Notes under the pieces: generated by a model
Seen by the model: the letters and a program-made list of their open reading frames with translations, nothing else
Database searches by the model: none
What the model was told of the DNA's origin: nothing
DNA from: Escherichia coli
GTDB lineage: Bacteria > Pseudomonadota > Gammaproteobacteria > Enterobacterales > Enterobacteriaceae
Length of the DNA stretch: 64,000 nt
Assembly: GCF_051903065.1 (NCBI RefSeq)
Contig: NZ_CP178438.1
Reading direction: 5' to 3' (one strand)
Position numbers and translations under genes: made by a program
Part shown: in pieces, positions 1 through 64,000 of the stretch
Numbering within the stretch: the first letter of the stretch is position 1
Layout of the letters: the number at the start of each line of letters is the position of its first letter

Positions 1-12755: not shown

Positions 12756-13472
12756 ATGAGACTTGAGTTTTCAATTTATCGCTATAACCCGGATGTTGAT
12801 GATGCTCCGCGTATGCAGGATTACACCCTGGAAGCGGATGAAGGTCGCGACATGATGCTGCTGGATGCGCTTATCCAGCTGAAAGAGAAAGATCCCAGCC
12901 TGTCGTTCCGTCGCTCCTGTCGTGAAGGTGTGTGCGGTTCCGACGGTCTGAACATGAACGGCAAGAATGGTCTGGCCTGTATTACCCCGATTTCGGCACT
13001 CAACCAGCCGGGCAAGAAGATTGTGATTCGCCCTCTGCCAGGTTTACCGGTGATCCGCGATTTGGTGGTAGACATGGGACAATTCTATGCGCAATATGAG
13101 AAAATTAAGCCTTACCTGTTGAATAATGAACAAAATCCGCCAGCTCGCGAGCATTTACAGATGCCAGAGCAGCGCGAAAAACTCGACGGGTTGTATGAAT
13201 GTATTCTCTGCGCATGTTGTTCAACCTCTTGTCCGTCTTTCTGGTGGAATCCCGATAAGTTTATCGGCCCGGCAGGCTTGTTAGCGGCATATCGTTTCCT
13301 GATCGATAGCCGTGATACCGAGACTGACAGCCGCCTCGACGGTTTGAGCGATGCATTCAGTGTATTCCGCTGTCACAGCATCATGAACTGCGTCAGTGTA
13401 TGTCCGAAGGGGCTGAACCCGACGCGCGCCATCGGTCATATCAAGTCGATGTTGTTGCAACGTAATGCGTAA
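12756..13472 (+). CDS. sdhB: Succinate dehydrogenase iron-sulfur subunit
   Basis: 238-aa ORF with Cys clusters for 2Fe-2S, 4Fe-4S and 3Fe-4S centres. Confidence 0.97.
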   Translation: MRLEFSIYRYNPDVDDAPRMQDYTLEADEGRDMMLLDALIQLKEKDPSLSFRRSCREGVCGSDGLNMNGKNGLACITPISALNQPGKKIVIRPLPGLPVIRDLVVDMGQFYAQYEKIKPYLLNNEQNPPAREHLQMPEQREKLDGLYECILCACCSTSCPSFWWNPDKFIGPAGLLAAYRFLIDSRDTETDSRLDGLSDAFSVFRCHSIMNCVSVCPKGLNPTRAIGHIKSMLLQRNA

Positions 13473-13483
13473 ACCGTAGGCCT

Positions 13484-13593
13484 GATAAGACGCGCAAGCG
13501 TCGCATCAGGCAACCAGTGCCGGATGCGGCGTGAACGCCTTATCCGGCCTACAAGTCATTACCCGTAGGCCTGATAAGCGCAGCGCATCAGGC
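13484..13593. repeat. REP/BIME palindromic units in sdhB-sucA spacer
   Basis: Repeated CCGTAGGCCTGATAAGRCGC / GCGTCGCATCAGGC-type imperfect palindromes. Confidence 0.7.
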
Positions 13594-13772
13594 GTAACAA
13601 AGAAATGCAGGAAATCTTTAAAAACTGCCCCTGACACTAAGACAGTTTTTAAAGGTTCCTTCGCGAGCCACTACGTAGACAAGAGCTCGCAAGTGAACCC
13701 CGGCACGCACATCACTGTGCGTGGTAGTATCCACGGCGAAGTAAGCATAAAAAAGATGCTTAAGGGATCACG

Positions 13773-16574
13773 ATGCAGAACAGCGCTTTGAAAGCCTGGT
13801 TGGACTCTTCTTACCTCTCTGGCGCAAACCAGAGCTGGATAGAACAGCTCTATGAAGACTTCTTAACCGATCCTGACTCGGTTGACGCTAACTGGCGTTC
13901 GACGTTCCAGCAGTTACCTGGTACGGGAGTCAAACCGGATCAATTCCACTCTCAAACGCGTGAATATTTCCGCCGCCTGGCGAAAGACGCTTCACGTTAC
14001 TCTTCAACGATCTCCGACCCTGACACCAATGTGAAGCAGGTTAAAGTCCTGCAGCTCATTAACGCATACCGCTTCCGTGGTCACCAGCATGCGAATCTCG
14101 ATCCGCTGGGACTGTGGCAGCAAGATAAAGTGGCCGATCTGGATCCGTCTTTCCACGATCTGACCGAAGCAGACTTCCAGGAGACCTTCAACGTCGGTTC
14201 ATTTGCCAGCGGCAAAGAAACCATGAAACTCGGCGAACTGCTGGAAGCCCTCAAGCAAACCTACTGCGGCCCGATTGGTGCCGAGTATATGCACATTACC
14301 AGCACCGAAGAAAAACGCTGGATCCAACAGCGTATCGAGTCTGGTCGCGCGACTTTCAATAGCGAAGAGAAAAAACGCTTCTTAAGCGAACTGACCGCCG
14401 CTGAAGGCCTTGAACGTTACCTCGGCGCAAAATTCCCTGGCGCAAAACGCTTCTCGCTGGAAGGCGGTGACGCGTTAATCCCGATGCTTAAAGAGATGAT
14501 TCGCCACGCTGGCAACAGCGGCACCCGCGAAGTGGTTCTCGGGATGGCGCACCGTGGTCGTCTGAACGTGCTGGTGAACGTGCTGGGTAAAAAACCGCAA
14601 GACTTGTTCGACGAGTTTGCCGGTAAACATAAAGAACACCTCGGCACGGGTGACGTGAAATACCACATGGGCTTCTCGTCTGACTTCCAGACCGATGGCG
14701 GCCTGGTGCACCTGGCGCTGGCGTTTAACCCGTCTCACCTTGAGATTGTAAGCCCGGTAGTTATCGGTTCTGTTCGTGCCCGTCTGGACAGACTTGATGA
14801 GCCGAGCAGCAACAAAGTGCTGCCAATCACCATCCACGGTGACGCCGCAGTGACCGGGCAGGGCGTGGTTCAGGAAACTCTGAACATGTCGAAAGCGCGT
14901 GGTTATGAAGTTGGCGGTACGGTACGTATCGTTATCAACAACCAGGTTGGCTTCACCACCTCTAACCCGCTGGATGCCCGTTCAACGCCGTACTGTACTG
15001 ATATCGGTAAGATGGTTCAGGCACCGATTTTCCACGTAAACGCGGACGATCCGGAAGCCGTTGCCTTTGTGACCCGTCTGGCGCTCGATTTCCGTAACAC
15101 CTTTAAACGTGATGTCTTCATCGACCTGGTGTGCTACCGCCGTCACGGCCACAACGAAGCCGACGAGCCGAGCGCAACCCAGCCGCTGATGTATCAGAAA
15201 ATCAAAAAACATCCGACGCCGCGCAAAATCTATGCTGACAAGCTGGAGCAGGAAAAAGTGGCGACGCTGGAAGATGCCACCGAGATGGTTAACCTGTACC
15301 GCGATGCGCTGGATGCTGGCGATTGCGTAGTGGCAGAGTGGCGTCCGATGAACATGCACTCTTTCACCTGGTCGCCGTATCTCAACCACGAATGGGACGA
15401 AGAGTACCCGAACAAAGTTGAGATGAAGCGCCTGCAGGAACTGGCTAAACGCATCAGTACGGTGCCGGAAGCGGTTGAAATGCAGTCTCGCGTTGCCAAG
15501 ATTTATGGCGATCGCCAGGCGATGGCTGCCGGTGAGAAACTGTTCGACTGGGGCGGCGCGGAAAACCTCGCTTACGCCACGCTGGTTGACGAAGGCATTC
15601 CGGTTCGCCTGTCGGGTGAAGACTCCGGTCGCGGTACCTTCTTCCACCGCCACGCGGTGATCCACAACCAGTCTAACGGTTCCACTTACACGCCGCTGCA
15701 ACACATCCATAACGGGCAGGGCGCGTTCCGCGTCTGGGACTCCGTACTGTCTGAAGAAGCCGTGCTGGCGTTTGAATACGGTTATGCCACCGCAGAACCA
15801 CGCACTCTGACCATCTGGGAAGCGCAGTTCGGTGACTTCGCCAACGGTGCGCAGGTGGTTATCGACCAGTTCATCTCCTCTGGCGAACAGAAATGGGGCC
15901 GGATGTGTGGTCTGGTGATGTTGCTGCCGCACGGTTACGAAGGGCAGGGGCCGGAGCACTCCTCCGCGCGTCTGGAACGTTATCTGCAACTTTGTGCTGA
16001 GCAAAACATGCAGGTGTGCGTACCGTCTACCCCGGCACAGGTTTACCACATGCTGCGTCGTCAGGCGCTGCGCGGGATGCGTCGTCCGCTGGTCGTGATG
16101 TCGCCGAAATCCCTGCTGCGTCATCCGCTGGCGGTTTCCAGCCTCGAAGAACTGGCGAACGGCACCTTCCTGCCAGCCATCGGTGAAATCGACGAGCTTG
16201 ATCCGAAGGGCGTGAAGCGCGTAGTGATGTGTTCTGGTAAGGTTTATTACGACCTGCTGGAACAGCGTCGTAAGAACAATCAACACGATGTCGCCATAGT
16301 GCGTATCGAGCAACTCTACCCGTTCCCGCATAAAGCGATGCAGGAAGTGTTGCAGCAGTTTGCTCACGTCAAGGATTTTGTCTGGTGCCAGGAAGAGCCG
16401 CTCAACCAGGGCGCATGGTACTGCAGCCAGCATCATTTCCGTGAAGTGATTCCGTTTGGGGCTTCTCTGCGTTATGCAGGCCGCCCGGCCTCCGCCTCTC
16501 CGGCGGTAGGGTATATGTCCGTTCACCAGAAACAGCAACAAGATCTGGTTAATGACGCGCTGAACGTCGAATAA
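13773..16574 (+). CDS. sucA: 2-oxoglutarate dehydrogenase E1 component
   Basis: 933-aa ORF, recognised SucA sequence. Confidence 0.97.
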
Positions 16575-16588
16575 ATAAAGGATACACA

Positions 16589-17806
16589 ATGAGTAGCGTA
16601 GATATTCTGGTCCCTGACCTGCCTGAATCCGTAGCCGATGCCACCGTCGCAACCTGGCATAAAAAACCCGGCGACGCAGTCGTACGTGATGAAGTGCTGG
16701 TAGAAATCGAAACTGACAAAGTGGTACTGGAAGTACCGGCATCAGCAGACGGCATTCTGGATGCGGTTCTGGAAGATGAAGGTACAACCGTAACGTCTCG
16801 TCAGATCCTTGGTCGCCTGCGTGAAGGCAACAGCGCCGGTAAAGAAACCAGCGCCAAATCTGAAGAGAAAGCGTCCACTCCGGCGCAACGCCAGCAGGCG
16901 TCTCTGGAAGAACAAAACAACGATGCGTTAAGCCCGGCGATCCGTCGCCTGCTGGCTGAACACAACCTCGACGCCAGCGCCATTAAAGGCACCGGTGTGG
17001 GTGGTCGTCTGACCCGTGAAGATGTGGAAAAACATCTGGCGAAAGCCCCGGCGAAAGAGTCTGCACCGGCAGCGGCTGCTTCGGCAGCGCAACCGGCTCT
17101 GGCTGCACGTAGCGAAAAACGTGTCCCGATGACTCGCCTGCGTAAGCGTGTGGCAGAGCGTCTGCTGGAAGCGAAAAACTCCACCGCCATGCTGACCACG
17201 TTCAACGAAGTCAACATGAAGCCGATTATGGATCTGCGTAAGCAGTACGGTGAAGCGTTTGAAAAACGCCACGGCATCCGTCTGGGCTTTATGTCCTTCT
17301 ACGTGAAAGCGGTGGTTGAAGCCCTGAAACGTTACCCGGAAGTGAATGCTTCTATCGACGGCGATGACGTGGTTTACCACAACTATTTCGACGTCAGCAT
17401 GGCGGTTTCTACGCCGCGCGGCCTGGTGACGCCGGTACTGCGTGATGTCGATACCCTCGGCATGGCAGACATCGAGAAGAAAATCAAAGAGCTGGCAGTT
17501 AAAGGCCGTGACGGCAAGCTGACGGTTGAAGATCTGACCGGTGGTAACTTCACCATCACCAACGGTGGTGTGTTCGGTTCCCTGATGTCTACGCCTATCA
17601 TCAACCCGCCGCAGAGCGCAATTCTGGGTATGCACGCTATCAAAGATCGTCCGATGGCTGTGAATGGTCAGGTTGAGATCCTGCCGATGATGTACCTGGC
17701 GCTGTCCTACGATCACCGTCTGATCGATGGTCGCGAATCCGTGGGCTTCCTGGTAACGATCAAAGAGTTGCTGGAAGATCCGACGCGTCTGCTGCTGGAC
17801 GTGTAG
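16589..17806 (+). CDS. sucB: Dihydrolipoyllysine-residue succinyltransferase (E2 of 2-oxoglutarate dehydrogenase)
   Basis: 405-aa ORF; lipoyl domain (ETDKVV), Ala/Pro-rich linker, catalytic domain. Confidence 0.97.
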
Positions 17807-17825
17807 TAGTTTAAGTTTCACCTGC

Positions 17826-18000
17826 ACTGTAGACCGGATAAGACATTATCGCCTTCTCCGGCAATTGAAGCCTGATGCGACGCTTAACGCGTCTTATCAG
17901 GCCTACGGGAAGCACCGATGTAGGTCGGATAAGGCGCTCGCGCCGCATCCGACAAGCGATGCCAGATGCGACGCTTACACGTCTTATCAGGCCTACGGGT
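17826..18000. repeat. REP/BIME cluster in sucB-sucC spacer
   Basis: Several inverted copies of the GCCTGATGCGACGCTT / AAGCGTCGCATCAGGC-type REP unit. Confidence 0.7.
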
Positions 18001-18081
18001 GACCGACAATACCCGGAAGCGATACGAAATATTCGGTCTACGGTTTAAAAGATAACGATTACTGAAGGATGGACAGAACAC

Positions 18082-19248
18082 ATGAACTTACATGAATATC
18101 AGGCAAAACAACTGTTTGCCCGCTATGGCTTACCAGCACCGGTGGGTTATGCCTGTACTACTCCGCGCGAAGCAGAAGAAGCCGCTTCAAAAATCGGTGC
18201 CGGTCCGTGGGTAGTGAAATGTCAGGTTCACGCTGGTGGCCGCGGTAAAGCGGGCGGTGTGAAAGTTGTAAACAGCAAAGAAGACATCCGTGCTTTTGCA
18301 GAAAACTGGCTGGGCAAGCGTCTGGTAACGTATCAAACAGATGCCAATGGCCAACCGGTTAACCAGATTCTGGTTGAAGCAGCGACCGATATCGCTAAAG
18401 AGCTGTATCTCGGTGCCGTTGTAGACCGTAGTTCCCGTCGCGTGGTCTTTATGGCCTCCACCGAAGGCGGCGTGGAAATCGAAAAAGTGGCGGAAGAAAC
18501 TCCGCACCTGATCCATAAAGTTGCGCTTGATCCGCTGACTGGCCCGATGCCGTATCAAGGACGCGAGCTGGCGTTCAAACTGGGTCTGGAAGGTAAACTG
18601 GTTCAGCAGTTCACCAAAATCTTCATGGGCCTGGCGACCATTTTCCTGGAGCGCGACCTGGCGTTGATCGAAATCAACCCGCTGGTCATCACCAAACAGG
18701 GCGATCTGATTTGCCTCGACGGCAAACTGGGCGCTGATGGCAACGCCCTGTTCCGCCAGCCTGATCTGCGCGAAATGCGTGACCAGTCGCAGGAAGATCC
18801 GCGTGAAGCACAGGCTGCACAGTGGGAACTGAACTACGTTGCGCTGGACGGTAACATCGGTTGTATGGTTAACGGCGCAGGTCTGGCGATGGGTACGATG
18901 GACATCGTTAAACTGCACGGCGGCGAACCAGCTAACTTCCTTGACGTTGGCGGCGGCGCAACCAAAGAACGTGTAACCGAAGCGTTCAAAATCATTCTCT
19001 CTGACGACAAAGTGAAAGCCGTTCTGGTTAACATCTTCGGCGGTATCGTTCGTTGCGACCTGATCGCTGACGGTATCATCGGCGCGGTAGCGGAAGTGGG
19101 TGTTAACGTACCGGTCGTGGTACGTCTGGAAGGTAACAACGCCGAACTCGGCGCGAAGAAACTGGCTGACAGCGGCCTGAATATTATTGCAGCAAAAGGT
19201 CTGACGGATGCAGCTCAGCAGGTTGTTGCCGCAGTGGAGGGGAAATAA
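18082..19248 (+). CDS. sucC: Succinyl-CoA synthetase beta subunit
   Basis: 388-aa ORF, recognised SucC sequence. Confidence 0.97.
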
Positions 19249-20117
19249 TGTCCATTTTAATTGATAAAAACACCAAGGTTATCTGCCAGGGCTTTACCGG
19301 TAGCCAGGGGACTTTCCACTCAGAACAGGCCATTGCATACGGCACTAAAATGGTTGGCGGCGTAACCCCAGGTAAAGGCGGTACTACCCACCTCGGCCTG
19401 CCGGTGTTCAACACCGTGCGTGAAGCTGTTGCTGCTACTGGCGCTACCGCTTCTGTTATCTACGTACCAGCACCGTTCTGCAAAGACTCCATTCTGGAAG
19501 CCATCGACGCAGGCATCAAACTGATTATCACCATCACTGAAGGCATCCCGACGCTGGATATGCTGACCGTGAAAGTGAAGCTGGATGAAGCAGGCGTTCG
19601 TATGATCGGCCCGAACTGCCCAGGCGTTATCACTCCGGGTGAATGCAAAATCGGTATCCAGCCTGGTCACATTCACAAACCGGGTAAAGTGGGTATCGTT
19701 TCCCGTTCCGGTACACTGACCTATGAAGCGGTTAAACAGACCACGGATTACGGTTTCGGTCAGTCGACCTGTGTCGGTATCGGCGGTGACCCGATCCCTG
19801 GCTCTAACTTTATCGACATTCTCGAAATGTTCGAAAAAGATCCGCAGACCGAAGCGATCGTGATGATCGGTGAGATCGGCGGTAGCGCTGAAGAAGAAGC
19901 GGCTGCGTACATCAAAGAGCACGTTACCAAGCCAGTTGTGGGCTACATCGCTGGTGTGACTGCGCCGAAAGGCAAACGTATGGGCCATGCGGGTGCCATC
20001 ATTGCCGGTGGGAAAGGGACTGCGGATGAGAAATTCGCTGCTCTGGAAGCCGCAGGCGTGAAAACCGTTCGCAGCCTGGCGGATATCGGTGAAGCACTGA
20101 AAACTGTTCTGAAATAA
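19248..20117 (+). CDS. sucD: Succinyl-CoA synthetase alpha subunit
   Basis: 289-aa ORF; start overlaps sucC stop. Confidence 0.97.
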
Positions 20118-20216
20118 ATATCTGTAATAAGAAATAGCCCTCGCCGCTTCCCTCTACAGGAATGGCGAAGGGCTGTCGGTTTCGACATGGTTGGCCATCG
20201 TATGATGGCCTTTTTT
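20118..20216 (+). ncRNA. sdhX: 3'UTR-derived small RNA SdhX (RybD) at the end of the sdh-suc transcript
   Basis: About 100 nt directly after the sucD stop with two stem-loops, the second a GC hairpin plus T-run terminator; position matches the described sucD 3'UTR sRNA. Confidence 0.5.
20193..20216 (+). terminator. Rho-independent terminator of sdhCDAB-sucABCD / sdhX
   Basis: Hairpin GGCCATC-GTAT-GATGGCC followed by TTTTTT. Confidence 0.75.
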
Positions 20217-20352
20217 ATGTCTTAAACGGTTAACCACGGTCGAAATCTGACTGCAGGCTTGACTGCATGACCACAACCACTGTGGATTGCCGCGACCGGT
20301 GATGCTGCCAACTTACTGATTTAGTGTATGATGGTGTTTTTGAGGTGCTCCA

Positions 20353-20628
20353 GTGGCTTCTGTTTCTATCAGCTGTCCCTCCTGTTCAGCTACTGACGGG
20401 GTGGTGCGTAACGGCAAAAGCACCGCCGGACATCAGCGCTATCTCTGCTCTCACTGCCGTAAAACATGGCAACTGCAGTTCACTTACACCGCTTCTCAAC
20501 CCGGTACGCACCAGAAAATCATTGATATGGCCATGAATGGCGTTGGATGCCGGGCAACAGCCCGCATTATGGGCGTTGGCCTCAACACGATTTTACGTCA
20601 CTTAAAAAACTCAGGCCGCAGTCGGTAA
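20353..20628 (+). CDS. insA: IS1 InsA (transposition inhibitor, N-terminal part of InsAB' transposase)
   Basis: 91-aa [25 protein letters not shown]... recognised IS1 InsA. Confidence 0.9.
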
Positions 20629-21050
20629 CCTCGCGCATACAGCCGGGCAGTGACGTCATCGTCTGCGCGGAAATGGACGAACAGTGGGGCTATGTCGGGG
20701 CTAAATCGCGCCAGCGCTGGCTGTTTTACGCGTATGACAGGCTCCGGAAGACGGTTGTTGCGCACGTATTCGGTGAACGCACTATGGCGACGCTGGGGCG
20801 TCTTATGAGCCTGCTGTCACCCTTTGACGTGGTGATATGGATGACGGATGGCTGGCCGCTGTATGAATCCCGCCTGAAGGGAAAGCTGCACGTAATCAGC
20901 AAGCGATATACGCAGCGAATTGAGCGGCATAACCTGAATCTGAGGCAGCACCTGGCACGGCTGGGACGGAAGTCGCTGTCGTTCTCAAAATCGGTGGAGC
21001 TGCATGACAAAGTCATCGGGCATTATCTGAACATAAAACACTATCAATAA
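20547..21050 (+). CDS. insB: IS1 InsB reading frame (expressed as InsAB' via -1 frameshift)
   Basis: Overlapping -1 frame ORF; slippery A-run (TTAAAAAACTC) at about 20603 in the insA/insB overlap. Confidence 0.85.
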
Positions 21051-21560
21051 GTTGGAGTCATTACCGCCGCGACCGACCGCAAGCCACGAATAAGAACGAC
21101 GGCGAATTTCGAATCGTTACCTGATGCACTGGCTTCCCAGCGTTTGACCGTAGCGTTAAGTAAATCAACAAAAGCGATGTTCACCGCTTTTCGTCAAGTC
21201 GTGCCATTTGTCAGCCAGGATCGGGTCTTTACCCCGGATATTGCAGCATCGCAAAAATTCTTAGATGGATATGCTATAAATCAAAAATAAAATCTTTGTT
21301 GATTGTTTATCATAATATCCACAGATATGATAAATGATATCAATTTAATAATTTTCACTTAATGTGATTCCGGATAATTCGAAAGGCGCTGTGCTTTTCG
21401 GATTATTATTATCTGATTAAGATATTTGTCACGCCAGCCTTACTGGTTTATAAATGTCAATCATGATTCTTATAAATTATTTATTGCTGCTTTGGTTACC
21501 ATTACTTCGTAATAAGTAATGTATTTTTGATGGTTTAAACTATTTTTAAGGGACGGCATT

Positions 21561-22153
21561 ATGCGAGGGAAAATACCTAAAACGGAACTGCTGGTGACTT
21601 TTGAGGTCGTCGCACGTCATGAAAGTTATACCAGAGCGGCAGAGGAGTTAGCGTTAACCCAAAGTGCAGTATTCAGACAAGTAAGTGCGCTGGAGGAATT
21701 TTTACGTACTCCGTTATTTTCACACTCTAAAAAACGCATTTTTCTTAATGATACAGGGAAGTATTACCTGGGGATAGTAAAAGAAACATTAAATAAGCTG
21801 GAACGCGATACCAATACCATTATGACCTGGCAGCCTACGGTTCAGGTTATTGAACTTGCCGTTAATCCTACTTTTAGTACCCACTGGTTGATCCCAAATT
21901 TACATGAATTCACAAAGTTACATCCCGATATTATTGTTAATATTCATTCTTTAGCTAATAACGGCGATTTTCTTAATCGGGAGTACGATGCTGTCATTAT
22001 GCGCGAAAATTTTTGCGCGCCCTGGGCGGAAGTAGAATATCTCTTTGATGAGGAGATTTTGCCGGTATGCAGCGGCAGTTTGCTTGCAATGTCCGATCAA
22101 AAGCTGTCAGTGGCAGAACTGCTTACTGAGTTACCGCTTCTGCATCAAAGCAC
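21561..22153 (+). pseudogene. LysR-family transcriptional regulator gene, 3'-truncated by IS903-type element
   Basis: N-terminal LysR-type HTH (ESYTRAAEELALTQSAVFRQVSALEE) and start of substrate-binding domain; frame runs straight into the IS inverted repeat at 22154; about 200 codons of an expected roughly 300. Confidence 0.7.
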
Positions 22154-23210
22154 GGCTTTGTTGAATAAATCAGATTTCGGGTAAGTCTCCCCCGTAGCGG
22201 GTTGTGTTTTCAGGCAATACGCACGCTTTCAGGCATACCTGCTTTCGTCATTTTGTTCAGCGCTCGTACCAGGGCCATAGCCTCTGCAACCTGACCATCG
22301 TAGTCACGCAGTGTCAGTGAACCCCCGAACAGCTGTTTTACCCGGTACATCGCCGTTTCCGCTATCGAGCGACGGTTGTAATCTGTTGTCCATTTCCACC
22401 GCGCATTACTCCCGGTCATTCGCTGATTAGCCACTGCACGGTTACGGTCTGCATATTCACCGGGCCAGTAACCCGCACCTTTTCGGGGAGGGATAAGCGC
22501 GCTGATTTTCTTACGCCGCAGTTCATCGTGACATAGCCGGGTATCGTAAGCGCCATCGGCGGCGGCTGACCTGATTTTCCGGTGGGTTTGCCGGATTAAC
22601 CCGGGGAAGGCCTCTGAGTCCGTAACGTTGTTCAGCGACAGGTCAGCGCAGATGATTTCATGTGTTTTACTGTCAACGGCGAGATGCAGCTTACGCCAGA
22701 TACGGCGGCGTTCCTGGCCATGCTTTTTGACTTTCCACTCGCCTTCACCGAAGACCTTCAGCCCGGTGGAATCAATTACCAGGTGTGCGATTTCACCCCG
22801 GGTGGGCGTTTTGAAACTGACATTAACCGACTTTGCCCGCCTGCTGACACAGCTGTAATCCGGGCAGCGTAGCGGAACGTTCATCAGAGAAAAAATGGAA
22901 TCAATAAAGCCCTGCGCAGCGCGCAGGGTCAGCCTGAATACGCGTTTAATGACCAGCACAGTCGTGATGGCAAGGTCAGAATAGCGCTGAGGTCTGCCTC
23001 GTGAAGAAGGTGTTGCTGACTCATACCAGGCCTGAATAGCTTCATCATCCAGCCAGAAAGTTATGGAGCCACGGTTGATGAGGGCTTTATTGTAGGTGGG
23101 CCAGTTGGTGATTTTGAACTTTTGCTTTGCCACGGAACGGTCTGCGTTGTCGGGAAGATACGTGATCTGATCCTTCAACTCAGCAAAAGTTCGATTTATT
23201 CAACAAAGCC
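22154..23210 (-). mobile_element. IS903-type insertion sequence (IS5 family), 1057 bp, no target-site duplication
   Basis: 18-bp terminal inverted repeats GGCTTTGTTGAATAAATC at both ends; single transposase ORF; flanks TCAAAGCAC vs ATTTATCAG do not match. Confidence 0.85.
22210..23133 (-). CDS. IS903-type transposase (DDE, IS5 family)
   Basis: ORF ending ...KAGMPESVRIA, recognised as IS903 transposase; start placed at the GTG giving 307 aa (longest ORF extends to 23178). Confidence 0.85.
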   Translation of the reverse strand: MAKQKFKITNWPTYNKALINRGSITFWLDDEAIQAWYESATPSSRGRPQRYSDLAITTVLVIKRVFRLTLRAAQGFIDSIFSLMNVPLRCPDYSCVSRRAKSVNVSFKTPTRGEIAHLVIDSTGLKVFGEGEWKVKKHGQERRRIWRKLHLAVDSKTHEIICADLSLNNVTDSEAFPGLIRQTHRKIRSAAADGAYDTRLCHDELRRKKISALIPPRKGAGYWPGEYADRNRAVANQRMTGSNARWKWTTDYNRRSIAETAMYRVKQLFGGSLTLRDYDGQVAEAMALVRALNKMTKAGMPESVRIA

Positions 23211-23581
23211 ATTTATCAGGCGAAAGTGGCCTCTGTTCACTCAGAAACAATCACTCCCGGTAAGTCATACCTGTTTCATCGATACATTTAAGTGATTATT
23301 ACTAATGAAACAATAACATAACGGGCTTACGGTCGGTGCTCATAAAGGCAACAATCAATTAACTTTGATAAAAATATGTTATGTAAAATAGCAACAAATT
23401 GGCTACTCTAATCAATTGGTATTATAAAAAGTTGATTGGGCGGTTCTGTTAAATAAAACACTGGTTTTTTATCTATACCTTTTCATTGTAATAATTGTGT
23501 TGCATAAATATTTCACAATAAATTAACAATAAAATCACCAATGATCTATGGTTTATACATAATTAACATATTTGGTTGGTT

Positions 23582-23595
23582 TTGATATAAATCAA
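23582..23595. promoter_or_regulatory. FNR-consensus box in cydA upstream regulatory region
   Basis: Perfect TTGAT-N4-ATCAA (TTGATATAAATCAA) about 340 bp upstream of cydA in a long AT-rich leader. Confidence 0.5.
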
Positions 23596-23932
23596 TTTTT
23601 AATTCTTGAAAAAAATCTGCAAAACACGATAAATTGTCGTAGATCAAATTGGTGAGATCGTGACAATTTCGCTATAAATTGATCACTGTCGAAAAATGCA
23701 AATTTGCTCAATAAAAACCTGTTTATTGTAAGGATTTTGCGGCGTAATATAATTACGGGATCAATTTGGTTTATTCATTAACATATTTGTAACTTTTTTA
23801 TCATTGTCTTTTCCTCTTTTGATGAAATGGCAACGATAGAGGCGAGCAAATAATTTTGTATTGGGGCATGCGTGTGACCCTTTCTAACGGGGTTCACTCT
23901 CGGAGTCTTCATGCGATGAGCAAGGAGTCATG

Positions 23933-25501
23933 ATGTTAGATATAGTCGAACTGTCGCGCTTACAGTTTGCCTTGACCGCGATGTACCACTTCCTTTTTGT
24001 GCCACTGACGCTCGGTATGGCGTTCCTGCTGGCCATTATGGAAACGGTCTACGTCCTTTCCGGCAAACAGATTTATAAAGATATGACCAAGTTCTGGGGC
24101 AAGTTGTTTGGTATTAACTTTGCTCTGGGTGTGGCTACCGGTCTGACCATGGAGTTCCAGTTCGGGACTAACTGGTCTTACTATTCCCACTATGTAGGGG
24201 ATATCTTCGGTGCGCCGCTGGCAATCGAAGGTCTGATGGCCTTCTTCCTCGAATCCACCTTTGTAGGTCTGTTCTTCTTCGGTTGGGATCGTCTGGGTAA
24301 AGTTCAGCATATGTGTGTCACCTGGCTGGTGGCGCTCGGTTCAAACCTGTCCGCACTGTGGATTCTGGTTGCGAACGGCTGGATGCAAAACCCAATCGCG
24401 TCCGATTTCAACTTTGAAACTATGCGTATGGAGATGGTGAGCTTCTCCGAGCTGGTGCTTAACCCGGTTGCTCAGGTGAAATTCGTTCACACTGTAGCGT
24501 CTGGTTATGTGACTGGCGCGATGTTCATCCTCGGTATCAGCGCATGGTATATGCTGAAAGGTCGTGACTTCGCCTTCGCTAAACGCTCCTTTGCTATCGC
24601 TGCCAGCTTCGGTATGGCTGCCGTTCTGTCTGTTATTGTTCTGGGTGATGAATCTGGTTACGAAATGGGCGACGTGCAGAAAACCAAACTGGCTGCTATT
24701 GAAGCTGAGTGGGAAACGCAACCTGCGCCTGCTGCCTTTACTCTGTTCGGCATTCCTGATCAGGAAGAGGAGACGAACAAATTTGCGATCCAGATCCCTT
24801 ACGCGCTGGGCATCATTGCAACGCGTTCCGTGGATACTCCAGTTATCGGCCTGAAAGAACTGATGGTGCAGCATGAAGAACGCATTCGTAACGGGATGAA
24901 GGCGTACTCTCTGCTCGAGCAACTGCGTTCTGGTTCTACCGACCAGGCGGTTCGTGACCAGTTCAATAGCATGAAGAAAGACCTCGGTTACGGTCTGCTG
25001 CTGAAACGCTATACGCCAAACGTGGCTGATGCGACTGAAGCTCAGATTCAACAGGCAACCAAAGACTCCATCCCGCGTGTAGCGCCGCTGTACTTTGCGT
25101 TCCGTATCATGGTGGCGTGTGGCTTCCTGCTGCTGGCAATCATCGCGCTCTCTTTCTGGAGTGTCATCCGCAACCGCATTGGCGAGAAAAAATGGCTCCT
25201 GCGCGCCGCGCTGTACGGTATTCCGCTGCCGTGGATTGCTGTAGAAGCGGGCTGGTTCGTGGCTGAATATGGCCGCCAACCGTGGGCTATCGGTGAAGTG
25301 CTGCCGACAGCTGTGGCGAACTCGTCACTGACCGCAGGCGATCTCATCTTCTCAATGGTGCTGATTTGCGGCCTGTATACCCTGTTCCTGGTGGCAGAAT
25401 TGTTCTTAATGTTCAAGTTTGCACGCCTCGGCCCAAGCAGCCTGAAAACCGGTCGCTATCACTTTGAGCAGTCTTCCACGACTACTCAGCCGGCACGCTA
25501 A
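23933..25501 (+). CDS. cydA: Cytochrome bd-I ubiquinol oxidase subunit I
   Basis: Recognised CydA sequence; start placed at second Met ([12 protein letters not shown]). Confidence 0.97.
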
Positions 25502-25516
25502 GACAGGAGTCGTCAA

Positions 25517-26656
25517 ATGATCGATTATGAAGTATTGCGTTTTATCTGGTGGCTGCTGGTTGGCGTTCTGCTGATTGGTTTTGCAGTCACTGACGGTTTC
25601 GACATGGGGGTGGGCATGCTCACCCGTTTTCTCGGTCGTAACGACACCGAGCGTCGAATTATGATTAACTCCATTGCTCCACACTGGGACGGTAACCAGG
25701 TTTGGCTGATCACCGCGGGCGGCGCACTCTTTGCTGCCTGGCCGATGGTCTATGCCGCTGCGTTCTCCGGCTTCTATGTGGCGATGATCCTCGTGCTGGC
25801 GTCTTTGTTCTTCCGTCCGGTCGGTTTTGACTACCGCTCCAAGATTGAAGAAACCCGCTGGCGTAACATGTGGGACTGGGGCATCTTCATTGGTAGCTTC
25901 GTTCCGCCGCTGGTAATTGGTGTAGCGTTCGGTAACCTGTTGCAGGGCGTACCGTTCAACGTTGATGAATATCTGCGTCTGTACTACACCGGTAACTTCT
26001 TCCAGTTGCTTAATCCGTTCGGCCTGCTGGCAGGCGTGGTGAGCGTAGGGATGATCATTACTCAGGGCGCAACCTATCTGCAAATGCGTACCGTGGGCGA
26101 ACTGCACCTGCGTACCCGTGCAACGGCTCAGGTGGCGGCACTGGTGACACTGGTCTGTTTCGCACTGGCTGGCGTATGGGTGATGTACGGTATCGATGGT
26201 TATGTCGTGAAATCGACAATGGACCATTACGCAGCCTCTAACCCGCTGAATAAAGAAGTGGTTCGTGAAGCTGGCGCATGGCTGGTTAACTTCAACAACA
26301 CGCCAATTCTGTGGGCTATTCCGGCACTGGGTGTGGTTCTGCCGCTGCTGACCATCCTGACTGCACGTATGGATAAAGCCGCGTGGGCGTTTGTGTTCTC
26401 CTCCCTGACGCTGGCCTGCATCATCCTGACAGCCGGTATCGCAATGTTCCCGTTTGTGATGCCGTCCAGCACCATGATGAACGCAAGTCTGACAATGTGG
26501 GATGCAACTTCCAGCCAGCTGACGCTTAACGTCATGACCTGGGTTGCGGTGGTTCTGGTACCGATCATTCTGCTCTACACCGCCTGGTGTTACTGGAAAA
26601 TGTTCGGTCGTATCACCAAAGAAGATATTGAACGTAACACCCACTCTCTGTACTAA
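25517..26656 (+). CDS. cydB: Cytochrome bd-I ubiquinol oxidase subunit II
   Basis: 379-aa polytopic membrane ORF immediately after cydA. Confidence 0.97.
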   Translation: MIDYEVLRFIWWLLVGVLLIGFAVTDGFDMGVGMLTRFLGRNDTERRIMINSIAPHWDGNQVWLITAGGALFAAWPMVYAAAFSGFYVAMILVLASLFFRPVGFDYRSKIEETRWRNMWDWGIFIGSFVPPLVIGVAFGNLLQGVPFNVDEYLRLYYTGNFFQLLNPFGLLAGVVSVGMIITQGATYLQMRTVGELHLRTRATAQVAALVTLVCFALAGVWVMYGIDGYVVKSTMDHYAASNPLNKEVVREAGAWLVNFNNTPILWAIPALGVVLPLLTILTARMDKAAWAFVFSSLTLACIILTAGIAMFPFVMPSSTMMNASLTMWDATSSQLTLNVMTWVAVVLVPIILLYTAWCYWKMFGRITKEDIERNTHSLY

Positions 26657-26670
26657 GTAAGGAGCTAAAA

Positions 26671-26784
26671 ATGTGGTATTTCGCATGGATTCTGGGAACG
26701 CTTCTTGCCTGTTCGTTTGGGGTAATCACCGCGCTGGCGCTTGAGCACGTCGAATCAGGCAAAGCCGGTCAAGAAGACATCTGA
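26671..26784 (+). CDS. cydX: Cytochrome bd-I small subunit CydX (37 aa); below the ORF-track length cut-off
   Basis: ATG at 26671 behind a GGAG ribosome-binding site; translation MWYFAWILGTLLACSFGVITALALEHVESGKAGQEDI; stop overlaps ybgE start. Confidence 0.8.
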   Translation: MWYFAWILGTLLACSFGVITALALEHVESGKAGQEDI

Positions 26785-27077
26785 TGAGTAAGATTATCGC
26801 AACCTTGTATGCGGTAATGGACAAGCGCCCCCTGCGGGCGCTTTCCTTCGTGATGGCGCTTCTGTTAGCAGGATGTATGTTTTGGGACCCATCACGTTTC
26901 GCCGCGAAGACCAGTGAACTGGAAATCTGGCATGGTTTATTGCTGATGTGGGCCGTCTGTGCTGGTGTGATTCACGGCGTGGGCTTTCGTCCGCAGAAGG
27001 TTCTTTGGCAAGGGATTTTTTGCCCATTGCTTGCCGATATTGTTCTCATTGTCGGGCTGATTTTCTTTTTCTTTTAA
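26784..27077 (+). CDS. ybgE: Small inner-membrane protein of the cyd operon
   Basis: 97-aa hydrophobic ORF overlapping the cydX stop (TGATG). Confidence 0.8.
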   Translation: MSKIIATLYAVMDKRPLRALSFVMALLLAGCMFWDPSRFAAKTSELEIWHGLLLMWAVCAGVIHGVGFRPQKVLWQGIFCPLLADIVLIVGLIFFFF

Positions 27078-27226
27078 ATCAGAATTCTCTTTAAAAAATT
27101 ATGGGCCGCGCCAGGCCCATAAATTTTTACGCTCCCTTAACTTGCCCTCATTCCCAAACCTCAATCGCGCGCGTATAGTAGCAGCGTTTAAAAGCTCTAA
27201 CTTTTGTTGCATTACCGGGATGTAAA

Positions 27227-28320
<1,094 letters not shown>

Positions 28321-28323
28321 GCC

Positions 28324-28752
28324 ATGGCCAGAGCGCGTGGACGAGGTCGTCGCGATCTCAAGTCCGAAATCAACATTGTACCGTTGCTGGACGTACTGCT
28401 GGTGCTGTTGCTGATCTTTATGGCGACAGCGCCCATCATCACCCAGAGCGTGGAGGTCGATCTGCCAGACGCTACTGAATCACAGGCGGTGAGCAGTAAC
28501 GATAATCCGCCAGTGATTGTTGAAGTGTCTGGTATTGGTCAGTACACCGTAGTGGTTGAGAAAGATCGCCTTGAGCGTTTACCACCAGAGCAGGTGGTGG
28601 CGGAAGTGTCCAGCCGTTTCAAGGCCAACCCGAAAACGGTCTTTCTGATCGGTGGCGCAAAAGATGTGCCTTACGATGAAATAATTAAAGCACTGAACTT
28701 GTTACATAGTGCGGGTGTGAAATCGGTTGGTTTAATGACGCAGCCTATCTAA
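28324..28752 (+). CDS. tolR: Tol-Pal system protein TolR
   Basis: 142-aa ORF, ExbD/TolR-like. Confidence 0.97.
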   Translation: MARARGRGRRDLKSEINIVPLLDVLLVLLLIFMATAPIITQSVEVDLPDATESQAVSSNDNPPVIVEVSGIGQYTVVVEKDRLERLPPEQVVAEVSSRFKANPKTVFLIGGAKDVPYDEIIKALNLLHSAGVKSVGLMTQPI

Positions 28753-28816
28753 ACATCTGCGTTTCCCTTGCTTGAAAGAGAGCGGGTAACAGGCGAACAG
28801 TTTTTGGAAACCGAGA

Positions 28817-30097
28817 GTGTCAAAGGCAACCGAACAAAACGACAAGCTCAAGCGGGCGATAATTATTTCAGCAGTGCTGCATGTCATCTTATTTGCGGCG
28901 CTGATCTGGAGTTCGTTCGATGAGAATATAGAAGCTTCAGCCGGAGGCGGCGGTGGTTCGTCCATCGACGCTGTCATGGTTGATTCAGGTGCGGTAGTTG
29001 AGCAGTACAAACGCATGCAAAGCCAGGAATCAAGCGCGAAGCGTTCTGATGAGCAGCGCAAGATGAAGGAACAGCAGGCTGCTGAAGAACTGCGTGAGAA
29101 ACAAGCGGCTGAACAGGAACGCCTGAAGCAACTTGAGAAAGAGCGGTTAGCTGCTCAGGAACAGAAAAAGCAGGCTGAAGAAGCCGCAAAACAGGCCGAG
29201 TTAAAGCAGAAGCAAGCGGAAGAGGCGGCAGCGAAAGCGGCGGCAGATGCTAAAGCGAAGGCCGAAGCGGATGCTAAAGCTGCGGAAGAAGCAGCGAAGA
29301 AAGCGGCTGCAGACGCGAAGAAAAAAGCAGAAGCAGAAGCCGCCAAAGCCGCAGCCGAAGCGCAGAAAAAAGCCGAGGCAGCAGCTGCGGCGCTGAAGAA
29401 GAAAGCGGAAGCGGCAGAAGCAGCTGCAGCTGAAGCAAGAAAGAAAGCGGCAACTGAAGCTGCTGAAAAAGCCAAGGCAGAAGCTGAGAAGAAAGCGGCT
29501 GCTGAAAAGGCTGCAGCTGATAAGAAAGCGGCAGCAGAGAAAGCTGCAGCCGACAAAAAAGCAGCAGAAAAAGCGGCTGCAGAAAAGGCAGCAGCTGATA
29601 AGAAAGCAGCGGCAGAAAAAGCCGCCGCAGACAAAAAAGCGGCAGCTGCAAAAGCAGCAGCTGAAAAAGCAGCAGCTGAAAAAGCCGCTGCAGCAAAAGC
29701 TGCCGCAGAGGCAGATGATATTTTCGGTGAGCTAAGCTCTGGTAAGAATGCACCGAAAACGGGGGGAGGGGCGAAAGGGAACAATGCTTCGCCTGCCGGG
29801 AGTGGTAATACTAAAAACAATGGCGCATCAGGGGCCGATATCAATAACTATGCCGGGCAGATTAAATCTGCTATCGAAAGTAAGTTCTATGACGCATCGT
29901 CCTATGCAGGCAAAACCTGTACGCTGCGCATAAAACTGGCACCCGATGGTATGTTACTGGATATCAAACCTGAAGGTGGCGATCCCGCACTTTGTCAAGC
30001 TGCGTTGGCAGCAGCTAAACTTGCGAAGATCCCGAAACCACCAAGCCAGGCAGTATATGAAGTGTTCAAAAACGCGCCATTGGACTTCAAACCGTAA
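28817..30097 (+). CDS. tolA: Tol-Pal system protein TolA (426 codons here)
   Basis: GTG start; N-terminal transmembrane anchor, long Ala/Lys/Glu-rich helical domain II, C-terminal domain III. Confidence 0.95.
   Translation: MSKATEQNDKLKRAIIISAVLHVILFAALIWSSFDENIEASAGGGGGSSIDAVMVDSGAVVEQYKRMQSQESSAKRSDEQRKMKEQQAAEELREKQAAEQERLKQLEKERLAAQEQKKQAEEAAKQAELKQKQAEEAAAKAAADAKAKAEADAKAAEEAAKKAAADAKKKAEAEAAKAAAEAQKKAEAAAAALKKKAEAAEAAAAEARKKAATEAAEKAKAEAEKKAAAEKAAADKKAAAEKAAADKKAAEKAAAEKAAADKKAAAEKAAADKKAAAAKAAAEKAAAEKAAAAKAAAEADDIFGELSSGKNAPKTGGGAKGNNASPAGSGNTKNNGASGADINNYAGQIKSAIESKFYDASSYAGKTCTLRIKLAPDGMLLDIKPEGGDPALCQAALAAAKLAKIPKPPSQAVYEVFKNAPLDFKP
29480..29700 (+). repeat. Imperfect tandem coding repeats in tolA domain II
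   Basis: Reiterated GCNGCNGARAARGCNGCNGCNGAYAARAAR units encoding (K)AAAEKAAADKK. Confidence 0.7.
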
Positions 30098-30229
30098 TCG
30101 CGATGCTGACTGTTCCGACGGTCAACATCAGGCACCGGTTGCCACGGGGTTCTGGTAGTTTTGTGTATTTTAGTTTGTTAACATTCTGCTAAATTATCGT
30201 GGGCCATCGGTCCAGATAAGGGAGATATG

Positions 30230-31522
30230 ATGAAGCAGGCATTACGAGTAGCATTTGGTTTTCTCATATTGTGGGCATCAGTTCTTCATGCTGAAGTCCG
30301 CATTGTGATCGACAGCGGTGTAGATTCCGGTCGTCCTATTGGAGTTGTTCCTTTCCAGTGGGCGGGCCCTGGTGCGGCACCTGAAGATATTGGCGGCATC
30401 GTTGCTGCCGACTTGCGTAACAGCGGTAAATTTAATCCGTTAGATCGCGCTCGTCTGCCACAGCAGCCGGGTAGTGCGCAGGAAGTACAACCAGCTGCAT
30501 GGTCCGCGCTGGGTATTGACGCTGTAGTTGTCGGTCAGGTCACTCCGAATCCGGATGGTTCTTACAATGTTGCTTATCAACTTGTTGACACTGGCGGCGC
30601 ACCGGGTACTGTACTTGCTCAGAACTCGTACAAAGTGAACAAGCAGTGGCTGCGTTATGCTGGTCATACCGCCAGTGATGAAGTGTTTGAAAAACTGACC
30701 GGTATTAAAGGTGCGTTCCGTACCCGTATTGCCTACGTTGTTCAGACCAACGGCGGTCAGTTCCCGTATGAACTGCGCGTATCTGACTATGACGGTTACA
30801 ACCAGTTTGTCGTTCACCGTTCACCACAGCCGCTGATGTCCCCGGCGTGGTCACCAGACGGTTCTAAACTGGCTTATGTGACCTTCGAAAGCGGTCGTTC
30901 CGCGCTGGTTATCCAAACGCTGGCAAACGGCGCTGTACGTCAGGTGGCTTCATTCCCGCGTCACAACGGTGCGCCTGCATTCTCGCCAGACGGCAGCAAA
31001 CTGGCATTCGCGTTGTCGAAAACCGGTAGCCTGAACCTGTACGTAATGGATTTGGCTTCTGGTCAGATCCGCCAGGTGACTGATGGTCGCAGTAACAATA
31101 CCGAACCGACCTGGTTCCCGGACAGCCAGAACCTGGCATTTACTTCTGACCAGGCCGGTCGTCCACAGGTTTATAAAGTGAATATCAACGGCGGTGCGCC
31201 ACAACGTATTACCTGGGAAGGTTCGCAGAACCAGGATGCGGATGTCAGCAGCGACGGTAAATTTATGGTAATGGTCAGCTCCAACGGTGGGCAGCAGCAC
31301 ATTGCCAAACAAGATCTGGCAACGGGAGGCGTACAAGTTCTGTCGTCCACGTTCCTGGATGAAACGCCAAGTCTGGCACCTAACGGCACTATGGTAATCT
31401 ACAGCTCTTCTCAGGGGATGGGATCCGTGCTGAATTTGGTTTCTACAGATGGGCGTTTCAAAGCGCGTCTTCCGGCAACTGATGGACAGGTCAAATTCCC
31501 TGCCTGGTCGCCGTATCTGTGA
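30230..31522 (+). CDS. tolB: Tol-Pal system periplasmic protein TolB
   Basis: Recognised TolB sequence; start placed at the second Met (MKQALRV). Confidence 0.95.
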
Positions 31523-31532
31523 TAATAATTAA

Positions 31533-32078
<546 letters not shown>

Positions 32079-32087
32079 GAGAATTGC

Positions 32088-32879
32088 ATGAGCAGTAACT
32101 TCAGACATCAACTATTGAGTCTGTCGTTACTGGTTGGTATAGCGGCCCCCTGGGCCGCTTTTGCTCAGGCACCAATCAGTAGTGTCGGCTCAGGCTCGGT
32201 CGAAGACCGCGTCACTCAACTTGAGCGTATTTCTAATGCTCACAGCCAGCTTTTAACCCAACTCCAGCAACAACTCTCTGATAATCAATCCGATATTGAT
32301 TCCCTGCGTGGTCAGATTCAGGAAAATCAGTATCAACTGAATCAGGTCGTGGAGCGGCAAAAGCAGATCCTGTTGCAGATCGACAGCCTCAGCAGCGGTG
32401 GTGCAGCGGCGCAATCAACCAGCGGTGATCAAAGCGGTGCGGCGGCATCAACGACGCCGACAGCTGATGCTGGTACTGCGAATGCTGGCGCGCCGGTGAA
32501 AAGCGGTGATGCAAACACGGATTACAATGCAGCTATTGCGCTGGTGCAGGATAAATCCCGCCAGGATGACGCAATGGTGGCATTTCAGAATTTCATCAAA
32601 AATTACCCTGATTCAACTTACCTGCCAAACGCCAATTATTGGCTGGGTCAGTTAAACTACAACAAGGGTAAAAAAGATGATGCGGCGTACTATTTTGCTT
32701 CGGTAGTGAAAAACTATCCGAAGTCACCAAAGGCTGCAGATGCGATGTTTAAAGTCGGCGTCATCATGCAGGACAAAGGTGACACCGCAAAAGCGAAAGC
32801 CGTATACCAGCAGGTTATCAGTAAATACCCTGGTACTGATGGCGCTAAACAGGCGCAAAAACGTCTGAACGCGATGTAA
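32088..32879 (+). CDS. cpoB: Cell-division coordinator CpoB (YbgF), TPR protein
   Basis: 263-aa ORF with signal peptide, coiled-coil and TPR regions. Confidence 0.95.
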   Translation: MSSNFRHQLLSLSLLVGIAAPWAAFAQAPISSVGSGSVEDRVTQLERISNAHSQLLTQLQQQLSDNQSDIDSLRGQIQENQYQLNQVVERQKQILLQIDSLSSGGAAAQSTSGDQSGAAASTTPTADAGTANAGAPVKSGDANTDYNAAIALVQDKSRQDDAMVAFQNFIKNYPDSTYLPNANYWLGQLNYNKGKKDDAAYYFASVVKNYPKSPKAADAMFKVGVIMQDKGDTAKAKAVYQQVISKYPGTDGAKQAQKRLNAM

Positions 32880-33042
32880 TGCATAACACACGACCAGAAG
32901 TCGCATTATTTCTGGTCGTGTCGTGCGAATCATAAGCAGTTGAGTGATCTACATCGAAATTTTTGTTGCGCTCAAGTCTGAAATCAGTAATATATGCCGC
33001 CGTTGCCACGGGATATCAAACAAACCGAAAGCAACGAAAAGT

Positions 33043-33118
33043 GGGTCGTTAGCTCAGTTGGTAGAGCAGTTGACTTTTAATCAATTGGTCGCAGGTTCGA
33101 ATCCTGCACGACCCACCA
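33043..33118 (+). tRNA. lysT: tRNA-Lys (anticodon UUU)
   Basis: 76 nt, GGGTCGTTAGCTCAGTTGGTAGAGC...CUUUUAAUC anticodon loop...CACCA. Confidence 0.95.
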
Positions 33119-33153
33119 CTAACCTAGTTAGTTGTAGTATCCAGCGTAGTATC

Positions 33154-33229
33154 GGGTGATTAGCTCAGCTGGGAGAGCACCTCCCTTACAAGGAGGGGGT
33201 CGGCGGTTCGATCCCGTCATCACCCACCA
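33154..33229 (+). tRNA. valT: tRNA-Val (anticodon UAC)
   Basis: 76 nt, GGGTGATTAGCTCAGCTGGGAGAGC...CUUACAAGG anticodon loop...CACCA. Confidence 0.95.
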
Positions 33230-33231
33230 CC

Positions 33232-33307
33232 GGGTCGTTAGCTCAGTTGGTAGAGCAGTTGACTTTTAATCAATTGGTCGCAGGTTCGAATCCTGCACGA
33301 CCCACCA
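33232..33307 (+). tRNA. lysW: tRNA-Lys (UUU)
   Basis: Identical copy of the tRNA-Lys sequence. Confidence 0.95.
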
Positions 33308-33358
33308 CTAATTACGGTGGGTTCGGTGGAAGTAGTTTGTAGTATCCAGCGCAGTATC

Positions 33359-33434
33359 GGGTGATTAGCTCAGCTGGGAGAGCACCTCCCTTACAAGGAG
33401 GGGGTCGGCGGTTCGATCCCGTCATCACCCACCA
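33359..33434 (+). tRNA. valZ: tRNA-Val (UAC)
   Basis: Identical copy of the tRNA-Val sequence. Confidence 0.95.
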
Positions 33435-33437
33435 CTC

Positions 33438-33513
33438 GGGTCGTTAGCTCAGTTGGTAGAGCAGTTGACTTTTAATCAATTGGTCGCAGGTTCGAATCCT
33501 GCACGACCCACCA
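33438..33513 (+). tRNA. lysY: tRNA-Lys (UUU)
   Basis: Identical copy of the tRNA-Lys sequence. Confidence 0.95.
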
Positions 33514-33593
33514 ATTTTAACATCAAACTCAGATGTTAAGCGTGAAGGATAACGTTGCGCCAGCAACGGCCCGTAGGGCGAGCGAAGCGAGTC

Positions 33594-33611
33594 ATCCTGC
33601 ACGACCCACCA
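33594..33611 (+). other. Orphan 18-nt copy of the tRNA-Lys 3' end (ATCCTGCACGACCCACCA) in the lysY-lysZ spacer
   Basis: Exact match to the last 18 nt of the tRNA-Lys genes with no upstream tRNA body. Confidence 0.6.
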
Positions 33612-33659
33612 ATCTTAAAGATTGGCCCCGAGTAAAAATCTTTCAGGTAACACCCGTAT

Positions 33660-33735
33660 GGGTCGTTAGCTCAGTTGGTAGAGCAGTTGACTTTTAATCA
33701 ATTGGTCGCAGGTTCGAATCCTGCACGACCCACCA
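33660..33735 (+). tRNA. lysZ: tRNA-Lys (UUU)
   Basis: Identical copy of the tRNA-Lys sequence. Confidence 0.95.
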
Positions 33736-33768
33736 TCCTGAATGATTAAAGCAGCATAATCCCGCAAG

Positions 33769-33844
33769 GGGTCGTTAGCTCAGTTGGTAGAGCAGTTGAC
33801 TTTTAATCAATTGGTCGCAGGTTCGAATCCTGCACGACCCACCA
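33769..33844 (+). tRNA. lysQ: tRNA-Lys (UUU)
   Basis: Identical copy of the tRNA-Lys sequence. Confidence 0.95.
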
Positions 33845-33850
33845 ATGTAA

Positions 33851-33876
33851 AAAAGCGCCCTAAAGGCGCTTTTTTG
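33851..33876 (+). terminator. Rho-independent terminator of the lysT tRNA operon
   Basis: Hairpin AGCGCC-CTAA-AGGCGCT followed by TTTTT. Confidence 0.7.
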
Positions 33877-34030
33877 CTATTCAGGCATCTCTCAATTTCA
33901 ATTCTTGACCCTGATGACATACTCCGCGCTTGCTGCGTAAACAACTTTACGTCGGAGGAATAAGACGCAAAGTGTGGCATTCGGCATCTCATACGTAATT
34001 CGAGTGACTTTTCCCCACCATTCGACTATC

Positions 34031-34048
34031 TTGTTTAGCATATAAAAC
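34031..34048. promoter_or_regulatory. Candidate NadR operator (NAD box) upstream of nadA
   Basis: TGTTTA-GCATAT-AAAACA palindrome about 75 bp upstream of the nadA start, close to the TGTTTA-N6-TAAACA consensus. Confidence 0.5.
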
Positions 34049-34121
34049 AAATTACACCGATAACAGCGAATATCACGCTAATGTCGGTTTTAACGTTAAG
34101 CCTGTAAAACGAGATGGTAAG

Positions 34122-35165
34122 ATGAGCGTGATGTTTGATCCAGACACGGCGATTTATCCTTTCCCCCCGAAGCCGACGCCGTTAAGCATTGATGAAAAAG
34201 CGTATTACCGCGAGAAGATAAAACGTCTGCTAAAAGAACGTAATGCGGTGATGGTTGCCCACTACTATACCGATCCCGAAATTCAACAACTGGCAGAAGA
34301 AACCGGTGGCTGTATTTCTGATTCTTTGGAAATGGCGCGCTTCGGTGCAAAGCATCCCGCTTCTACGTTGTTAGTCGCTGGGGTGAGATTTATGGGAGAA
34401 ACCGCCAAAATTCTCAGTCCGGAAAAAACAATTCTGATGCCGACACTTCAGGCTGAATGTTCACTGGATCTCGGCTGCCCTGTTGAAGAATTTAACGCAT
34501 TTTGCGATGCCCATCCCGATCATACTGTCGTCGTCTACGCCAACACTTCTGCTGCGGTAAAAGCGCGGGCAGATTGGGTGGTAACTTCAAGCATTGCCGT
34601 CGAACTTATTGATCATCTGGATAGTTTGGGTGAAAAAATCATCTGGGCACCCGACAAACATCTGGGGCGTTACGTGCAAAAACAGACGGGCGCAGACATT
34701 TTATGCTGGCAGGGTGCCTGCATTGTGCATGATGAATTTAAGACTCAGGCGTTAACCCGCTTGCAAGAAGAATACCCGGATGCTGCCATACTGGTGCATC
34801 CAGAATCACCACAAGCTATTGTCGATATGGCGGATGCGGTCGGTTCCACCAGTCAACTGATCGCTGCTGCAAAAACATTGCCACATCAGCGGCTTATCGT
34901 GGCAACCGATCGGGGCATTTTCTACAAAATGCAGCAGGCGGTGCCAGATAAAGAGTTACTGGAAGCACCAACCGCGGGTGAGGGCGCAACCTGCCGCAGC
35001 TGCGCGCATTGTCCGTGGATGGCCATGAATGGCCTTCAGGCTATCGCTGAGGCATTAGAACAGGAAGGAAGTAATCACGAGGTTCATGTTGATGAGAGGC
35101 TGCGAGAGAGGGCGCTGGTGCCGCTCAATCGTATGCTGGATTTTGCGGCTACACTACGTGGATAA
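34122..35165 (+). CDS. nadA: Quinolinate synthase
   Basis: 347-aa ORF, recognised NadA sequence. Confidence 0.97.
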
Positions 35166-35202
35166 CGAATAATAAGGCGTAACGTTACGCTTTGGGGGAA
35201 AG

Positions 35203-35922
35203 ATGGATTTTTTTAGTGTGCAGAATATCCTGGTACATATACCAATAGGGGCAGGCGGTTATGATCTCTCATGGATCGAAGCGGTAGGCACGATCGCCGG
35301 GTTGCTGTGTATTGGCCTTGCCAGTCTGGAGAAGATCAGCAACTACTTCTTTGGCCTGATCAACGTCACCTTGTTTGGCATTATTTTCTTTCAGATTCAG
35401 CTGTATGCCAGCCTGCTATTACAGGTGTTTTTCTTTGCCGCGAATATTTACGGTTGGTATGCGTGGTCGCGACAAACCAGTCAGAACGAGGCGGAGTTGA
35501 AAATTCGCTGGTTGCCATTGCCGAAGGCGCTAAGCTGGTTGGCGGTTTGCGTTGTTTCGATTGGTCTGATGACGGTATTTATCAATCCGGTGTTTGCATT
35601 TTTGACCCGCGTGGCAGTCATGATCATGCAAGCATTAGGATTACAGGTTGTGATGCCTGAACTGCAACCGGACGCTTTCCCGTTCTGGGATTCATGCATG
35701 ATGGTGTTATCTATCGTGGCAATGATTCTGATGACGCGTAAGTATGTGGAAAACTGGCTGTTGTGGGTGATTATTAACGTGATTAGCGTCGTTATTTTTG
35801 CACTTCAGGGCGTTTACGCCATGTCTCTGGAGTACATCATCCTGACCTTTATTGCGCTCAACGGCAGCCGGATGTGGATCAACAGCGCACGTGAAAGAGG
35901 CTCACGCGCGCTGTCCCATTAA
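35203..35922 (+). CDS. pnuC: Nicotinamide riboside transporter PnuC
   Basis: 239-aa polytopic membrane ORF directly downstream of nadA. Confidence 0.95.
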
Positions 35923-36860
35923 TGGTGATGATGTGAATGGCCAGACACCCCTTCATTCAGGTGGCAGTCTGGCCCATGACAAGGTTGATATTCCATCTGA
36001 ATGGTGGCGTGCTCAATCTGATAGTGATCCATCAGGTAGTGTTGGATCTGATCCAACAAGGCATCGTGATCGTGTGGTGGGATCACCTGCACATGCAGCG
36101 TTATCACCGGCTTCTCGCCTACCATCCATACATGTACATGGTGCACATTGCGGACTTCTGGGATTTCCCGGCACATACGACGCTTCAGTTCAGCGATATC
36201 CAGCGATACCGGTGCACCTTCAAGTAATTCATTCACGCTATCTTTCAACAGTCGCCACGCGCTACGCAGAACCAGAAGCGACACCAGTATCGAGAGAATG
36301 GGGTCAGCAGGTGTCCAGCCGGTCCAGATAATAATCAACGCGGCAATAATAGCCCCAACCGAACCCAGCAGGTCCCCGAGCACATGCAGTGCCGCTGCTC
36401 GTACGTTGAGGTTTTTCTCTTCGCTGCCGTGATGAAGTAACCAGAAAGAAAGTATATTTGCCAGCAACCCAGCCACGGCAATTGCCATCATCATGCCGCC
36501 CTCGACCGGACGCGGCGTGCGGAAGCGTTCTATCGCCTCCCAGACAATCAAAATGGTAATTACCACGAGGGCGATGGCATTCACAAACGCCGCGAGCGTG
36601 GTCAGTCTTAGCCAACCGAAAGTGTGGCGAATGGTGGGAGGACGACGTGAAAATTGCACGGCGAGTAGGGCGAAAAGCAGGGCGGCAGTATCGGTCAACA
36701 TATGACCCGCATCGGCCAGCAAAGCCAGAGAACCAGAAAGAAAACCACCAATGACTTCTATCAGCATAAACCCGGCAGTCACGCCGAAAGCATACAACAA
36801 GCGACGAGCATTATTATCTTCTGGCAGGTGTGAGGACGTGTGTGAGTGTGAGTGCACCAT
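35919..36860 (-). CDS. zitB: Zinc efflux transporter ZitB (cation diffusion facilitator)
   Basis: 313-aa ORF with His-rich N- and C-termini (MVHSHSH...GHSHHHH); 3' end overlaps pnuC 3' end by 4 bp. Confidence 0.95.
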
Positions 36861-36973
36861 GACGAGTCATCCCTTAATTATTCTCACTTAACTTTATGAC
36901 ATCATACTGCTTTTAGAAGGGAAAAATTAAAAGGGAGAGACTCCGCTCTCCCATTATTGGCTATTTTGCAGGG

Positions 36974-37354
36974 TTACTGCGTGGTACCGTCGGTTTTGGT
37001 ATCGACATCATTATTGATGCCATCACCGGTTTGTACCTTTTTATTGATATCCGGGCAGCGACCATCTTTGCACATGGTGTTCTTGTGCTCTTCATCTTTG
37101 GTCATGCCGTCATTGTTCATTGAAGAACCATCCGAATGCAGCATTGTGCCGCCAGAACCGGTATTTACCCCGTTATTGTCGACGTTATTTGGCGCAACAT
37201 TTTCACGGGCGTCAGGGGCTACCTGGCCCGCATCAGCGGCGGCGTTTGCCTGGCCGTTATTAGTTTGCGCTCCGCTATCGGCAGCCAGTGCGGCACCGCT
37301 GGCAAGGCTTAGAGTGGCAGTCAGAAATAATGTGGCCAGTTTTGTCATTTTCAT
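36974..37354 (-). CDS. ybgS: Secreted low-complexity protein YbgS
   Basis: 126-aa ORF with signal peptide and Asn/Gly/Asp-rich body. Confidence 0.85.
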
Positions 37355-37581
37355 AGGATGCTCCTGTTATGGTCGTTATGTCGGATAACCTCTTCCAACA
37401 GTGCATTTGCAGGTGAATATAAGGCATTGGTTTAAGATTTCAGCCAGGTTATGAAACGCAGCAGAGAATCTTGAAATAATTAACAAACAAAGGAGTTACA
37501 GTTAGAAATTGTAGGAGAGATCTCGTTTTTCGCGACAATCTGGCGTTTTTCTTGCTAATTCCAGGATTAATCCGTTCATAG

Positions 37582-37599
37582 TGTAAAACCCCGTTTACA
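37582..37599. promoter_or_regulatory. TyrR box upstream of aroG
   Basis: TGTAAA-N6-TTTACA (TGTAAAACCCCGTTTACA) about 70 bp upstream of the aroG start. Confidence 0.6.
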
Positions 37600-37669
37600 C
37601 ATTCTGACGGAAGATATAGATTGGAAGTATTGCATTCACTAAGATAAGTATGGCAACACTGGAACAGAC

Positions 37670-38722
37670 ATGAATTATCAGAACGACGATTTACGCATCA
37701 AAGAAATCAAAGAGTTACTTCCTCCTGTCGCATTGCTGGAAAAATTCCCCGCTACTGAAAATGCCGCTAATACGGTTGCCCATGCCCGAAAAGCGATCCA
37801 TAAAATCCTGAAAGGGAATGATGATCGCCTGTTAGTGGTGATTGGTCCGTGCTCAATTCATGATCCTGTAGCGGCTAAAGAGTACGCAACTCGCTTGTTG
37901 GCGCTGCGTGAAGAGCTGAAAGATGAGCTGGAAATCGTAATGCGCGTCTATTTTGAAAAGCCGCGCACCACGGTGGGCTGGAAAGGGCTGATTAACGATC
38001 CGCATATGGACAATAGCTTCCAGATCAACGACGGTTTGCGTATTGCCCGTAAATTGCTGCTCGATATTAACGACAGCGGTCTGCCAGCGGCGGGTGAGTT
38101 TCTCGATATGATCACCCCACAATATCTCGCTGACCTGATGAGCTGGGGCGCAATTGGCGCACGTACCACCGAATCGCAGGTGCACCGCGAACTGGCATCA
38201 GGGCTTTCTTGTCCGGTCGGCTTCAAAAATGGCACCGACGGTACGATTAAAGTGGCTATCGATGCCATTAATGCCGCCGGTGCGCCGCACTGCTTCCTGT
38301 CCGTAACGAAATGGGGGCATTCGGCGATTGTGAATACCAGCGGTAACGGTGATTGCCATATCATTCTGCGCGGCGGTAAAGAGCCTAACTACAGCGCGAA
38401 GCACGTTGCTGAAGTGAAAGAAGGGCTGAACAAAGCAGGCCTGCCAGCACAGGTGATGATCGATTTCAGCCATGCTAACTCGTCAAAACAATTCAAAAAG
38501 CAGATGGATGTTTGTGCTGACGTTTGCCAGCAGATTGCCGGTGGCGAAAAGGCCATTATCGGTGTGATGGTGGAAAGTCATCTGGTTGAAGGCAATCAGA
38601 GCCTGGAGAGCGGGGAGCCGCTGGCCTATGGTAAGAGCATCACCGATGCCTGCATTGGCTGGGAAGATACCGATGCTCTGTTACGTCAACTGGCGAACGC
38701 AGTGAAAGCGCGTCGCGGGTAA
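37670..38722 (+). CDS. aroG: DAHP synthase, Phe-sensitive
   Basis: 350-aa ORF, recognised AroG sequence. Confidence 0.97.
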   Translation: MNYQNDDLRIKEIKELLPPVALLEKFPATENAANTVAHARKAIHKILKGNDDRLLVVIGPCSIHDPVAAKEYATRLLALREELKDELEIVMRVYFEKPRTTVGWKGLINDPHMDNSFQINDGLRIARKLLLDINDSGLPAAGEFLDMITPQYLADLMSWGAIGARTTESQVHRELASGLSCPVGFKNGTDGTIKVAIDAINAAGAPHCFLSVTKWGHSAIVNTSGNGDCHIILRGGKEPNYSAKHVAEVKEGLNKAGLPAQVMIDFSHANSSKQFKKQMDVCADVCQQIAGGEKAIIGVMVESHLVEGNQSLESGEPLAYGKSITDACIGWEDTDALLRQLANAVKARRG

Positions 38723-38743
38723 GGTTTCATTGTTGGATGCGCC

Positions 38744-38815
38744 GCATGGATGGCGCATCCGATGAATAACCGTAGGTCTGATAATATGCGAGCGTCGCAT
38801 CAGGCAGTGCTTCGT
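38744..38815. repeat. REP-like palindromic unit downstream of aroG
   Basis: GGATGCGCCGCATGGATGGCGCATCC palindrome and GCGTCGCATCAGGC REP motif. Confidence 0.5.
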
Positions 38816-38831
38816 GGTTAGCGACGAAAAA

Positions 38832-38871
38832 CAAAAAAGCCGACTCATTTGCAGTCGGCTTTCTCATTTTT
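38832..38871. terminator. Bidirectional rho-independent terminator between convergent aroG and gpmA
   Basis: Hairpin AGCCGACT-CATTTGC-AGTCGGCT flanked by an A-run upstream and a T-run downstream. Confidence 0.7.
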
Positions 38872-38884
38872 AAGCGAATGACGT

Positions 38885-39637
38885 TTACTTCGCTTTACCC
38901 TGATTAGCAACCGCCGCTGCTTTCGCCGCGATCTCGTCAGCATTACCCAGATAATAACGTTTCAGCGGTTTGAAATTCTCGTCGAACTCATACACCAGCG
39001 GCACGCCAGTCGGGATATTCAGCTCAAGAATCTCTTCTTCGCTCATGTTATCAAGATATTTCACCAGCGCACGTAAAGAGTTACCGTGTGCAGCGATGAT
39101 CACGCGCTCACCGCTCTTCATACGCGGCAGAATGGTTTCATTCCAGTAAGGGATCACGCGGTCAATGGTCAGCGCCAGGCTTTCCGTCAGCGGCAGTTCT
39201 TTCTCGCTCAGTTTCGCGTAACGCGGATCGTGACCCGGATAACGCTCATCATCTTTAGTCAGTTCCGGCGGAGTCACTGCAAAACCACGACGCCACTGTT
39301 TCACCTGCTCGTCGCCATATTTTTCAGCAGTTTCCGCTTTGTTCAGACCCTGCAACGCACCGTAGTGACGTTCGTTCAGTTTCCAGGATTTCTCAACGGG
39401 CAGCCATGCCTGATCCAGTTCGTCCAGCACATTCCACAGGGTATGGATAGCGCGTTTCAGCACAGAGGTGTAAGCAAAGTCAAAGCTGTAACCTTCCTCT
39501 TTCAGCAGCTTACCTGCTGCTTTTGCTTCGCTTACGCCTTTCTCAGACAGATCCACGTCGTACCAACCGGTGAAACGGTTTTCTTTGTTCCACTGACTTT
39601 CGCCATGACGAACCAGAACCAGCTTAGTTACAGCCAT
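38885..39637 (-). CDS. gpmA: 2,3-bisphosphoglycerate-dependent phosphoglycerate mutase
   Basis: Start placed at [17 protein letters not shown] (catalytic RHGE motif); 250 aa. Confidence 0.95.
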
Positions 39638-39662
39638 ATACTTACTCCTCAAATCATCTTTT

Positions 39663-39685
39663 AATGATAATAATTCTCATTATAT
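39663..39685. promoter_or_regulatory. Candidate Fur box upstream of gpmA
   Basis: AATGATAATAATTCTCATTAT resembles the GATAATGATAATCATTATC Fur consensus, just upstream of the gpmA start. Confidence 0.4.
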
Positions 39686-39839
39686 TGCTGTGACGAAGCA
39701 ACAGCAATGCTTACGCATAACCATAGCGAAAATAGTGTCGCAGTGTAAGGTTGTTGTGAATATTGAGTTGCAAATATGTCGGTGTTTGCTGGTGATTTGA
39801 ACATTACAAGGGGAAAGCCCTCATCGCGAGGGCTTAAAC

Positions 39840-40880
39840 TTACTCAGCAATAAACTGATATTCCGTCAGGCTGGAATACTCTTCACCAGGATGCAGGAAG
39901 CAGTCCGGTTGCGGCCATTCAGGGTGGTTCGGGCTGTCCGGCAGAAACTCGCTTTCCAACGCCAGCCCTTGCCAGTCGGCGTAAGGTTCGGTTCCCCGCG
40001 ACGGTGTGCCGCCGAGGAAGTTGCCGGAGTAGAATTGCAGAGCCGGAGCGGTGGTGTAGACCTTCAGCTGCAATTTTTCATCTGCTGACCAGACATGCGC
40101 CGCCACTTTCTTGCCATTGCCTTTGGCCTGTAACAAGAATGCGTGATCGTAACCTTTCACTTTGCGCTGATCGTCGTCGGCAAGAAACTCACTGGCGATG
40201 ATTTTGGCGCTGCGGAAATCAAAAGACGTTCCGGCGACAGATTTCAGGCCGTCGTGCGGAATGCCGCCTTCATCAACCGGCAGATATTCGTCCGCCAGAA
40301 TCTGCAACTTGTGATTGCGCACGTCAGACTGCTCGCCGTCAAGATTGAAATAGACGTGATTAGTCATATTCACCGGGCAAGGTTTATCAACTGTGGCGCG
40401 ATAAGTAATAGAGATACGGTTATCGTCGGTCAGACGATATTGCACCGTCGCGCCGAGATTACCCGGGAAGCCCTGATCGCCATCATCTGAACTCAGGGCA
40501 AACAGCACCTGACGATCGTTCTGGTTCACAATCTGCCAGCGACGTTTGTCGAATCCTTCCGGGCCGCCGTGCAGTTGGTTAACGCCCTGACTTGGCGAAA
40601 GCGTCACGGTTTCACCGTCAAAGGTATAACGGCTATTGGCGATGCGGTTGGCGTAACGACCAATAGAGGCCCCCAGAAATGCGGCCTGATCCTGATAGCA
40701 TTCCGGGCTGGCGCAGCCAAGCAGCGCCTCGCGGACGCTGCCATCGGAAAGCGGAATACGGGCTGAAAGTAAAGTCGCACCCCAGTCCATCAGCGTGACT
40801 ACCATCCCTGCGTTGTTACGCAAAGTTAACAGTCGGTACGGCTGACCATCGGGTGCCAGTGCGGGAGTTTCGTTCAGCAC
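39840..40880 (-). CDS. galM: Aldose 1-epimerase (galactose mutarotase)
   Basis: 346-aa ORF, last gene of the gal operon. Confidence 0.95.
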
Positions 40881-42022
40881 TGTCCTGCTCCTTGTGATGG
40901 TTTACAAACGTAAAAAGTCTCTTTAATACCTGTTTTTTCTTCATATTGTTCAGCGACAGCTTGCTGTACGGCAGGCACCAGCTTTTCCGGGATCAGGGCG
41001 ATAATACAGCCACCAAATCCACCGCCGGTCATGCGTACGCCACCTTTGTCGCCAATCACAGCTTTTACGATTTCGACCAGGGTGTCAATTTGCGGCACGG
41101 TGATTTCGAAATCATCGCGCATAGAGGCATGAGACTCTGCCATCAACTCGCCCATACGTTTCAGGTCGCCTTGCTCCAGCGCGCTGGCAGCTTCAACGGT
41201 GCGGGCGTTTTCAGTCAGGATATGACGCACACGTTTCGCTACGATCGGGTCCAGTTCATGCGCTACGGCGTTGAACTCTTCAATGGTGACATCGCGCAGG
41301 GCCGGTTGTTGGAAGAAACGCGCACCGGTTTCACACTGCTCACGGCGGGTGTTGTATTCGCTGCCAACCAGGGTACGTTTGAAGTTACTGTTGATGATGA
41401 CCACAGCCACGCCTTTCGGCATGGAAACCGCTTTGGTCCCCAGCGAGCGGCAGTCGATCAGCAAGGCGTGATCTTTTTTGCCGAGCGCGGAAATAAGTTG
41501 ATCCATGATCCCGCAGTTACAGCCAACAAACTGGTTTTCTGCTTCCTGACCGTTAAGCGCGATTTGTGCGCCGTCCAGCGGCAGATGATAAAGCTGCTGC
41601 AATACGGTTCCGACCGCCACTTCCAGTGAGGCGGAAGAACTTAACCCGGCACCCTGCGGCACGTTGCCGCTGATCACCATGTCCACGCCGCCGAAGTTGT
41701 TGTTACGCAGTTGCAGATGTTTCACCACGCCACGAACGTAGTTAGCCCATTGATAGTTTTCATGAGCGACAATGGGCGCATCAAGGGAAAACTCATCAAG
41801 CTGATTTTCATAATCGGCTGCCATTACGCGAACTTTACGGTCATCGCGTGGCGCACAGCTAATGACAGTTTGATAATCAATCGCGCAGGGCAGAACGAAA
41901 CCGTCGTTGTAGTCGGTGTGTTCGCCAATCAGATTCACGCGGCCAGGCGCCTGAATGGTGTGAGTGGCAGGGTAGCCAAATGCGTTAGCAAACAGAGATT
42001 GTGTTTTTTCTTTCAGACTCAT
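40874..42022 (-). CDS. galK: Galactokinase
   Basis: 382-aa ORF with GHMP kinase motifs. Confidence 0.97.
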
Positions 42023-42025
42023 TTC

Positions 42026-43072
42026 TTACACTCCGGATTCGCGAAAATGGATATCGCTGACTGCGCGCAAACGCTCTGCTGCCTGTTCTGCCGTCAGATC
42101 ACGCTGGGTTTCTGCCAGCATTTCATAACCGACCATAAATTTACGTACGGTGGCGGAGCGCAACAGAGGCGGATAAAAGTGCGCGTGCAGCTGCCAGTGT
42201 TGATTCTCTTCGCCATTAAACGGCGCGCCGTGCCAGCCCATAGAGTAGGGGAAAGAGCACTGGAAGAGGTTGTCATAGCGACTGGTCAGCTTTTTCAACG
42301 CCAGCGCCAGATCGCTGCGCTGGGCGTCGGTCAAATCGGTGATCCGCAAAACGTGGGCTTTGGGCAGCAGCAGCGTTTCGAACGGCCAGGCAGCCCAGTA
42401 AGGCACAACAGCTAACCAGTGTTCGGTTTCGACAACGGTACGGCTACCGTCTGCCAGCTCGCGCTGAACATAATCCACCAGCATTGGCGATTTCTGCTCG
42501 GCAAAATATTCTTTTTGCAGGCGGTCTTCGCGCTCAGCTTCGTTAGGCAGGAAGCTATTTGCCCAAATCTGTCCGTGCGGATGCGGGTTAGAGCAGCCCA
42601 TCGCCGCGCCTTTGTTTTCAAATACCTGCACCCACGGATACGTTTTTCCCAGCTTTGCGGTTTGCTCCTGCCAGGTTTTGACGATTTCCGTCAATGCCGC
42701 AACGCTGAGTTCTGGCAGTGTTTTACTGTGATCCGGTGAAAAGCAGATCACCCGGCTGGTACCGCGCGCGCTCTGGCAACGCATCAGCGGATCGTTGCTT
42801 TCTGGCGCATCCGGCGTGTCAGACATCAAGGCCGCAAAGTCATTAGTGAAAACGTAAGTCCCGGTGTAATCGGGGTTTTTATCGCCTGTCACCCGCACAT
42901 TACCTGCGCAGAGGAAGCAATCTGGATCGTGCGCAGGTAACACCTGTTTGGCTGGCGTTTCCTGCGCCCCCTGCCAGGGGCGCTTAGCGCGATGCGGTGA
43001 AACCAGAATCCATTGCCCGGTGAGCGGGTTGTAGCGGCGATGTGGATGATCAACGGGATTAAATTGCGTCAT
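42026..43072 (-). CDS. galT: Galactose-1-phosphate uridylyltransferase
   Basis: 348-aa ORF with HPHGQ active-site motif. Confidence 0.97.
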
Positions 43073-43081
43073 GGTCGTTCC

Positions 43082-44098
43082 TTAATCGGGATATCCCTGT
43101 GGATGGCGTGACTGCCAGTGCCAGGTGTCCTGCGCCATTTCATCGAGTGTGCGCGTTACGCGCCAGTTCAGTTCACGGTCGGCTTTGCTGGCGTCCGCCC
43201 AGTAGGCCGGAAGGTCGCCCTCGCGACGCGGTGCAAAATGATAATTAACCGGTTTGCCGCAGGCTTTGCTGAAGGCATTAACCACGTCCAGCACGCTGCT
43301 GCCTACGCCAGCACCGAGGTTGTAGATGTGTACGCCTGGCTTGTTCGCCAGTTTTTCCATCGCCACGACGTGACCGTCCGCCAGATCCATTACGTGGATG
43401 TAATCGCGTACGCCAGTACCGTCTTCGGTCGGATAATCGTTACCAAAAATCGCCAGCGAGTCGCGACGGCCTACAGCAACCTGGGCGATGTATGGCATCA
43501 GGTTATTCGGAATGCCTTGCGGATCTTCGCCCATATCGCCCGACGGATGCGCGCCAACCGGGTTGAAGTAGCGCAGCAGGGCAATGCTCCAGTCCGGCTG
43601 GGCTTTTTGCAGATCGGTGAGGATCTGTTCCACCATCAGCTTGCTTTTGCCGTAAGGGCTTTGCGGTGTGCCGGTCGGGAAGCTTTCAACGTATGGAATT
43701 TTGGGCTGATCGCCATAAACGGTGGCGGAGGAGCTAAAAATAAAGTTTTTGACGTTAGCGGCGCGCATGGCGCTAATCAGGCGCAGAGTACCGTTGACAT
43801 TGTTGTCGTAATATTCCAGCGGTTTTTGTACCGATTCGCCAACGGCTTTCAGCCCGGCGAAGTGGATCACGGTGTCGATAGCGTGATCGTGCAGGATCTC
43901 GGTCATCAACGCTTCGTTACGGATATCGCCTTCAACAAACGTTGGATGTTTGCCGCCTAAACGCTCGATAACAGGCAGTACGCTGCGCTTACTGTTACAG
44001 AGGTTATCAAGAATGATGACATCATGACCGTTTTGCAGTAATTGCACACAGGTATGACTTCCAATGTAACCGCTACCACCGGTGACCAGAACTCTCAT
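43082..44098 (-). CDS. galE: UDP-glucose 4-epimerase
   Basis: Start placed at MRVLVTGGSGYIGSH (Rossmann motif); 338 aa. Confidence 0.97.
   Translation of the reverse strand: MRVLVTGGSGYIGSHTCVQLLQNGHDVIILDNLCNSKRSVLPVIERLGGKHPTFVEGDIRNEALMTEILHDHAIDTVIHFAGLKAVGESVQKPLEYYDNNVNGTLRLISAMRAANVKNFIFSSSATVYGDQPKIPYVESFPTGTPQSPYGKSKLMVEQILTDLQKAQPDWSIALLRYFNPVGAHPSGDMGEDPQGIPNNLMPYIAQVAVGRRDSLAIFGNDYPTEDGTGVRDYIHVMDLADGHVVAMEKLANKPGVHIYNLGAGVGSSVLDVVNAFSKACGKPVNYHFAPRREGDLPAYWADASKADRELNWRVTRTLDEMAQDTWHWQSRHPQGYPD
44065..44080. promoter_or_regulatory. gal internal operator OI (GalR/GalS site) inside the 5' end of galE
   Basis: ATGTAACCGCTACCAC on the plus strand is the reverse complement of the OI sequence GTGGTAGCGGTTACAT. 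Confidence 0.7.
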
Positions 44099-44176
44099 AA
44101 TTCGCTCCATTAGGCTTATGGTATGAAATAACCATAGCATAACAAAGATGCGAAAAGTGTGACATGGAATAAATTA

Positions 44177-44192
44177 GTGGAATCGTTTACAC
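44177..44192. promoter_or_regulatory. gal external operator OE (GalR/GalS site) in the galP1/P2 promoter region
   Basis: GTGGAATCGTTTACAC on the plus strand is the reverse complement of the OE sequence GTGTAAACGATTCCAC. Confidence 0.75.
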
Positions 44193-44359
44193 AAGAGTTT
44201 AGCCATTTTTTATGTGCGATTAAGTGATTATAAAACAGAGGGTTTATGAATGATTGCGCTTTTTATCTGAAAAAAAGACGCGGTTTCATGCCTGCATGCG
44301 TCGAACCGTTGGCCGGAGAGGGCGCTTAGGCCGCCTCCGGCAAGGTCAGCACTACCGAC

Positions 44360-45832
44360 TCAATATATTTTTGTCAGCACATAGCGATAGAGTCCACCGT
44401 CCGGCACGAACTCAAGACGATGGGTAATACAGGCAGGCGCATCTTCAGCGTGGTGCGAAACAAACAACAATTGCGTTTCACCTTCGCTAATCAGCACATC
44501 AACAAAACGGCGGATAAGCTGGCGATTCAGCGGATCAAGCCCCTGTAGTGGTTCATCGAGAATAAGCAACGTCGGATGTTTCACCAGTGCGCGGACGATC
44601 AGCGCCAGACGCTGCTGTCCCCAGGAAAGACTATGGAAAGGAGCGTCAGCCGTGCGTTTATCAATGCCGAGAATATCCAGCCACTGCTGCACCAGCTTTT
44701 GCTGGCGATCCGAAACGGCCTGATAAATACCAATCGAATCAAAATAGCCAGAAAGAATCACATTACGCACAGTAGTACTGACACGGTAATCCAGATGCAA
44801 ACTACTACTGACGTAACCAATATGTTTCTTGATGTCCCAGATGGTTTCACCGCTGCCGCGACGTCGGCCGAAAAGCGTTAAATCGTTGCTGTATCCCTGC
44901 GGATGATCGCCAGTGATAAGGCTCAATAACGTTGATTTTCCCGCGCCATTTGGCCCGACAATTTGCCAGTGCTCGCCCGGATTCACCCGCCAGCTAAGGT
45001 TATTAAGAATGGGGCGATCATTATAAGAAACCACGCCATTGTTCAGCACAATGCGCGGTTCGTTGGCGGGCAGGGCGTGACGCGCCGAAGGTTCATCTGG
45101 TTCCGGCTGTTGCACGCCATCAAGCCGTTCACTGTGCGCTAGTTGCGCAACGAGTGCCTGCTGGAGTAGTTCCTCTTTAGCGCCAGTTTCCGCTAACGTG
45201 CAATCCGCCAGCACGCCAGCAAACTGGACAAATTCCGGGATCTCATCGAAGCGATTAAGCACCAGTACCAGGGTAATACCGGACTGATGTAACGAGGCGA
45301 GTAATTCTGCCAGTTGCTGACGTGAGGCAACATCCAGACCATCGAACGGTTCATCAAGAATCAATAAGTCAGGCTCCGACATCAGTGCCTGACACAGCAG
45401 GATTTTACGTGTCTCGCCAGTGGAAAGATATTTAAAGCGTCGGTCGAGAAGGGCGGTAATACCGAACTGCTGCGCCAGCTGCATGCAACGCGGTGCATCC
45501 TTAACTTCATCCTGAATGATTTCAGCCGTGGTGCGTCCGGTGTCATCTTCGCCAGGACTAAGCATATCGGTGTTATTGCGCTGCCATTCGTCGCTGACAA
45601 GCTTTTGCAATTGCTCGAAGGAGAGACGAGTGATGTGGGAAAACTGGCTTTGCCGTTCACCTTTCAAAAGCGGAAGTTCTCCCGCCAGCGCGCGGGCCAG
45701 CGCCGACTTGCCACTACCGTTAGAACCGACAAACGCCCAACTATCACCCGCGTTTAACGTTAGCTGAGGCAATTGCAGCGTTTTTGTGTCGCTAAGACGA
45801 AACGTGCCTTGCAAAATTTGCAACGATGACAT
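44360..45832 (-). CDS. modF: ABC-type ATPase ModF (two nucleotide-binding domains)
   Basis: Start placed at MSSLQI; two Walker A motifs (GSNGSGKS, GPNGAGKS). Confidence 0.9.
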   Translation of the reverse strand: MSSLQILQGTFRLSDTKTLQLPQLTLNAGDSWAFVGSNGSGKSALARALAGELPLLKGERQSQFSHITRLSFEQLQKLVSDEWQRNNTDMLSPGEDDTGRTTAEIIQDEVKDAPRCMQLAQQFGITALLDRRFKYLSTGETRKILLCQALMSEPDLLILDEPFDGLDVASRQQLAELLASLHQSGITLVLVLNRFDEIPEFVQFAGVLADCTLAETGAKEELLQQALVAQLAHSERLDGVQQPEPDEPSARHALPANEPRIVLNNGVVSYNDRPILNNLSWRVNPGEHWQIVGPNGAGKSTLLSLITGDHPQGYSNDLTLFGRRRGSGETIWDIKKHIGYVSSSLHLDYRVSTTVRNVILSGYFDSIGIYQAVSDRQQKLVQQWLDILGIDKRTADAPFHSLSWGQQRLALIVRALVKHPTLLILDEPLQGLDPLNRQLIRRFVDVLISEGETQLLFVSHHAEDAPACITHRLEFVPDGGLYRYVLTKIY

Positions 45833-45899
45833 TTTGTATCCCATTTTTTGCAGCGATTAATGACAGGGATACGTGTTTCATAACAAATTGTCAACACGC

Positions 45900-46688
45900 T
45901 TAGCAAAGCGTGGCGATAATCACGCTGTCGGCGTTGAAGTAAGCCTTGACATTCTGCCCTTGTTCAAGAGAAGCTGCTTCATTTACCGGCACCGTGGCGC
46001 ACAAGGTTTGCCCGTCAGGTAACGCCATTAACACTTCGCACTGTTCTGCGCCGCGCTCTATATGGCGAATAATGCCCGGCAATTGGTTGTCGGCACTCTG
46101 GGCTACAGCGTCATCCTGGGTAATGTTCACCCACGGCGCTTTCAGCAGAATCAACACTTCTTTGCCTTCATCCAGCCCCAGACGCGCACCGCTTTGTGCG
46201 GTAATCGCGGCTTTCAGGCGCGTTTTACCGTCTGCCAGTAACACGTCTACATGTTGTTGAACATCATCATTATTACGAGCGGTGATCGTACCGAACCACT
46301 GGTTACGGGCGCTGGTCTGCAGTGAAAAACGTGAGATGGCTGCCAGCAGACTATTGAGTGGCAGGGCGTCGTCATCACTTAATACATCAAAGGCTTTTTG
46401 CTGGATCTGGGCGAGCAGATCGTAAAGCTGAATCAGTCGTTGGCCATAGCGAGTCAGCATCGCGCCGCCGCCGCCTTTTCCGCCTGTTGCGCGCTCAACC
46501 AGCGTATGCTCGCTTAACTGATTCATTTCGTTAATGGCATCCCAGGCGCTTTTATAGCTGATACCGGCATCTTTCGCCCCCTGGCTGATGGAACCGGAAA
46601 GCGCAATATGTTTTAGTAGTGAAATGCGGCGTGGGTCGGCAAAGAGCTTTTGTTGAAGCTTAAGGGTGAGAAGGATTTCGGCCTGCAT
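45900..46688 (-). CDS. modE: Molybdate-responsive transcriptional regulator ModE
   Basis: 262-aa ORF, recognised ModE sequence. Confidence 0.95.
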   Translation of the reverse strand: MQAEILLTLKLQQKLFADPRRISLLKHIALSGSISQGAKDAGISYKSAWDAINEMNQLSEHTLVERATGGKGGGGAMLTRYGQRLIQLYDLLAQIQQKAFDVLSDDDALPLNSLLAAISRFSLQTSARNQWFGTITARNNDDVQQHVDVLLADGKTRLKAAITAQSGARLGLDEGKEVLILLKAPWVNITQDDAVAQSADNQLPGIIRHIERGAEQCEVLMALPDGQTLCATVPVNEAASLEQGQNVKAYFNADSVIIATLC

Positions 46689-46690
46689 AA

Positions 46691-46966
<276 letters not shown>

Positions 46967-47088
46967 TTCCCTGAATGCCCGCTTTTGCGGGCGTTATCTT
47001 TTTTCTCAACTTCCTGCTTTTCCTGCCGATATTTTTTCTAGCTACCTCTCAAAGGTTAACAATAACTGCTGGGAAAATTCTGAGCTTA

Positions 47089-47122
47089 CCGTTATATTGA
47101 CGCCTACATAACGTTATATAAA
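47089..47122. promoter_or_regulatory. Candidate ModE operator in the modA promoter
   Basis: CGTTATAT ... TACATAACGTTATATA repeated elements immediately upstream of modA. Confidence 0.4.
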
Positions 47123-47132
47123 GGGGTTATAA

Positions 47133-47906
47133 ATGGCGCGTAAATGGTTAAATCTGGTTGCCGGAGCGGCACTCTCTTTCACTGTTGCTGGCAATGCACT
47201 GGCGGACGAAGGGAAAATCACGGTTTTTGCGGCAGCATCGCTGACGAACGCAATGCAGGACATTGCTACGCAGTATAAAAAAGAGAAAGGCGTGGGTGTG
47301 GTTTCTTCTTTTGCCTCGTCTTCTACCCTGGCCCGTCAGATTGAAGCGGGTGCGCCTGCGGATCTGTTTATTTCTGCCGATCAGAAATGGATGGATTATG
47401 CGGTTGATAAAAAAGCGATCGATACAGCTACGCGTCAGACACTGCTCGGCAATAGCCTGGTCGTTGTAGCACCGAAAGCCAGCGAGCAGAAAGATTTCAT
47501 CATCGACAGCAAAACTAACTGGACTTCGCTGCTGAATGGCGGTCGTCTGGCTGTTGGCGATCCTGAACATGTTCCTGCTGGCATTTATGCGAAAGAAGCA
47601 CTGCAAAAACTGGGCGCATGGGATACGCTCTCTCCGAAACTGGCCCCAGCGGAAGATGTACGTGGGGCGCTGGCGCTGGTCGAACGTAACGAAGCGCCTC
47701 TGGGCATTGTCTACGGTTCTGACGCAGTTGCCAGCAAAGGGGTAAAAGTAGTCGCCACCTTCCCGGAAGATTCGCATAAAAAAGTGGAATATCCGGTTGC
47801 TGTCGTGGAAGGACATAACAACGCCACGGTGAAAGCATTTTATGATTATTTGAAAGGGCCGCAGGCAGCGGAAATCTTTAAACGTTACGGATTTACAACT
47901 AAGTAA
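47133..47906 (+). CDS. modA: Molybdate ABC transporter periplasmic binding protein
   Basis: 257-aa ORF with signal peptide. Confidence 0.95.
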   Translation: MARKWLNLVAGAALSFTVAGNALADEGKITVFAAASLTNAMQDIATQYKKEKGVGVVSSFASSSTLARQIEAGAPADLFISADQKWMDYAVDKKAIDTATRQTLLGNSLVVVAPKASEQKDFIIDSKTNWTSLLNGGRLAVGDPEHVPAGIYAKEALQKLGAWDTLSPKLAPAEDVRGALALVERNEAPLGIVYGSDAVASKGVKVVATFPEDSHKKVEYPVAVVEGHNNATVKAFYDYLKGPQAAEIFKRYGFTTK

Positions 47907-48595
47907 TGATACTGACCGATCCAGAATGGCAGGCGGTTTTGCTAAGCCTGAAAGTTTCTTCCCTGGCTGTGCTGTTTAGCCTGCCGTTTGGGATCTTTTT
48001 TGCCTGGTTACTGGTGCGTTGCACGTTTCCGGGCAAATCTCTGCTCGACAGCGTACTGCATCTACCGCTGGTGTTACCGCCCGTGGTCGTCGGTTACTTA
48101 TTATTAGTTTCGATGGGGCGGCGCGGATTTATCGGTGAACGTCTGTATGACTGGTTTGGTATAACCTTCGCCTTTAGCTGGCGCGGCGCGGTTCTCGCTG
48201 CCGCCGTCATGTCGTTTCCGCTGATGGTGCGGGCAATTCGTCTGGCGCTGGAAGGGGTTGATGTCAAACTGGAACAGGCCGCAAGAACACTGGGGGCCGG
48301 GCGCTGGCGCGTTTTCTTTACTATCACGTTACCGCTGACCTTACCGGGAATTATTGTTGGTACGGTACTGGCTTTTGCTCGTTCTCTCGGTGAATTTGGC
48401 GCAACCATCACCTTTGTGTCGAACATTCCTGGTGAAACGCGAACCATTCCTTCTGCCATGTATACCCTGATTCAGACCCCCGGCGGGGAAAGTGGCGCAG
48501 CGAGACTGTGCATTATTTCTATTGCGCTGGCGATGATCTCCCTGTTGATTTCAGAATGGCTGGCCAGAATCAGCCGTGAACGGGCGGGGCGCTAA
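47906..48595 (+). CDS. modB: Molybdate ABC transporter permease
   Basis: 229-aa membrane ORF; start overlaps modA stop. Confidence 0.95.
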
Positions 48596-48597
48596 TC

Positions 48598-49656
48598 ATG
48601 CTGGAACTGAATTTTTCCCAGACGTTGGGCAACCATTGCCTGACTATTAATGAAACGCTGCCCGCCAATGGCATCACTGCTATCTTTGGCGTCTCCGGTG
48701 CCGGAAAAACTTCGCTGATTAACGCCATCAGTGGACTGACGCGCCCGCAAAAAGGGAGGATTGTCCTCAATGGTCGGGTACTAAATGATGCCGAAAAAGG
48801 TATCTGCCTGACGCCAGAAAAGCGTCGCGTTGGCTATGTTTTTCAGGATGCGCGGCTGTTTCCGCATTACAAAGTGCGTGGCAATCTGCGCTACGGCATG
48901 GCGAAAAGCATGGTCGATCAGTTCGATAAGCTGGTGGCGCTTTTAGGCATTGAACCGTTGCTTGACCGTTTACCAGGCAGCCTGTCCGGAGGCGAAAAAC
49001 AGCGCGTAGCGATTGGGCGGGCTTTGCTGACGGCACCAGAATTGCTGTTGCTGGATGAACCGCTGGCGTCACTGGATATTCCGCGTAAACGCGAACTGTT
49101 GCCTTATCTGCAACGTCTGACGCGGGAAATCAACATCCCGATGTTGTATGTCAGCCATTCGCTGGATGAGATCCTCCATCTGGCAGACAGAGTGATGGTA
49201 CTGGAAAACGGTCAGGTGAAAGCCTTTGGCGCGCTGGAAGAAGTCTGGGGTAGTAGCGTGATGAATCCGTGGCTGCCGAAAGAGCAACAAAGTAGCATTC
49301 TGAAAGTGACGGTACTTGAGCATCATCCGCATTACGCGATGACTGCGCTGGCGCTGGGCGATCAGCATTTGTGGGTCAATAAGCTGGACGAACCGCTGCA
49401 AGCTGCGCTACGTATCCGCATTCAGGCTTCCGATGTTTCTCTGGTTTTACAACCGCCGCAGCAAACCAGCATTCGTAACGTATTGCGGGCAAAAGTTGTT
49501 AATAGTTATGACGACAACGGCCAGGTAGAAGTGGAGCTGGAAGTCGGCGGTAAAACGCTGTGGGCGCGTATCAGCCCGTGGGCCAGGGATGAACTGGCGA
49601 TCAAACCTGGCCTGTGGCTGTACGCGCAAATTAAAAGTGTGTCGATAACCGCCTGA
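48598..49656 (+). CDS. modC: Molybdate ABC transporter ATPase
   Basis: 352-aa ORF with Walker [10 protein letters not shown] and ABC signature LSGGEKQR. Confidence 0.95.
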
Positions 49657-50475
49657 TTAAATCAGGTGGCTATAAATGAACTGGGCAATGCTGTCGGTGG
49701 TGTTATCACCAATCACAATGTTGGCGCGCGCTTTTACCGCGTCATCGGCGTTGCCCATCGCCACGCCTGTACCAGCGGCCTCCAGCATACTGATATCATT
49801 AAAGTTATCGCCGAACGCCACGACGTTTTCCATCGACCAGCCTTGCGCCTCAACCCATTTCGTCAAACGTTTACCTTTGCTGTTGCCGCCGCGTGCAATA
49901 TCAACCTGATCGTGCCAGGACCATTCACACTCCAGTCCCAGTTCATGTTCGACATGCTTACCAAAATGCTGCAATTGCGGCAGGTCATCGTGCGTCAGGG
50001 CGAACTTCCATACGGCGTTAACTTGTTGCGCCGTTTCAGCCAGAGAAGCGACTTGTGTGAAAGTCGGACGCTGTTCCGGCGGCAGGGTTTGCGCCCAGTT
50101 AGACGTGCGAATGACATGCCCGGTCGGGTGCTCATAGACCATTGCATCATCCACATACATCAGACCGTGAATGTGGTGTTCATTCAGCATCTCAATGAGT
50201 TGCAGGGCTTTATTAACGGGCATTGGGTCCGCTTCCAGCACGGTTTTTGCATGATAATCATACAAATAGGTGCCATTACAGCAAATAGCAGGTGTATCCA
50301 GCGCCAGCGCCTGATAAAAAGGATGAATAGCGACGTGATGGCGACCTGTGACGATGATTAATTGATAGCCTGCTTCGCGAGCGCGGGCCAGGGCTTCTAT
50401 CGATGAAGGAAGCAGGGTCTTTTTCGGGGTCAATAAGGTGCCGTCTAAGTCGAGAGCAATCACGCGTGTGGTCAT
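49657..50475 (-). CDS. ybhA: HAD-family sugar-phosphate/pyridoxal-phosphate phosphatase
   Basis: Start placed at MTTRVIALDLDGTLL (HAD motif I); the ORF track extends 34 codons upstream. Confidence 0.9.
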   Translation of the reverse strand: MTTRVIALDLDGTLLTPKKTLLPSSIEALARAREAGYQLIIVTGRHHVAIHPFYQALALDTPAICCNGTYLYDYHAKTVLEADPMPVNKALQLIEMLNEHHIHGLMYVDDAMVYEHPTGHVIRTSNWAQTLPPEQRPTFTQVASLAETAQQVNAVWKFALTHDDLPQLQHFGKHVEHELGLECEWSWHDQVDIARGGNSKGKRLTKWVEAQGWSMENVVAFGDNFNDISMLEAAGTGVAMGNADDAVKARANIVIGDNTTDSIAQFIYSHLI

Positions 50476-50593
50476 GGCGTATTCCAGATTAAGGTTAAGA
50501 ATTTTCGTCTGCGCGAATGGTACACCGATACCACTATCGGACAAAATTCTGCGTTTTAATTCAGCATTCACCGCCAAAAGCGACTAATTTTAG

Positions 50594-51625
<1,032 letters not shown>

Positions 51626-51665
51626 CCGCTGATTTACCCGGCGCAGCCTCTCCTGCGCCGGTGTA

Positions 51666-52619
51666 TTAACCTATCTCCTGTAACGCATGTCTCTGGCGTT
51701 CGACGATATTGGTCCACAAATTGTCTTTATCGTCAGTCCACAAATTAATCAGCAAGGCAAAAAAGCGTTCAGCTGCCGGAGAAAGCACGGCATCTTTGCG
51801 GCGAATAATCCCCAATGTCCGACGTATAACGGGTTCCACCAGTGGGATACCAATAATCGAAGAATAGGGCGCATGGGGCATTGCCAGACCAGGAAGCGCT
51901 GAAATCCCCAGTCCTGCCTCCACCAGTCCTAATGACGTCGAAAGATGACGCACTTCGTAAAACCAGTCCAGCTTCCAGGGCTTGTCGGCTAGCTGTTGTT
52001 CTATCAACAGTCGGTTGCCGCTGGAGGAGCGTACGCCAATCATTTTGTAACCCACTAACTCCTGCCATTCTACAAGCTGCTTTTTGGCCAATGGATGGTC
52101 ACGCCGACAGGCCAGCACGAACGGCTCGTTGACCAGTGGGCTAAAATCAATGGATGAATTTGTGACGTTGTTCATGTTTATGCCAAAGTCTGATTCGTTA
52201 CATAGCACCGATTCCATGCAATTATTCGTGCCTTGTTCCAGAATCCGCACTTTAATATTGGGATACAGCTCATTAAATTTACCGATTGCCAGCGGTAAAA
52301 AATAAAATACTGCGGTCGGAATACACGCTAACGTCACCATACCACGATGATAAGCATTCATATCACGAATATTAAAAAGCGTTTCATCGAATTTCTTTAT
52401 TAATTCCCGCGCCTCCGGGAGCAACCTTTTTCCTGCTTTTGTTAACGTAACCTTGCGAGTTGTACGCTCAAATAGTTGAATATGTAAATCTTCCTCCATC
52501 TTTTTTATTCTTCGCGTTAATGCAGGTTGCGTAATGTTGAGTAATTTAGCGGCATTGTTAAATGAACTGGACTCTGCCAGTATGACAAATGCCTTCATAC
52601 TTGATAATTCATGCTTCAT
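51666..52619 (-). CDS. ybhD: LysR-family transcriptional regulator, divergent from ybhHIJ
   Basis: Start placed at MKHELSSMKAFVILAESSSF; N-terminal HTH. Confidence 0.85.
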   Translation of the reverse strand: MKHELSSMKAFVILAESSSFNNAAKLLNITQPALTRRIKKMEEDLHIQLFERTTRKVTLTKAGKRLLPEARELIKKFDETLFNIRDMNAYHRGMVTLACIPTAVFYFLPLAIGKFNELYPNIKVRILEQGTNNCMESVLCNESDFGINMNNVTNSSIDFSPLVNEPFVLACRRDHPLAKKQLVEWQELVGYKMIGVRSSSGNRLLIEQQLADKPWKLDWFYEVRHLSTSLGLVEAGLGISALPGLAMPHAPYSSIIGIPLVEPVIRRTLGIIRRKDAVLSPAAERFFALLINLWTDDKDNLWTNIVERQRHALQEIG

Positions 52620-52802
52620 TATTACTCCGGAAAATGGAAGCGTTGATTTTGGGTGGCTGGCCGTTAAAAATTTTAACTGCATTTAGCCAACTTAAATTAA
52701 TGAAAAAATGTTATTAATCGTTGAGCTAAAGTCATTAGAGATGCTTTGCCCTTAATGTAACCATATCGCAATAAGTTATGTTTTTAAATTGAGGGCATTA
52801 TT

Positions 52803-53855
52803 ATGAAAAAAATACCCTGCGTGATGATGCGAGGTGGAACCTCGAGGGGCGCGTTCCTGTTAGCGGAACATTTACCCGAAGATCAAACGCAGCGCGATAA
52901 AATATTGATGGCAATTATGGGTTCCGGTAACGATCTGGAAATTGACGGTATTGGCGGCGGTAATCCGCTGACCAGTAAAGTCGCCATTATTAGCCGTTCC
53001 AGCGATCCGCGTGCTGATGTCGATTATCTGTTTGCTCAAGTTATCGTCCATGAGCAACGTGTCGATACCACGCCTAACTGCGGCAATATGCTGTCTGGCG
53101 TTGGGGCATTCGCCATTGAAAATGGTTTGATTGCAGCGACTTCGCCAGTTACCCGCGTACGTATCCGCAACGTCAATACGGGTACGTTTATCGAAGCTGA
53201 TGTGCAAACACCAAATGGTGTTGTCGAGTACGAGGGTAGCGCCAGAATTGACGGCGTACCGGGTACTGCCGCACCGGTTGCGCTCACTTTCCTGAATGCC
53301 GCTGGAACGAAAACCGGAAAAGTTTTCCCGACTGATAATCAGATTGATTATTTTGACGATGTCCCGGTGACCTGTATCGATATGGCGATGCCAGTCGTCA
53401 TTATTCCGGCTGAATATCTGGGAAAAACAGGCTATGAATTACCGGCGGAACTGGATGCCGACAAAGCATTATTAGCCCGCATTGAATCTATCCGTCTACA
53501 AGCGGGTAAAGCAATGGGCTTAGGTGATGTCAGTAATATGGTTATCCCTAAACCTGTGCTTATTTCTCCAGCGCAGAAAGGCGGGGCAATTAATGTGCGT
53601 TATTTTATGCCGCATTCTTGCCATCGCGCGTTGGCGATAACCGGTGCTATTGCTATTTCCAGTAGTTGTGCATTGGAAGGCACCGTCACCCGACAAATCA
53701 TCCCTTCTGTAGGATATGGCAATATCAATATTGAACACCCCAGTGGTGCGCTCGACGTTCATTTAAGTAATGAAGGTCAGGATGCCACGACGTTACGCTC
53801 ATCTGTTATTCGGACGACCAGAAAAATATTTTCCGGTGAAGTTTATCTTCCCTGA
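52803..53855 (+). CDS. ybhH: PrpF/AcnD-accessory-family putative isomerase
   Basis: 350-aa ORF starting MKKIPCVMMRGGTSRG, characteristic of the PrpF-like fold. Confidence 0.85.
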   Translation: MKKIPCVMMRGGTSRGAFLLAEHLPEDQTQRDKILMAIMGSGNDLEIDGIGGGNPLTSKVAIISRSSDPRADVDYLFAQVIVHEQRVDTTPNCGNMLSGVGAFAIENGLIAATSPVTRVRIRNVNTGTFIEADVQTPNGVVEYEGSARIDGVPGTAAPVALTFLNAAGTKTGKVFPTDNQIDYFDDVPVTCIDMAMPVVIIPAEYLGKTGYELPAELDADKALLARIESIRLQAGKAMGLGDVSNMVIPKPVLISPAQKGGAINVRYFMPHSCHRALAITGAIAISSSCALEGTVTRQIIPSVGYGNINIEHPSGALDVHLSNEGQDATTLRSSVIRTTRKIFSGEVYLP

Positions 53856-53930
53856 AAAGATTCGTTGTCAGGATAAGGACAATCAATAAAGGACTTCTGT
53901 ATGAGTCATACAGAAAGAACAGGATTTTAA

Positions 53931-55364
53931 ATGAATAAGAAATCGTTATGGAAGCTAATTCTGATATTAGCGATCCCATGTATTATTGGCTTTATGCCAG
54001 CTCCGGCAGGATTAAGCGAACTGGCGTGGGTGCTTTTTGGTATTTACCTGGCGGCCATTGTGGGGCTGGTTATCAAGCCTTTCCCGGAACCTGTCGTACT
54101 GTTAATTGCCGTTGCTGCCTCCATGGTGGTGGTCGGTAACTTATCCGACGGTGCGTTTAAAACCACCGCCGTATTAAGCGGTTACTCTTCAGGTACTACC
54201 TGGCTGGTGTTCTCGGCGTTTACCTTAAGCGCCGCATTTGTGACCACCGGTTTAGGTAAACGTATTGCCTATCTGCTGATTGGTAAAATCGGTAACACCA
54301 CGCTGGGTCTGGGTTACGTTACGGTATTCCTCGATCTGGTACTGGCTCCGGCAACACCGTCTAACACCGCGCGTGCGGGCGGCATTGTGTTACCGATCAT
54401 CAACAGCGTGGCGGTGGCTTTGGGGTCCGAACCGGAAAAAAGTCCGCGTCGTGTCGGACATTACCTGATGATGTCCATTTACATGGTCACCAAAACCACC
54501 AGCTATATGTTCTTTACCGCAATGGCGGGGAACATTCTGGCGCTGAAAATGATCAACGACATTCTGCACCTGCAAATTAGCTGGGGTGGATGGGCGCTGG
54601 CCGCCGGATTGCCGGGCATCATTATGCTGCTGGTCACCCCGCTGGTGATTTACACCATGTATCCACCAGAAATTAAGAAGGTGGATAACAAAACCATCGC
54701 TAAAGCGGGCCTTGCCGAACTGGGACCGATGAAAATCCGCGAAAAAATGCTGCTCGGTGTCTTTGTGCTGGCGCTGCTGGGCTGGATTTTCAGTAAGTCT
54801 CTGGGGGTTGATGAATCCACCGTGGCAATCGTTGTTATGGCGACCATGCTGCTGCTGGGTATCGTTACCTGGGAAGACGTGGTTAAAAATAAAGGCGGCT
54901 GGAATACCTTAATCTGGTACGGCGGTATTATCGGCTTAAGCTCCTTATTATCGAAAGTTAAATTTTTCGAATGGTTAGCTGAAGTCTTTAAAAATAACCT
55001 GGCATTTGATGGTCACGGTAACGTTGCTTTCTTCGTTATTATTTTCCTCAGCATCATCGTGCGTTATTTCTTCGCTTCCGGTAGTGCCTATATCGTTGCT
55101 ATGTTACCGGTATTTGCCATGCTGGCGAACGTCTCCGGCGCACCGTTAATGTTAACCGCGCTGGCACTGTTGTTCTCCAACTCCTATGGCGGCATGGTTA
55201 CTCACTATGGCGGCGCGGCAGGTCCGGTCATCTTTGGCGTGGGTTACAACGATATTAAATCCTGGTGGTTGGTCGGTGCGGTACTGACGATATTAACCTT
55301 CCTGGTGCATATCACCCTCGGCGTGTGGTGGTGGAATATGCTGATCGGCTGGAACATGCTGTAA
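53931..55364 (+). CDS. ybhI: Putative di/tricarboxylate transporter (DASS/SLC13-like)
   Basis: 477-aa polytopic membrane ORF. Confidence 0.85.
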   Translation: MNKKSLWKLILILAIPCIIGFMPAPAGLSELAWVLFGIYLAAIVGLVIKPFPEPVVLLIAVAASMVVVGNLSDGAFKTTAVLSGYSSGTTWLVFSAFTLSAAFVTTGLGKRIAYLLIGKIGNTTLGLGYVTVFLDLVLAPATPSNTARAGGIVLPIINSVAVALGSEPEKSPRRVGHYLMMSIYMVTKTTSYMFFTAMAGNILALKMINDILHLQISWGGWALAAGLPGIIMLLVTPLVIYTMYPPEIKKVDNKTIAKAGLAELGPMKIREKMLLGVFVLALLGWIFSKSLGVDESTVAIVVMATMLLLGIVTWEDVVKNKGGWNTLIWYGGIIGLSSLLSKVKFFEWLAEVFKNNLAFDGHGNVAFFVIIFLSIIVRYFFASGSAYIVAMLPVFAMLANVSGAPLMLTALALLFSNSYGGMVTHYGGAAGPVIFGVGYNDIKSWWLVGAVLTILTFLVHITLGVWWWNMLIGWNML

Positions 55365-55546
55365 ATATACTCGTCATACTTCAAGTTGCATGTGCTGCGT
55401 CTGCGTTCGCTCACCCCAGTCACTTACTTATGTAAGCTCCTGGGGATTCACTCGCTTGTCGCCTTCCTGCTACTCGAATTATTTAGAGTATATCCATTTA
55501 TTATCTTTCTGCGCACTTCACGGTGCGCAGATATCTGGAGCATTTG

Positions 55547-57808
55547 ATGATCAAGTTATCTGAAAAAGGCGTGTTTCTCGCCAGTAATAACGAAATAATT
55601 GCCGAAGAACATTTCACCGGCGAAATTAAAAAAGAAGAAGCCAAAAAAGGCACTATTGCCTGGTCTATTCTCTCTTCTCATAATACGTCCGGAAATATGG
55701 ATAAACTTAAAATTAAGTTTGATTCATTAGCCTCTCACGATATTACCTTTGTTGGTATTGTACAGACCGCTAAAGCGTCCGGTATGGAACGTTTCCCGCT
55801 GCCGTATGTGCTGACCAACTGCCATAACTCACTTTGCGCCGTCGGCGGCACCATTAACGGTGATGACCATGTTTTTGGTTTATCGGCGGCTCAGCGTTAT
55901 GGCGGTATTTTTGTGCCTCCGCATATTGCGGTCATCCATCAATATATGCGTGAGATGATGGCAGGTGGCGGCAAAATGATCCTCGGGTCAGACAGCCACA
56001 CCCGCTACGGTGCATTAGGGACAATGGCAGTCGGTGAGGGCGGCGGTGAGTTGGTAAAACAGCTGCTTAATGACACCTGGGATATCGACTATCCGGGAGT
56101 TGTTGCGGTGCATCTGACCGGAAAACCAGCGCCGTATGTTGGGCCGCAGGATGTGGCGCTGGCTATCATCGGTGCCGTGTTCAAAAACGGCTACGTCAAA
56201 AACAAAGTGATGGAATTCGTAGGTCCCGGTGTTGCTGCGCTCTCTACCGATTTCCGTAACAGCGTTGACGTTATGACCACTGAAACGACCTGTTTAAGTT
56301 CTGTCTGGCAAACCGATGAAGAAGTCCATAACTGGCTGGCGCTGCACGGTCGCGGCCAGGATTACTGCCAGCTTAACCCTCAACCGATGGCGTACTACGA
56401 TGGCTGCATCAGCGTTGATTTAAGCGCCATCAAACCAATGATTGCGCTGCCGTTCCACCCGAGCAACGTGTATGAAATCGACACACTGAACCAGAACCTG
56501 ACCGACATTCTGCGTGAGATTGAAATTGAGTCCGAACGCGTGGCGCACGGTAAAGCCAAACTCTCGCTGCTGGATAAAGTGGAAAATGGTCGCCTGAAAG
56601 TGCAGCAGGGGATTATCGCGGGCTGTTCTGGCGGTAACTACGAAAACGTCATCGCGGCGGCGAATGCACTGCGCGGTCAATCTTGTGGCAATGACACCTT
56701 CTCGTTGGCGGTTTACCCGTCATCACAGCCGGTGTTTATGGACTTAGCCAAAAAAGGTGTGGTAGCAGATTTGATTGGCGCAGGCGCAATTATCAGAACC
56801 GCGTTCTGCGGCCCATGCTTTGGCGCGGGCGATACGCCAATCAACAACGGTTTAAGTATTCGCCACACCACGCGTAACTTCCCGAACCGCGAAGGCTCTA
56901 AGCCAGCTAATGGGCAGATGTCAGCGGTGGCGTTGATGGACGCTCGTTCTATCGCTGCGACTGCGGCAAACGGTGGCTATTTAACCTCTGCCAGCGAACT
57001 TGATTGCTGGGACAACGTGCCGGAGTACGCCTTCGATGTAACGCCGTATAAAAATCGCGTCTATCAAGGATTTGTGAAAGGGGCGACCCAGCAACCGCTG
57101 ATTTACGGACCGAACATTAAAGACTGGCCGGAATTGGGTGCGCTGACTGACAATATCGTCCTCAAAGTGTGCTCGAAGATCCTCGACGAAGTGACCACCA
57201 CCGACGAACTGATCCCTTCCGGTGAAACCTCTTCTTATCGTTCAAATCCGATTGGTCTGGCGGAGTTTACCCTGTCTCGCCGCGATCCAGGTTATGTTGG
57301 CAGAAGTAAAGCGACTGCTGAGCTGGAAAATCAGCGTCTGGCGGGGAATGTCAGCGAGCTGACAGAGGTGTTTGCGCGCATTAAGCAGATTGCTGGTCAG
57401 GAGCATATTGATCCGCTGCAAACTGAAATTGGCAGCATGGTCTATGCGGTGAAACCAGGCGATGGTTCTGCGCGTGAACAGGCGGCGAGCTGCCAGCGTG
57501 TGATTGGCGGTCTGGCGAATATTGCCGAGGAGTACGCGACTAAACGCTACCGTTCTAACGTCATCAACTGGGGGATGTTACCGCTGCAGATGGCGGAAGT
57601 GCCAACCTTTGAAGTGGGGGATTACATTTACATCCCTGGCATTAAAGCGGCGCTGGATAATCCGGGTACGACGTTTAAAGGTTATGTGATCCATGAAGAT
57701 GCGCCGGTAACGGAAATTACGCTCTATATGGAAAGTCTGACTGCTGAAGAGCGCGAGATTATCAAGGCGGGTAGTTTGATTAACTTCAATAAAAACCGTC
57801 AGATGTAA
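55547..57808 (+). CDS. ybhJ: Aconitase-family protein (putative hydratase)
   Basis: Start placed at MIKLSEKG; large ORF with aconitase-like Cys-containing catalytic region and swivel domain. Confidence 0.85.
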
Positions 57809-57821
57809 AAAGCGCCATGTG

Positions 57822-57937
<116 letters not shown>

Positions 57938-57948
57938 GTTAATAGCTC

Positions 57949-59232
57949 TTACTTCTTCGCCTCTGCAACCACTTTGCTACCCACGCCGCGATTATTGTAT
58001 TCCCACATGCGGTTGTAGTTAGTGTCATTCAGATTGCGCTGTATTTCGTCGCTATCGTCAACGCTGCCGGTATTACCCGCAAATGGACGATTGGAAATCA
58101 CCGCATCGCCCCACGGTTTAACCGTGTTAAAACCTTCGTTGATGGCGCTATCACGGATCACCACCTGACCGTTGGTATTGGCATCAACATCCAGCGAGCG
58201 GCCCAGTTGTGCCACGCCATCACCGGAAGCATTGAAACGGCTGTTTACGGCGAGGAAACCGTAATAGATGTTGGACAGCGTAGCCGGTGCAAACACATAC
58301 GCTTCTTGCTGAGTACGTGAGTTCACCACGCGGAATTCGGTGTTATCGAACACCACTGCGCCGCGACCAGAAACGATATCCACATCCCCTTCAATATAGC
58401 TGTTGGTCACCAGCGTACGCGGCTGACGGTTGGTTTCCAGACGGTTCTGCACACCGCTGTTGGTGACAAAGAAGGTGTTCTGACGACCGAGAATGTTAAC
58501 GTTGTTAATCTGTACCTGGTCACCGTCAGTACGCAGTGCCACCGCCGGATGGTTACCTGCATCTACGCTATCGCCCAGCGTGTTTTCGATGGTCAGATTT
58601 TGCAGTTGCAGGCCATTGTTTTGTGACCAGAAGACCGCAGAACACAGAACACCGATACTGTCGCTGCGTTTGCTCTGGCAGCTATCGTACATATACCACG
58701 CTGGTTTACCTGGCATATATTTGCCGCGCGGGTTGACGTCGTGACGCCAGTCGGCAGGGCTCATGCCACCATCAAGGGAAAGCCCAATCTTCACATCAAT
58801 CGGTTTTTCACCTGTACCGTACAGAGTAATTCCACCCGGGGCGGCAGGGACATACACCGTTCCCTGATACTCACCAGGCATCACGGCAATATACTGGCGC
58901 TTGTTGGTACGCTTGATAATTGCCGCATCTACCGCCGCCTGAATCGTGGTATGCGTTACACCTTGAGTACCCGCCGGGCCGACAACAAAGTCAGGTTGTG
59001 TAGGCAGGGTAATCGGGGAAGGATTCCACGCTGCAGCACCTGGTGTCAGGGATGCAAAATAGTGTTGAGCATCGAAATTCTGCGCTTCTTTTGCCGACAG
59101 AATCGGGCGAGAAGAGGTACCAGGCGCAGTTTGATCAGAAGGACGTTGATCGGGTGGTGTTGAGCTACAGGCGGTCAGCGTCACGCCAAAAGCCAATGCC
59201 AGCGCCAGACGGGAAACTGAAAATGTGTTCAC
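57949..59232 (-). CDS. ybhC: Outer-membrane lipoprotein acyl-CoA thioesterase (pectinesterase-like fold)
   Basis: 427-aa ORF with lipoprotein signal (LTACSS). Confidence 0.9.
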   Translation of the reverse strand: MNTFSVSRLALALAFGVTLTACSSTPPDQRPSDQTAPGTSSRPILSAKEAQNFDAQHYFASLTPGAAAWNPSPITLPTQPDFVVGPAGTQGVTHTTIQAAVDAAIIKRTNKRQYIAVMPGEYQGTVYVPAAPGGITLYGTGEKPIDVKIGLSLDGGMSPADWRHDVNPRGKYMPGKPAWYMYDSCQSKRSDSIGVLCSAVFWSQNNGLQLQNLTIENTLGDSVDAGNHPAVALRTDGDQVQINNVNILGRQNTFFVTNSGVQNRLETNRQPRTLVTNSYIEGDVDIVSGRGAVVFDNTEFRVVNSRTQQEAYVFAPATLSNIYYGFLAVNSRFNASGDGVAQLGRSLDVDANTNGQVVIRDSAINEGFNTVKPWGDAVISNRPFAGNTGSVDDSDEIQRNLNDTNYNRMWEYNNRGVGSKVVAEAKK

Positions 59233-59278
59233 AGGTTGCTCCGGGCTATGAAATAGAAAAATGAATCCGTTGAAGCCT

Positions 59279-59366
59279 GCTTTTTTATACTAAGTTGGCC
59301 TTATAAAAAAGCATTGCTTATCAATTTGTTGCAACGAACAGGTCACTATCAGTCAAAATAAAATCA
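59279..59366. other. Lambda attL: bacterial B arm, 15-bp core GCTTTTTTATACTAA (59279-59293), then phage P' arm
   Basis: Host-side sequence CTGC + core as in attB, followed by GTTGGCCTTATAAAAAAGCATTGCTTATCAATTTGTTGCAACGAACAGGTCACTATCAGTCAAAATAAAATCATTATTTGATTTC, recognised as the lambda P' arm. Confidence 0.85.

Positions 59367-64000: not shown

Follow-up and report, generated by a model that had tools for sequence, protein, structure and literature searches.

REP clusters and conserved hairpins at the sdhB–sucA and sucB–sucC junctions of Escherichia coli

REP units in the two intercistronic spacers

The window, the entire 64,000-nucleotide stretch of E. coli DNA that was analysed, carries the gltA–sdhCDAB–sucABCD region. 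The ends of the reading frames define two intercistronic spacers on the plus strand: sdhB–sucA (13473–13772; 300 bp, identical to that of E. coli K-12) and sucB–sucC (17807–18081; 275 bp). The first contains three REP units and the second contains four, together with a degenerate fifth. The 14-nt REP tail CTTATCMGGCCTAC, with at most one mismatch, occurs nine times in the window compared with 0.01 occurrences expected from shuffled sequences, and seven of the nine lie inside the two spacers. The units are imperfect palindromes of approximately 29–37 nt that follow the Y, Z1 or Z2 consensus and end in GTAG/CTAC; six of them show 0–4 errors against their consensus. Copies are dispersed, a 481-bp query that includes the cluster matching a median of at least 39 places per E. 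coli genome, and all four REP sites of the window are extragenic, located between genes and 3′ of stop codons. The K-12 record consulted lists no REP features. Collinearity between the window and its best-matching genome, ECNB21-M121, ends at sucD.

The sdhB–sucA cluster opens with a Z2 unit on the minus strand (13476–13511; one error against the consensus, with tail motif), which begins 3 nt past the sdhB stop codon and whose own stem begins at 7 nt. It is followed by a Y unit on the plus strand (13519–13552; no errors against the consensus), and the two units together (13476–13552) are predicted to fold into one imperfect hairpin of approximately 30 bp. The third unit, assigned to the Z1 type by consensus comparison, lies on the minus strand (13565–13593), and its loop contains 13582, the equivalent of a published RNase III-dependent position in K-12. 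The equivalent of the K-12 Term-seq 3′ end 758531 is found at 13598 on the plus strand, 5 nt past this last REP. Beyond it, the sucA leader forms a conserved, AU-rich stem-loop on the plus strand that is not a REP (13610–13659; 17 bp, GGAAATCTTTAAAAACTG...CAGTTTTTAAAGGTTCC), with compensatory changes in 8 of its 17 pairs across 12 Enterobacterales and a folding energy of −19.9 kcal/mol (z = −4.6). The initial annotation had REPs filling both spacers. Their presence in both is confirmed, but those of sdhB–sucA cover only about 120 of the 300 nt, the other part of the spacer being taken up by the sucA leader and by conserved hairpins that are not REPs.

At sucB–sucC, where the first REP lies 22 nt past the sucB stop codon, the whole cluster is enclosed by an outer stem. 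The 5′ arm of this stem (17826–17840, plus strand) was identified as an inverted repeat with 87% complementarity and in the minimum free energy (MFE) fold, and comparison of alleles showed that the same arm also builds the sole hairpin of the 93-bp allele described below. The units run from a degenerate Y-type REP on the minus strand (17829–17862; tail motif with one mismatch, and seven errors against Y in K-12) through a Z2 unit on the plus strand (17870–17906) and a Y unit on the minus strand (17920–17953), both assigned by consensus comparison, to a further plus-strand Z2 unit (17961–17996). This last unit belongs to the second copy of a 91-bp Y+Z2 repeat, detected as direct repeats at 90–91-bp spacing. 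A degenerate Y-like remnant on the plus strand (about 18011–18044), recognized as an inverted repeat and in the MFE fold, closes the cluster; its tail (18030–18044) supplies the outer stem's 3′ arm. The equivalent of the K-12 Term-seq 3′ end 762981 is at 18049 on the plus strand, 5 nt past the stem.

Elsewhere in the window, REPs were found 3′ of aroG and ybhJ, as also reported in the initial annotation. A single minus-strand unit (38772–38805) follows aroG (37670–38722) between the convergent genes aroG and gpmA, and two Y-type units (57848–57883, plus strand; 57899–57932, minus strand) follow ybhJ (55523–57808) between the convergent genes ybhJ and ybhC.

Strain variation and conserved hairpins

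Among 5,426 complete E. coli genomes, 1,764 have a REP-free sdhB–sucA spacer of 200 bp, and 3,401 (63%) have a 93-bp sucB–sucC spacer without the REP cluster. The spacer alleles measure 200, 300, 349, 361 or 456 bp at sdhB–sucA and 93, 261, 274–275 or 365 bp at sucB–sucC, with 0, 3, 4 or 6 REPs past sdhB and 0, 4–5 or 6–7 past sucB. K-12 combines the 300-bp with the 274-bp allele, and O157:H7-type strains combine the 300-bp with the 93-bp allele. In strain KL53 a REP core is inverted in place. Six genomes with the 200-bp spacer were sampled: both clusters are missing in four of them, and the accessions of SdhB, SucA and SucC are the same in five, the exception (LR-60) differing in SucC only. 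Presence/absence polymorphism on this scale implies that any REP-specific effect is either tolerated or small. The REP-free alleles each retain one strong hairpin (−17.2 and −21.5 kcal/mol), which in the sdhB–sucA allele begins 12–15 nt past the stop codon.

Hairpins occur at the same two places in other gamma-proteobacteria. In 74–75 such genomes, the first 100 nt past the sdhB and sucB stop codons gave median folding z-scores of −3.2 and −2.8, respectively, with values below −2 in 85% and 76% of the genomes, compared with medians of 0.2 and −0.3, and 1% of values below −2, for coding controls. A U-run follows the hairpin in 11 species at sdhB and in 15 species at sucB; terminator-like combinations of hairpin and U-run are present at the junctions in Tatumella, Rosenbergiella, Pseudoalteromonas and Idiomarina. 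REP-like units occupy both junctions in Pluralibacter and Enterobacter, and sdhB–sucA only in Superficieibacter. The conserved feature is a hairpin past each stop codon; the REP itself is variable.

The reading that best accommodates these observations, and a probable one, is that the spacers hold old punctuation hairpins of the sdhCDAB–sucAB–sucCD unit, which polymorphic BIMEs have replaced or expanded in some lineages. A stable hairpin past the sdhB and sucB stops, present in nearly all sampled gamma-proteobacteria, would represent the ancestral state. In this strain and in K-12, the REP cluster would have replaced the older hairpin at sdhB–sucA, and at sucB–sucC would have expanded it from inside.

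Transcript ends and the role of the REPs

The two REP clusters fold far better than shuffled sequences (−120 kcal/mol, z = −6.4; −109 kcal/mol, z = −6.2). A search for a hairpin followed by a U-run yielded none at either cluster, and terminator-like matches in the region were as frequent as expected from shuffles. An intrinsic terminator at either REP cluster was thus rejected for want of a U-run, so any termination in the REP alleles would be factor-dependent or occur further downstream. Published K-12 transcript data were used for both junctions, K-12 having the same sdhB–sucA spacer as the window. Both K-12 3′ ends described above lie at the foot of the last hairpin, the position expected of a stabilizing REP; these ends appear in one of the three Term-seq lists that hold the region, in a table spanning three growth conditions. 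A Rho region centred at K-12 position 758971 shows coverage falling from 588 to 364 without bicyclomycin and from 764 to 694 with it. The loss over the sdhB–sucA junction is therefore approximately 1.5-fold and Rho-dependent, with a modest score (1.47) derived from 800-nt windows, so the step cannot be assigned to the REPs. No Rho-dependent step is reported at sucB–sucC in the K-12 data.

The RNase III-dependent K-12 site 758515 corresponds to window position 13582, inside the third REP, and represents a coverage-ratio peak within repeated sequence. RNase III processing of the sdhB–sucA spacer was reportedly first mapped by Cunningham and Guest in 1998. The AU-rich stem at 13610–13659 is a second candidate for the published site, but the only coordinate found, 758515, is in the third REP. 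In vitro, RNase III cuts a REP within the small RNA GlnZ, and the approximately 30-bp Z2–Y duplex is a plausible candidate substrate of this enzyme.

An RNA-seq study describes an internal terminator and a secondary promoter in the sdh–suc operon (PMC4161252). The REP325 element has been characterized as both a partly Rho-dependent terminator and a stabilizer (bioRxiv 10.64898/2026.03.23.713779), and genome-wide the ratio of upstream to downstream expression is higher across REPs. Expression is further acted on in these spacers by the Psuc promoter, by RNase III and by two small RNAs, GlnZ and Spot 42.

Under the punctuation reading, transcribed REPs would form very stable hairpins that block 3′-to-5′ exonucleases once Rho has terminated the transcript, or an endonuclease has cut it, at a point beyond them. 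The upstream segments, sdhCDAB and sucAB, would consequently retain shielded 3′ ends, and the downstream genes would be reached by a smaller number of full-length transcripts. The REPs would then be one interchangeable source of a hairpin rather than the element that fixes enzyme stoichiometry, which would also depend on the internal suc promoter, GlnZ, Spot 42 and translation. The proposal that the REPs stabilize upstream and attenuate downstream mRNA is in keeping with the K-12 3′ ends and the coverage step at sdhB–sucA, but the REP-free alleles, which also carry a hairpin, argue against a REP-specific role. The further suggestion that they set the stoichiometry of the Sdh, Suc E1/E2 and SucCD products is weakened by the many REP-free genomes, by the mostly identical flanking proteins and by the other controls acting in the spacers.

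A less probable account, although the strongest competitor, regards the REPs as neutral or selfish passengers without effect on expression, non-REP elements of the spacers doing the work; the repeats would accumulate here because the spacers are the only sizeable untranslated gaps of a 10-kb operon and already held hairpins. It draws on the polymorphism in presence and in copy number (0–6) next to mostly identical flanking proteins, the many combinations of alleles across the two junctions, the unique hairpins retained in REP-free genomes, and the KL53 inversion, which points to ongoing repeat dynamics. The sucB–sucC cluster, positioned inside the loop of the older hairpin with the arms kept, may moreover be structurally insulated. 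RNA 3′ ends at the foot of REP structures argue against passengers, as do an RNase III-dependent read loss that peaks within a REP and the REP325 and genome-wide data, in which REPs usually favour the upstream gene. A more far-reaching reading, which we regard as doubtful, would make the natural REP alleles heritable dials of the ratios of Sdh, 2-oxoglutarate dehydrogenase and succinyl-CoA synthetase mRNAs between lineages; in only some two-thirds of strains, moreover, sdh and suc mRNAs may have separate fates owing to an RNase III processing site that arose with the gain of the long Z2–Y duplex.

It is unlikely that the clusters act primarily at the DNA level, with the sucB–sucC BIME-2 as a strong, transcription-independent gyrase site and putative manager of supercoiling in or near this long, heavily transcribed operon. 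K-12 Topo-seq found multiple gyrase cleavage sites in this BIME-2, with a signal that rises when transcription is blocked (PMC6379681), and in the window cluster Y and Z2 units alternate in the manner diagnostic of the class; however, 63% of E. coli genomes are without the sucB–sucC BIME-2, and a gyrase site, although compatible with a role in RNA, leaves the RNA 3′ ends unexplained. It is similarly improbable that the first REP lowers SdhB synthesis through a hairpin that would stall the terminating ribosome and provoke mRNA cleavage: a REP less than 16 nt from a stop codon is reported to lower translation (Liang et al. 2015, as summarized in PMC12306157), and the Z2 unit 3 nt past the sdhB stop, with its stem at 7 nt, is within 15 nt, but sucB, with its first REP at 22 nt, is not covered, the REP-free hairpin at 12–15 nt would make the effect not REP-specific, and SdhB is needed in step with SdhA, SdhC and SdhD.

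The REP clusters of the sdh–suc operon are real but ordinary, and known in kind: published work already covers the junction REPs, their cleavage by gyrase, spacer processing by RNase III and a terminator internal to the operon. The variation documented here calls for caution in taking REP clusters at operon junctions as fixed regulatory parts, because one-third to two-thirds of E. coli genomes are without them and gamma-proteobacteria at large retain a hairpin at the equivalent position. The natural alleles provide a ready-made series for gauging what a REP contributes beyond a plain hairpin.

Relation to known REP systems

The sucB–sucC cluster has the arrangement of a BIME-2, with short linkers between inverted units that run Y(−) Z2(+) Y(−) Z2(+) and repeat every 91 bp. 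This is (Y, Z2) × 2, where other strains have zero or three copies; gyrase cleavage has been published for the K-12 copy. It differs from a BIME-2 in being flanked by two degenerate, mutually pairing Y-like halves. The window's sdhB–sucA cluster, Z2–Y–Z1, is an atypical BIME in which the first pair alone fits BIME-2, whereas other alleles of this spacer are (Z2, Y) × 2 or × 3. The several allele lengths reflect the strain-variable copy number of this class. BIME-1, the IHF-binding RIB/RIP element, consists of Y and Z1 units separated by a long L linker that bears the IHF site. Such an element was rejected at sdhB–sucA, because the 12-nt Y–Z1 linker (AAGTCATTACCC) is too short for the L motif.

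Both Y+Z2 pairs match naRNA4 (Rfam RF02564) above its gathering threshold of 59.5 bits (13479–13549, 88.4 bits; 17923–17993, 64.9 bits). The naRNA4 family derives from the Y+Z2 unit of REP325; the match reflects common REP sequence only and is silent on function at sdh–suc; the nucleoid-compaction role proposed for naRNA4 is itself unsupported in a 2026 preprint (bioRxiv 10.64898/2026.03.23.713779). Internal partial operon terminators, formed by a hairpin and a U-run, occupy the same position and probably serve the same role, but the E. coli REP alleles are missing the U-run.

Intercistronic REPs that act as stabilizers and attenuators are known from malE–malF and hisJ–hisQ. REP325, between yjdM and yjdN, is another intercistronic REP (bioRxiv 10.64898/2026.03.23.713779). 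Compared with these, the sdh–suc operon has two clusters, its downstream genes are also under their own promoter and small-RNA control, and its clusters are missing in one-third to two-thirds of E. coli genomes. The shared features are that REP hairpins, which have no U-tract, separate co-transcribed genes, that RNA 3′ ends map to the hairpin foot, and that the downstream loss of coverage is in part Rho-dependent.

REP units and hairpins at the two junctions

The region is the gltA-sdhCDAB-sucABCD locus of E. coli; a 5-kb query matched three E. coli chromosomes at 100% identity and is present in 5,423 of 5,426 complete genomes. The open reading frames sdhB (12756–13472), sucA (13773–16574), sucB (16589–17806) and sucC (18082–19248) leave a 300-nt sdhB–sucA spacer, identical to that of K-12 at every base, and a 275-nt sucB–sucC spacer, which matches its K-12 counterpart (274 nt) apart from small indels and a handful of substitutions. 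The first spacer carries three REP units of alternating orientation, Z2 (13476–13511), Y (13519–13552) and Z1 (13565–13593). The second carries three canonical units, Z2 (17870–17906), Y (17920–17953) and Z2 (17961–17996), together with a degenerate Y (17829–17862) and, with its end at 18042, a degenerate Y-like remnant. The window contains nine copies of the 14-nt REP tail, against 0.01 expected by chance, and 7 of the 9 lie inside these spacers; both clusters also exceed the gathering score of the Rfam family naRNA4, derived from the Y+Z2 unit of REP325. Further REPs lie downstream of aroG and of ybhJ (both identities confirmed with NCBIfam), each site between convergent genes. Because of the unit mapping, the tail count, the naRNA4 matches and the aroG and ybhJ sites, the initial annotation of REPs at both junctions and after these two genes stands, with one correction: REPs do not fill the sdhB–sucA spacer but occupy only about 40% of it, the rest being non-REP hairpins and the sucA leader.

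As RNA, the sdhB–sucA and sucB–sucC spacers fold far more stably than shuffled sequence (z of −6.4 and −6.2, respectively). In the first cluster, Z2 and Y are predicted to pair into an imperfect hairpin of about 30 bp, with Z1 forming a hairpin of its own. In the second, a 15-nt arm (17826–17840) pairs with 18030–18044, and the whole cluster is therefore enclosed by one outer stem. No U-run follows either cluster on its 3′ side, which rules out intrinsic terminators there. Downstream of the Z1 hairpin, the sucA leader holds a 17-bp non-REP stem (13610–13659) whose conservation extends across Enterobacterales, 8 of its 17 pairs showing compensatory changes; its loop carries insertions of 40–70 nt in several genera.

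An 86-aa GTG open reading frame called mechanically at 13531–13791, which crosses the REPs and reaches the start of sucA, is almost certainly spurious; b0725 is missing from the K-12 locus tag series at this position. Beyond aroG (38737–38866), a separate hairpin, GGATGCGCCGCATGGATGGCGCATCC, precedes the REP, and a hairpin with flanking A-runs and T-runs follows it, resembling a two-way terminator common to aroG and gpmA. Rfam matches elsewhere comprise the CpoB/ybgF thermometer (31979–32117), seven tRNA genes (33043–33841; tRNA-Lys and tRNA-Val in a related strain's annotation) and an RtT element (33445–33611).

Spacer alleles and hairpin conservation

Variation of the two spacers within E. 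coli, surveyed by sampling genomes down the similarity ranking and reading their spacers, is the main result. The sdhB–sucA spacer occurs as a REP-free 200-bp form with a small hairpin, GCCGGGGAAATCCCCCGGC, in place, and as forms of 300 bp (Z2-Y-Z1), 349 or 361 bp (two Z2-Y pairs) and 456 bp (three Z2-Y pairs). The sucB–sucC spacer measures 93 bp when it holds one hairpin, GTAGACCGAC...GTCGGTCTAC, and no canonical REP, 261–275 bp with the cluster as in the window, and 365 bp with one extra 91-bp unit. Allele-specific queries found the 200-bp form in 1,764 and the 93-bp form in 3,401 of 5,426 genomes. Six genomes with the 200-bp form were sampled evenly, and four of them also have the 93-bp form, so canonical REPs are absent there from both junctions. 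SdhB and SucA accessions are identical in all six, and the SucC accession is shared by five, strain LR-60 differing. Both short alleles retain strong hairpins (−17.2 and −21.5 kcal/mol). Because the arms of the 93-bp hairpin have the same sequences as the window's outer stem, the sucB–sucC cluster looks, from sequence, like an expansion within an older hairpin. Strain KL53 (sucB–sucC spacer at 9328–9601 of the fetched locus) shows, when compared with K-12, an exact in-place inversion of the central Y REP core, from GGATAAGGCGCAAGCGCCGCATCC to GGATGCGGCGCTTGCGCCTTATCC, with unchanged flanks.

Among 80 sucA loci of other gamma-proteobacteria, both gaps are present wherever the locus included the flanking genes, spanning 68–660 nt at sdhB–sucA and 57–221 nt at sucB–sucC, with one outlier of 1,068 nt from a metagenome-assembled genome. 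The first 100 nt past the stop codon gave a median folding z of −3.2 for sdhB (85% below −2) and −2.8 for sucB (76% below −2), against 0.2 and −0.3 for coding controls (1% below −2). A hairpin followed by a U-run, as in true terminators, was found after sdhB in 11 species and after sucB in 15. E. coli-type REP-like units occur at the sdhB–sucA junction in Superficieibacter and at both junctions in Pluralibacter and Enterobacter, and nowhere else in these 12.8-kb loci. REP-free relatives (for example, Enterobacter sp. R1, Klebsiella sp. BIGb0407 and E. asburiae) also have spacers near 200 and 93 nt. The 660-bp sdhB–sucA spacer of Superficieibacter electus holds, at 4350–4777 of its locus, one Y-like unit and six more REP-like units at 68-bp spacing.

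The spot between sucD/sdhX and cydA (20547–23178) is hypervariable: it is occupied by mngR-mngA-mngB in K-12 and by a methylaspartate mutase/fumarate hydratase island in other strains, and in the window it holds a fragment of an IS1 transposase, a truncated regulator of the LysR type and an IS5 transposase.

Transcript ends and the proposed role of the hairpins

Published Term-seq 3′ ends in K-12 at 758531 and 762981 (PMC7815308) map to window positions 13598 and 18049, each 5 nt past a structure: the last sdhB–sucA REP and the sucB–sucC outer stem, respectively. Another, at 758707, maps to 13774, 2 nt inside sucA at its start codon. A Rho-dependent region is centred at 758971, where coverage falls from 588 to 364 in the absence of bicyclomycin and from 764 to 694 in its presence (PMC7815308). 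In an RNA-seq operon map, the sdh–suc operon was chosen to illustrate an internal terminator that is partly read through, combined with a secondary promoter (PMC4161252). An RNase III-dependent site listed at 758515 (PMC5371410) corresponds to 13582, within the Z1 unit. The small RNA GlnZ, which pairs with the sucA leader, contains a REP that RNase III cuts in vitro; a second small RNA, Spot 42, pairs at the start of sucC. REP325 serves both as a stabiliser and as a terminator that depends partly on Rho, and across the genome REPs shift expression in favour of the upstream gene.

On the best-supported reading, the conserved functional feature is a hairpin after sdhB and another after sucB. Such hairpins would mark and protect the 3′ ends of operon segments, with modest loss of readthrough, and in the window strain the REP clusters would supply them. 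The earlier proposal that REPs may help set the ratios of Sdh and Suc products is right in kind, but it over-credits the REPs, because they are optional, range from 0 to 6 units, and share these spacers with several other controls. Two readings are compatible with this hairpin role: the clusters may act on DNA as gyrase sites, several cleavage sites being reported in the K-12 sucB–sucC BIME-2 (PMC6379681), and the first REP, 3 nt from the sdhB stop codon, may stall ribosomes there, following a distance rule as summarised in PMC12306157. The clusters may also be neutral passengers. The REPs here belong to a known class of element, the role proposed for them is a textbook one and the operon is well studied; the allele census and hairpin conservation are modest additions to that picture.

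Follow-up and report, generated by a model that had tools for sequence, protein, structure and literature searches.

The window, by which we mean the whole 64,000-nucleotide stretch of Escherichia coli DNA analysed here, carries sucA, sucB (odhB), sucC and sucD in the order known from K-12. sucD is the last gene of sdhCDAB-sucABCD, the operon whose mRNA is the parent of the small RNA SdhX. It ends at 20117, and the segment of interest begins at the next nucleotide and runs to the end of a U-tract at 20216. An IS1 lies shortly beyond the U-tract and an IS903B about 1 kb further on. The features to which we refer throughout are as follows.

19248-20117, plus strand: sucD (succinyl-CoA synthetase alpha subunit), an open reading frame of 289 amino acids with stop codon TAA, named sucD in strain 23CRST027 and in K-12.
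20118-20216, plus strand: SdhX (RybD), long form, which begins directly after the sucD stop codon and ends with the U-tract, 99/99 identical to K-12 sdhX.
20136-20174, plus strand: long, imperfect, GC-rich upstream hairpin, present in both the MFE and the centroid fold, in the genus-variable portion of SdhX.
20146-20159, plus strand: katG-pairing stretch GCUUCCCUCUACAG, SdhX nt 29-42, which includes C34; Escherichia/Shigella-specific.
20175-20186, plus strand: weak 4-bp hairpin GUCG-GUUU-CGAC, predicted by folding, overlapping the 5' part of the seed.
20179-20216, plus strand: predicted short form SdhX2, about 38 nt, with its 5' end at the G62/UUU RNase E site, placed by length only.
20181-20191, plus strand: seed UUCGACAUGGU, with core CGACAU at 20183-20188; equal to the published seed (Miyakoshi et al. 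2019, NAR; PMC6393394).
20193-20216, plus strand: Rho-independent terminator GGCCAUC-GUAU-GAUGGCC + U6, found by folding and by pattern scan; the presumed Hfq-binding 3' module.
20289-20297, no strand: IS1 target-site duplication, left copy GCCGCGACC, 9 bp; direct repeat with a spacing of 777 = 768 + 9.
20298-21065, plus strand: IS1 (IS1A-like, 768 bp) with ends GGTGATGCTGCC... and ...GGAGTCATTACC, called 'IS1-like element IS1A family transposase' by PGAP in the matching strain.
21066-21074, no strand: IS1 target-site duplication, right copy GCCGCGACC; direct repeat with 20289-20297.
22154-23210: IS903B with 33-nt imperfect inverted ends, truncating a LysR-family gene that starts at 21561.

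We found that the segment at 20118-20216 is almost certainly the known small RNA gene sdhX, which encodes the 3'UTR-derived, Hfq-dependent RNA of the TCA-cycle operon end, and the preliminary description of this DNA, which had placed SdhX at the end of the sdh-suc operon, was therefore right. In the K-12 MG1655 reference, the ncRNA sdhX (b4764) is annotated at NC_000913.3 765050-765150, directly after sucD and on the same strand. Alignment with the K-12 sucD 3'UTR, which had been proposed as a check, was run and gave 99 identical positions of 99 through the U-tract. Over the 101-nt K-12 annotation, which spans 20118-20218 here, the identity is 100/101, and the first mismatch is at 20217 (nt 100 of 101, A here vs G in K-12), just beyond the U6. 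Downstream of 20217, the aligned flank is unrelated to that of K-12, and the nt-100 change together with this foreign flank could in principle slightly alter terminator efficiency. Divergence of the seed from characterised SdhX had been named as a possible refutation; the seed, C34 and G62 are all present and we found no such divergence. The segment is a full SdhX (RybD) member by each criterion that can be tested on sequence. Two open reading frames on the minus strand over SdhX (19943-20188, 81 aa; 20154-20276, 40 aa) were dismissed, being annotated neither in K-12 nor in the matching strain. SdhX, its biogenesis and its targets were reportedly described in 2018-2019, with De Mets et al. 2019 in PNAS said to be the primary E. 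coli paper. Since the present copy is the same as that of K-12 through the U-tract and the gene is intact, the finding is correct but ordinary, and its practical value lies in annotation, not discovery.

The predicted fold of 20118-20216 has an MFE of -42.1 kcal/mol compared with -25.7 +/- 3.4 kcal/mol in 200 dinucleotide shuffles (z = -4.87), and none of the 200 shuffles was as stable. Two GC-rich stem-loops had been claimed for this segment, the second of them an intrinsic terminator; both were recovered, while the count did not stand because a third, weak 4-bp hairpin lies between them at 20175-20186. The terminator hairpin occupies 20193-20210 (stem 20193-20199 / 20204-20210, loop GUAU) and is followed by U6 at 20211-20216; a pattern scan also calls it, with 7 pairs, 5 of them GC, and a loop of 4. 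A minor prediction of the fold is that the weak hairpin may sequester the first four bases of the seed core in the long form; the predicted 38-nt form folds as a free seed plus terminator, without this hairpin. Since processing of SdhX is not needed for regulation under overexpression (PMC6393394), sequestration by the weak hairpin would have at most a modulating effect.

We predicted target pairing from seed-restricted and hairpin-restricted duplexes only, against K-12 leaders. Duplexes between full-length SdhX and 100-nt leaders (RNAduplex) were rejected as meaningless end-to-end pairings of about -42 kcal/mol in which intramolecular structure is ignored. The seed is complementary to the start codon and second codon of ackA and pairs CCAUGUCGA at -2..+8 of the K-12 leader over 10 bp (-16.8 kcal/mol); in the seed-restricted duplex, SdhX UUCGACAUGG pairs with ackA CCAUGUCGAG across the AUG at the same energy of -16.8 kcal/mol. 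Both E. coli-specific determinants of target choice were also found. Numbered from the end of the sucD coding sequence, G62 is the G at 20179 and C34 is the C at 20151, and in E. coli G62 is needed for repression of fdoG and C34 for repression of katG (PMC6393394). In a seed-restricted duplex, GUUUCGACAU pairs fdoG AUGUCGAAAC at -20..-11 with C-13 opposite G62 (-16.8 kcal/mol). The katG-pairing stretch forms the CU-rich top of the upstream hairpin, and in the hairpin-restricted duplex GCUUCCCUCUACAG makes 14 contiguous pairs with K-12 katG at -20..-7, over the Shine-Dalgarno sequence. This predicted pairing agrees with the published 14-bp katG duplex and its C34G compensatory mutation (PMC6393394). 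In the near-identical strain 23CRST027, in effect the same genome as that of the window, ackA from -100 to +60 is identical to K-12, and the main target site is therefore intact.

RNase E processing of SdhX, its binding by Hfq and its repression of AckA come from experiments in K-12 and Salmonella (PMC6393394, PMC9438474). By analogy with these, the transcript from the sdhC or sucA promoter would run through sucD and stop at the 20193-20216 terminator, leaving the 3' end of the operon transcript at 20211-20218. RNase E would cut near the sucD stop codon and at G62/UUU, giving forms of about 100 nt (approximately 101) and about 38 nt, and the 3' hairpin and U-tail, to which Hfq binds, would be common to both. 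The U-rich processing-site sequence GG|UUU is present here. A promoter scan returned no promoter-like site directly upstream of SdhX, which fits processing and not independent transcription (PMC6393394). The single-stranded seed would then sit on the start and second codon of ackA, block initiation of translation and repress acetate kinase, and in this way expression of the TCA operon would be coupled to acetate and acetyl-phosphate metabolism. G62 would extend the seed pairing in E. coli so that fdoG is repressed, and the top of the upstream hairpin (20146-20159) would pair with the katG Shine-Dalgarno sequence. That the present strain transcribes SdhX, processes it with RNase E, binds it to Hfq and represses its targets is carried over from K-12 and Salmonella; what the sequence itself shows is identity, position, predicted fold, complementarity to three targets, conservation with covariation, and a gene that is intact beside IS1. 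By its sequence, this strain should keep the TCA operon linked to acetate kinase.

The 99 nt are present at a coverage of at least 80% in 5424 of 5426 complete E. coli genomes, with an identity of at least 99% in 4069 records and of 95-99% in 1350. Among representative E. coli variants, changes are confined to the upstream hairpin (AU to GG in its 3' arm), the terminator loop, or a C-to-U that keeps a G-U pair, and the seed is unchanged in every E. coli variant examined. To cover other genera, a DNA pattern (SucD MGHAG codons, gap, CGACAT, gap, TTTTT) was run over species-representative genomes and matched at least 120 loci. Among the matches listed, 100 with an Enterobacterales-type SucD C-terminus were retained; about 20 of the 120 listed were removed on their SucD C-terminal sequence, most of them chance matches outside Enterobacterales. 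The genera among the matches listed include Citrobacter, Enterobacter, Klebsiella, Kluyvera, Salmonella, Yersinia, Rahnella, Dickeya, Hafnia and others, and a homologue from Salmonella enterica subsp. arizonae (L065) was recovered.

Because the pattern itself demands CGACAU and a T-run, seed conservation in the cross-genus set is partly ascertained. The seed context UU-CGACAU-GGUUGGCC is nevertheless kept beyond the demanded hexamer in the 100 sucD 3'UTRs retained among the matches listed: the non-demanded neighbours hardly vary, positions -2 and -1 being U (93% and 98%), +6 being G (97%) and +8 being U (100%), and UGGCC comes next. The seed is thus under visible purifying selection across genera. 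The terminator stem, which the pattern does not demand, covaries in 86 Enterobacterales sequences, with 98.5% of cells paired and 72 double-sided changes compared with 24 +/- 3 in shuffles. None of 500 shuffles reached the observed covariation score, and slid registers of the stem all scored far lower. These data show selection on seed and terminator. Between the stop codon and the seed, the sequence is unrelated between genera, and in 91% of 92 distinct Enterobacterales sucD 3'UTRs this region forms a stable hairpin (MFE <= -8 kcal/mol; median z = -2.9). This suggests that selection on the upstream hairpin concerns structure more than sequence, as it would for a 5' protective element or one that positions processing. 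SdhX has been described as variable outside seed and terminator (PMC6393394), with which the cross-genus set agrees. In one Enterobacterales species (L125:11831-11872), the seed is tandemly duplicated (TTTCGACATTTTCGACATGG) before the terminator.

The present copy shares with E. coli K-12 SdhX (formerly RybD, b4764) its locus, strand, 99/99 nucleotides through the U-tract, seed, G62, C34 and terminator. It differs in the A at nt 100 (20217) and in its neighbour, which is a remnant of a LysR-type island plus IS1 here and convergent mngR in K-12. In Salmonella Typhimurium, SdhX1 is 87 nt and SdhX2 38 nt (PMC6393394). Salmonella SdhX has in common with the present RNA its origin in the sucD 3'UTR, the core CGACAU pairing ackA, and the terminator with U-tail, and it is processed by RNase E at a U-rich site, also found here, that lies immediately 5' to the seed (PMC6393394). 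In contrast, its upstream region is unrelated in sequence, it has U where E. coli has G62, and it is without the katG-pairing stretch; its targets are fumB and yfbV, whereas E. coli SdhX instead targets fdoG and katG (PMC6393394). As in CpxQ, SroC and NarS, which are likewise 3'UTR-derived, RNase E-processed Hfq sRNAs, the parental terminator serves as the Hfq module, the seed immediately precedes it and the sRNA has no promoter to itself (PMC9438474), while parental operon, seed and targets are different in SdhX. Among such sRNAs, SdhX is unusual in being poorly conserved outside seed and terminator (PMC6393394), as our cross-genus set also indicates.

An Rfam 15 scan of the window returned no SdhX/RybD match at the gathering threshold or at E<=10, and the weak matches that it did return were rejected as chance (isrD, 17.3 bits against a cut-off of 37; mir-889; sR55). 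Since the sequence is identical to that of K-12, Rfam 15 evidently has no SdhX model, and the null result is an annotation gap, not counter-evidence. For the same reason, the RNA is unannotated in RefSeq/PGAP records other than K-12, including that of the matching strain.

The IS1 beside SdhX arose by simple insertion and is flanked by a clean target duplication of 9 bp. Its right-end sequence is ...GTCATTACC at 21065, and the empty site ...GGATTGCCGCGACCGACCG... is found in strain ECNB21-M121; the site is also empty in O157:H7. The U-tract and IS1 are 81 nt apart, close to the approximately 80 bp given in the preliminary description, and the transposase genes lie on the plus strand and read away from sdhX. 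Since the insertion lies wholly past the terminator and has a clean target duplication, the sRNA gene is intact, as had been anticipated. The junction between the sucD 3'UTR and IS1 is rare: of 5426 complete E. coli genomes, just 2 carry it. A separate case is FDAARGOS_944 (NZ_CP065613.1, L005 2501-3360), in which a different IS1 variant lies inside sdhX and the 9-bp duplication TCGACATGG is the seed itself, so that the order is sucD, SdhX nt 1-73, IS1, a second copy of the seed with the terminator, and mngR. That insertion would be a natural disruption of SdhX, or its uncoupling from the operon. IS1 has thus landed near or in sdhX independently at least twice, 81 nt downstream here and inside the seed in FDAARGOS_944.

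The sequence directly after the U-tract (20217-20297 here) differs by E. coli lineage, and homology between the types ends a few bases past the terminator. The flank types are as follows.

K-12-like strains: convergent mngR.
O157:H7-like strains and the present window: an island of LysR, cobO, fumarase and dicarboxylate-transporter genes.
Other E. coli: an RtcB-family gene, or a TPR pseudogene.

Across E. coli lineages, no fewer than four unrelated cassettes begin a few bases or less from the U-tract. This variable junction and the recurrence of IS1 near or in sdhX are the sole mildly unusual aspects of the locus, and both are matters of context. The non-K-12 flank of the window is common to 994 genomes at a coverage of at least 80%, O157:H7 included.

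We considered whether the segment could be something other than a functional SdhX gene. It might be merely the operon 3'UTR and terminator in this strain, with no role in trans, the changed context or strain background blocking accumulation of the processed RNA. The flank after 20216 is indeed unlike that of K-12, an IS1 has been added 81 nt away, and the function of SdhX here is carried over from other strains. Yet all 99 nt through the U-tract are the same as in the functional K-12 RNA, the same flank is shared by the 994 genomes that include O157:H7, the ackA site in the near-identical strain is that of K-12, and the seed is under visible purifying selection across genera; we regard this explanation as very unlikely. 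The hairpins could also be chance structure in a GC-rich intergenic stretch, and the terminator-pattern scan taken alone would permit this, as it showed no enrichment across a 3.5-kb region (4 found vs 4.3 expected). The pattern match by itself therefore carries no weight, and the case against chance is made by the fold z-score, position and conservation. No shuffle was as stable as the segment (z = -4.87), the segment matches an sRNA characterised by experiment at 100% identity and is near-universal in E. coli, and the covariation of the terminator stem exceeds that of all 500 shuffles and of the slid registers. Identity and covariation already refute the chance explanation, to which we give practically no credence.

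The remaining alternative accepts the sRNA gene and holds that IS1 perturbs it, through an outward antisense promoter at the left end of the element or through read-through capture that alters 3'-end formation or stability. IS1 is only 81 nt from the terminator, and the hairpin read on the minus strand has no U-run after it, so that an antisense transcript would not stop there. A promoter scan of 20217-20400, however, gave no minus-strand site, and its only match in the IS1 end is an inward plus-strand site at 20305-20332. In addition, the transposase genes read away, the terminator is intact, as are the 81 nt of native flank, and an intrinsic terminator works via its hairpin and U-tract, both of which are unchanged. 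The chance that IS1 disturbs SdhX is slimmer still than that of a mere 3'UTR, and the sequence gives no apparent reason to expect an effect. A functional, intact SdhX gene thus remains the preferred reading of the segment.

Beyond IS1, the neighbouring island has been eroded further. We looked for a target duplication of IS903B and found no 9-bp repeat, its flanks being TCAAAGCAC and ATTTATCAG; IS903B is therefore tied to a deletion or rearrangement and not to simple insertion. None of the other genes of the O157-type island (cobO, class I fumarate hydratase, dicarboxylate symporter, DUF4387 and AtuA) is present here, and cydA follows next at approximately 23933. The activity of IS1 and IS903B has thus eroded the neighbouring island and stopped short of SdhX. 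We also hypothesized, as an idea that is itself unlikely, that the SdhX terminator forms the constant left border of a highly variable zone, prone to IS insertion, that extends from sucD to cydA, and that in this strain read-through from the TCA operon, which is strongly expressed, could feed the co-oriented insA/insB. If true, such read-through into insA/insB would couple IS1 activity to carbon metabolism.

Over the blocks compared, the window is 100% identical to E. coli 23CRST027 and 23CRST031 (human faeces, Ecuador), bar one repeat. This is a 47-bp stretch at the right end of IS903B (23164-23210), which is present tandemly twice in 23CRST027 and 23CRST031 and once in the window, and it is the sole difference seen over the 10.3-kb locus compared (15150-25403).

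The window holds other RNA elements. Rfam naRNA4, a REP/BIME-type nucleoid-associated RNA, scores above the gathering threshold at 13479-13549 (minus strand) and at 17923-17993 (plus strand), and the latter sits in the sucB-sucC spacer, in the same operon as SdhX. At 31979-32117 and 33043-33841 we found the CpoB/ybgF intercistronic RNA thermometer (142 bits), a cluster of seven tRNA genes and an RtT element, a set that fits the tol-pal / lysT-valT region of E. coli.

Follow-up and report, generated by a model that had tools for sequence, protein, structure and literature searches.

Immediately after sucD, within a window of 64,000 nucleotides of an Escherichia coli chromosome (the whole stretch of DNA analysed here, from NZ_CP178438.1), there is a copy of the insertion sequence IS1. 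The question raised by this locus is how the element came to lie there, whether by one simple transposition or as part of some larger event, and whether its presence matters to the genes on either side. With high confidence, a simple, clone-specific transposition of IS1 into decayed DNA after sucD explains the arrangement. IS1 is a known element, seen here with its known behaviour at a clone-specific site, and the insertion is an ordinary one of an already known kind.

The element is exactly 768 bp long and begins 180 nt downstream of the stop codon of sucD, which ends at 20117 (other coordinates are collected in Table 1). It starts with GGTGATGCTGCC... (left, 20298) and finishes with ...GGAGTCATTACC (right, 21065). 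Each end is abutted by the 9-mer GCCGCGACC, the two copies being identical and so forming perfect direct repeats. At the left junction GGATTGCCGCGACC is followed by GGTGATGCTGCC, and at the right junction GGAGTCATTACC is followed by GCCGCGACCGACCGC, the boundary between flank and IS1 falling between the two members of each pair. What seems to be a tenth base of the repeat, a G, is on the left side the first base of IS1 itself. By our own arithmetic, an exact 9-mer would be expected at two positions set by the ends of the element with a probability of about 4^-9, or 4e-6. A target duplication of 9 bp is the size classically described for IS1, and the other hallmarks of the family, a length of ~768 bp and imperfect inverted repeats of ~23 bp (GGTGATG... 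/ ...CATTACC), are likewise found. The arms are returned as 24 nt at 79% by an inverted-repeat search, one flanking base pairing by chance. The initial annotation, which was made from the sequence alone, had described an IS1 with both terminal inverted repeats and identical flanking 9-mers, and our reading of the sequence bears this out; the interval that it gave (20289–21073) covers the insertion and repeats as described, except that its right end is one base short of the true limit at 21074. As the window contains no second copy of IS1, the element after sucD does not here belong to a composite transposon.

Table 1. Features at and around the IS1 insertion downstream of sucD, in window coordinates.
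Feature	Coordinates	Strand	Basis or remark
sdhX (3'UTR-derived sRNA of sucD) with intrinsic terminator	20118–20218	+	Collinear with K-12 sdhX (b4764), 101 nt
Left part of rtcB-family remnants, with target site	20229–20297	-	blastn against the intact rtcB-family gene of strain 2022H048
Left copy of 9-bp target-site duplication, GCCGCGACC	20289–20297		Abuts IS1; single copy in empty allele
Complete IS1, IS1A type	20298–21065	+	insA to insB' oriented as sucD
IS1 left terminal inverted repeat (IRL), 23 bp	20298–20320	+	Pairs with IRR at 18/23 positions
insA, 91 aa, zinc ribbon and helix-turn-helix	20353–20628	+	Pfam PF03811 (1.3e-21), PF12759 (4.7e-31)
insB' frame, DDE catalytic domain	20547–21050	+	Pfam PF03400 DDE_Tnp_IS1, 2.3e-78, full profile 1–131
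A6C motif (AAAAAAC), programmed -1 frameshift giving InsAB'	20604–20610	+	Read from sequence
IS1 right terminal inverted repeat (IRR), 23 bp	21043–21065	-	Pairs with IRL
Right copy of 9-bp target-site duplication, GCCGCGACC	21066–21074		Abuts IS1
Rest of rtcB remnant (to ~21093), then two HAL/PAL-family ammonia-lyase fragments (21097–21158, 21153–21290)	21075–21290	+	
LysR-family regulator gene, pseudogene, 3' end cut off by IS903B	21561–22153	+	Intact 301-aa version in ECNB21-M121
IS903B, 1057 bp, without target duplication	22154–23210	-	Separate event

The two reading frames of the element overlap at the slippery stretch TTAAAAAAC (20602–20610), and an in-silico -1 fusion at the A6C motif gives an open InsAB' frame of 232 amino acids. 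Compared to the IS1A of K-12, 767 of the 768 bases match, and the sole difference (G for T at IS1 position 444) changes a Ser of InsB' to Arg. The identical sequence in strain 23CRST027, one of two close relatives considered below, is annotated by PGAP as an 'IS1-like element IS1A family transposase' with the remark 'programmed frameshift'. The copy carries every sequence feature by which IS1 is defined, namely the zinc-ribbon/HTH insA, the DDE insB', the A6C motif, the inverted repeats, the duplication and near-identity to the reference isoform. All the sequence requirements for a mobile IS1 are intact, and the copy after sucD is probably still capable of moving. The same IS1 in the second relative, 23CRST031, has GGG for GGGG at about IS1 positions 498–501 (window 20795–20798) and is annotated as a frameshifted transposase; this 1-nt deletion in a run of G either truly inactivates the copy or is an error of sequencing in a homopolymer.

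The uninterrupted form of the site is present in other strains. In ECNB21-M121 the flanks join exactly around a single GCCGCGACC, with 100% identity on both sides: window positions 19001–20298 correspond to positions 15102–16399 of its homologous locus (L006), and 21066–22153 to 16390–17477, the two matches overlapping by precisely the 9-mer. When the reconstructed uninterrupted site (a query of 283 nt) was searched for in 5,426 complete E. coli genomes, it was found in 833, O157:H7 EDL933 among them. The filled site is present in only two of the 5,426, 23CRST027 and 23CRST031, which are sister isolates from human faeces collected in Santo Domingo, Ecuador. The window is not byte-identical to either of these RefSeq relatives, 23CRST027 differing from it by one SNP at window position 46281 (G vs T). 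An empty allele with a single 9-mer had been named beforehand as the check on a simple insertion with an intact 9-bp duplication, which alleles lacking the 9-mer, or flanks that fail to join, would have overturned; it is just this empty allele that ECNB21-M121 and the 833 genomes carry, their flanks joining without loss. Because the empty allele is contiguous, and the filled site is confined to two sister isolates, the insertion is both simple and recent. The initial annotation had taken it to be recent or stable, and the perfect repeats and intact transposase frame agree with a recent event. The insertion is private to one clone, and nothing was lost at the site. The genome of the host clone is rich in IS1, with 37 places in the chromosome matching an IS1 query, against a median of 11 per genome.

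Upstream of the element, the terminator that forms the 3' end of SdhX (stem at 20193–20210, followed by a T-run) is intact, ~80 nt from IS1. An Rfam scan of 19800–24000 at E <= 0.1 gives no match, sdhX included. The sRNA appears to be undetectable with the Rfam library used, and it was therefore placed by collinearity with the K-12 annotation. A scan for promoters and terminators returned four promoter-like matches, compared to 2.8 expected in shuffled sequence; as such matches are no more frequent than in the shuffled sequence, no promoter inference is drawn from them.

The 660 bp between this terminator and the start of the LysR gene are a patchwork of gene remnants. Two of them correspond to internal pieces of an rtcB-family gene, one at 20229–20251 (23 nt, 100%) and the other at 20260–20297, continuing at 21075–21093 on the far side of IS1 (57 nt, 89%). 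The 9-bp target is located within the second of these, and fragments of a HAL-type ammonia-lyase gene follow. Both the rtcB-family and HAL genes are intact in strain 2022H048, where the gene order is sucD, mngR, mngA, mngB, rtcB, hutU, permease, hutD, hutI, hutG, HAL, LysR and cobO onward. The 'intergenic' DNA between sucD and LysR is a mosaic of deletion scars. The full array kept by 2022H048 suggests that the ancestral interval was longer, and that the arrangements of K-12 and of the O157 type arose from it by different deletions. All open reading frames across the empty site are 61 aa or shorter (<=61 aa). In some strains PGAP calls an 84-aa 'hypothetical protein' across this site, which was considered as a functional target and rejected: it is the tail of a decayed HAL gene, and its codon 4 is a TGA in this lineage. 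A Pfam search with this protein gives no match, and the only sequences homologous to it are fragments from E. coli/Escherichia that bear the name of histidine or aromatic ammonia-lyase. Given that the target lies in decayed rtcB/HAL remnants, IS1 landed in dead DNA. IS1 is known to prefer an A+T-rich context, whereas the target and its surroundings here have a G+C content of ~53%.

One part of the initial annotation does not hold, the placing of the insertion where K-12 has the promoter and start of mngR. A comparison with the K-12 sucC-cydA interval gives no match for the IS1 flanks, either in the 5' region of mngR or in the mngR-mngA intergenic region. The mngR gene of K-12 lies on the other strand and converges on sucD, with its stop codon 3 nt past sdhX, so that the part proximal to sucD is the 3' end of the gene, while the start and promoter are ~830–930 nt away. 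Homology of the window to K-12 ends at 20224, just past the sdhX/sucD terminator, and picks up again at 23557, upstream of cydA. IS1 did not displace mngR, the overlap with the mngR interval being one of distance alone. The mismatch cautions against carrying K-12 map positions over to strains with a different accessory segment.

In strains with an empty site, sucD is followed by an island of ~15 kb, which is the glutamate-fermentation (methylaspartate/FumD) cluster of E. coli O157:H7 (PMC4682846), and the DNA on either side of IS1 belongs to the left edge of this island. About 1.09 kb downstream of IS1, 13.5 kb of this island (ECNB21-M121 locus L006, 17478–31011) has been replaced by IS903B. 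The flanks of the latter, ...TCAAAGCAC and ATTTATCAG..., are without a 9-bp duplication, and it directly abuts the region upstream of cydA. The genes lost with the 13.5 kb are cobO, a fumD-like fumarase, a symporter, genes for DUF4387 and AtuA-like proteins, methylaspartate ammonia-lyase, glmE/L/S and two hypotheticals, and the glutamate-fermentation island is lost from this clone. The LysR/IS903B junction is present only in 23CRST027 and 23CRST031, the same two genomes that have the filled IS1 site, and no genome was found with the IS1 insertion but not the IS903B deletion, or the reverse. The earlier statement that the insertion had no associated rearrangement is thus true of IS1 itself but cannot be extended to the locus, given the deletion nearby. 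In ECNB21-M121, a copy of IS903B is found elsewhere in the island, in the opposite orientation. The right end of IS903B carries a 47-bp tandem duplication in 23CRST027 (locus L007, 23164–23257) and 23CRST031 (L012) that is absent from the window (23164–23210), and this repeat may be genuine variation (an additional IS end) or may stem from a difference in assembly. Further along the window, downstream of cpoB at ~33043–33846, seven tRNA genes (Lys, Val, Lys, Val, Lys, Lys, Lys) form an array with internal repeats, which is the normal lysT-valT-lysW region.

The most straightforward history of the locus is that one intact IS1, of the IS1A type, transposed into the 9-bp target GCCGCGACC, 171–180 nt downstream of sucD, at a recent point in the ancestry of one E. 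coli clone (23CRST027/23CRST031-like). In IS1 transposition, InsAB' makes cuts staggered by 9 bp and joins the IS ends to them, and repair of the gaps yields the duplication. From this established biology we infer the same cut-and-repair mechanism here: a staggered 9-bp cut followed by gap repair would have produced the flanking direct repeats, with no loss or rearrangement at the site. The target was non-functional DNA between the sdhX/sucD terminator and the LysR gene of the island. The insertion is very likely to be selectively neutral, given that it leaves the terminator intact and that this clone has only a pseudogene of the LysR regulator.

In an adaptive role, the element would alter the expression of its neighbours, for example by blocking read-through from the highly expressed sdh-suc operon into the island, or by driving LysR from an outward or hybrid promoter. 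The element does have the orientation of sucD and the LysR gene, IS elements are well known to be polar or to create promoters, and there are further IS1 events near sucD in strains FDAARGOS_944 and AHB10. Nevertheless, such a role is barely credible, as a strong intrinsic terminator already stands ~80 nt upstream, the LysR gene is cut short and the genes presumably under its control are deleted in the clone, the LysR start retains ~496 bp of its native upstream DNA, only two sister genomes have the allele, and three independent IS1 events among 5,426 genomes, in a dispensable interval, are within rough chance expectation. Other routes to the same structure can be imagined. The IS1 and its 9-bp repeats might be the remnant of a replicative cointegration, for example with a transient IS1-bearing plasmid, that was resolved by recombination between IS1 copies; IS1 is known to make both simple insertions and cointegrates, resolution leaves exactly the structure seen, and the genome is rich in the element. 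As there is no plasmid-derived sequence at the site, this is very unlikely, and since its end product is the same as that of a simple insertion, the distinction is without consequence here. Import of the filled allele by recombination would also give the same final structure as a direct simple insertion. Misplacement of the element by the assembly, through repeat collapse or a misjoin, has next to no probability. Although IS copies are a classic source of misassembly, and the window disagrees with its two RefSeq relatives over the 47-bp repeat at the nearby end of IS903B, both unique junctions of IS1 are the same in the window as in two complete genomes assembled independently of each other, and a perfect 9-bp duplication of a sequence present once in the empty allele is what the biochemistry of transposition is expected to leave, not a by-product of assembly. 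Simple transposition in a recent ancestor of the clone is the reading retained here.

An insertion of this kind, in non-coding DNA of one clone, carries very little biological weight. It could serve as a clonal marker for the 23CRST027/031 lineage, and is a clean example of a filled and empty site, while the locus as a whole illustrates how the sucD-cydA interval of E. coli has been remodelled by successive deletions and IS events. Searches of the literature on IS1 in connection with sucD or sdhX found nothing specific to this site, and a search on IS1 target duplications returned general IS background only.

The same stretch of chromosome has received IS1 in two other forms. FDAARGOS_944 (NZ_CP065613.1; locus L004, 3290–4057) has a simple insertion in the 3' region of sucD, inside sdhX and ~106 bp upstream of the present one, whose orientation it shares; it has a 9-bp duplication of its own, TCGACATGG. 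It differs from the present copy in being a divergent variant (91% identical) that begins GGTAATGCTGCC, and its host has mngR as in K-12. It parts most of SdhX from its terminator hairpin, so that a regulatory phenotype is possible, in contrast to the insertion at the present site. AHB10 (NZ_OZ546984.1; locus L003, 3705–4472) carries an IS1B in the sucD-cydA interval that is 99.1% identical to the present copy and has the same orientation, but no target duplication borders it (flanks ...GTGCTGGC and CTGGTTTT...), and it runs straight into the region upstream of cydA. The whole accessory interval has here been deleted in association with IS1, a rearranged outcome that is absent at the present copy. 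Taken together, three independent IS1 events (at this site, inside sdhX, and the deletion to cydA) in 5,426 genomes are not clearly above chance. It is rather improbable that the few hundred bases past the sdhX/sucD terminator are a preferred zone of IS1 landing and turnover, and that IS1/IS903B activity is the main driver of the strain-to-strain mosaic of the sucD-cydA interval, in which mngRAB, rtcB, hut-like genes or the methylaspartate island are found depending on the strain.

The downstream side of the locus corresponds to the O157:H7 cluster (PMC4682846), in which the gene labelled 'LTTR', next to CobA, FumD and GltP, is the counterpart of the LysR gene found downstream of IS1. The clone differs from O157:H7 in that IS903B stands in place of 13.5 kb of the cluster and the LTTR gene is reduced to its 5' two-thirds. 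The element itself corresponds to the IS1A of K-12 (NC_000913.3, 19796–20563; insA1/insB1), with which it shares the length of 768 bp, the terminal repeats and the layout of insA, A6C motif and insB'. It is distinguished from that copy by the T to G change at position 444 and by its different, clone-specific chromosomal site.

Follow-up and report, generated by a model that had tools for sequence, protein, structure and literature searches.

What occupies the interval between sucD and cydA in this strain of Escherichia coli, and how were the genes expected there lost? In K-12 the interval contains sdhX, mngR, mngA, and mngB in that order, and the initial annotation had stated that none of the three mng genes is present in the 64,000-nucleotide stretch of DNA analyzed here (the window); the K-12 annotation and BLAST comparison agree with that statement.

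The segment between sucD and cydA

The gene order across the window was sucC (18082-19248), sucD (19248-20117), an IS1 element, the segment of interest, an IS903-type element, an AT-rich stretch, cydA, and cydB, and the features of the interval are collected in Table 1. The window resembles K-12 in both flanks, with sucD and sdhX on the left and cydA plus 373 bp on the right. By BLAST, positions 18068-20224 corresponded to positions 1-2156 of the K-12 locus (L002); the homology ended at 20224, just past sdhX, and resumed at 23557, 373 bp upstream of cydA. These 373 bp common to K-12 were untouched, with IS903B located about 720 bp upstream of cydA. The sdhX sequence was intact, with IS1A inserted about 80 bp downstream of it, and included a terminator-like stem at 20193-20210 followed by a T run. 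A scan of 19800-24200 against Rfam (E <= 0.1) returned no matches, sdhX included, and this small RNA was placed by its K-12 homology.

Table 1 Features of the sucD-cydA interval in the window
Feature	Position	Strand	Remarks
sdhX sRNA (sucD 3' UTR), intact	20118-20218	+	From K-12 annotation (L002 2051-2151); last K-12-homologous sequence on the left
rtcB-family remnants	20228-20297	-	Residues about 451-462 and 381-398; blastn against rtcB of strains 2022H048 and 2779, tblastn with RtcB
IS1A	20298-21065	+	768 bp; inside rtcB remnant; annotated as IS1A-family transposase in a sister genome
rtcB remnant, far side of IS1A	21066-21093	-	Residues about 376-387
HAL/HutH-like ammonia-lyase remnants	21097-21290	+	Two in-frame pieces; blastn against 2022H048 locus (L011) 11597-11658 and 12001-12138
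AT-rich intergenic region	21291-21560	+	Native HAL-LTTR interval, 270 bp, 28.5% GC; same length in 2022H048 (L011 12139-12408)
LTTR, 5' part	21561-22153	+	593 nt, 198 of 301 codons; XH990 locus (L001) 15496-16088 at 100% identity; pseudogene
IS903B (IS5 family)	22154-23210	-	1057 bp; transposase ORF 22210-23178 on the - strand
Right-hand island residue	23211-23556	+	Not K-12-homologous, 30.6% GC; upstream of the former start of the 314-aa gene
cydA	23933-25501	+	Conserved right flank

Two side features were seen elsewhere in the window. Downstream of ybhC, at about 59350-64000 (L010 19073-24501), we found a truncated tyrosine recombinase, an IS481-family transposase, and gtr-like O-antigen glucosylation genes encoding a bactoprenol glucosyl transferase, a GT2 protein, and a DUF6056 protein, a combination suggestive of a decayed prophage at the lambda attachment region. 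Positions 33043-33846 carried a cluster of lysine and valine tRNA genes with internal repeats of ~280 bp at 93% identity, an ordinary array of the lysT-valT-lysW type.

The junction sequences confirmed that the DNA between the two IS elements corresponds exactly to 21066-22153, the coordinates given in the initial annotation, with IS1A ending at 21065 and IS903B starting at 22154. In pairwise BLAST this segment was 100% identical to positions 15001-16088 of the intact locus of E. coli XH990 (L001), and the neighboring DNA matched on either side (window 17857-20298 to L001 12570-15010, and window 23210-25741 to L001 28557-31088). A megablast search with 21066-22153, a comparison that the initial annotation had proposed as a check, found the segment in 1127 of 5426 complete E. 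coli genomes (20.8%), with a query coverage of at least 80% in 979 of them and 100% identity in many; the segment was absent from K-12. The DNA identity to O157:H7 EDL933 was 99.4%, with the same orientation and position downstream of sucD. The exact IS-bounded form was present in just two of the 5426 genomes, 23CRST027 and 23CRST031.

On the basis of its 9-bp target-site duplication GCCGCGACC (20289-20297 and 21066-21074), its insA/insB' ORFs (20353-20628 and 20547-21050), and its length, the left-hand element was assigned to IS1. The duplicated sequence occurs as a single copy in uninterrupted XH990, and because the flanking matches join up in that locus the element is a simple insertion. 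The right-hand element had the length of IS903B, perfect 18-bp inverted repeats (GGCTTTGTTGAATAAATC), and a single transposase ORF; a genome with 100% identity here has this ORF annotated as the IS903B-family transposase WP_000654812.1. Its flanks, TCAAAGCAC and ATTTATCAG, differ and thus form no 9-bp target-site duplication; such an absence is expected if a deletion or recombination came after insertion and is compatible with the assignment to IS903B. Because the BLAST matches break between L001 16088 and 28557, IS903B is located at the junction of a deletion of 12,469 bp (L001 16089-28557, ±1 bp). The exact bracketing by two IS elements would also suit a segment brought in by an IS1-IS903B composite element, rather than one left over from a resident island, but IS1A possesses its own 9-bp duplication, the rtcB remnant continues across IS1A, the DNA outside the two elements is collinear with the intact locus on both sides, and about 980 genomes carry the segment, free of these IS elements, at this site in the same orientation. 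We consider such an import extremely improbable.

The XH990 locus revealed which genes once followed the segment. A LysR-type transcriptional regulator (LTTR) of 301 aa is followed by cobO, a class I fumarate hydratase gene (fumD), a dicarboxylate/amino-acid:cation symporter gene, a DUF4387 gene, an atuA-family gene, mal, glmE, glmL, glmS, and two hypothetical genes, and then by cydA; the genes from cobO to the hypothetical genes are on the strand opposite the LTTR gene and convergent with it. In this island, NCBIfam models recognized three enzymes above their cut-offs: the methylaspartate ammonia-lyase with 544 bits (TIGR01502, cut-off 286), a fumarate hydratase of class I distinct from FumA with 1273 bits (NF011921, cut-off 1060), and CobA with 245 bits (cut-off 168). 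No significant Pfam or NCBIfam family was assigned to the two deleted hypothetical proteins (140 and 314 aa; L001 27026-27448 and 27530-28474). In the window the DNA upstream of cydA directly follows IS903B, and the genes for glutamate mutase, methylaspartate ammonia-lyase, and FumD are missing. The sucD-cydA interval of EDL933 is arranged identically to that of XH990 and has no mngRAB.

The FumD protein of O157:H7 (ECs0757) has been characterized as a mesaconase/fumarase, and the glutamate-fermentation cluster was reported in 26.5% of E. coli and in 90.6% of O157:H7 strains (Kronen & Berg 2015, PLoS One 10:e0145098, PMC4682846); the frequency of the LTTR segment found here is of the same order as the published 26.5%. 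The published O157:H7 cluster (Kronen & Berg 2015, Fig. 5) includes the same LTTR gene, identically placed and oriented, whereas in the window IS903B interrupts that gene at codon 198 and none of the enzyme genes is left. From the NCBIfam assignments of the island enzymes, the EDL933 arrangement, and the description by Kronen & Berg, we conclude with high confidence that the segment is the surviving left edge of this known B12-dependent island for glutamate fermentation by the methylaspartate pathway, with its LTTR truncated by an IS element. The initial annotation had presumed the targets of the regulator to be deleted and had called them unknown; the deletion stands, and the 12.5 kb recovered from XH990 supply the missing genes, from cobO to glmS together with the two hypothetical genes.

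The truncated LysR-type regulator

The ORF at 21561-22184 encodes 207 aa, made up of 198 native LTTR codons and nine codons contributed by IS903B (ALLNKSDFG), and ends at an IS-derived stop; its first 198 residues were identical to those of the 301-aa XH990 protein. This result bears out the initial description of a LysR-type ORF interrupted by the IS903-type repeat after about 200 codons. The N-terminal winged-helix domain was complete (Pfam HTH_1, PF00126, residues 9-66, E 2.5e-16), and the LysR_substrate domain (PF03466) was matched over model positions 7-104 of 209 only, so that a complete effector domain and the length of ~300 aa typical of the group belong to the intact allele and not to the window fragment. 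Intact homologues of 296-306 aa, with 57-99% identity, were found in E. coli, Shigella, Salmonella, Citrobacter, Enterobacter, Klebsiella, Trabulsiella, Yersinia, and Yokenella.

A naturally short regulator of ~200 aa was rejected as virtually impossible, because the intact homologues at these identities are all of full length, the 301-aa allele shares the 198 leading residues, and the last nine codons are those of IS903B; relatives lacking the IS element yielded no intact gene of ~200 aa ending at this position. Among the curated models, the GcvA model (NCBIfam NF008352) was one of the best scoring, with 221 bits for the full-length allele and 150 bits for the fragment against a cut-off of 288, and the DsdC model (NF007491) gave 147 bits for the full-length allele against a cut-off of 316. 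The full-length allele has the two-domain architecture of GcvA- and DsdC-type regulators, but since its scores are under the curated cut-offs we regard it as a relative of the GcvA/DsdC branch rather than an orthologue.

The neighborhoods of the intact gene tie it to the pathway genes, and for this reason we infer that in intact strains the LTTR acts as a pathway-specific regulator of the glm-mal-fumD glutamate-fermentation operon. In Yersinia enterocolitica (63% identity) and Yokenella regensburgei (57%) the LTTR gene is divergent from an operon containing glmS-mutL-glmE-mal-atuA, with fumD and cobA coming after the LTTR gene in Y. enterocolitica; the gene order in these two islands otherwise differs from that of E. 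coli. In Salmonella enterica the LTTR gene and island occupy the same site, downstream of sucD, so the insertion site is common to two genera. In the S. enterica record LR134141 (L015 8206-20906) the island, from the LTTR gene through cobO and fumD to glmS, lies directly 3' of sucD; sucA, sucC, and glmL (mutL) are called as fragmented genes in that record. A Leeia protein 43% identical to the LTTR showed no linkage to glm or mal genes, which limits the synteny argument to orthologues of at least 57% identity within the Enterobacterales. Against the proposed regulatory role, the E. coli LTTR gene converges on the cobO end (3') of the operon instead of diverging from the operon promoter. An alignment of the E. 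coli, Yersinia, and Yokenella DNA upstream of glmS, which is AT-rich and has a mean identity of 57%, contained no convincing conserved operator, and a literature search for regulatory studies of the cluster returned nothing beyond Kronen & Berg 2015.

Whether the shortened protein might still be active in the window was weighed from both sides. Identity to intact alleles is 100% over the 495 bp upstream, the start codon, and the HTH_1 domain, the reading frame is open up to the stop within IS903B, and the predicted 207-aa product would retain the winged-helix domain, the linker, and about half of the effector/oligomerization domain, such that one can imagine a protein that is still made and regulatory, for example as a constitutive repressor at LTTR boxes or as a dominant-negative partner of other LTTRs. 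We judge this very unlikely given that the other half of the effector/oligomerization domain is missing, that the sole conserved genomic partners of the LTTR are deleted, that independent frameshifts and truncations of the gene occur in other lineages, and that PGAP calls the gene a pseudogene. The independent lesions in other lineages suggest relaxed selection. The combined loss of about half of that domain and of the presumed operon leads us to regard the remnant as most probably an inert, non-functional pseudogene. The PGAP label in both 23CRST027 and 23CRST031 is that of a pseudogene ("incomplete; missing C-terminus"). Other decayed forms of the gene observed in E. coli were a 189-aa truncated allele, representing a cluster of 180 sequences, and two frameshifted alleles, and an allele with a 22-aa internal deletion was seen in Shigella dysenteriae/E. 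coli.

Gene debris and larger forms of the locus

The ~500 bp in front of the LTTR gene had been described initially as ORF-less, with a very AT-rich second half. The AT-rich half is as described, with a GC content of 28.5% in 21291-21560 compared with 46.7% in 21066-21290, 42.2% in the LysR fragment, and 50.4% in the whole window. In the first half, in contrast, coding sequence survives: the C-terminal end of a HAL/HutH-like ammonia-lyase persists as an ORF of 48 codons (21144-21290), alongside further remnants of that gene and of rtcB. The HAL remnants comprised residues 378-397 at 21099-21158 (90% identity by tblastn, E 1e-6) and residues 511-556 at 21150-21290 (89% identity, E 3e-23), the latter ending with the stop codon at 21288-21290. 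The rtcB remnants were identified by using XH990 L001 14933-15028 as the blastn query against the rtcB genes of strains 2022H048 (L011) and 2779 (L012). Because rtcB and HAL fragments fill it, the GC-normal half of the spacer represents the debris of older deletions.

The AT-rich half presumably holds the LTTR promoter. Scans for promoter-like sites (10, compared with 7.1 ± 3.0 expected) and for terminator-like sites (6, compared with 4.6 ± 2.2 expected) gave counts not above chance, and since the promoter-like matches were at chance level we claim no specific promoter for this region.

Larger forms of the locus were found in a spread sample of the 1127 matching genomes. Strain 2022H048 carries mngB-rtcB-hutU-permease-hutD-hutI-hutG-HAL followed by the LTTR gene and island, with the other mng genes also present, and strain 2779 carries mngR-mngA-mngB-rtcB followed by the LTTR gene and island. 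The hutG-HAL part was detected in 145 of the 5426 complete genomes, and mngR-mngA in 3884. The initial view of the segment as an alternative to mngR-mngAB was therefore too strong: K-12 has mngRAB and the window lacks it, yet other strains hold mngRAB and the LTTR island side by side. The larger forms carry both, so these are neighboring modules that have been lost in varied combinations rather than allelic alternatives. A literature search for descriptions of the variable region between mngR and cydA likewise yielded nothing beyond Kronen & Berg 2015.

The hut cluster of strain 2022H048 (L011 2238-12138: hutU, permease, hutD, hutI, hutG, and HAL) is Pseudomonas-like and directly adjoins the methylaspartate island, and the Hut enzymes yield glutamate, the substrate of the adjoining pathway. 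One could imagine that the full locus, from mngRAB through rtcB, hut, HAL, the LTTR gene, cobO, and fumD to glmS, formed one catabolic unit leading from histidine to glutamate and on to mesaconate/citramalate, with the LTTR coordinating both modules. We consider this unlikely, and a literature search for a link between hut and methylaspartate genes found none described; if it were true, the window would represent the last stage in the step-by-step loss of a histidine-to-citramalate route from E. coli.

Loss of the island

The comparisons among these loci show a loss in three steps. A larger form of the locus had the order sucD-sdhX-mngR-mngA-mngB-rtcB-hutU-permease-hutD-hutI-hutG-HAL-LTTR-cobO-fumD-symporter-DUF4387-atuA-mal-glmE-glmL-glmS-hyp-hyp-cydA, from which several small-scar deletions removed mngRAB, rtcB, and hut to leave the form seen in XH990 and O157, with debris in front of the LTTR gene. 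In the lineage of the window IS1A then entered this debris by simple insertion with its 9-bp duplication, and an IS903B-associated deletion of 12,469 bp followed, extending from LTTR codon 198 to 83 bp upstream of the last island gene. Relative to XH990, the missing DNA comprises the last 103 LTTR codons and every other island gene, its far end being located 83 bp upstream of the start of the gene for the 314-aa hypothetical protein. The initial annotation had portrayed a strain-variable locus eroded by IS activity, and this core inference is supported; mngRAB, rtcB, and hut, however, had already disappeared before the IS events, with no IS element at the scars, and only the final step, in which the island was lost, is IS-associated.

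The LysR/IS903B and IS903B/cydA junctions were found in only 23CRST027 and 23CRST031 among the 5426 genomes, both from human feces in Ecuador. The window was collinear with 23CRST027 across 64 kb, with two differences, one mismatch and one 47-bp copy. In both sister genomes the full element is followed by a tandem repeat of the final 47 bp of IS903B (23CRST027 L003 21065-21158), whereas the window has one copy only of that IS903B end, at 23164-23210. The 47-bp fragment suggests that the cydA-side junction once had more than one IS903B end, as a nested insertion could have produced; the copy missing from the window could reflect recombination between the repeats or an assembly collapse.

Adjacent deletions and deletions by recombination between IS copies are both established behavior of IS903 and the IS5 family. 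As in other IS903-associated deletions, the window has a complete element with intact inverted repeats, no duplication, and contiguous DNA lost on one side; the simple model does not predict the extra 47-bp terminal fragment of the sister genomes. We slightly favor an adjacent deletion by intramolecular transposition of IS903B, because fewer events would be needed, and a single event of this kind leaves the extra 47-bp IS903B end unexplained. Homologous recombination between two directly oriented IS903B copies, one in the LTTR gene and the other upstream of the gene for the 314-aa protein, could equally have left one hybrid element and is a serious possibility, although we rate it at somewhat under an even chance. 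The non-duplicated flanks of the element and the 47-bp terminal fragment at the cydA-side junction of 23CRST027 and 23CRST031 are both in keeping with such recombination, multiple copies are plausible in view of the about 19-20 places occupied by IS903B in the sister chromosomes, and in strain GN25 IS903B has inserted independently, with the same orientation, only 279 bp away. Recombination requires more events than an adjacent deletion, however, and neither single-insertion precursor was found: queries across both junctions detected no precursor with a simple IS903B insertion at either deletion endpoint in the 5426 complete E. coli genomes. The final sequence would be the same under either model. 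As no precursor genome was found, the deletion mechanism, including the adjacent deletion preferred here, is inferred and not observed. In the GN25 locus (L009) itself, the gene for the 314-aa hypothetical protein bears a simple IS903B insertion, and fumD is interrupted by an internal stop.

The feature is an ordinary product of IS-mediated decay of an accessory metabolic island that has already been described, and both the cluster, by publication, and the pseudogene call, by PGAP in the two sister genomes, are already known. The LysR-type ORF deserves annotation as a pseudogene, and the importance of the feature is otherwise small. The linkage of the LTTR gene of the cluster to the glm and mal genes is kept across the Enterobacterales. 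More broadly, the sucD-cydA interval is a multi-layer decay hotspot in which mngRAB, rtcB, hut, and the LTTR/glm island are variously combined and have left recognizable gene scars, and the lineage of the window has lost the FumD/methylaspartate glutamate-fermentation cluster, which nearly all O157:H7 strains possess and which is carried by about a fifth to a quarter of E. coli.

Follow-up and report, generated by a model that had tools for sequence, protein, structure and literature searches.

The window, by which is meant the whole 64-kb stretch of E. coli DNA that was analysed, carries the gene order sdhCDAB-sucABCD, IS1, a cut LysR-type regulator gene, IS903B, 720 bp of non-coding DNA, cydABX-ybgE and tol-pal. 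The IS1 (768 bp, positions 20298 to 21065, plus strand) is bracketed by the 9-bp duplication GCCGCGACC at 20289-20297 and 21066-21074, its boundaries being set against strain ECNB21-M121. It is a simple insertion and, because its 9-bp duplication is regular, it demonstrates that simple insertions in this stretch do show duplications, which makes it an internal contrast to the IS903B, which has none. The IS1 site is 180 bp past the sucD stop codon, and the insertion is missing from both ECNB21-M121 and the close relative XH990. It is also 80 bp beyond a segment (about 20118-20218, inside a 98.4% match to K-12) that aligns to the K-12 sRNA gene sdhX.

The second element is a complete IS903B (IS5 family, IS903 group) of 1057 bp on the minus strand at 22154 to 23210, and it is the single copy within the 64-kb window. 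Its left terminal inverted repeat is GGCTTTGTTGAATAAATC (22154-22171, plus strand) and its right terminal inverted repeat (23193-23210, plus strand) is the exact reverse complement of the left, so that the first-pass annotation of a 1057-bp element with perfect 18-bp inverted repeats was borne out with 18 of 18 positions matching. Inward of the repeats the complementarity declines (33 nt at 79%). The transposase ORF (22210-23178, minus strand) is uninterrupted and spans 969 nt, or 322 aa from a TTG start, while another record gives the same DNA an ATG start and 307 aa, the two starts being alternative choices of PGAP. The product covers the whole of the NCBIfam model NF033579 (IS5 family transposase, positions 1-289 of 289) with a score of 357 bits, where the cut-off of the model is 140 bits. 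PGAP labels it 'IS5-like element IS903B family transposase' under an accession common to other IS903B records. The element in the window is an intact, standard IS903B. IS903 itself was first known as the arms of Tn903.

What sets this copy apart is its surroundings. The 9 bp on its left are TCAAAGCAC (22145-22153, plus strand), which in intact genomes are followed by CCGTATTACTGG and the remainder of the LysR-type gene, and the 9 bp on its right are ATTTATCAG (23211-23219, plus strand), which in intact genomes are preceded by CGCTCATTTTTC. When the two 9-mers are compared directly only 3 of 9 positions agree, and the unequal flanks described in the first-pass annotation, TCAAAGCAC and ATTTATCAG, are real. 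That annotation had also allowed for a 9-bp duplication hidden by a sequencing error. No such duplication, hidden or shifted, is present, and an error of this kind is ruled out by the fact that both flanks are colinear with the reference genomes up to the very ends of the IS. The absence of a duplication is a property of the insertion event and not of the element. The IS903B of ECNB21-M121 is identical to that of the window over 1057 of 1057 positions, with 0 mismatches, and has an ordinary 9-bp duplication (CAATCCCCA). Plain IS903B copies elsewhere carried 9-bp duplications in all three cases examined (CAATCCCCA, CTCTCTGAG and AAAAACAGG), which marks the copy in the window as an exception.

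The left junction falls inside the LysR-type regulator gene of the fumD-mal-glm cluster, of which the 5' 593 nt are retained (21561-22153, plus strand) and which is cut after nt 593 of 906. The residual ORF continues to 22184 inside the IS and encodes 198 native residues and 9 IS-encoded residues before a stop. Comparison with the intact protein indicates that residues 199-301 are lost, a total of 103 residues of the effector-binding domain, and the match to LysR-family profiles ends at about position 196 of 305. PGAP records the remnant as a pseudogene missing its C-terminus. The description of the gene as interrupted in frame had to be dropped as meaningless, since the 9 IS-encoded residues lead only to a stop and the rest of the protein is gone. 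Over its 198 native residues the truncated product is the same as the intact regulator, which means that the window holds the derived state. The same regulator gene is also damaged elsewhere in the species. In many other E. coli frameshifts have broken it into two ORFs, an N-terminal one of 195-229 aa and a C-terminal one of 74 aa, and the exact 74-aa product is on record on 41 contigs (the gene lies at 2501-2725 in each of loci L016 to L025). This suggests that the LysR-type regulator of the cluster has been inactivated recurrently and independently of IS elements.

The first-pass annotation had proposed a comparison with related genomes that lack the IS, and this comparison was informative. 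In XH990, whose interval is free of IS elements, the two flanks of the window IS lie 12,469 bp apart. In ECNB21-M121 the distance is 13,535 bp, the excess being accounted for by an unrelated IS903B with its 9-bp duplication, and the window flanks are 100% and 99.9% identical to those of that strain. The left flank (1054 bp) is present in 1127 of 5426 complete E. coli genomes, and the part of the right flank that is proximal to cydA is present in essentially all of them. A genome in which the two flanks were contiguous without the IS would have contradicted the first-pass annotation, but a synthetic query joining both flanks found none among the 5426. The locus is a chromosomal IS-associated deletion of 12,469 bp in one E. 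coli clone with an IS903B at the scar. The original proposal that the remainder of the LysR-type gene and the DNA between it and cydA had been removed is thus supported by the relatives, which hold 12,469 bp between the same flanks. Comparison with XH990 revealed no microhomology between the deletion breakpoints, which argues against slippage.

What was lost is the final 313 bp of the LysR-type regulator gene plus eleven complete genes, namely cobO/cobA, the mesaconase gene fumD (class I fumarase), a dicarboxylate/amino-acid (glutamate) symporter gene, a DUF4387 gene, an AtuA/DUF1446-family gene, the methylaspartate ammonia-lyase gene, the glutamate mutase genes glmE, glmL and glmS, and two hypothetical genes. 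A fumD-mal-glmESL cluster for glutamate fermentation by the methylaspartate pathway has been described in E. coli O157:H7 and other enterobacteria (PMC4682846). The cluster was found here between sucD and cydA in 1136 of 5426 complete E. coli genomes (21%), and a frequency of 26.5% of E. coli was given by Kronen & Berg 2015 (PMC4682846). K-12 carries a different gene set, mngRAB, at the same position.

Both junctions of the scar are shared by only two other genomes among the 5426 complete E. coli genomes, 23CRST027 and 23CRST031, both from Ecuador. Window positions 1-32295 are 100% identical to 23CRST027, which came from human faeces, save for one 47-bp difference that is taken up below, and the two sequences are still colinear at 60 kb. 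Neither sister genome is among the 60 best matches to the cluster, despite the near-100% rank that would be expected had they kept it. Given that the flanks are virtually identical to the top match, this indicates that the cluster is gone rather than moved. Three short-read contigs from other samples, each running from IS1 to IS903B, likewise hold the fusion ORF of the LysR-type gene and the IS (GCA_036912935.1, SRR27536171, and ERR7528868 together with three further samples), which shows that the left junction is real and that the clone has been sampled repeatedly. For the right junction, a junction-spanning ORF of 57 aa that would reveal it in draft assemblies is not on record.

It could be argued that there was no deletion at all, either because the assembly was mis-joined across a repeat or because the window represents an ancestral empty site into which the cluster was inserted in other strains. 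Repeats do cause mis-joins in general, and K-12 does have mngRAB here in place of the cluster. However, both junctions occur in two independent complete assemblies and the left one in three short-read contigs, which contradicts a mis-join. An empty site would not be expected to cut the LysR-type gene in mid-domain at codon 198, nor does this reading sit well with flanks that are 100% and 99.9% identical to those of a cluster-bearing relative. The reading is therefore considered highly improbable.

Other strains show that IS903B has entered this cluster more than once. In ECNB21-M121 it lies within the AtuA-family gene (L001 11245-12301) as an identical copy in the opposite orientation with the duplication CAATCCCCA, and in GN25 a variant of 1063 bp (L003 2138-3200) lies in the hypothetical gene adjoining cydA with the duplication CTCTCTGAG. 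The fumD-mal-glm cluster thus seems to be a repeated target of IS903B. Derivation of the window IS from the ECNB21-M121 copy was considered and rejected, as that copy is inverted and neither of its flanks matches.

The one difference between the window and its sisters concerns the right end of the IS. Both sister genomes, 23CRST027 and 23CRST031, repeat the final 47 bp of the IS once more (GATCTGATCC...CAACAAAGCC) between the element and ATTTATCAG, whereas the window goes directly from the IS to ATTTATCAG. In 23CRST027 the composite lies at L002 6823-6916, which corresponds to window positions 23164-23210 plus 47 bp. The extra 47 bp begin with the palindromic 9-mer GATCTGATC, which holds two Dam sites and lies 47 bp from the right terminus of IS903. 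Composites of an IS plus 47 bp also occur at loci L013, L014, L015 and L026 to L030, and the junction was counted in 18 records of E. coli and in 379 of plasmids, the latter mostly from Klebsiella. One other type of plasmid has the 47-bp module after the left end of an IS903-type element. Flanks could be read for six composites, and in one of these, on a plasmid of strain G5, a 9-bp duplication surrounds the 1104-bp unit (GAGCAATAA on both sides), whereas the flanks of the other five are unrelated. The possibility that the 47-bp repeat is an artefact of assembly graphs with k = 47 was considered and is unlikely, because the same junction recurs in these 18 and 379 records from many laboratories and because the duplication on the one plasmid brackets the entire 1104-bp unit. 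Given this recurrence, a purely local error of assembly does not account for the repeat in the sister genomes. A search of the literature for IS903 in connection with 47 bp found nothing relevant.

An IS at a deletion junction without a target-site duplication can arise by three routes, namely adjacent deletion, recombination of two direct copies, and a proposed one-step capture at a break (PMC11708052). That the IS was involved in the deletion is indicated by its position exactly at the junction and by a lineage in which each sister genome has 19-20 IS903B places. The reading that we put first, with about an even chance of being correct, is that the IS903B transposase itself produced the deletion, by intramolecular replicative transposition of the adjacent-deletion type. 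An IS903B would have inserted in or beside the cluster, one of its ends would then have attacked a second site on the same chromosome, and the DNA between the two sites would have left as a circle, with a single IS staying behind between two unrelated 9-bp flanks. In the preferred variant the attacked site would have been inside a second IS903B copy upstream of cydA, which would account for the additional 47-bp IS end of the sister pair. However, the window itself does not have that end, so that later loss or an assembly collapse must be assumed in this variant. Adjacent deletions by IS903 have been reported to be common and to proceed via the cointegrate pathway (PMC11708052). The transposase route is favoured because it is one step shorter than a pair of insertions plus a recombination, because the sisters' structure of an IS plus 47 bp of a second end is unobtainable by recombining two standard copies, and because five of the six assessable composites have no target duplication.

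The main competitor is RecA-dependent recombination between two direct IS903B copies, one in the LysR-type gene and one upstream of cydA, by which 12.5 kb would have been excised and one hybrid IS left behind. This predicts exactly what the window holds, a clean 1057-bp IS with unrelated flanks, and it is named, with one other route, as a frequent reason for an absent duplication (PMC11708052). The 19-20 IS903B places of the lineage, and the independent hits on the cluster in ECNB21-M121 and GN25, make an ancestor with two copies plausible, and the sisters' partial second IS end of 47 bp hints at a former second copy. On the other hand three events would be needed (two insertions and one recombination), neither of the single-insertion ancestors was found among the 5426 complete genomes or in JGI metagenome contigs, and recombination alone does not yield the IS plus 47 bp of sisters that are otherwise identical. 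We regard it as possible but rather unlikely. Because the end product is identical, adjacent deletion and IS-IS recombination are separable only by their intermediates, which are predicted to carry the junctions TTCAACAAAGCCTCAAAGCACCCGTATTACTGG (IS in the LysR-type gene, with duplication) and CGCTCATTTTTCATTTATCAGGGCTTTGTTGAA (IS upstream of cydA, with duplication). Junction searches of the 5426 complete E. coli genomes turned up no genome with an IS903B at one site and not the other, neither predicted junction was matched exactly in JGI metagenome contigs, and the 136-aa IS-LysR fusion ORF predicted for an intermediate is not on record. The recorded 74-aa C-terminal LysR ORF was considered as a trace of an intermediate and rejected, as it comes from the frameshift alleles. 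This lack of intermediates is weak evidence, given that the clone has been seen in only a handful of samples. It is nonetheless compatible with a one-step event, in which a new IS903B would have been captured at a double-strand break as the 12.5-kb deletion formed, with no staggered cut of the target. Such a capture was proposed for an element of the IS5 family (IS903 subgroup) in E. coli C, where an IS was reported amid a large deletion with no duplication and no earlier IS at the site (PMC11708052). However, the mechanism is hypothetical and its authors grant that adjacent deletion is still possible in their case (PMC11708052), the missing intermediates count for little with so few samples of the clone, and the extra 47-bp end would stay unexplained. 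One-step capture is for these reasons judged improbable here.

The composites also allow a broader version of the transposase reading, which we consider unlikely though somewhat less so than one-step capture. In this version there would be a self-targeting hot spot, with the ends of IS903-type elements repeatedly joining GATCTGATC in another IS903 copy, and the deletion upstream of cydA would be one instance of an IS903B attacking its neighbour. The IS903B in the LysR-type gene would have attacked a second IS903B upstream of cydA, with loss of the intervening DNA, and the 1057-bp form of the window would have arisen by later collapse of the 47-bp tandem repeat or by its collapse in assembly. 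Such joining would produce the contrast that is seen, with unrelated flanks around five of six composites and duplications around all three plain copies. A search of E. coli for a nested IS903-in-IS903 at GATCTGATC gave no match, and the self-targeting reading rests on a small sample of six composites. If it were true, hundreds of enterobacterial plasmids would carry the same kind of duplication-less scar. If the composite does mark a preferred IS-into-IS target, it would aid the reading of IS903B-bounded rearrangements on plasmids of Klebsiella and E. coli.

On the right side of the scar, cydA (cytochrome bd-I subunit I) is intact (23933-25501, plus strand) and is followed by cydB, cydX and ybgE. 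Its start is at 23930 if the first ATG is used or at 23933 in the PGAP annotation, in agreement with the earlier estimate that the IS end is about 720 bp upstream of cydA. The retained upstream region (23211-23929, plus strand) is AT-rich, with up to 80% A+T. It contains two conserved FNR-type boxes with the same spacing as in K-12, a perfect TTGAT-N4-ATCAA at 23582-23595 and a second box at 23634-23647. Counted upstream from the cydA start, their distances are 344.5 and 292.5 bp in the window, against 341.5 bp (likewise a perfect box) and 289.5 bp in K-12. An FNR site has been placed at -53.5 relative to the cydAB promoter (PMC3688515). From this position and the spacing of the boxes, the P1 promoter is predicted to lie near 23642, where the 5' leader would begin. 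Some 430 bp separate this predicted P1 from the IS end at 23210, farther upstream, and both FNR boxes are kept. The right junction had been assigned to the non-coding leader of cydA, but it is not in the leader, which is predicted to start only about 430 bp downstream of it. In intact genomes the corresponding position falls in the intergenic region between divergent genes, 83 bp upstream of a hypothetical gene.

With the FNR boxes, the predicted P1 and about 430 bp upstream of P1 retained, cydAB probably keeps its normal control and the deletion probably has little or no effect on it. No outward promoter was detected on the plus strand in the IS end facing cydA by a consensus scan, which is a weak test, and an Rfam scan of the window from 19.5 to 24.5 kb gave no family at threshold. 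ArcA and H-NS are known to act on the cydA upstream region in K-12 (PMC3798270). Similarity of the window to K-12 upstream of cydA begins only at 23557, 373 bp before the start codon, at 84% identity, and farther upstream the sequences of cluster-bearing and mngRAB-bearing E. coli differ. To judge by this divergence, the distal cydAB control region known from K-12 may differ in part between the two genome types. Since the known oxygen-control elements of cydAB are kept, changed expression of cytochrome bd would be possible but is not to be expected.

A further region of the window lies beside ybhC, at 59367-64000. It contains a truncated tyrosine-recombinase gene (59367-60137, minus strand), an IS481-family transposase gene (60241-61281), and then genes for a hypothetical protein, a DUF6056 protein, a family-2 glycosyltransferase and a bactoprenol glucosyl transferase, the names being those of the 23CRST027 annotation. 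It resembles the decayed remains of a prophage that carries genes for O-antigen modification.

The deletion upstream of cydA is an ordinary, textbook IS-associated deletion. The element and the lost cluster have already been described, the cut regulator and the IS are already flagged in the public annotation, and nothing about the event is new in kind. Its consequence is that the clone has lost the methylaspartate pathway together with its regulator. It adds one more case in which a growing number of IS903B copies (19-20 places) wears away accessory metabolism, here in a commensal or clinical E. coli clone.

Comparison with known systems places each part of the locus. The element matches IS903/IS903B in its length of 1057 bp, its perfect 18-bp inverted repeats GGCTTTGTTGAATAAATC and its one DDE transposase gene, and differs only in that the window copy has no 9-bp duplication. 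The deleted interval matches the published cluster (PMC4682846) in its LysR-type regulator, CobA, FumD, GltP-type transporter, DUF1446/AtuA-family gene, Mal and GlmESL, the difference being that the clone of the window keeps only the first two thirds of the regulator gene. Deletions between direct IS repeats, as in classical genome reduction, for example in Shigella and further IS-rich lineages, have the same end product and likewise occur in a genome rich in the element, here IS903B. However, no ancestor with two copies was found for this locus, and the 47-bp end of the sister genomes is not a simple product of recombination. Under the preferred transposase reading the locus resembles the adjacent deletions of IS903 (PMC11708052) and those of IS150 in the Lenski long-term lines, which share with the window a single IS at the junction, no duplication, a contiguous loss and no microhomology, although here the pathway is deduced from the end product rather than observed from an ancestor carrying the IS at one end.

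Follow-up and report, generated by a model that had tools for sequence, protein, structure and literature searches.

Probable preservation of the cydAB control region beside a putative IS903B deletion scar in a non-K-12 haplotype of Escherichia coli

The mngB-cydA spacer of Escherichia coli K-12, which precedes the cydAB operon, is 847 bp long, contains five promoters and is controlled by FNR, ArcA and H-NS. Its promoters and regulation were reportedly worked out by Cotter et al. in 1997 and by Govantes et al. in 2000, and footprinting is said to have been carried out by Lynch and Lin in 1996. IS elements lying upstream of operons sometimes activate them, as in the case of IS5 upstream of bgl, glpFK and flhDC, and hybrid promoters can be formed with a -35 box from an IS end. 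The FNR site of K-12 cydAB is centred at -53.5 of promoter P1, where FNR represses in anaerobiosis (Myers et al. 2013, PMC3688515), and a further transcription start site (TSS) of cydA was mapped at -172 (Kim et al. 2012). ChIP-seq data delineated three ArcA regions upstream of cydA, located after coordinate conversion at -600/-570, -421/-370 and -155/-125, and ArcA is thought to act at cydAB by antagonising H-NS (Park et al. 2013, PMC3798270). The K-12 spacer itself has been flagged as H-NS-bound (PMC3946193). Regarding IS903, adjacent deletions are common, and ISs devoid of target site duplications have been attributed either to such deletions or to recombination between ISs (PMC11708052).

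The window analysed here, a 64-kb stretch of E. coli DNA, displays the gene order sucCD - IS1A - LysR' - IS903B - cydABX-ybgE, which is also the annotated order in strain 23CRST027. The region under study (23211-23932, plus strand) is bounded on one side by the right inverted repeat of IS903B, ending at 23210, and on the other by the RefSeq start of cydA at 23933, with an alternative ATG at 23930. It lies directly upstream of cydA (cytochrome bd-I subunit I, 23933-25501, plus strand), followed by cydB, cydX and ybgE. Its 722 bp have a GC content of 32.1%, compared with 50.4% for the window, so that it falls in the bottom 0.3% when all 722-bp windows are ranked by GC. The GC content is ~40% in the ~90 bp adjoining the IS junction and 20-34% in the AT-rich core (approximately 23300-23850). 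No ORF of at least 50 aa lying wholly inside the region was present in the ORF list of the window, nor was any RefSeq annotation found inside its counterpart in any matching genome. The original prediction of an AT-rich, non-coding stretch of about 720 bp was therefore accurate. Its description as a "cydAB leader" has to be narrowed: an intact cydAB control region does extend up to the IS, but the leader in the strict sense would correspond to the last ~291 nt (if P1, as inferred, is the start) or ~172 nt (if the second TSS is), the remainder being promoter and operator DNA. In our opinion, the region very probably comprises the 5' UTR and the control region of cydABX-ybgE, both native and fully intact, as found in an E. 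coli haplotype other than that of K-12, works most likely as described for K-12, and owes no change in cydAB regulation to the neighbouring deletion.

The FNR sites and promoters were located as follows. A perfect TTGAT-N4-ATCAA consensus, TTGATATAAATCAA, is present at 23582-23595 (FNR-1). Its K-12 homologue is TTGATATTTATCAA, the site whose centre lies at -53.5 of P1. A perfect site occurred in only 0.7% of dinucleotide-preserving shuffles of 23211-23932. The region also contains 5 TTGAT and 5 ATCAA half-sites where 4.3 +/- 2.0 were expected, a total of 10 being reached in 0.9% of shuffles. Both the perfect FNR box and the additional half-sites noticed beforehand thus withstood this control. 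P1-like hexamers, TTGAAA-18-TAAATT, were recognized on the plus strand at 23606-23635 from their sequence and from the -53.5 FNR spacing (PMC3688515), and would place the start of P1 at about 23642, i.e., -291 from the ATG. The second FNR site (FNR-2, TTGTCGTAGATCAA, 23634-23647) has 2 mismatches, is centred 52 bp downstream of FNR-1 and overlaps this start. One FNR site was therefore found approximately 53.5 bp upstream of P1 and another over its start, as is described for the cydAB promoter region. Further downstream, a second promoter on the plus strand, TTGTAA-16-TATAAT (23726-23753, 10/12 matches), corresponds by homology to the promoter that serves the -172 TSS in K-12, and its start is expected at about 23761. 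Elsewhere in the window, a second perfect FNR consensus, TTGATCGAAATCAA, was observed at 18664-18677 inside the sucC coding sequence, where it may be due to chance.

ArcA boxes were predicted with a position weight matrix (PWM) built from the 112 ArcA boxes of Park et al. 2013 (PMC3798270), cyd boxes excluded, at a threshold of at least 13 bits. Seven boxes were obtained in the 722 bp, out of 12 in the whole 64 kb, with an average of 0.23 per shuffle. They form three groups, each being the positional counterpart of one K-12 region: a distal cluster (14.0 and 17.3 bits; 23348-23382, -585 to -551) for cydA1 (-600/-570), a middle cluster (14.1, 20.6, 14.7 and 16.2 bits; 23486-23569, -447 to -364) for cydA2, and a single proximal box on the minus strand (20.2 bits; 23778-23795, -155 to -138) for cydA3. 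Sequence prediction thus reproduces the three ArcA regions of the cydAB promoter region. The same layout of three ArcA clusters and two FNR sites was found in CFT073, in E. albertii and in more than a dozen other genera of Enterobacteriaceae. The distal ArcA box, on the plus strand, is located at -563 to -622 in more than 12 genera, although the surrounding sequence is unconserved. Its position at about -560 to -620 across genera provides an estimate of the reach of the functional region that is independent of sequence conservation. Outside the region under study, further boxes of at least 13 bits were detected at 9871-10192 (three boxes), 45880-45897 and 63399-63416, the three first ones probably belonging to the gltA-sdhC intergenic region, which ArcA is known to target.

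Comparison of the sucD-cydA interval among E. coli genomes distinguished three alternative haplotypes: a K-12 type carrying mngRAB (~3,180 genomes), a type shared by the window and O157, carrying a LysR-methylaspartate island (~1,120-1,136 genomes), and a B2/CFT073 type (~1,123 genomes). The alignment with the K-12 mngB-cydA spacer that had been proposed as a check was performed and proved informative for the proximal part only. K-12 could be aligned with the window from -376 (window position 23557) to the ATG, at 86.6%, whereas no homology was detectable from -377 to -722 (local alignment z = -0.65 against shuffles), K-12 being of a different haplotype. The distal cyd regulatory DNA of K-12 shows no detectable homology to that of ~41% of strains. 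It is worth noting that a strong ArcA box is found at about -570 to -590 in both the K-12 and the window type despite this lack of distal homology. As for the B2/CFT073 type, its distal cyd DNA matches that of the window at ~81%, from -641 downstream only. Because K-12 carries a different sucD-cydA interval, the informative references for the IS junction were IS-free strains of the window's own haplotype, namely GF3-3 and EC2641.

In this haplotype, the native intergenic DNA between a divergent hypothetical gene and cydA measures 805 bp, of which the distal 83 bp have been removed and 722 bp kept, the deletion ending 83 bp short of the start codon of the divergent gene. The retained part is 100% identical to EC2641 (722/722 positions). 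The IS903B junction is thus located at -722 from the cydA ATG. This leaves 137 bp between the junction and the outermost of the predicted ArcA boxes (-585), and ~430 bp between the junction and the inferred P1. Every position corresponding to a K-12 ArcA ChIP-seq region, the most distal one (-600/-570) included, is likewise downstream of the junction, as are the FNR sites; as had been anticipated, the FNR-1 box is downstream of the junction, at a distance of 371 bp. With the B2-type haplotype, sequence similarity extends no further than -641, and cross-genus similarity ends between -351 and -485, save for the isolated distal ArcA box. Beyond about -640 and up to the junction, no conserved or predicted site was found among the E. 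coli haplotypes, in the other genera or with the PWM. According to these predictions, all known or predicted cydAB regulatory sites survive. The possibility that the IS had cut into the regulatory architecture was consequently abandoned, since the junction lies beyond every known or predicted site, the very outcome named in advance as its refutation. With the junction outside all cyd sites, cydAB regulation is expected to be unchanged. A cydAB control region beside IS903B is an ordinary finding: the junction spares the whole regulatory module of a well-known control region located next to a routine IS-mediated deletion, and matters little for the question raised.

Binding and regulation in this strain would be as in K-12, judging from the K-12 data and from the conservation of the sites. 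Phosphorylated ArcA (ArcA-P), bound to the three clusters of direct-repeat boxes, would relieve H-NS silencing of the AT-rich promoter region in microaerobiosis, and FNR, bound at its two sites (-53.5 and -1.5 of P1), would repress in anaerobiosis. Transcription from several promoters would generate a long cydA 5' UTR. As to H-NS binding over the promoters and oxygen-dependent expression, what 23211-23932 itself shows is AT-richness (20-34% GC).

Two ISs are found between sucD and cydA. IS1A (20298-21065, plus strand), located between the 3' end of sucD and the LysR gene, is a simple insertion flanked by a 9-bp target duplication, GCCGCGACC. It lies ~180 bp downstream of sucD, past a stretch homologous to the K-12 sdhX sRNA. 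The LysR-family regulator gene (21561-22153, plus strand) encodes the HTH_1 domain and the first half of LysR_substrate, its 3' end being truncated by IS903B (22154-23210, minus strand). The latter displays the features expected of this element, i.e., a length of 1057 bp, perfect 18-bp terminal inverted repeats (IRs, GGCTTTGTTGAATAAATC) and a single DDE transposase (22210-23178) matching Pfam DDE_Tnp_1_5 (E 3e-40) and DDE_Tnp_1 (E 7e-33), named 'IS5-like element IS903B family transposase' in RefSeq and transcribed away from cydA. No 9-bp target duplication was found at IS903B, the flanks tcaaagcac and atttatcag being unrelated. As these 9-bp flanks differ, IS903B does not represent a simple insertion, which leaves the identity of the element unaffected.

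In the IS-free strains GF3-3 and EC2641, the DNA between the two flanks comprises the rest of LysR, cobO, a class I fumarase, a dicarboxylate transporter, DUF4387 and AtuA-like genes, methylaspartate ammonia-lyase, glutamate (methylaspartate) mutase E, L and S, and two hypothetical genes without Pfam match. Blastn placed the breakpoints at window position 22153, corresponding to 7532 of the reference locus L003, and at window position 23210, corresponding to 20000 of L003, so that ~12,468 bp are missing. These 12.5 kb were not found elsewhere in the 64-kb window. Likewise, a search for the island at 99% identity or more was negative in the near-identical complete genomes 23CRST027 and 23CRST031, and from these two relatives we infer that it is absent from the rest of this chromosome. 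On the basis of these sequence comparisons, IS903B is interpreted as the scar of a ~12,468-bp deletion that removed the 3' end of LysR, the methylaspartate/glutamate-mutase island and two AT-rich hypothetical genes. Such a deletion would have arisen either by adjacent deletion, as known for IS903, or when two IS903B copies recombined. The LysR'-IS903B-cyd junctions occur in only two of 5,426 complete genomes, 23CRST027 and 23CRST031, and no intermediate that would distinguish the two routes, such as an ancestral IS903B flanked by target duplications at either breakpoint, was found among the 5,426. Over the 10 kb compared, the window and 23CRST027 are 100% identical, apart from a 47-bp duplication. 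Both junction-sharing genomes carry this tandem duplication of the right end of IS903B, with two copies of the terminal IR, and the window is devoid of it (positions 6065-6158 of the 23CRST027 locus L001 versus 23164-23210 of the window). In strain GN25 (3114-4088 of locus L005), the divergent hypothetical gene harbours an independent IS903B, ~290 bp further upstream than the junction of the window, which suggests that IS903B repeatedly targets the AT-rich DNA preceding cydA.

Alternative interpretations of the junction were considered. The one that survives best, although it remains improbable, states that the deletion alters cydAB expression indirectly, either because loss of a ~2-kb AT-rich domain and of the divergent promoter weakens or alters H-NS silencing of P1-P4, or because transcription of the truncated LysR gene reads through the IS. 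The native upstream DNA, ~2 kb at 26-42% GC, is indeed a plausible H-NS domain and is replaced here by IS903B at ~53% GC; the reported H-NS binding to the K-12 spacer (PMC3946193) and the view of ArcA as an H-NS antagonist at cydAB (PMC3798270) speak in the same direction, and no terminator-like site was found on the plus strand between LysR' and the cyd region. However, neither the AT-rich core (23300-23850) nor any ArcA or FNR site has been altered, the ~90 bp nearest to the junction are already at ~40% GC and are unconserved even in the B2 haplotype, and the rarity of the junction (two of 5,426 complete genomes) provides no hint that it has spread or been selected. An effect on H-NS spreading is moreover unlikely because K-12 and CFT073 run the cyd module beside entirely different upstream DNA.

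The proximity of IS903B to the cyd control region could also evoke constitutive expression of cydAB from an outward or hybrid promoter of the IS. This is highly improbable, since no sigma-70-like or other promoter-like site was found on the plus strand in 22900-23300, be it out of the IS end (22900-23210) or spanning the junction, the transposase gene points the other way, and the IS end is separated by ~430 bp from P1 and by 722 bp from the ATG. A transcript starting there would, besides, have to traverse the FNR and ArcA operators. An assembly artefact, in which a collapsed repeat joined two separate IS903B copies, is scarcely credible either: relatives do carry IS903B at ~19-20 places per genome, a repeat load able to mislead assemblers, and differ from the window by the 47-bp duplication of the IS end, but both junctions recur in two independently assembled complete genomes, which lack the island at the expected identity. 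Retention of an intact and normally regulated control region is thus the reading that we favour.

Within this control region, the most proximal part showed a feature of another nature. K-12 and the window share the last ~96 nt before the cydA ATG without any difference, in contrast with the variable DNA that immediately precedes them, and this segment contains a putative RNA hairpin of the 5' UTR (23872-23899, -61 to -34, plus strand) supported by covariation. Its flanks, UAUUGGGGCAUG and GAGUCUUCAUGCGAUGAGCAAGGAGUC, are near-invariant; the latter includes the Shine-Dalgarno sequence, and two GGAGUC motifs are found in the flanks. The hairpin arms vary between genera yet stay complementary, and all 27 unique Enterobacteriaceae variants fold at the same place. 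When the sequences were aligned with MAFFT alone, pairing held in 78.6% of cells, and 8 of the 10 pairs have changed on both sides; none of 500 shuffles reached the observed number of paired cells, of cells changed on both sides, or the covariation score. A covariance model derived from this alignment retrieved the element upstream of cydA in 65 loci and matched the window at 23854-23935. In the model-fitted alignment, which leans toward structure by construction, 86.2% of cells pair, all 10 pairs show compensatory changes (89 cells, compared with 31.8 in shuffles), and a slide control gave a sharp peak at register 0. RNAalifold missed the hairpin on the raw MAFFT alignment because loop indels shift the arms out of register; it was recovered by per-sequence folds, by imposing the structure explicitly and by the covariance model.

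A scan of 19500-24500 against Rfam at E <= 1 gave no match in 23211-23932, and the sole match returned was a ClpQY_promoter inside the IS, at chance level (E 0.98). Likewise, our search for literature on the mRNA or leader of E. coli cydA returned only work on Rickettsia. A 21-codon upstream ORF (uORF, 23868-23933), whose stop overlaps the cydA ATG, was also considered as the cause of conservation of the proximal UTR and was rejected, since its frame, length, ATG and stops are unconserved across the 27 Enterobacteriaceae variants, in contrast to base-pairing. Covariation therefore supports a predicted hairpin conserved across Enterobacterales, for which mRNA stability or translational control, possibly via the two GGAGUC motifs, are candidate roles. 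A covariation-supported cydA 5'-UTR hairpin that is absent from Rfam may be useful to specialists, as may the haplotypes and the distal ArcA box. We regard as doubtful the proposal that one of two unusual situations prevails: either the IS903B deletion strips a ~2-kb AT-rich domain, thereby lowering H-NS silencing and raising aerobic cytochrome bd-I expression in this lineage, or the 23872-23899 hairpin and its flanks constitute an undescribed post-transcriptional control or stability element of the cydA mRNA, conserved across Enterobacterales.

Among known systems, IS903/IS903B deletion scars (IS5 family, IS903 group) resemble the junction described here in that a complete IS903B, with intact IRs and transposase, stands as a single copy at the deletion junction without target site duplication. 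IS-mediated promoter activation shares with it an IS5-family element upstream of an H-NS-influenced operon, but differs in that no outward or hybrid promoter was found at the IS end and in that all promoters and operators are a long way downstream of the IS. The closest counterpart remains the K-12 cydAB region. In both, a perfect FNR box precedes the ATG by ~345 bp and is followed 52 bp further on by a second FNR box that covers P1; three ArcA clusters lie near -590, -400 and -150; the TSS at -172 has its promoter; the core is AT-rich, and the final 96 nt of the 5' UTR are the same. They differ in the upstream neighbour, which is mngB in K-12 and other DNA in the window, in the central bases of FNR-1 (ATAA in the window, ATTT in K-12) and in FNR-2, which has 2 mismatches in the window and 1 in K-12.

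Follow-up and report, generated by a model that had tools for sequence, protein, structure and literature searches.

Downstream of cydB, the gene of cytochrome bd-I subunit II, the E. coli DNA analyzed here (the window, 64,000 nucleotides in all) contains two short open reading frames. Are they genes, which proteins do they encode, and from which transcript are they expressed? We conclude, with a probability of about 0.93, that this locus represents the 3' end of the cydABX-ybgE operon of E. coli and that ybgE is likely coupled to cydX. The cyd operon has been described since 1997. Both cydX and ybgE are already known as annotated E. coli genes, and the finding is correct but ordinary. Its interest lies in the fact that a reading of the raw sequence recovered a functional 37-codon gene hidden by a 60-aa ORF filter, and in YbgE itself, a strongly conserved, operon-locked membrane protein beside an enzyme pursued as an antibiotic target.

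Layout of the locus and identity of the two proteins

The features of the region are as follows.

25517..26656, plus strand: cydB, cytochrome bd-I subunit II, the upstream neighbor (PF02322, E = 1.7e-110; RefSeq cydB)
26659..26664, plus strand: Shine-Dalgarno sequence AAGGAG of cydX, six bases 5' of the ATG (read from the sequence)
26671..26784, plus strand: cydX (formerly ybgT), 37 aa, single-helix bd-I subunit (TIGR02106, PF08173, 6RKO_X)
26782..26786, plus strand: TGATG junction of the cydX stop and the ybgE start, one base in common
26784..27077, plus strand: ybgE, 'cyd operon protein YbgE', predicted 97-aa membrane protein (NF007881, TIGR02112, PF09600)
27096..27131, plus strand: intrinsic-terminator-like hairpin ATGGGCC...GGCCCAT followed by a T-run (terminator scan, folding energy)

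The stop codon of cydB (TAA, 26654-26656) is followed 14 nt further on by cydX, which starts at ATG 26671, runs for 37 codons (MWYFAWILGTLLACSFGVITALALEHVESGKAGQEDI) and ends with TGA at 26782-26784. The ybgE frame starts at ATG 26784 and comprises 97 codons, and its stop codon ends at 27077. An earlier note, made from the letters alone, had described a 37-codon ORF with a good ribosome-binding site, a stop that overlaps the next start and a hydrophobic second ORF of 97 codons. This description holds in every part: AAGGAG lies six bases before ATG 26671, the TGATG at 26782-26786 has one base common to both frames, and the second product has a GRAVY value of 1.07 with three hydropathy peaks. 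The 37-aa ORF was indeed missing from the ORF track, being under the 60-aa default. The 901-bp stretch around cydX-ybgE occurs with at least 95% identity in 5425 of the 5426 complete E. coli genomes, and over this stretch the window is identical to strains 23CRST027, 23CRST031 and ECNB21-M121. Among the matches listed, RefSeq E. coli records annotate cydB, cydX, ybgE and ybgC here. An ORF of 37 codons is by itself no evidence of a gene, since a mechanical ORF list counts 99 ORFs of at least 20 aa within 7 kb around the locus. Because short ORFs are this common, the case for cydX and ybgE rests on homology and purifying selection.

CydX scores 70.7 bits against the NCBIfam equivalog TIGR02106 ('cytochrome bd-I oxidase subunit CydX', cut-off 31.6) and 53.9 bits against Pfam PF08173 (YbgT_YccB, cut-off 26.2). 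Over all 37 residues it has the sequence of chain X in the E. coli bd-I structures 6RKO and 6RX4 and in seven further entries. The name CydX, proposed in the earlier note, is therefore right and, judged by sequence identity with the solved chain X, CydX is a physical part of the bd-I complex. It shows a single hydropathy peak at residues 4-25, and it is encoded directly 3' of cydB in the window and in 80 of 80 species. According to the literature, the single helix of CydX packs against CydA in cytochrome bd-I. The oxidase activity needs subunit CydX (PMC4325964, PMC6005532, PMC8951039), and this requirement, together with the solved structures, bears out the claim that CydX is a functional subunit of the bd oxidase.

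YbgE scores 185.2 bits against the equivalog NF007881 ('cyd operon protein YbgE', cut-off 116), 141.8 bits against TIGR02112 (cut-off 89.55) and 116.1 bits against PF09600 (cut-off 25.2). This name is also right, given the equivalog match above cut-off and PF09600, and the window protein is 97-100% identical to E. coli YbgE database entries. Among 1.8 billion representatives the family is small, with 75 clusters at 50% identity. Its members have in common the motif W-A-V-C-x-G-x-I-H-G-V-G-F-x-P between helices 2 and 3, and G65, G67 and P81 are nearly invariant. A high-confidence AlphaFold2 model built from 34 sequences has a pLDDT of 93.9 and a pTM of 0.84. The model contains long helices at residues 15-34, 48-65 and 81-96 with short helices connecting them, and YbgE is predicted to be a small polytopic protein of the inner membrane with three hydrophobic helices. 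A sequence search of solved structures gives no match to YbgE even at E values up to 10. Foldseek comparison of the model with the PDB reaches a best E value of 4.2 with TM-scores of at most 0.41, and thus YbgE has no usable structural relative in the PDB.

The DNA upstream of the operon carries an insertion sequence. An IS5-family IS903B transposase ORF of 322 aa occupies window positions 22210-23178 on the minus strand, approximately 750 bp upstream of cydA, for which ATG 23930 and ATG 23933 are the start candidates. Window 21500-24000 is contiguous in only two of the 5426 complete E. coli genomes, 23CRST027 and 23CRST031 (both human), and IS903B lies beside cydA in one more genome, GN25. 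In the closest IS-free strain, two hypothetical genes and glmS/glmL are upstream of cydA. This insertion might affect distal regulatory sequences of cydAB.

Conservation and variation of cydX and ybgE

The species set contains one genome per species and comprises 80 loci from distinct Enterobacteriaceae species, of 229 confirmed. The earlier note had asked for conservation across the Enterobacteriaceae and had named frame disruption in close relatives as evidence against its reading. We find cydX present and intact and the core frame of YbgE intact in 80 of 80 species; disruption was looked for and is absent. The gene order cydA-cydB-cydX-ybgE is also kept in all 80 species and in four distant relatives, where a YbgE of 26-30% identity is encoded directly 3' of cydA-cydB-cydX, overlapping or abutting cydX. 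The N-terminal 14 residues of CydX (MWYFAWILGTLLAC) are invariant across the 80 species, while its length varies between 32 and 38 aa from genus to genus and the sequence of the C-terminal tail is variable. Codon 37 (window 26779-26781), compared with the loci L002, L003 and L005, encodes Ile, Ser or Asn among Escherichia lineages. This variability of the tail fits the published observation that the CydX C-terminus can be deleted without apparent effect (PMC6005532).

Both frames carry the signature of purifying selection. Variable sites at codon positions 1, 2 and 3 number 10, 1 and 26 of 29 in cydX and 39, 22 and 69 of 80 in ybgE. By the Nei-Gojobori method, with each sequence compared to the window, dN/dS is about 0.05 in cydX and 0.057 in ybgE. 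Stops interrupt most of the alternative sense frames across the 80 species, and likewise the antisense frames, for example the 77-aa frame at 26794-27027 on the minus strand. Antisense ORFs over the ybgE core were considered as genes and rejected, being stop-free in only 1 to 15 of the 80 species. We observe a 49-aa antisense ORF at window 26613-26762 on the minus strand. The annotation of strain CFT073 places an antisense gene, c0813, between cydB and ybgE in place of cydX, and an NsrR ChIP-seq peak is reported at c0813 (PMC5320621).

The junction itself varies in a few species. In three of them a repeat of approximately 130 bp is located just 3' of the cydX stop, inside the first ybgE codons.

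L028:2370-2520: repeat insertion in Raoultella terrigena
L057:1080-1235: repeat insertion in a MAG
L068:2360-2515: repeat insertion in Lelliottia sp.

The repeat cores in Raoultella and Lelliottia match both halves of the ERIC consensus (the ERIC1R and ERIC2 primer sequences) with 2-4 mismatches of 22; the copy in the MAG matches ERIC1R with 4 mismatches and ERIC2 poorly (9 of 22). The repeat is present in 1-5 copies per E. coli genome, in unannotated DNA. In the window, perfect matches to the ERIC2 and ERIC1R primers, adjacent and inverted, occur at 55408-55451 and indicate an ERIC element. Rfam scans give no match, either in window 22000-29000 at E values up to 1 or in the three ERIC-insertion loci at gathering thresholds. 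From the 3' end of the repeat ybgE gains a Shine-Dalgarno sequence (AAGGAGG, AAGAGG) and another ATG (MIKY...). In these loci ybgE is intact and uncoupled from cydX; the frame that still overlaps the cydX stop is a short remnant ORF. The three species with an ERIC separation therefore indicate that coupling between cydX and ybgE is dispensable in evolution.

A different variant is seen in Leclercia adecarboxylata NCTC13032 (L063:2372-2760), in which the ATG at the cydX stop opens a different frame from that of the YbgE core. There the YbgE frame can start only at the Met equivalent to M12 of E. coli, giving 86 aa and a 24-nt gap, so that the first 11 residues of YbgE appear dispensable. We also observe CydX-YbgE fusions of 130-135 aa in the databases (among them P0002-P0006, P0012, P0014 and P0018, of 131-135 aa). 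The fusion clusters have 1-8 member sequences, each on one contig, and come from ENA, Logan and NCBI assemblies; their frameshifts fall at differing points in the 3' end of cydX. We rejected a natural fusion protein, as small one-contig clusters with scattered frameshifts fit sequencing errors or sporadic mutations. The ybgE frame is open for some way upstream of its ATG, and single-base errors therefore readily make such fusions.

Transcript, translational coupling and alternative readings

The earlier note had placed both genes on the cydAB transcript. This fits the 14-nt gap behind cydB, the conserved gene order and the position of the only strong terminator-like hairpin, after ybgE. The terminator scan finds no terminator-like site between cydB and cydX, and the sole strong hairpin with a T-run sits 3' of ybgE. 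The hairpin at 27096-27131 has a 9-bp stem with 5 GC pairs, folds with an energy of -18.8 kcal/mol and can also form when read from the minus strand. Of 76 loci, 74 have a similar hairpin with a T-run no more than 100 nt from the ybgE stop. The cydABX-ybgE transcript probably ends at the hairpin of the window. Expression from one transcript also fits published co-regulation and the operon name. Under microaerobiosis in E. coli, cydAB and cydX-ybgE are co-induced, with log2 changes of 2.74/2.74 and 2.83/1.98; neither CydX nor YbgE is detected in the proteome of the same study (PMC8910356). In a fexA mutant of Vibrio vulnificus, cydA, cydB, ybgT and ybgE change together (PMC6764401), and cydABX-ybgE is the name used for the operon in PMC6005532.

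The two genes differ in their ribosome-binding sites. The Shine-Dalgarno duplex of cydX with the 16S 3' end has an energy of -8.4 kcal/mol in the window and a mean of -8.35 kcal/mol (sd 0.38) across the species set, strong in every species. In the 18 nt 5' of the ybgE ATG, the mean duplex is -3.1 kcal/mol, compared with -2.3 at random internal sites, and a duplex of -4.4 is reached by only 1% of ybgE sites versus 14% of random sites. No effective Shine-Dalgarno sequence precedes ybgE, in keeping with translational coupling to cydX. In 76 of 80 species the stop codon of cydX overlaps the start codon of ybgE, as T(G/A)ATG in 69 and as ATGA in 7. From this arrangement we infer that ribosomes ending at the cydX stop restart at the overlapping ATG and so translate ybgE. 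In the proposed mechanism, cydX, which begins 14 nt past cydB, is translated from a strong Shine-Dalgarno sequence of its own, and the ribosomes finishing it would most likely reinitiate at the ybgE ATG. Such reinitiation would tie YbgE output to CydX output, and transcription most likely ends at the hairpin 3' of ybgE.

Could ybgE be expressed mainly from a promoter of its own, independent of the cydAB transcript? A sigma-54 ChIP-seq site, IS08, with the motif TGGGAACGCTTCTTGCC in sense orientation, was reported inside cydX, 82 nt upstream of ybgE (Bonocora et al. 2015, PMC4591121), and the identical motif is present at window 26693-26709 on the plus strand. However, IS08 belongs to the lowest enrichment class (FAT 1) and has a low PSSM score of 6.85, and most intragenic sigma-54 sites were transcriptionally inactive under the tested conditions (PMC4591121). 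The GG and GC core of the motif falls on the first two bases of the codons for the invariant Gly9 and Ala13, while synonymous positions within the motif vary (57-90% conserved, 80 species); the motif is thus without constraint beyond coding, and on this ground we rejected a sigma-54 promoter as the main route to ybgE. The ybgE RNA also rises along with cydAB (PMC8910356, PMC6764401), and an internal promoter as the main source of ybgE expression is very unlikely. That one or both ORFs are untranslated chance frames has a negligible probability. The abundance of short ORFs (99 in 7 kb) speaks for it, as does the fact that no detection of the YbgE protein was found in the accessible literature. 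Against it, CydX is visible in solved structures, both frames are stop-free in 80 of 80 species where most of the alternative sense and antisense frames carry stops, dN/dS is about 0.05 with variability concentrated at the third codon position, and ybgE was kept by a new start and ribosome-binding site after the ERIC insertions. The selection data exclude chance frames; the chance-ORF reading is effectively refuted for CydX, and the same selection suggests that YbgE is translated.

YbgE may instead be functionally linked to the downstream ybgC-tolQRA-tolB-pal genes of the cell envelope and not to the oxidase, and ybgC-tolQRAB-pal does lie 3' of ybgE in the window, in Enterobacteriaceae and in two distant lineages. 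A conserved terminator nevertheless separates ybgE from ybgC, and the overlap of ybgE is with cydX, not with ybgC. In the distant locus L084, cydABX-ybgE is present and the tol-pal genes are absent downstream. In Azotobacter, cydA1-cydB1-cydX-ybgE adjoins the cco gene cluster and cydR (PMC4465626). The four distant relatives located after cydABX, together with L084, therefore indicate that YbgE tracks the oxidase operon and not Tol-Pal, and we consider a Tol-Pal role highly improbable.

YbgE and the bd-I oxidase in comparison with known systems

The reading that we prefer, a cydABX-ybgE operon with ybgE likely coupled to cydX, raises the question of what YbgE does beside the oxidase. Purified E. 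coli bd-I consists of CydA, CydB, CydX and CydH (YnhF), and YbgE is absent from it (PMC8951039). A kanamycin cassette between cydX and ybgE causes no oxidase-deficiency phenotype (PMC6005532), so that YbgE, or at least its coupling to cydX, is unneeded for bd-I activity in that setting. Synteny and selection suggest that YbgE may be not a stable subunit but a non-stoichiometric bd-I accessory, with a part in assembly or regulation, for example. Such an accessory reading is compatible with the cydABX synteny down to 26-30% identity, with the strong selection and with the retention of ybgE after the ERIC insertions. Possible roles include assembly, cofactor handling and condition-specific regulation. 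A more specific proposal, that YbgE is a coupled, transient or sub-stoichiometric accessory lost on purification and that the motif between helices 2 and 3 is its functional site, is tentative, and we hold the odds to be slightly against it.

The cydX of the window shows no difference from the known E. coli cydX and is the same gene: the 37 of 37 residues, the position after cydB and the strong ribosome-binding site are all the same, as are the single hydrophobic helix and the MWYFxW N-terminus. Its paralog AppX (CbdX), the small subunit of bd-II, also has a single helix and an MWY..W N-terminus, and its gene belongs to the app operon, called appABX-appC in PMC6005532. The window protein matches the AppX structure chain 7OSE_C with E = 0.015 and scores 21.7 bits against the AppX profile NF011333, under the cut-off of 57; it is CydX and not AppX. 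The ybgE of the window differs in nothing from the known gene, with a full-length equivalog match and the same operon slot. CydH/CydY (YnhF), the fourth small subunit of bd-I, is likewise a small bd-I-associated membrane protein (PMC8951039). CydH has a single helix and is found in purified bd-I; its gene, the orphan ynhF, lies outside the cyd operon. YbgE, unlike CydH, is predicted to have three helices, is encoded within the operon and is absent from the bd-I structures.

Follow-up and report, generated by a model that had tools for sequence, protein, structure and literature searches.

A rare 14-unit allele of the Escherichia coli tolA tandem repeat, very probably derived from a 13-unit ancestor by gain of a single 15-nt unit

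The tolA gene within the 64,000-nt stretch of Escherichia coli DNA analysed here (hereafter the window) encodes a protein five residues longer than that of K-12, which raises the question of whether a repeat unit was genuinely gained, by which route, and how often comparable gains have occurred in the species. A first-pass annotation, made from the sequence alone, had noticed a tandem repeat at 29480-29700 within a 426-codon tolA and, taking the K-12 TolA as 421 aa, had proposed one extra 5-aa unit arisen by slipped-strand variation in the helical linker. According to our results, the window very probably carries a rare 14-unit allele of an already known tolA repeat, in which a 13-unit ancestor gained a copy of unit 11, most likely by slippage. 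The features on which this reading is based are the following:

28817-30097, plus strand: tolA coding sequence, 426 codons plus stop, with a GTG start, from the open reading frame list
29204-29488, plus strand: Ala/Lys/Glu repeats of domain II that precede the 14-unit tract and are older and more degenerate than it (Tandem Repeats Finder periods 12-45, 65-88% matches)
29489-29710, plus strand: tract of 14 tandem units, each of 15 or 18 nt and in frame, TolA residues 225-298, delimited by Tandem Repeats Finder, unit parsing and shuffles
29650-29685, plus strand: perfect period-15 stretch of 36 nt, formed by the duplicated 15-mer and the 6-nt AAAAGC microhomology
29651-29665, plus strand: first copy of the duplicated unit AAAGCAGCAGCTGAA, encoding KAAAE, residues 279-283; unit 11 in K-12 numbering
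29666-29680, plus strand: second copy of AAAGCAGCAGCTGAA, encoding KAAAE, residues 284-288, identical to the first

The assignment of the gene was supported by its product, its annotation elsewhere and its neighbourhood. The C-terminus of the protein matched Pfam PF06519 (TolA domain III) at residues 330-424 (E=2e-38; 130.9 bits vs a cut-off of 25), model helices at residues 2-34, 60-206 and 211-307 correspond to the membrane anchor and helical domain II, and residues 120-298 are composed of 54% Ala, 23% Lys and 15% Glu, these three amounting together to 92%. Alleles identical to that of the window carry the tolA annotation in RefSeq genomes, and the protein is already in RefSeq as WP_001624913.1; an exact look-up of the 426-aa sequence in a collection of 15 billion proteins, including a version with Met as first residue, gave no match, which, given the RefSeq entry, we read as rarity or a coverage gap. 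The open reading frames at 27227-32879 are collinear with K-12 at 98.1% identity (ybgC-tolQRA-tolB-pal-cpoB), with ybgC, tolQ and tolR upstream of tolA and tolB, pal and cpoB downstream, in K-12 order.

Other parts of the window depart from K-12 to a larger extent. Downstream of cpoB, the lysT-valT-lysW-valZ-lysY-lysZ-lysQ tRNA cluster (33040-33880) gave many overlapping self-similar K-12 matches and spans about 840 nt, vs about 1,100 nt in K-12 (780554-781652), which suggests that the tRNA copy number may differ between both genomes. At 20224-23557, K-12 mngR-mngA-mngB (about 5.9 kb between sucD/sdhX and cydA) is absent, and its place is occupied by an IS1A copy (InsB ORF 20547-21050), an IS903B transposase (22210-23178, minus strand) and, between both, a LysR-family regulator gene in truncated form (21561-22184). 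Strains 23CRST027 and 23CRST031 were the only ones to show this arrangement in full, with 100% identity along its entire length. Collinearity with K-12 stops just after ybhC, presumably the region of the lambda attachment site, and the remaining segment (59297-64000) contains a truncated lambda-like tyrosine integrase of 256 aa without its N-terminal part (59367-60137, minus strand), an IS481-family transposase (60196-61281), a 261-aa ORF with zero Pfam matches (61453-62238) and a 535-aa DUF6056 membrane protein (62266-63873, minus strand). This segment resembles the remains of a decayed prophage or island; ECNB21-M121, 23CRST027 and 23CRST031 were the only strains to match it at 100% along its entire length. 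The matches to these two variable regions indicate that the window belongs to the clone of 23CRST027 and 23CRST031, or to one very closely related to it. The fimbrial operon region pxpA-nei-abrB-ybgOPQD (69-7877) displayed 84.7% identity to K-12, vs 97-99% in the rest of the window, and represents a strongly divergent allele block, possibly recombinant.

Following Zhou et al. (PMC3477136), we defined a unit as 15 or 18 nt beginning with the Lys codon(s) and encoding K(K)AAA[E/D/A]. By this definition the tract, 222 nt in total, reads KKAAAE KAAAD KKAAAE KAAAD KKAAE KAAAE KAAAD KKAAAE KAAAD KKAAAA KAAAE KAAAE KAAAA KAAAE, and both its position and the 426-codon length of the gene agree closely with what the first-pass annotation had described. 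Tandem Repeats Finder reported overlapping arrays with periods of 15, 33 and 78 nt over 29474-29709 (scores 113-260), and the nucleotide self-identity of the tract at lags of 15, 33 and 78 nt reached 0.71, 0.67 and 0.76, respectively, vs 0.31 +/- 0.03 in the shuffled tract, whose maximum never exceeded 0.44. As a second null, the protein was kept constant and synonymous codons alone were shuffled; synonymous-codon agreement at a 26-codon lag was then found in 23 of 37 pairs, vs 15.0 +/- 2.7 expected (P=0.002), while it was marginal at 5 codons (P=0.03) and there was none at 6 or 11 codons. The tract is hence an old array, synonymously diverged, with a higher-order 78-nt duplication, to which one very fresh-looking event has been added.

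The anatomy of this event was resolved by comparison with K-12 MG1655 (b0739, NP_415267.1), whose tolA comprises 1266 nt and 421 aa, the length given in the first-pass annotation. The DNA alignment displayed 13 substitutions, all synonymous, and a single 15-nt gap. All 421 alignable residues are identical, so that MG1655 shares with the window every residue outside the insertion, as well as the operon context ybgC-tolQRA-tolB-pal-cpoB, and differs in those 13 nucleotides and in being without one KAAAE. The two proteins are hence neither of the same length (426 vs 421 aa) nor of the same sequence, and the extra 5-aa unit that had been suspected proved to be a single KAAAE, a 15-nt indel that repeats the adjacent unit perfectly in tandem. 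The insertion lies after K-12 residue 283 or, equivalently, 278, both copies being identical; the unit count is 14 in the window vs 13 in K-12, and the 15 nt missing from K-12 correspond to one of the two tandem AAAGCAGCAGCTGAA copies. Given the protein and the codon pool of the tract, the probability of two neighbouring units being identical is 0.013. From the length of the perfect period-15 run, 36 nt, it follows that a single unit was flanked by a 6-nt direct repeat, AAAAGC, before the duplication. An allele with these properties is carried by strain UCPROB-001, with 1266 nt, 13 units, exactly the synonymous haplotype of the window around the site and a single copy of the unit, and it corresponds to the expected progenitor, i.e., the pre-duplication state.

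To place this allele among those of the species, we drew on 5,426 complete E. coli genomes, a tolA match being present in all but one of them. At least 10 tolA lengths were found among the matches listed (1185, 1215, 1251, 1263, 1266, 1281, 1290, 1293, 1299 and 1311 nt), with 1215 nt assigned to O157:H7 and 1263 nt to ST131. The K-12 length was found in 25 of 40 genomes (~63%) taken as an evenly spaced sample of ranks among the 5,426, which is close to the published 66% with 13 units (Zhou et al., PMC3477136); the frequencies given here are based on evenly spaced ranks of the matches and on bands of identity. The match in E. coli NCTC9966 spans 1265 nt rather than 1266 and would be out of frame, which may reflect a sequencing error or a pseudogene. 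The reading frame is intact in all 15 retrieved alleles, whose differences amount to whole units or unit fusions; in some natural alleles deletions extend into the degenerate repeats upstream of the tract, and KKAATEAAEKAKAEAE is absent from the ST131, O157:H7 and MS20677 alleles. Units 12 and 13 (KAAAA KAAAE) are invariant in these 15 alleles, which fits the description by Zhou et al. (PMC3477136) of units 12-13 as never joining laboratory contractions. The comparison of tolA alleles across strains that the first-pass annotation had recommended thus revealed a copy number that varies widely within helical domain II, with the frame kept.

The frequency of the duplication itself was assessed with a 251-nt query centred on it and including unique flank, which gave a match in 5,424 genomes. 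From these, 5,264 fell in the 90-95% identity band, which corresponds to alignments with a 15-nt gap (236-nt spans in an evenly spaced sample), and only 42 (~0.8%) aligned over the 251 nt without a gap. The exact DNA arrangement of the window was found in only 6 of the 5,424 genomes, namely Res13-Sevr-PER07-33, ECNB21-M121, D8, 23CRST027, 23CRST031 and GF4-3, obtained from pig, meat, river water, human and guinea fowl sources. Four independent complete genomes contain the identical 1281-nt allele, and a further two share its arrangement; D8 and GF4-3 carry it on differing flanks, with 4 and 6 flank SNPs, respectively. Because the flanking haplotypes differ in these two strains, the window-type duplication would be either old or moved by recombination, and is not necessarily very recent.

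The other 426-aa alleles, when read unit by unit, turned out to be products of events different from that of the window. In SMS-3-5, the last 15 nt of unit 10 are perfectly copied (AAAGCGGCAGCTGCA twice), giving an extra KAAAA, and 2018-02-2CC carries the equivalent perfect copy on a K-12-like haplotype (AAAGCGGCAGCGGCA twice), both alleles encoding the same protein, WP_000030636.1. This 426-aa TolA, found in SMS-3-5 and about 30 other complete genomes, resembles that of the window in length and gain site, although its extra unit, KAAAA, perfectly repeats the final 15 nt of unit 10, whereas that of the window repeats unit 11; as the copied unit differs, its gain would be separate from that of the window. 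CUWW06 and A16 carry AAAGCAGCAGCTGCA, the expected product of a duplication shifted by 6 nt, and 14EC033 has two extra units of this kind. In G5, AAAGCTGCAGCTGAA is followed by AAAGCCGCAGCTGAA on a K-12-like haplotype, as expected from duplicating GCAGCTGAAAAAGCC, and the encoded protein is exactly that of the window, WP_001624913.1. Two DNA events therefore converge on each of two proteins, the window type and the G5 type on WP_001624913.1, and those of SMS-3-5 and 2018-02-2CC on WP_000030636.1. Since each arrangement can be explained, with zero substitutions, by a 15-nt duplication of its own haplotype, the most parsimonious reading is that 15-nt gains at units 10-12 had at least five separate origins; the alternative is one old gain at units 10-12, followed by gene conversion or recombination. 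In 14EC033 and strain 100416, this site holds two additional KAAAA units (266-nt span vs 251 nt), a double gain showing that the tract grows stepwise at the unit 10/11 boundary.

The consequences of an extra unit for the protein were approached with a single-sequence AF2 model of modest quality (pLDDT 70, pTM 0.28), from which secondary structure alone was used. The model predicts helices at residues 60-206 and 211-307, with a break at 207-210 inside a low-confidence stretch (204-212), and would place the repeat tract in the C-terminal arm of a helical hairpin. In standard helix geometry, five helical residues correspond to about 7.5 A. This helix-break-helix arrangement agrees with the published description of domain II as a helical hairpin of about 220 A that extends on energisation (PMC8928145), of which the added KAAAE, if helical, would represent roughly 3% of the length. 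The CpoB/YbgF-binding segment of TolA has been reported as residues 280-313 (PMC8928145), and the insertion, after K-12 residue 283 or 278, falls at its N-terminal edge. With regard to copy number, at least partial complementation of a tolA deletion was obtained with constructs of 2, 6, 8, 26 and 39 units; tolerance to deoxycholate grew with unit number (3.2-fold and 15.5-fold over 13 units for 26 and 39 units, respectively), and phage fd plated at 28-43% of the wild-type level whenever the construct had a unit number other than 13 (Zhou et al., PMC3477136). By interpolation among these constructs, any effect of 14 units on bile-salt tolerance, phage fd entry and CpoB binding should be small. 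An experiment relating linker length to phage uptake, which the first-pass annotation had proposed, is in large part already published in the same study (PMC3477136).

We propose that unit 11, AAAGCAGCAGCTGAA, was duplicated exactly, with a gain of 15 nt, in a 13-unit ancestor whose sequence is still present in UCPROB-001. The most likely route would be slipped-strand mispairing of the AAAAGC microhomologies on either side of the unit while the DNA was replicated. Being in frame, this gain lengthens by one KAAAE the C-terminal arm of the long helical hairpin, through which the anchor in the inner membrane is joined to domain III, the part that binds TolB and phage; the resulting 14-unit protein, otherwise that of K-12, is expected to be fully functional. 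The identical 15-nt copies bounded by a short direct microhomology, the 6-nt AAAAGC, have the form expected of a slippage product. The main competitor of slippage is RecA-dependent unequal recombination between misaligned units on sister chromosomes, which is consistent with the behaviour of the tract in the laboratory, where contractions occurred at a frequency of 6.9e-5 and were RecA-promoted, decreasing to 15% in recA (i.e., about 85% RecA-dependent), increasing 3.3-fold in uvrD and remaining unchanged in mutS (Zhou et al., PMC3477136). Those contractions, however, were mostly five-unit, 78-nt deletions, and the residual 15% in recA mutants indicates that a RecA-independent route exists; as for expansions, the same study recovered none from 150 colonies screened (PMC3477136). 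The blocks joined by the 78-nt deletions are homologous over long stretches, in agreement with the 26-codon-lag signal (P=0.002), whereas the misaligned partners of the present gain share a 6-nt exact flanking match only, and neighbouring units are identical at 13 of 15 positions. An exact match of 6 nt is well below the homology that RecA normally needs. Because the one-unit gain has far less homology than the 78-nt deletions, we infer that slippage is the somewhat probable route, with RecA-dependent exchange as a possible but distinctly less likely one.

The survey also bears on whether the unit was gained at all and whether it was then favoured. Assemblers can miscount repeats, but a tract of 222 nt with mutually differing units is easily spanned by reads, and the recovery of the identical allele in four independent complete genomes and of its arrangement in two more, with the frame intact, led us to reject a sequencing or assembly artefact, to which we assign next to no probability. 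An indel in a two-sequence alignment has no direction, and 14 units could in principle be the ancestral state, from which K-12 and most strains lost one; nevertheless, the single copy is found in >99% of genomes and in every haplotype sampled, among them phylogenetically remote ones (e.g., the O157:H7, ST131 and SMS-3-5 flanks), and synonymous sites differ among the older units but nowhere between the two copies, for which reasons this direction was likewise rejected as very improbable. A different matter is whether selection keeps the 14-unit allele, with an extra turn-and-a-half of helix tuning the reach of TolA or its CpoB binding in this lineage. The at least five origins of 15-nt gains at units 10-12, with their convergence on WP_001624913.1 and WP_000030636.1, and the location of the insertion at the edge of the CpoB-binding segment (residues 280-313) would be in line with this, as would the influence of copy number on stress tolerance in constructs (PMC3477136). 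Yet mutational instability alone predicts recurrence, all such alleles together amount to ~0.8% of genomes (42 of 5,424) with the window type in 6, its hosts, from pig to guinea fowl, are unrelated, and the published effects correspond to changes of at least five units, with 13 units judged optimal (PMC3477136); we thus regard selection as an unlikely reason for the presence of this allele. The broader proposal, that the unit 10-12 boundary is a preferred site of one-unit gains repeatedly retained by natural selection, seems to us slightly more doubtful still; if true, a slightly longer C-terminal helix arm would be advantageous in some niches.

The same tract gives rise to two long antisense open reading frames, which had been suspected to be spurious:

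29155-29844, minus strand: antisense ORF of 229 aa (45% Ala, 18% Ser, 17% Phe), low-complexity and wholly inside tolA
29274-29753, minus strand: antisense ORF of 159 aa (41% Leu), wholly inside tolA

Both exist as described, one being Ala/Ser/Phe-rich and the other Leu-rich. Antisense stops are few because the sense strand is Ala/Lys/Glu-rich and nearly without TTA, CTA and TCA triplets, which number eight in 690 nt across all three frames. Given their location, low complexity and the stop-poor composition imposed by the sense strand, we rejected them as candidate genes and read both as non-coding by-products of tolA codon composition; long antisense ORFs inside tolA should accordingly not be annotated as genes. 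In a similar manner, strain differences in tolA length should not be taken as annotation errors, and the tract could be used as a minor typing marker.

A survey of the E. coli tolA intragenic variable tandem repeat was reportedly published by Zhou, Vanoirbeek, Aertsen and Michiels (2012, Res Microbiol 163:316). The repeat-length polymorphism of tolA, its dynamics and its phenotypic effects have been known since 2012, and the window allele belongs to this variable tandem repeat, with head-to-tail in-frame units of 15 or 18 nt whose number varies among strains while the frame is kept. The report by Zhou, Michiels and Aertsen (2012, PLoS One 7:e47766; PMC3477136) concerns the same gene, the same tract, the same 15/18-nt units and the same in-frame copy-number change; its natural range among 234 isolates, from 8 to 16 units and with 66% of the isolates at 13, includes the 14 units of the window, and nothing in our allele is different in kind. 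Two details appear to go beyond that report, i.e., the gain of unit 11 next to units 12-13, which are described there as never involved in laboratory contractions, and the recurrence of unit 10-12 gains in several registers. Our contribution therefore consists of the exact anatomy of the event, its rarity (6 of 5,424 genomes) and the repeated one-unit gains at units 10-12 converging on two proteins, the recurrence of which is a modest addition that can be quantified by population genomics. With contingency loci and in-frame surface-protein repeats, such as the E. coli ahpC TCT and mutL CTGGCG repeats cited in the same report (PMC3477136), tolA shares a repeat-mediated, reversible, in-frame change; in contrast to contingency loci, it provides no on/off switch of expression, its units are long (15-18 nt) and imperfect, and its contraction rate is about 1e-5 to 1e-4.

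Follow-up and report, generated by a model that had tools for sequence, protein, structure and literature searches.

The lysT operon of Escherichia coli is a textbook locus in which the majority of the tRNA-Lys genes of the cell reside, and how it is transcribed and processed is already established. In K-12 the lysT promoter gives rise to a single transcript of more than 1100 nt that carries all seven tRNAs (Agrawal, Mohanty and Kushner, PMC4176162). RNase P first takes off the Rho-independent terminator and then cuts each mature 5' end, proceeding in 3'-to-5' order along the precursor. RNase II and PNPase shorten the long Lys trailers, and the 3' ends are finished by RNase T (Lys) and RNase PH (Val) (PMC4176162). 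The valU operon (valU-valX-valY-lysV) shares the tRNA-Val(UAC) and tRNA-Lys(UUU) sequences and the short Val-Lys spacers of the array described below, but has the gene order V-V-V-K and lies elsewhere on the chromosome. Its lysV terminator is identical to that of lysQ (PMC4176162). The valU operon is likewise RtT-bearing: in E. coli locus L053 a long RtT-like element, whose last part copies the Lys 3' end, comes after lysV. The tyrT RtT RNA (RF00391) is the rttR of Bosl and Kersten (1991), as cited in PMC3318445. Release of a stable RNA from an operon transcript is reported only for the tyrT product (cited in PMC3318445 and PMC7542023).

We analysed a stretch of 64,000 nucleotides of E. coli DNA, referred to here as the window. 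ARAGORN finds exactly seven tRNA genes in it, all of them on the + strand and in an array at 33043-33844. They are the orthologues of lysT (tRNA-Lys(UUU), 33043-33118), valT (tRNA-Val(UAC), 33154-33229), lysW (Lys(UUU), 33232-33307), valZ (Val(UAC), 33359-33434), lysY (Lys(UUU), 33438-33513), lysZ (Lys(UUU), 33660-33735) and lysQ (Lys(UUU), 33769-33844), each placed by ARAGORN, string comparison, Rfam and alignment with K-12. Under the tRNA model RF00005, whose gathering score is 29, each Lys copy reaches 79.2 bits and each Val copy 65.9. The order K-V-K-V-K-K-K with five Lys(UUU) and two Val(UAC) genes, as given in the original prediction, was thus reproduced by both methods at the coordinates given there, and chance is no explanation for it. 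String comparison agrees with the prediction in two further respects: the Lys genes are five copies of one 76-nt sequence and the Val genes two copies of another, and the intergenic spacers measure, in order, 35, 2, 51, 3, 146 and 33 bp. CCA is encoded in all seven genes. None of the seven copies looks like a pseudogene by ARAGORN, Rfam or string comparison, and the sole tRNA fragment, which the original prediction had passed over, is a second copy of the last 18 nt of tRNA-Lys, situated at 33594-33611 within the 146-bp spacer. Open reading frames over the array reach at most 71 aa on either strand and were treated as mechanical because they are situated over tRNA genes. Three sub-threshold Rfam matches, to YrlA (44 bits vs 69), Plastid-ycf2 (28.5 vs 65.7) and AgrB (23.7 vs 40), were set aside as tRNA-like or terminator-like noise.

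An array of this kind presents a superficial picture of direct repeats and spacers, and this picture is the sole support for reading it as CRISPR-like or as some other non-tRNA repeat array. However, each repeat is a full 76-nt tRNA whose cloverleaf scores more than twice the gathering threshold, and the repeats are of two types. Spacer length varies between 2 and 146 bp, and the annotation puts cpoB and nadA beside the array where a CRISPR array would usually have cas genes. We regard the chance of such a reading as practically nil. The statement that the repeats are tRNA genes and not a CRISPR array holds on all these counts (ARAGORN and RF00005, repeat type, spacers, neighbours), and the repeat array requires no new explanation.

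The locus occupies the chromosomal position of the lysT operon. Upstream lies cpoB (ybgF), a + strand CDS at 32088-32879 that was recognised as an ORF and by the cpoB annotation in the 100%-identical record NZ_CP083585.1; downstream lies nadA, also on the + strand (34122-35165; ORF, and nadA annotation in NZ_CP083585.1). E. coli ECNB21-M121 is 100% identical to the window over 3.8 kb (1.7-kb and 3.8-kb queries), and its annotation reads pal, cpoB, five tRNA-Lys, two tRNA-Val, nadA and pnuC. The locus query was matched in 5425 of 5426 complete E. coli genomes, and only 436 of the 5426 match 80% or more of the window locus in one piece.

When aligned with K-12 MG1655, the locus is collinear and nearly the same throughout, save for four precise indels. 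Between the cpoB stop codon and lysT the two sequences differ only by one A in the A run of the leader, and all the tRNA genes and the lysQ terminator have the K-12 sequence. The seven genes, their order and strand, the tRNA sequences, the promoter region, the terminator and the cpoB/nadA flanks are shared, which upholds the identification as lysT made from gene order and anticodons at the outset. In K-12, however, the spacers measure 135, 2, 149, 3, 146 and 132 bp; K-12 has five RtT-like elements where the window has one, the last of the five standing with a second terminator copy after lysQ, where the window has a single terminator. We hold it to be nearly certain that the array is the E. 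coli lysT operon and that the account of its transcription, processing, purifying selection and element loss given here is the right one. The lysT operon in this strain is already known biology, ordinary except for an RtT-like element of strain-variable presence.

Several features around the operon were observed in passing. The Rfam CpoB/ybgF thermometer is matched at the pal-cpoB junction (31979-32117, 142 bits vs a gathering score of 51). Two matches to naRNA4 (nucleoid-associated RNA, CssrE), both above the gathering score, lie elsewhere in the window, at 13479-13549 on the - strand (88.4 bits) and at 17923-17993 on the + strand (64.9 bits). The first ~125 bp past the terminator (33880-34004) fall into deeply divergent E. 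coli haplotypes: K-12 is identical to the window at 94 of 125 positions, and a third type with a 29-bp deletion at 77-78 of 125. The following 105 bp, up to the nadA start, are identical at 101-105 of 105 positions. A palindrome-like sequence, TGTTTAGCATATAAAACA, lies upstream of nadA at 34032-34049 and may be similar to a NadR operator.

The putative lysT promoter, read by eye and identical to K-12, is situated on the + strand at 32957-33001, upstream of the first gene. The candidate comprises an A/T-rich stretch, a -35 hexamer TTGCGC (32966-32971), a 16-nt spacer, a -10 hexamer TAATAT (32988-32993) and the G+C-rich discriminator GCCGCC. These would be the lysT promoter hexamers and would have the hallmarks of a stable-RNA promoter, although a consensus promoter scan called nothing in 32600-34300; the scan missed the site because its -35 matches at only three of six positions. 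At the other end of the array, a Rho-independent operon terminator on the + strand at 33847-33877 is identical to the K-12 lysQ terminator. It folds into a 13-bp stem (a GCGCC core plus A6/U6 pairs) that carries a loop of 5 nt. The fold has a dG of -19.1 kcal/mol and z = -6.15, a stability equalled by 0 of 200 shuffled sequences. The intrinsic terminator that had been noticed at the array end is thus a strong one. A simple terminator scan missed it on the + strand, since the T run is taken into the stem by the A6/U6 pairs. A further strong hairpin (dG -22 kcal/mol, z -6.3) lies directly after the cpoB stop, at 32886-32923, and no U tract follows it. Placed between cpoB and the lysT promoter, it may serve to stabilise a transcript or to terminate one.

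Since promoter region, genes and terminator are the same as in K-12, the K-12 pathway would apply here as well, although processing has been studied in K-12 only, whose spacers are longer. A sigma-70 promoter of the stable-RNA type, ~45 nt upstream of the first gene, would produce one precursor of ~0.88 kb ending at 33847-33877. RNase P would remove the terminator and then make the tRNA 5' cuts, beginning with the gene nearest the 3' end and moving upstream. RNase II/PNPase would trim the trailers, which are 2 to 146 nt long, and RNase T would finish the Lys ends and RNase PH the Val ends. Of the six genes that encode the only tRNA-Lys species, five belong to this operon, as do two of the five tRNA-Val(UAC) genes.

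An earlier database view divided the genes among several separate transcription units. EcoCyc listed four transcripts, as stated by PMC4176162, and the 146-bp spacer is long enough for a promoter. Against separate units stand the full-length species of more than 1100 nt that the same study detected in RNase P mutants, using probes from the leader through the lysZ-lysQ spacer (PMC4176162), and also the spacers of 2, 3, 33 and 35 bp, which are too short for promoters; the consensus scan, moreover, found no internal site. Several units in place of one operon are thus improbable, and we infer by analogy with K-12 that a single polycistronic transcript is processed by RNase P from 3' to 5' in this strain.

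The one part of the array that calls for closer description is the 146-bp spacer. It consists of an RtT-like structured 3'-trailer element on the + strand (33514-33611; Rfam, fold, string comparison), made up of 80 nt plus the 18-nt tRNA-Lys 3'-end duplicate, and of a site-specific 48-nt spacer before the fourth Lys gene (33612-33659, + strand), which directly follows lysY in strains that have no element. RF00391 matches 33445-33611 with 54.4 bits against a gathering score of 45, a match that takes part of the preceding tRNA-Lys for the 5' positions of the model. The 80-nt part folds stably (dG -32.7, z -3.55), and the element is closed at 33594-33611 by an exact copy of the tRNA-Lys 3' end, ATCCTGCACGACCCACCA. 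It thus follows a tRNA gene and closes with a copy of that gene's 3' end, as RtT elements do. Among 59 short elements of the Lys type we obtained a consensus structure of 21 predicted pairs, five of which show compensatory double changes; the 5' part of the element is base-paired there with its pseudo-tRNA end.

The tyrT RtT RNA and the window element are both 3'-trailer sequences of tRNA genes and share a conserved core of the form AACGTTGC-loop-GCAACGGCCCGNAGGGCGAG...GAGTCATCC; in both the end copies the 3' end of the resident tRNA and the copy number varies between strains. They differ in that the tyrT repeats measure 178 nt, whereas the window element is a short form of 98 nt that is without ~80 nt at the 5' side, and in that the 3' copy is a tRNA-Tyr end in tyrT and a tRNA-Lys end here. 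Alignment with the O157:H7 tyrT repeats likewise displays a common core; the final 14-18 nt correspond to whichever tRNA is resident, Tyr or Lys. On this sequence comparison, the window element belongs to the known RtT family as a short member of the Lys type.

The tyrT-tyrV locus was found to be RtT-variable as well. The tRNA-Tyr genes of SK1144 lie 33 bp apart with no RtT annotated, and in O157:H7 PV15-279 one RtT stands between the genes and two more follow the second gene (regions L135 1501-1703 and L136 1207-1941).

Integration into tRNA genes classically leaves inserted DNA flanked by a duplicated tRNA 3' end. The element and its 18-nt duplicate could be read in this manner as an attL/attR-like scar left by an integrative element at the tRNA-Lys 3' end, and both the duplicated end around an insert and the precise presence or absence of the element fit. 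Yet the insert is only ~80 nt long, an integrase remnant is absent, and the sequence matches a curated RNA family. Furthermore, the same covarying core is found in the 59 elements, which come from many genera, and in Tyr-type elements that end as tRNA-Tyr, and the element is repeated behind as many as five neighbouring Lys genes and, in tandem, up to nine times. An integration scar is for these reasons very improbable, and we continue to treat the sequence as an RtT-family trailer.

We examined how this trailer varies by parsing the locus regions of 14 E. coli genomes, because array length is not readable from joined BLAST places, in which the pieces are split by repeats. Every tRNA copy in the 14 genomes has the window's sequence. 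The occupancy of the five sites, in contrast to this, differs almost genome by genome. After Lys genes 1 to 5 the elements are distributed as 0,0,1,0,0 in the window and in ECNB21-M121, as 1,1,1,1,1 in K-12 MG1655 (where Rfam finds five RtT matches, one behind each Lys gene), as 0,0,0,0,0 in MS20655 and XDL, and as 1,0,1,1,0 in Res13-EB12-05; KH_005 has two tandem copies at site 4. The four indels between K-12 and the window, of 100, 98, 99 and ~156 bp, are each bracketed by ATCCTGCACGACCCACCA; in the ~156-bp indel the bracketing repeat is longer and the terminator is included. Gene number varies too, with six or seven genes per array and four or five Lys copies among them. O157:H7, O121, E423 and OkiPb01676 have only four Lys genes, with junctions of the kind that unequal exchange between Lys copies would leave. 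The unequal spacer lengths seen in the window are therefore borne out and have a cause, the presence or absence of RtT-like elements. The comparison of spacers between strains that the original prediction had proposed resolves, over these 14 genomes, into precise element indels and arrays of six as against seven genes.

The elements in the 14 genomes carry site-specific sequences, one per site. An empty site is for this reason best read as a precise loss between the tRNA 3' end and its duplicate, in preference to five independent insertions at the filled sites. The site-3 element is also present in other Escherichia and Kluyvera genomes, which was used in the same argument. On parsimony, then, the direction of the indels would be loss and not gain. 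An RtT-like element of ~98 nt would be able to follow each Lys gene, and this strain would have retained only the copy after the third; the other copies were most likely lost via recombination or slippage between the tRNA 3' end and the downstream duplicate.

Across the 5426 E. coli genomes, occupancy is at most 66% at site 1, ~40% at site 2, at most 75% at site 3 and at most 37% at site 4. The value for site 2 comes from 40 evenly spaced rows, 17 of which were single-piece matches; whole-spacer queries overcount occupancy, as seen at this site, because pieces from neighbouring sites get joined, so that the figures serve as bounds only. A limited literature search found no paper on strain-to-strain polymorphism of elements in the lysT operon, and nothing on tRNA copy-number variation that concerned this locus in particular; the polymorphism may already have been described.

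The identity of the copies had been taken at the outset to suggest ongoing gene conversion. Conversion is no more than plausible, though recombination between the repeats is evident. Identity in itself is no proof of conversion. In the Enterobacterales loci that we fetched, the tRNA-Lys sequence of the window is found in 191 of 253 tRNA-Lys genes, in many genera, so that purifying selection alone suffices to account for identical copies. The 18-nt duplicate in the spacers also gains point differences between strains, whereas the same 18 nt within the genes never do so (14 E. coli genomes), which points to selection on the genes and not to blanket conversion.

Arrays with more than one allele show both sides of the matter. 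There are 17 loci with more than one Lys sequence as called by ARAGORN. A U4:A69 and a compensatory G4:C69 allele are mixed in one array in Citrobacter, Kluyvera, Salmonella arizonae and a gut Enterobacteriaceae genome (loci L016, L060, L091 and L108), so homogenisation is incomplete. At the same time, the position of the G4:C69 allele in the array varies by taxon, and together with the changes in copy number this shows that copies exchange; it suggests that alleles move between array positions. Judged from the arrays of six as against seven genes and from the precise element losses between strains, recombination between repeats is clearly active.

It would be possible, then, that conversion between paralogues (concerted evolution) is what chiefly maintains copy identity. 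The junctions of the six-gene arrays, which fit Lys-by-Lys unequal exchange, speak for it, as do the strain with a tandemly doubled element, the two-base G4:C69 allele at different positions across taxa, and valZ, which with 22 nt upstream is a 99%-identical duplicate of the valT unit (repeat family D2). Given the Lys sequence common to so many genes, the arrays that hold two alleles and the diverging spacer duplicates, we consider this rather doubtful. Copy identity would stem mainly from strong purifying selection on the tRNA sequence, to which exchange between copies may add, and it should not be read as proof of gene conversion.

RtT-like trailers of the Lys type are found well beyond E. 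coli. An exact-pattern scan found the junction of the element with the Lys end at 120 loci or more across Enterobacterales. The genera among the matches listed are Photorhabdus, Pectobacterium, Dickeya, Erwinia, Enterobacter, Citrobacter, Klebsiella, Salmonella (S. arizonae), Edwardsiella, Providencia and others, and in these listed matches the junction occurs in lysT-type as well as in valU-type (Val-Val-Val-Lys) arrays. Also among the matches listed, Photorhabdus caribbeanensis and P. asymbiotica have tRNA-Lys genes followed by Lys-type RtT-like units in tandem, as many as nine of them, repeating every ~175 bp (regions L015 5578-7344 and L065 8827-10255). A separate 46-nt match to the RtT-like core, with 97.8% identity, lies at 20289-20334 of NZ_CP098226.1, a 50-kb E. 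coli record that, from this size, is presumably a plasmid.

RtT-like trailers might be functional or self-propagating modules across the Enterobacterales, conserved in structure and copying the 3' end of the tRNA they follow, whose strain-specific occupancy has consequences. They could tune the processing or yield of individual tRNA copies or give rise to small CCA-ended RNAs, or a dedicated copy mechanism directed at the tRNA T-arm and 3' end could let them multiply and shrink in number; we regard this as unlikely. The length differences of lysT spacers between strains come from precise gains or losses of RtT-like elements, which makes the operon a hypervariable and easily typed marker, and the occupancy of its sites is a natural experiment on whether the trailer affects tRNA maturation.

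Follow-up and report, generated by a model that had tools for sequence, protein, structure and literature searches.

Introduction

For Escherichia coli, Lillo & Krakauer (2007, PMC2174442) counted 58 convergent overlaps and found the tetranucleotides CTAA, TTAA, CTAG and TTAG to be behind the sudden rise in overlap numbers at 4 bases, noting in the same work that the terminators of such overlapping convergent genes must lie in the coding sequence (CDS) of the partner. ExcludonFinder (2025, PMC12288877) has since listed 165 convergent excludons in strain MG1655, among them pnuC-zitB, nei-abrB and modC-ybhA as well as mscL-arfA; for 146 of the 165, predicted terminators were located inside the transcription unit of the partner, and validation by p19 capture of double-stranded RNA failed for convergent pairs generally. 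Further work concerns the RNA ends themselves. Rho-terminated E. coli transcripts were shown to end at stable stem-loops that lack U-tracts and protect against exonucleases (Dar & Sorek 2018, PMC6061677), and many convergent E. coli pairs were reported to end at bidirectional sites that are neither intrinsic-looking nor Rho-dependent, where a nascent stem-loop fixes the position of the collision (Ju/Wang/Liu, bioRxiv 10.1101/2022.10.23.513370).

The window analysed here is a stretch of 64,000 nucleotides from an E. coli chromosome (contig NZ_CP178438.1, RefSeq assembly GCF_051903065.1). A sequence-only reading of it had pointed out that pnuC and zitB overlap by 4 bp at their stop codons, as do nei and abrB, and had reasoned that such an arrangement leaves no room for terminators, so that transcriptional interference or antisense 3' untranslated regions are possible. 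Both pairs have both stops inside one of the four tetranucleotides (the YTAR class) and are exact instances of the 4-base overlaps described by Lillo & Krakauer, with TTAA at pnuC/zitB and CTAG at nei/abrB and no difference in kind. Neither the overlaps nor the class are new, as they are known from the K-12 annotation, the 2007 analysis and the published excludon list. As in other convergent excludons, the pnuC and zitB transcripts overlap on opposite strands, which is obligatory since the coding sequences overlap; the likeness is one of overlap, and mutually exclusive expression or RNase III processing would be conjecture for this pair. What goes beyond Lillo & Krakauer is the family-wide conservation of one junction and the identity of the hairpins embedded in it. 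The sole addition made here is accordingly a conserved and covarying pair of hairpins, embedded in two coding tails and with a putative role in forming RNA 3' ends.

Gene arrangement in the window

Both pnuC and zitB are genuine protein-coding genes, the two ORFs being annotated, encoding full Pfam domains and being conserved in 80 species. Their 4-bp overlap was borne out by the sequence, by the ORFs and by the RefSeq annotation, both in this strain and in K-12 MG1655, where the identical overlap is annotated (pnuC 783166-783885, zitB 783882-784823). The overlap of nei and abrB was found where it had been placed, as a CTAG that is shared in the same manner in the RefSeq annotation of this strain and of K-12. 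It had been suggested that re-annotation of start or stop positions might remove these overlaps; since the sequence itself dictates where a stop codon lies, re-annotation cannot abolish a convergent overlap and that test does not apply. A third tight convergent pair, modC/ybhA, is absent from the sequence-only reading and abuts with zero spacer. The window holds eight convergent junctions, with two overlaps and one abutment, a proportion that is unremarkable.

Stop-start overlaps had also been listed for sdhD/sdhA, cydX/ybgE, modA/modB and gtrB/gtrC, and the junction sequences show all four to be real, with a length of one base each. According to junction sequences and annotation, the genes lie in co-directional operon contexts with the downstream start overlapping the upstream stop. 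Further overlaps that had gone unlisted are those of sucC/sucD, which is of the same type, ybgC/tolQ and ybgO/ybgP (4 bases each), sdhC/sdhD and galM/galK (7 bases each), and pxpC/pxpA (11 bases). Overlaps of this 1- or 4-base stop-start kind in complex-encoding operons are the textbook setting of translational coupling (Huber et al. 2023, PMC10666635). Like such operons, sdhD/sdhA, sucC/sucD, cydX/ybgE, modA/modB, ybgC/tolQ and the gtr pair contain TGATG, TAATG or GTGA and mostly encode subunits of one complex, which makes them candidates for coupling. The coordinates of all features are collected in Table 1.

Table 1. Features of the pnuC/zitB junction and of other tight gene junctions in the window (positions are those of the window).
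Feature	Position	Strand	Description
pnuC CDS	35203-35922	+	239 aa, nicotinamide riboside transporter; ORF list and RefSeq; last gene of the nadA-pnuC pair, which is repressed by NadR; 3' end TCC CAT TAA
zitB CDS	35919-36860	-	313 aa, CDF zinc exporter; ORF list and RefSeq; 3' end CAT CAC CAT TAA
Shared TTAA of pnuC/zitB	35919-35922	both	pnuC TAA at 35920-35922; zitB TAA is the complement of 35919-35921
Hairpin I2	35882-35914	-	pnuC tail codons N227-S238 (last 12 codons); 14 pairs, 5-nt loop, -23.2 kcal/mol; from inverted repeat and folding
Hairpin I3	35939-35974	+	zitB tail codons; outer stem GGCCAGAC/GUCUGGCC and inner stem; -16.9 kcal/mol
Candidate Rho-loading region, C-rich/G-poor	35681-35818	-	101-238 nt past zitB stop; C/G 1.9-2.75; composition scan only
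Candidate Rho-loading region, C>G, inside antisense zitB	36083-36280	+	161-358 nt past pnuC stop; C/G up to 1.9; composition scan only
Shared CTAG of nei/abrB	1791-1794	both	nei 1003-1794 (+), abrB 1791-2837 (-)
modC/ybhA convergent abutment	49656/49657		zero spacer; modC 48598-49656 (+), ybhA 49657-50475 (-); ORF coordinates, K-12 annotation also examined
modC/ybhA palindrome	49645-49673	both	9-pair hairpin containing both stops; z -3.3 (plus), -4.1 (minus)
sdhD/sdhA 1-base overlap	10974	+	TGATG
sucC/sucD 1-base overlap	19248		same type; not in the sequence-only reading
cydX/ybgE 1-base overlap	26784		TGATG
modA/modB 1-base overlap	47906		TAATG
gtrB-like/gtrC-like 1-base overlap	63873	-	TAATG

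Conservation of the pnuC/zitB junction

The junction was found in 5423 of 5426 complete E. coli genomes, and the 4-kb stretch around it matched 5425 of the 5426, with 100% identity to strain 23CRST027 (NZ_AP045789.1). Between positions -80 and +100 relative to the junction, the window does not differ from K-12 MG1655. The whole window is collinear with NZ_AP045789.1 except for one mismatch and one 47-bp copy-number difference beside IS903B; the latter was considered as a tandem repeat in the window, but Tandem Repeats Finder finds none there, and NZ_AP045789.1 simply has one extra copy.

To this we added 80 species-representative Enterobacteriaceae genomes with a close PnuC. In all 80, zitB is the convergent neighbour of pnuC, and the two genes stand tail-to-tail within -7 to +3 nt (spacing of -4 in 68 species, 0 in nine, -7 in two and +3 in one). 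The 3' end of pnuC is TTAA, TTAG, CTAA or CTAG in 76 of 81 sequences, and both stops vary between TAA and TAG with the geometry kept. The tight junction is stable across strains and species and is no accident of a single strain.

Two hairpins in the coding tails

The TTAA is flanked by two separate GC-rich hairpins, I2 and I3, which lie 24 nt apart and each fall in the C-terminal tail of the partner gene. Both are encoded wholly by codons past the Pfam domains: in PnuC the NMN_transporter domain comprises residues 23-226, which places the tail of residues 227-239 outside it, and in ZitB the Cation_efflux (21-213) and ZT_dimer (227-290) domains are followed by a His-rich tail (291-313). On minus-strand RNA, I2 begins 4 nt past the zitB stop and has a fold z of -3.1 relative to shuffles; its energy of -23.2 kcal/mol on that strand compares with -19.1 kcal/mol on the plus strand. 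After I2 comes UGAUCCAC, a UGUUGAU-like sequence that is not a U-tract. On plus-strand RNA, I3 begins 17 nt past the pnuC stop and is followed by AUGACAAG, again without a U-tract. We propose that I2 forms the 3' end of the zitB transcript and I3 that of the pnuC transcript.

With respect to intrinsic terminators, both hairpins thus present a GC stem-loop shortly after a stop and lack the U-run that should follow. When the surroundings of the three tight junctions were scanned for canonical terminators (consensus of stem plus U-tract), no junction gave a hit, and the sole terminator detected was that of ybgS, upstream of zitB; an Rfam E-value search of positions 35000-37100 gave no relevant match. 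There is a likeness to the stem-loops of Dar & Sorek, as I2 and I3 are predicted to be stable, are free of U-tracts, come shortly after a stop and have C-rich sequence downstream. Unlike those stem-loops, they lie inside the CDS of another gene and are constrained by that CDS. The claim that the convergent overlap leaves no room for terminators is refuted, since the signals sit in the partner's CDS, as two conserved hairpins at the TTAA and as one junction-centred hairpin at modC/ybhA.

Proposed formation of the 3' ends

Our preferred explanation, to which we assign a probability of roughly 0.55, is that pnuC and zitB are an old and fixed tail-to-tail pair with partner-embedded 3'-end hairpins, Rho termination downstream of these, and trimming by exonucleases. 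As there is no spacer between the two genes, each transcript must enter the other gene, and the 3'-end signals would be placed within the codons of the partner's C-terminal tail. The ribosome would depart at the stop codon, and the untranslated antisense RNA would then be terminated downstream, mainly by Rho that loads onto C-rich stretches at a distance of 100-350 nt. From there, 3'-to-5' exonucleases would trim the RNA back to the hairpin, which would set and shield the mature 3' end. The two mRNAs would then necessarily overlap, sense against antisense, over a short stretch, which fits the term convergent excludon. Judged by the base composition downstream of I2 and I3, it is probably Rho that finishes termination there. 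Any regulatory effect of such an overlap is likewise putative; we found no published demonstration that expression of one gene of the pnuC/zitB pair depresses the other.

Published transcription and termination data

In total RNA-seq of K-12, sense/antisense values of 24.0/12.8 RPM were reported for zitB, 40.9/2.0 RPM for pnuC and 19.4/18.7 RPM for ybhA (Huang et al., PMC7373196, Table S1c). Read-through from pnuC into zitB therefore appears greater than the reverse: RNA of the pnuC strand runs far into zitB, and RNA of the zitB strand is scarce in pnuC, which agrees with I2 being much the stronger hairpin and with the richer C-tract in that direction. An internal promoter could instead be the source of the antisense signal in zitB; a scan of the antisense strand of zitB for a consensus-like one found none. 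In the same study, p19 capture yielded a 22-bp duplex of RNase III type from within zitB, and in the rnc mutants the sense and antisense reads of zitB both drop, which is uninformative. The antisense RNA in zitB, the listing of the pair in the excludome and the lack of a canonical terminator at the junction all favour the earlier inference of an antisense 3' overlap; the reason once given for it, that there is no room for terminators, is the part that fell.

At the other two tight junctions, the mapped signals lie well inside the partner genes. At nei/abrB, a bicyclomycin-sensitive (Rho) region was mapped at K-12 position 747036(+), which is 310 nt beyond the end of nei and on the strand opposite to abrB, and at modC/ybhA a Term-seq end lies 769 nt past the modC stop, within ybhA (Adams et al., PMC7815308); we found no convincing hairpin at the latter end, antisense to ybhA (window position ~50425). 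Of the Rho regions mapped in that study, half have an antisense orientation relative to genes, and few are found at 50 nt or less from a stop codon. For pnuC/zitB, no Rho region is listed in its tables, and no mapped 3' ends were found in the Adams 2021 Term-seq tables or the TERMITe supplements.

The same evidence bears on a reading in which the hairpins are the termination elements themselves, acting as weak non-canonical intrinsic terminators or as pause sites that position head-on collisions of RNA polymerases, with Rho and trimming not involved. The bidirectional sites introduced above lend it a precedent, and pnuC/zitB is like overlapping bidirectional terminators (Ju et al. 2019; Wang et al., bioRxiv 10.1101/2022.10.23.513370) in being a convergent pair with non-intrinsic-looking hairpins at its boundary. 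I2 is moreover very stable, with its 14 pairs and -23.2 kcal/mol ahead of the UGUUGAU-like sequence, and the 2.0 RPM of zitB-strand RNA in pnuC, set against 24.0 RPM of zitB sense RNA, suggests efficient stopping near the junction. At modC/ybhA, a single hairpin is centred on the junction and resembles the bidirectional type more. At pnuC/zitB, however, there is one hairpin per direction, in the form of two distinct elements 24 nt apart and no single shared one, and both genes are weakly expressed, so that polymerase collisions would be rare. The absence of a U-tract after both hairpins and the blank terminator scan at the junction also speak against it, and the substantial plus-strand RNA through zitB argues against I3 halting the polymerase efficiently. 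On balance we regard direct termination at the hairpins as unlikely.

Constraint on the paired positions

The pairing of both hairpins was followed through the alignment of 81 sequences, 80 of them distinct. In I3, the outer stem is 86% paired, and five of its eight pairs are altered on both sides. The three most variable pairs link third codon positions of zitB (Gly/Gly, Ser/Pro and Val/Asp), and the Gly/Gly pair occurs as GC in 31 sequences, CG in 17, UG in nine, GU in seven and AU in four. Because these most variable pairs join synonymous third positions, constraint on the protein cannot account for their covariation. RNAalifold recovered I3 on the 63 gap-free species, with four of seven pairs compensatory; on the full plus-strand alignment of 81 sequences it predicted no structure, as indels in the His-rich tail break that alignment. 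The covariation score of the whole structure was 0.156 compared to a shuffled mean of 0.103, with none of 500 column shuffles reaching 0.156 and slid partners giving at most 0.072. For I2, minus-strand RNAalifold recovered a core of seven pairs, all of which are present in 73 of the 81 sequences while the other eight each miss one; its variation consists chiefly of conservation and one-sided wobble changes, and two-sided covariation is scarce.

A second measure was obtained by synonymous recoding. In almost every species the native tails fold more stably than their recodings; the median z is -1.7 in the pnuC and zitB tails alike, and 47% of the species reach p <= 0.05, values that are not independent of each other as the species are related. 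In control windows from the interior of pnuC and zitB, the median z ranged from -0.56 to +0.79, and 2-17% fell beyond -1.64.

These results weigh on a neutral account, in which stop-codon drift and genome compaction produced the overlap and the palindromes arise incidentally from conserved peptide tails (SARERGSRA in PnuC and GPDC...SGH in ZitB) with no function in RNA. The overlap as such would fit, the 4-base stop/stop arrangement being the commonest convergent overlap and the phase frequencies agreeing with a model of stop-codon mutation (Lillo & Krakauer 2007, PMC2174442). The PnuC tail is indeed strongly conserved as a peptide, and ExcludonFinder by construction calls any expressed pair with overlapping CDS (PMC12288877). 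Covariation between two synonymous third positions is, however, not what a peptide by-product would give, and neither is the greater hairpin stability of native codons over synonymous recodings in the 3'-terminal windows only. Replacements of R by H in the PnuC tail, moreover, are of a type that preserves a minus-strand wobble pair. The neutral account thus seems to us rather improbable.

Strand on which the hairpins act

The recoding z-scores are alike for the sense and antisense strands, and I3 in E. coli is even marginally more stable on the minus strand; folding energy was accordingly set aside as an indecisive criterion for the strand of action, and the asymmetry of wobble pairs was used instead. 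The I2 core contains 50 U-G/G-U wobbles when read as minus-strand RNA, all of which would turn into A-C mismatches in plus-strand RNA; a counter-signal comes from some plus-strand wobbles, one pair being G-U in 22 sequences. For I3, 61 wobbles on the plus strand stand against 15 A-C. For I2, variation within E. coli also favours the minus strand, as one lineage carries CCGGAT/ATCCGG in place of the window's CCAGAC/GTCTGG, with all pairs retained on the minus strand only. By this asymmetry, I2 fits the zitB transcript and I3 the pnuC transcript, each just past the stop of the gene it would serve.

A comparison with one PnuC that lacks a zitB neighbour points the same way. The homologous-protein search for PnuC gave only relatives of at least 86% identity, and a more distant one (51% identical), obtained from a representative search and contig look-ups, is encoded in the context nadA-pnuC-aroG without zitB. 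It has neither the ERGSRALSH tail nor I2, a contrast that weakly supports I2 serving the zitB transcript, this being the single informative locus, as another contig ended before any downstream gene.

That each hairpin might act in the mRNA of its own encoding gene, for example by delaying the ribosome ahead of termination or by shielding the message itself, and not on the partner transcript, agrees with the ability of both to form on both strands and with the similar sense and antisense z-scores, but is very improbable given that a transcript ending at a hairpin which precedes the stop codon of its own gene would be a non-stop mRNA, that the wobbles of I2 and I3 favour the opposite strand, and that the I2-encoding tail is missing in the one relative found without a downstream zitB.

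Significance

We found no earlier description in the literature of a pair of embedded, covarying hairpins at pnuC/zitB. Under the preferred reading, in which the 3'-end hairpins are embedded in the partner, the junction is a checkable example of how a genome handles a missing spacer, with the 3'-end hairpins of each gene placed in the coding tail of its neighbour and maintained by compensatory synonymous changes. A further-reaching suggestion, which we put forward tentatively and at slightly below even odds, is that the tails of PnuC and ZitB are dual-coding and are kept partly for the hairpin that ends or stabilises the mRNA of the other gene, so that a reciprocal 3'-end module would lock the two genes together across the sampled Enterobacteriaceae. 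If true, this would explain why an importer of NAD precursors and a zinc exporter have remained convergent neighbours whose ends are no more than a few bases apart. If the role of the hairpins is confirmed, synonymous sites at gene ends can be selected for the RNA of a neighbouring gene, terminator finders that skip coding sequences overlook such elements, and the mRNA of a gene in such a pair can change when its partner is recoded or deleted.

Convergent junctions and the upstream side of zitB

The junction between pnuC and zitB is spanned by a perfect 10-base palindrome, CCATTAATGG (35916-35925), which arises because PnuC and ZitB each have a terminal histidine (CAT) before TAA. The palindrome is not conserved in other genera and is therefore probably incidental. 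On the other side of zitB, the canonical terminator 3' of ybgS agrees with a primary 3' end that Term-seq maps in K-12, at 67 nt before zitB begins, and zitB transcription is thus likely driven by its own promoter within the 113-nt spacer.

A PnuC without zitB downstream was found in a relative with the order nadA-pnuC-aroG and a spacer of 224 nt (L087:2501-3460, Logan ERR3675749; 51% identity). The tail of this protein reads VVAARKIQYPP, and the second arm of the hairpin that is encoded in the pnuC tail here, and proposed to form the 3' end of the zitB transcript, is missing.

The sequence-only reading had listed pnuC/zitB and nei/abrB as convergent overlaps; modC/ybhA, absent from that list, is a third tight convergent pair. 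A hairpin of 9 pairs (49645-49673) is centered exactly on this junction on both strands, with z = -3.3 and -4.1 on the two strands. In K-12, antisense RNA of ybhA equals the sense RNA (19.4/18.7 RPM sense/antisense in total RNA-seq; PMC7373196), and a Term-seq 3' end on the modC strand lies 769 nt into ybhA, corresponding to about 50425 here (PMC7815308), where no convincing hairpin was found.

Two other short convergent spacers, pgl/ybhD and that between the hypothetical gene and the gtrC-like gene, each hold a single GC hairpin, which could serve both directions. The latter hairpin is preceded by A6, equal to U6 on the minus strand.

Features of the region
Feature	Position	Strand	Context
IS1	20353-21050		between sucD and cydA
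LysR-family gene, truncated	21561-22160		between sucD and cydA
IS903B	22210-23178		between sucD and cydA
Terminator, GGGAGAG...CTCTCCC and U-tract	36933-36952	-	3' of ybgS
modC	48598-49656	+	zero spacer to ybhA (TGA/TTA)
ybhA	49657-50475	-	zero spacer to modC
Hairpin CCGGCGCAG-CCTCTC-CTGCGCCGG	51638-51661		pgl/ybhD spacer
Truncated tyrosine integrase, IS481 transposase, hypothetical gene, DUF6056 protein (gtrC-like), family-2 glycosyltransferase (gtrB-like)	59367-64000		adjoining ybhC
Hairpin GGTGGC-CTA-GCCACC	62244-62258		hypothetical/gtrC-like gene spacer

Gene content and mobile elements

The longest abrB ORF begins at 2882 (363 aa); the start annotated in RefSeq and K-12 is 2837 (348 aa). 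In K-12 tables the sucD-cydA interval is occupied by mngR, whereas insertion sequences flank a truncated LysR-family gene here (20353-23178), and the region is therefore remodelled by insertion sequences. The best-matching public record, NZ_AP045789.1, carries the 47-bp segment at about 23164-23210 of the window in one copy more than the window does, and no tandem repeat is present at that position of the window. Taken together, the genes adjoining ybhC resemble what is left of a serotype-converting prophage.
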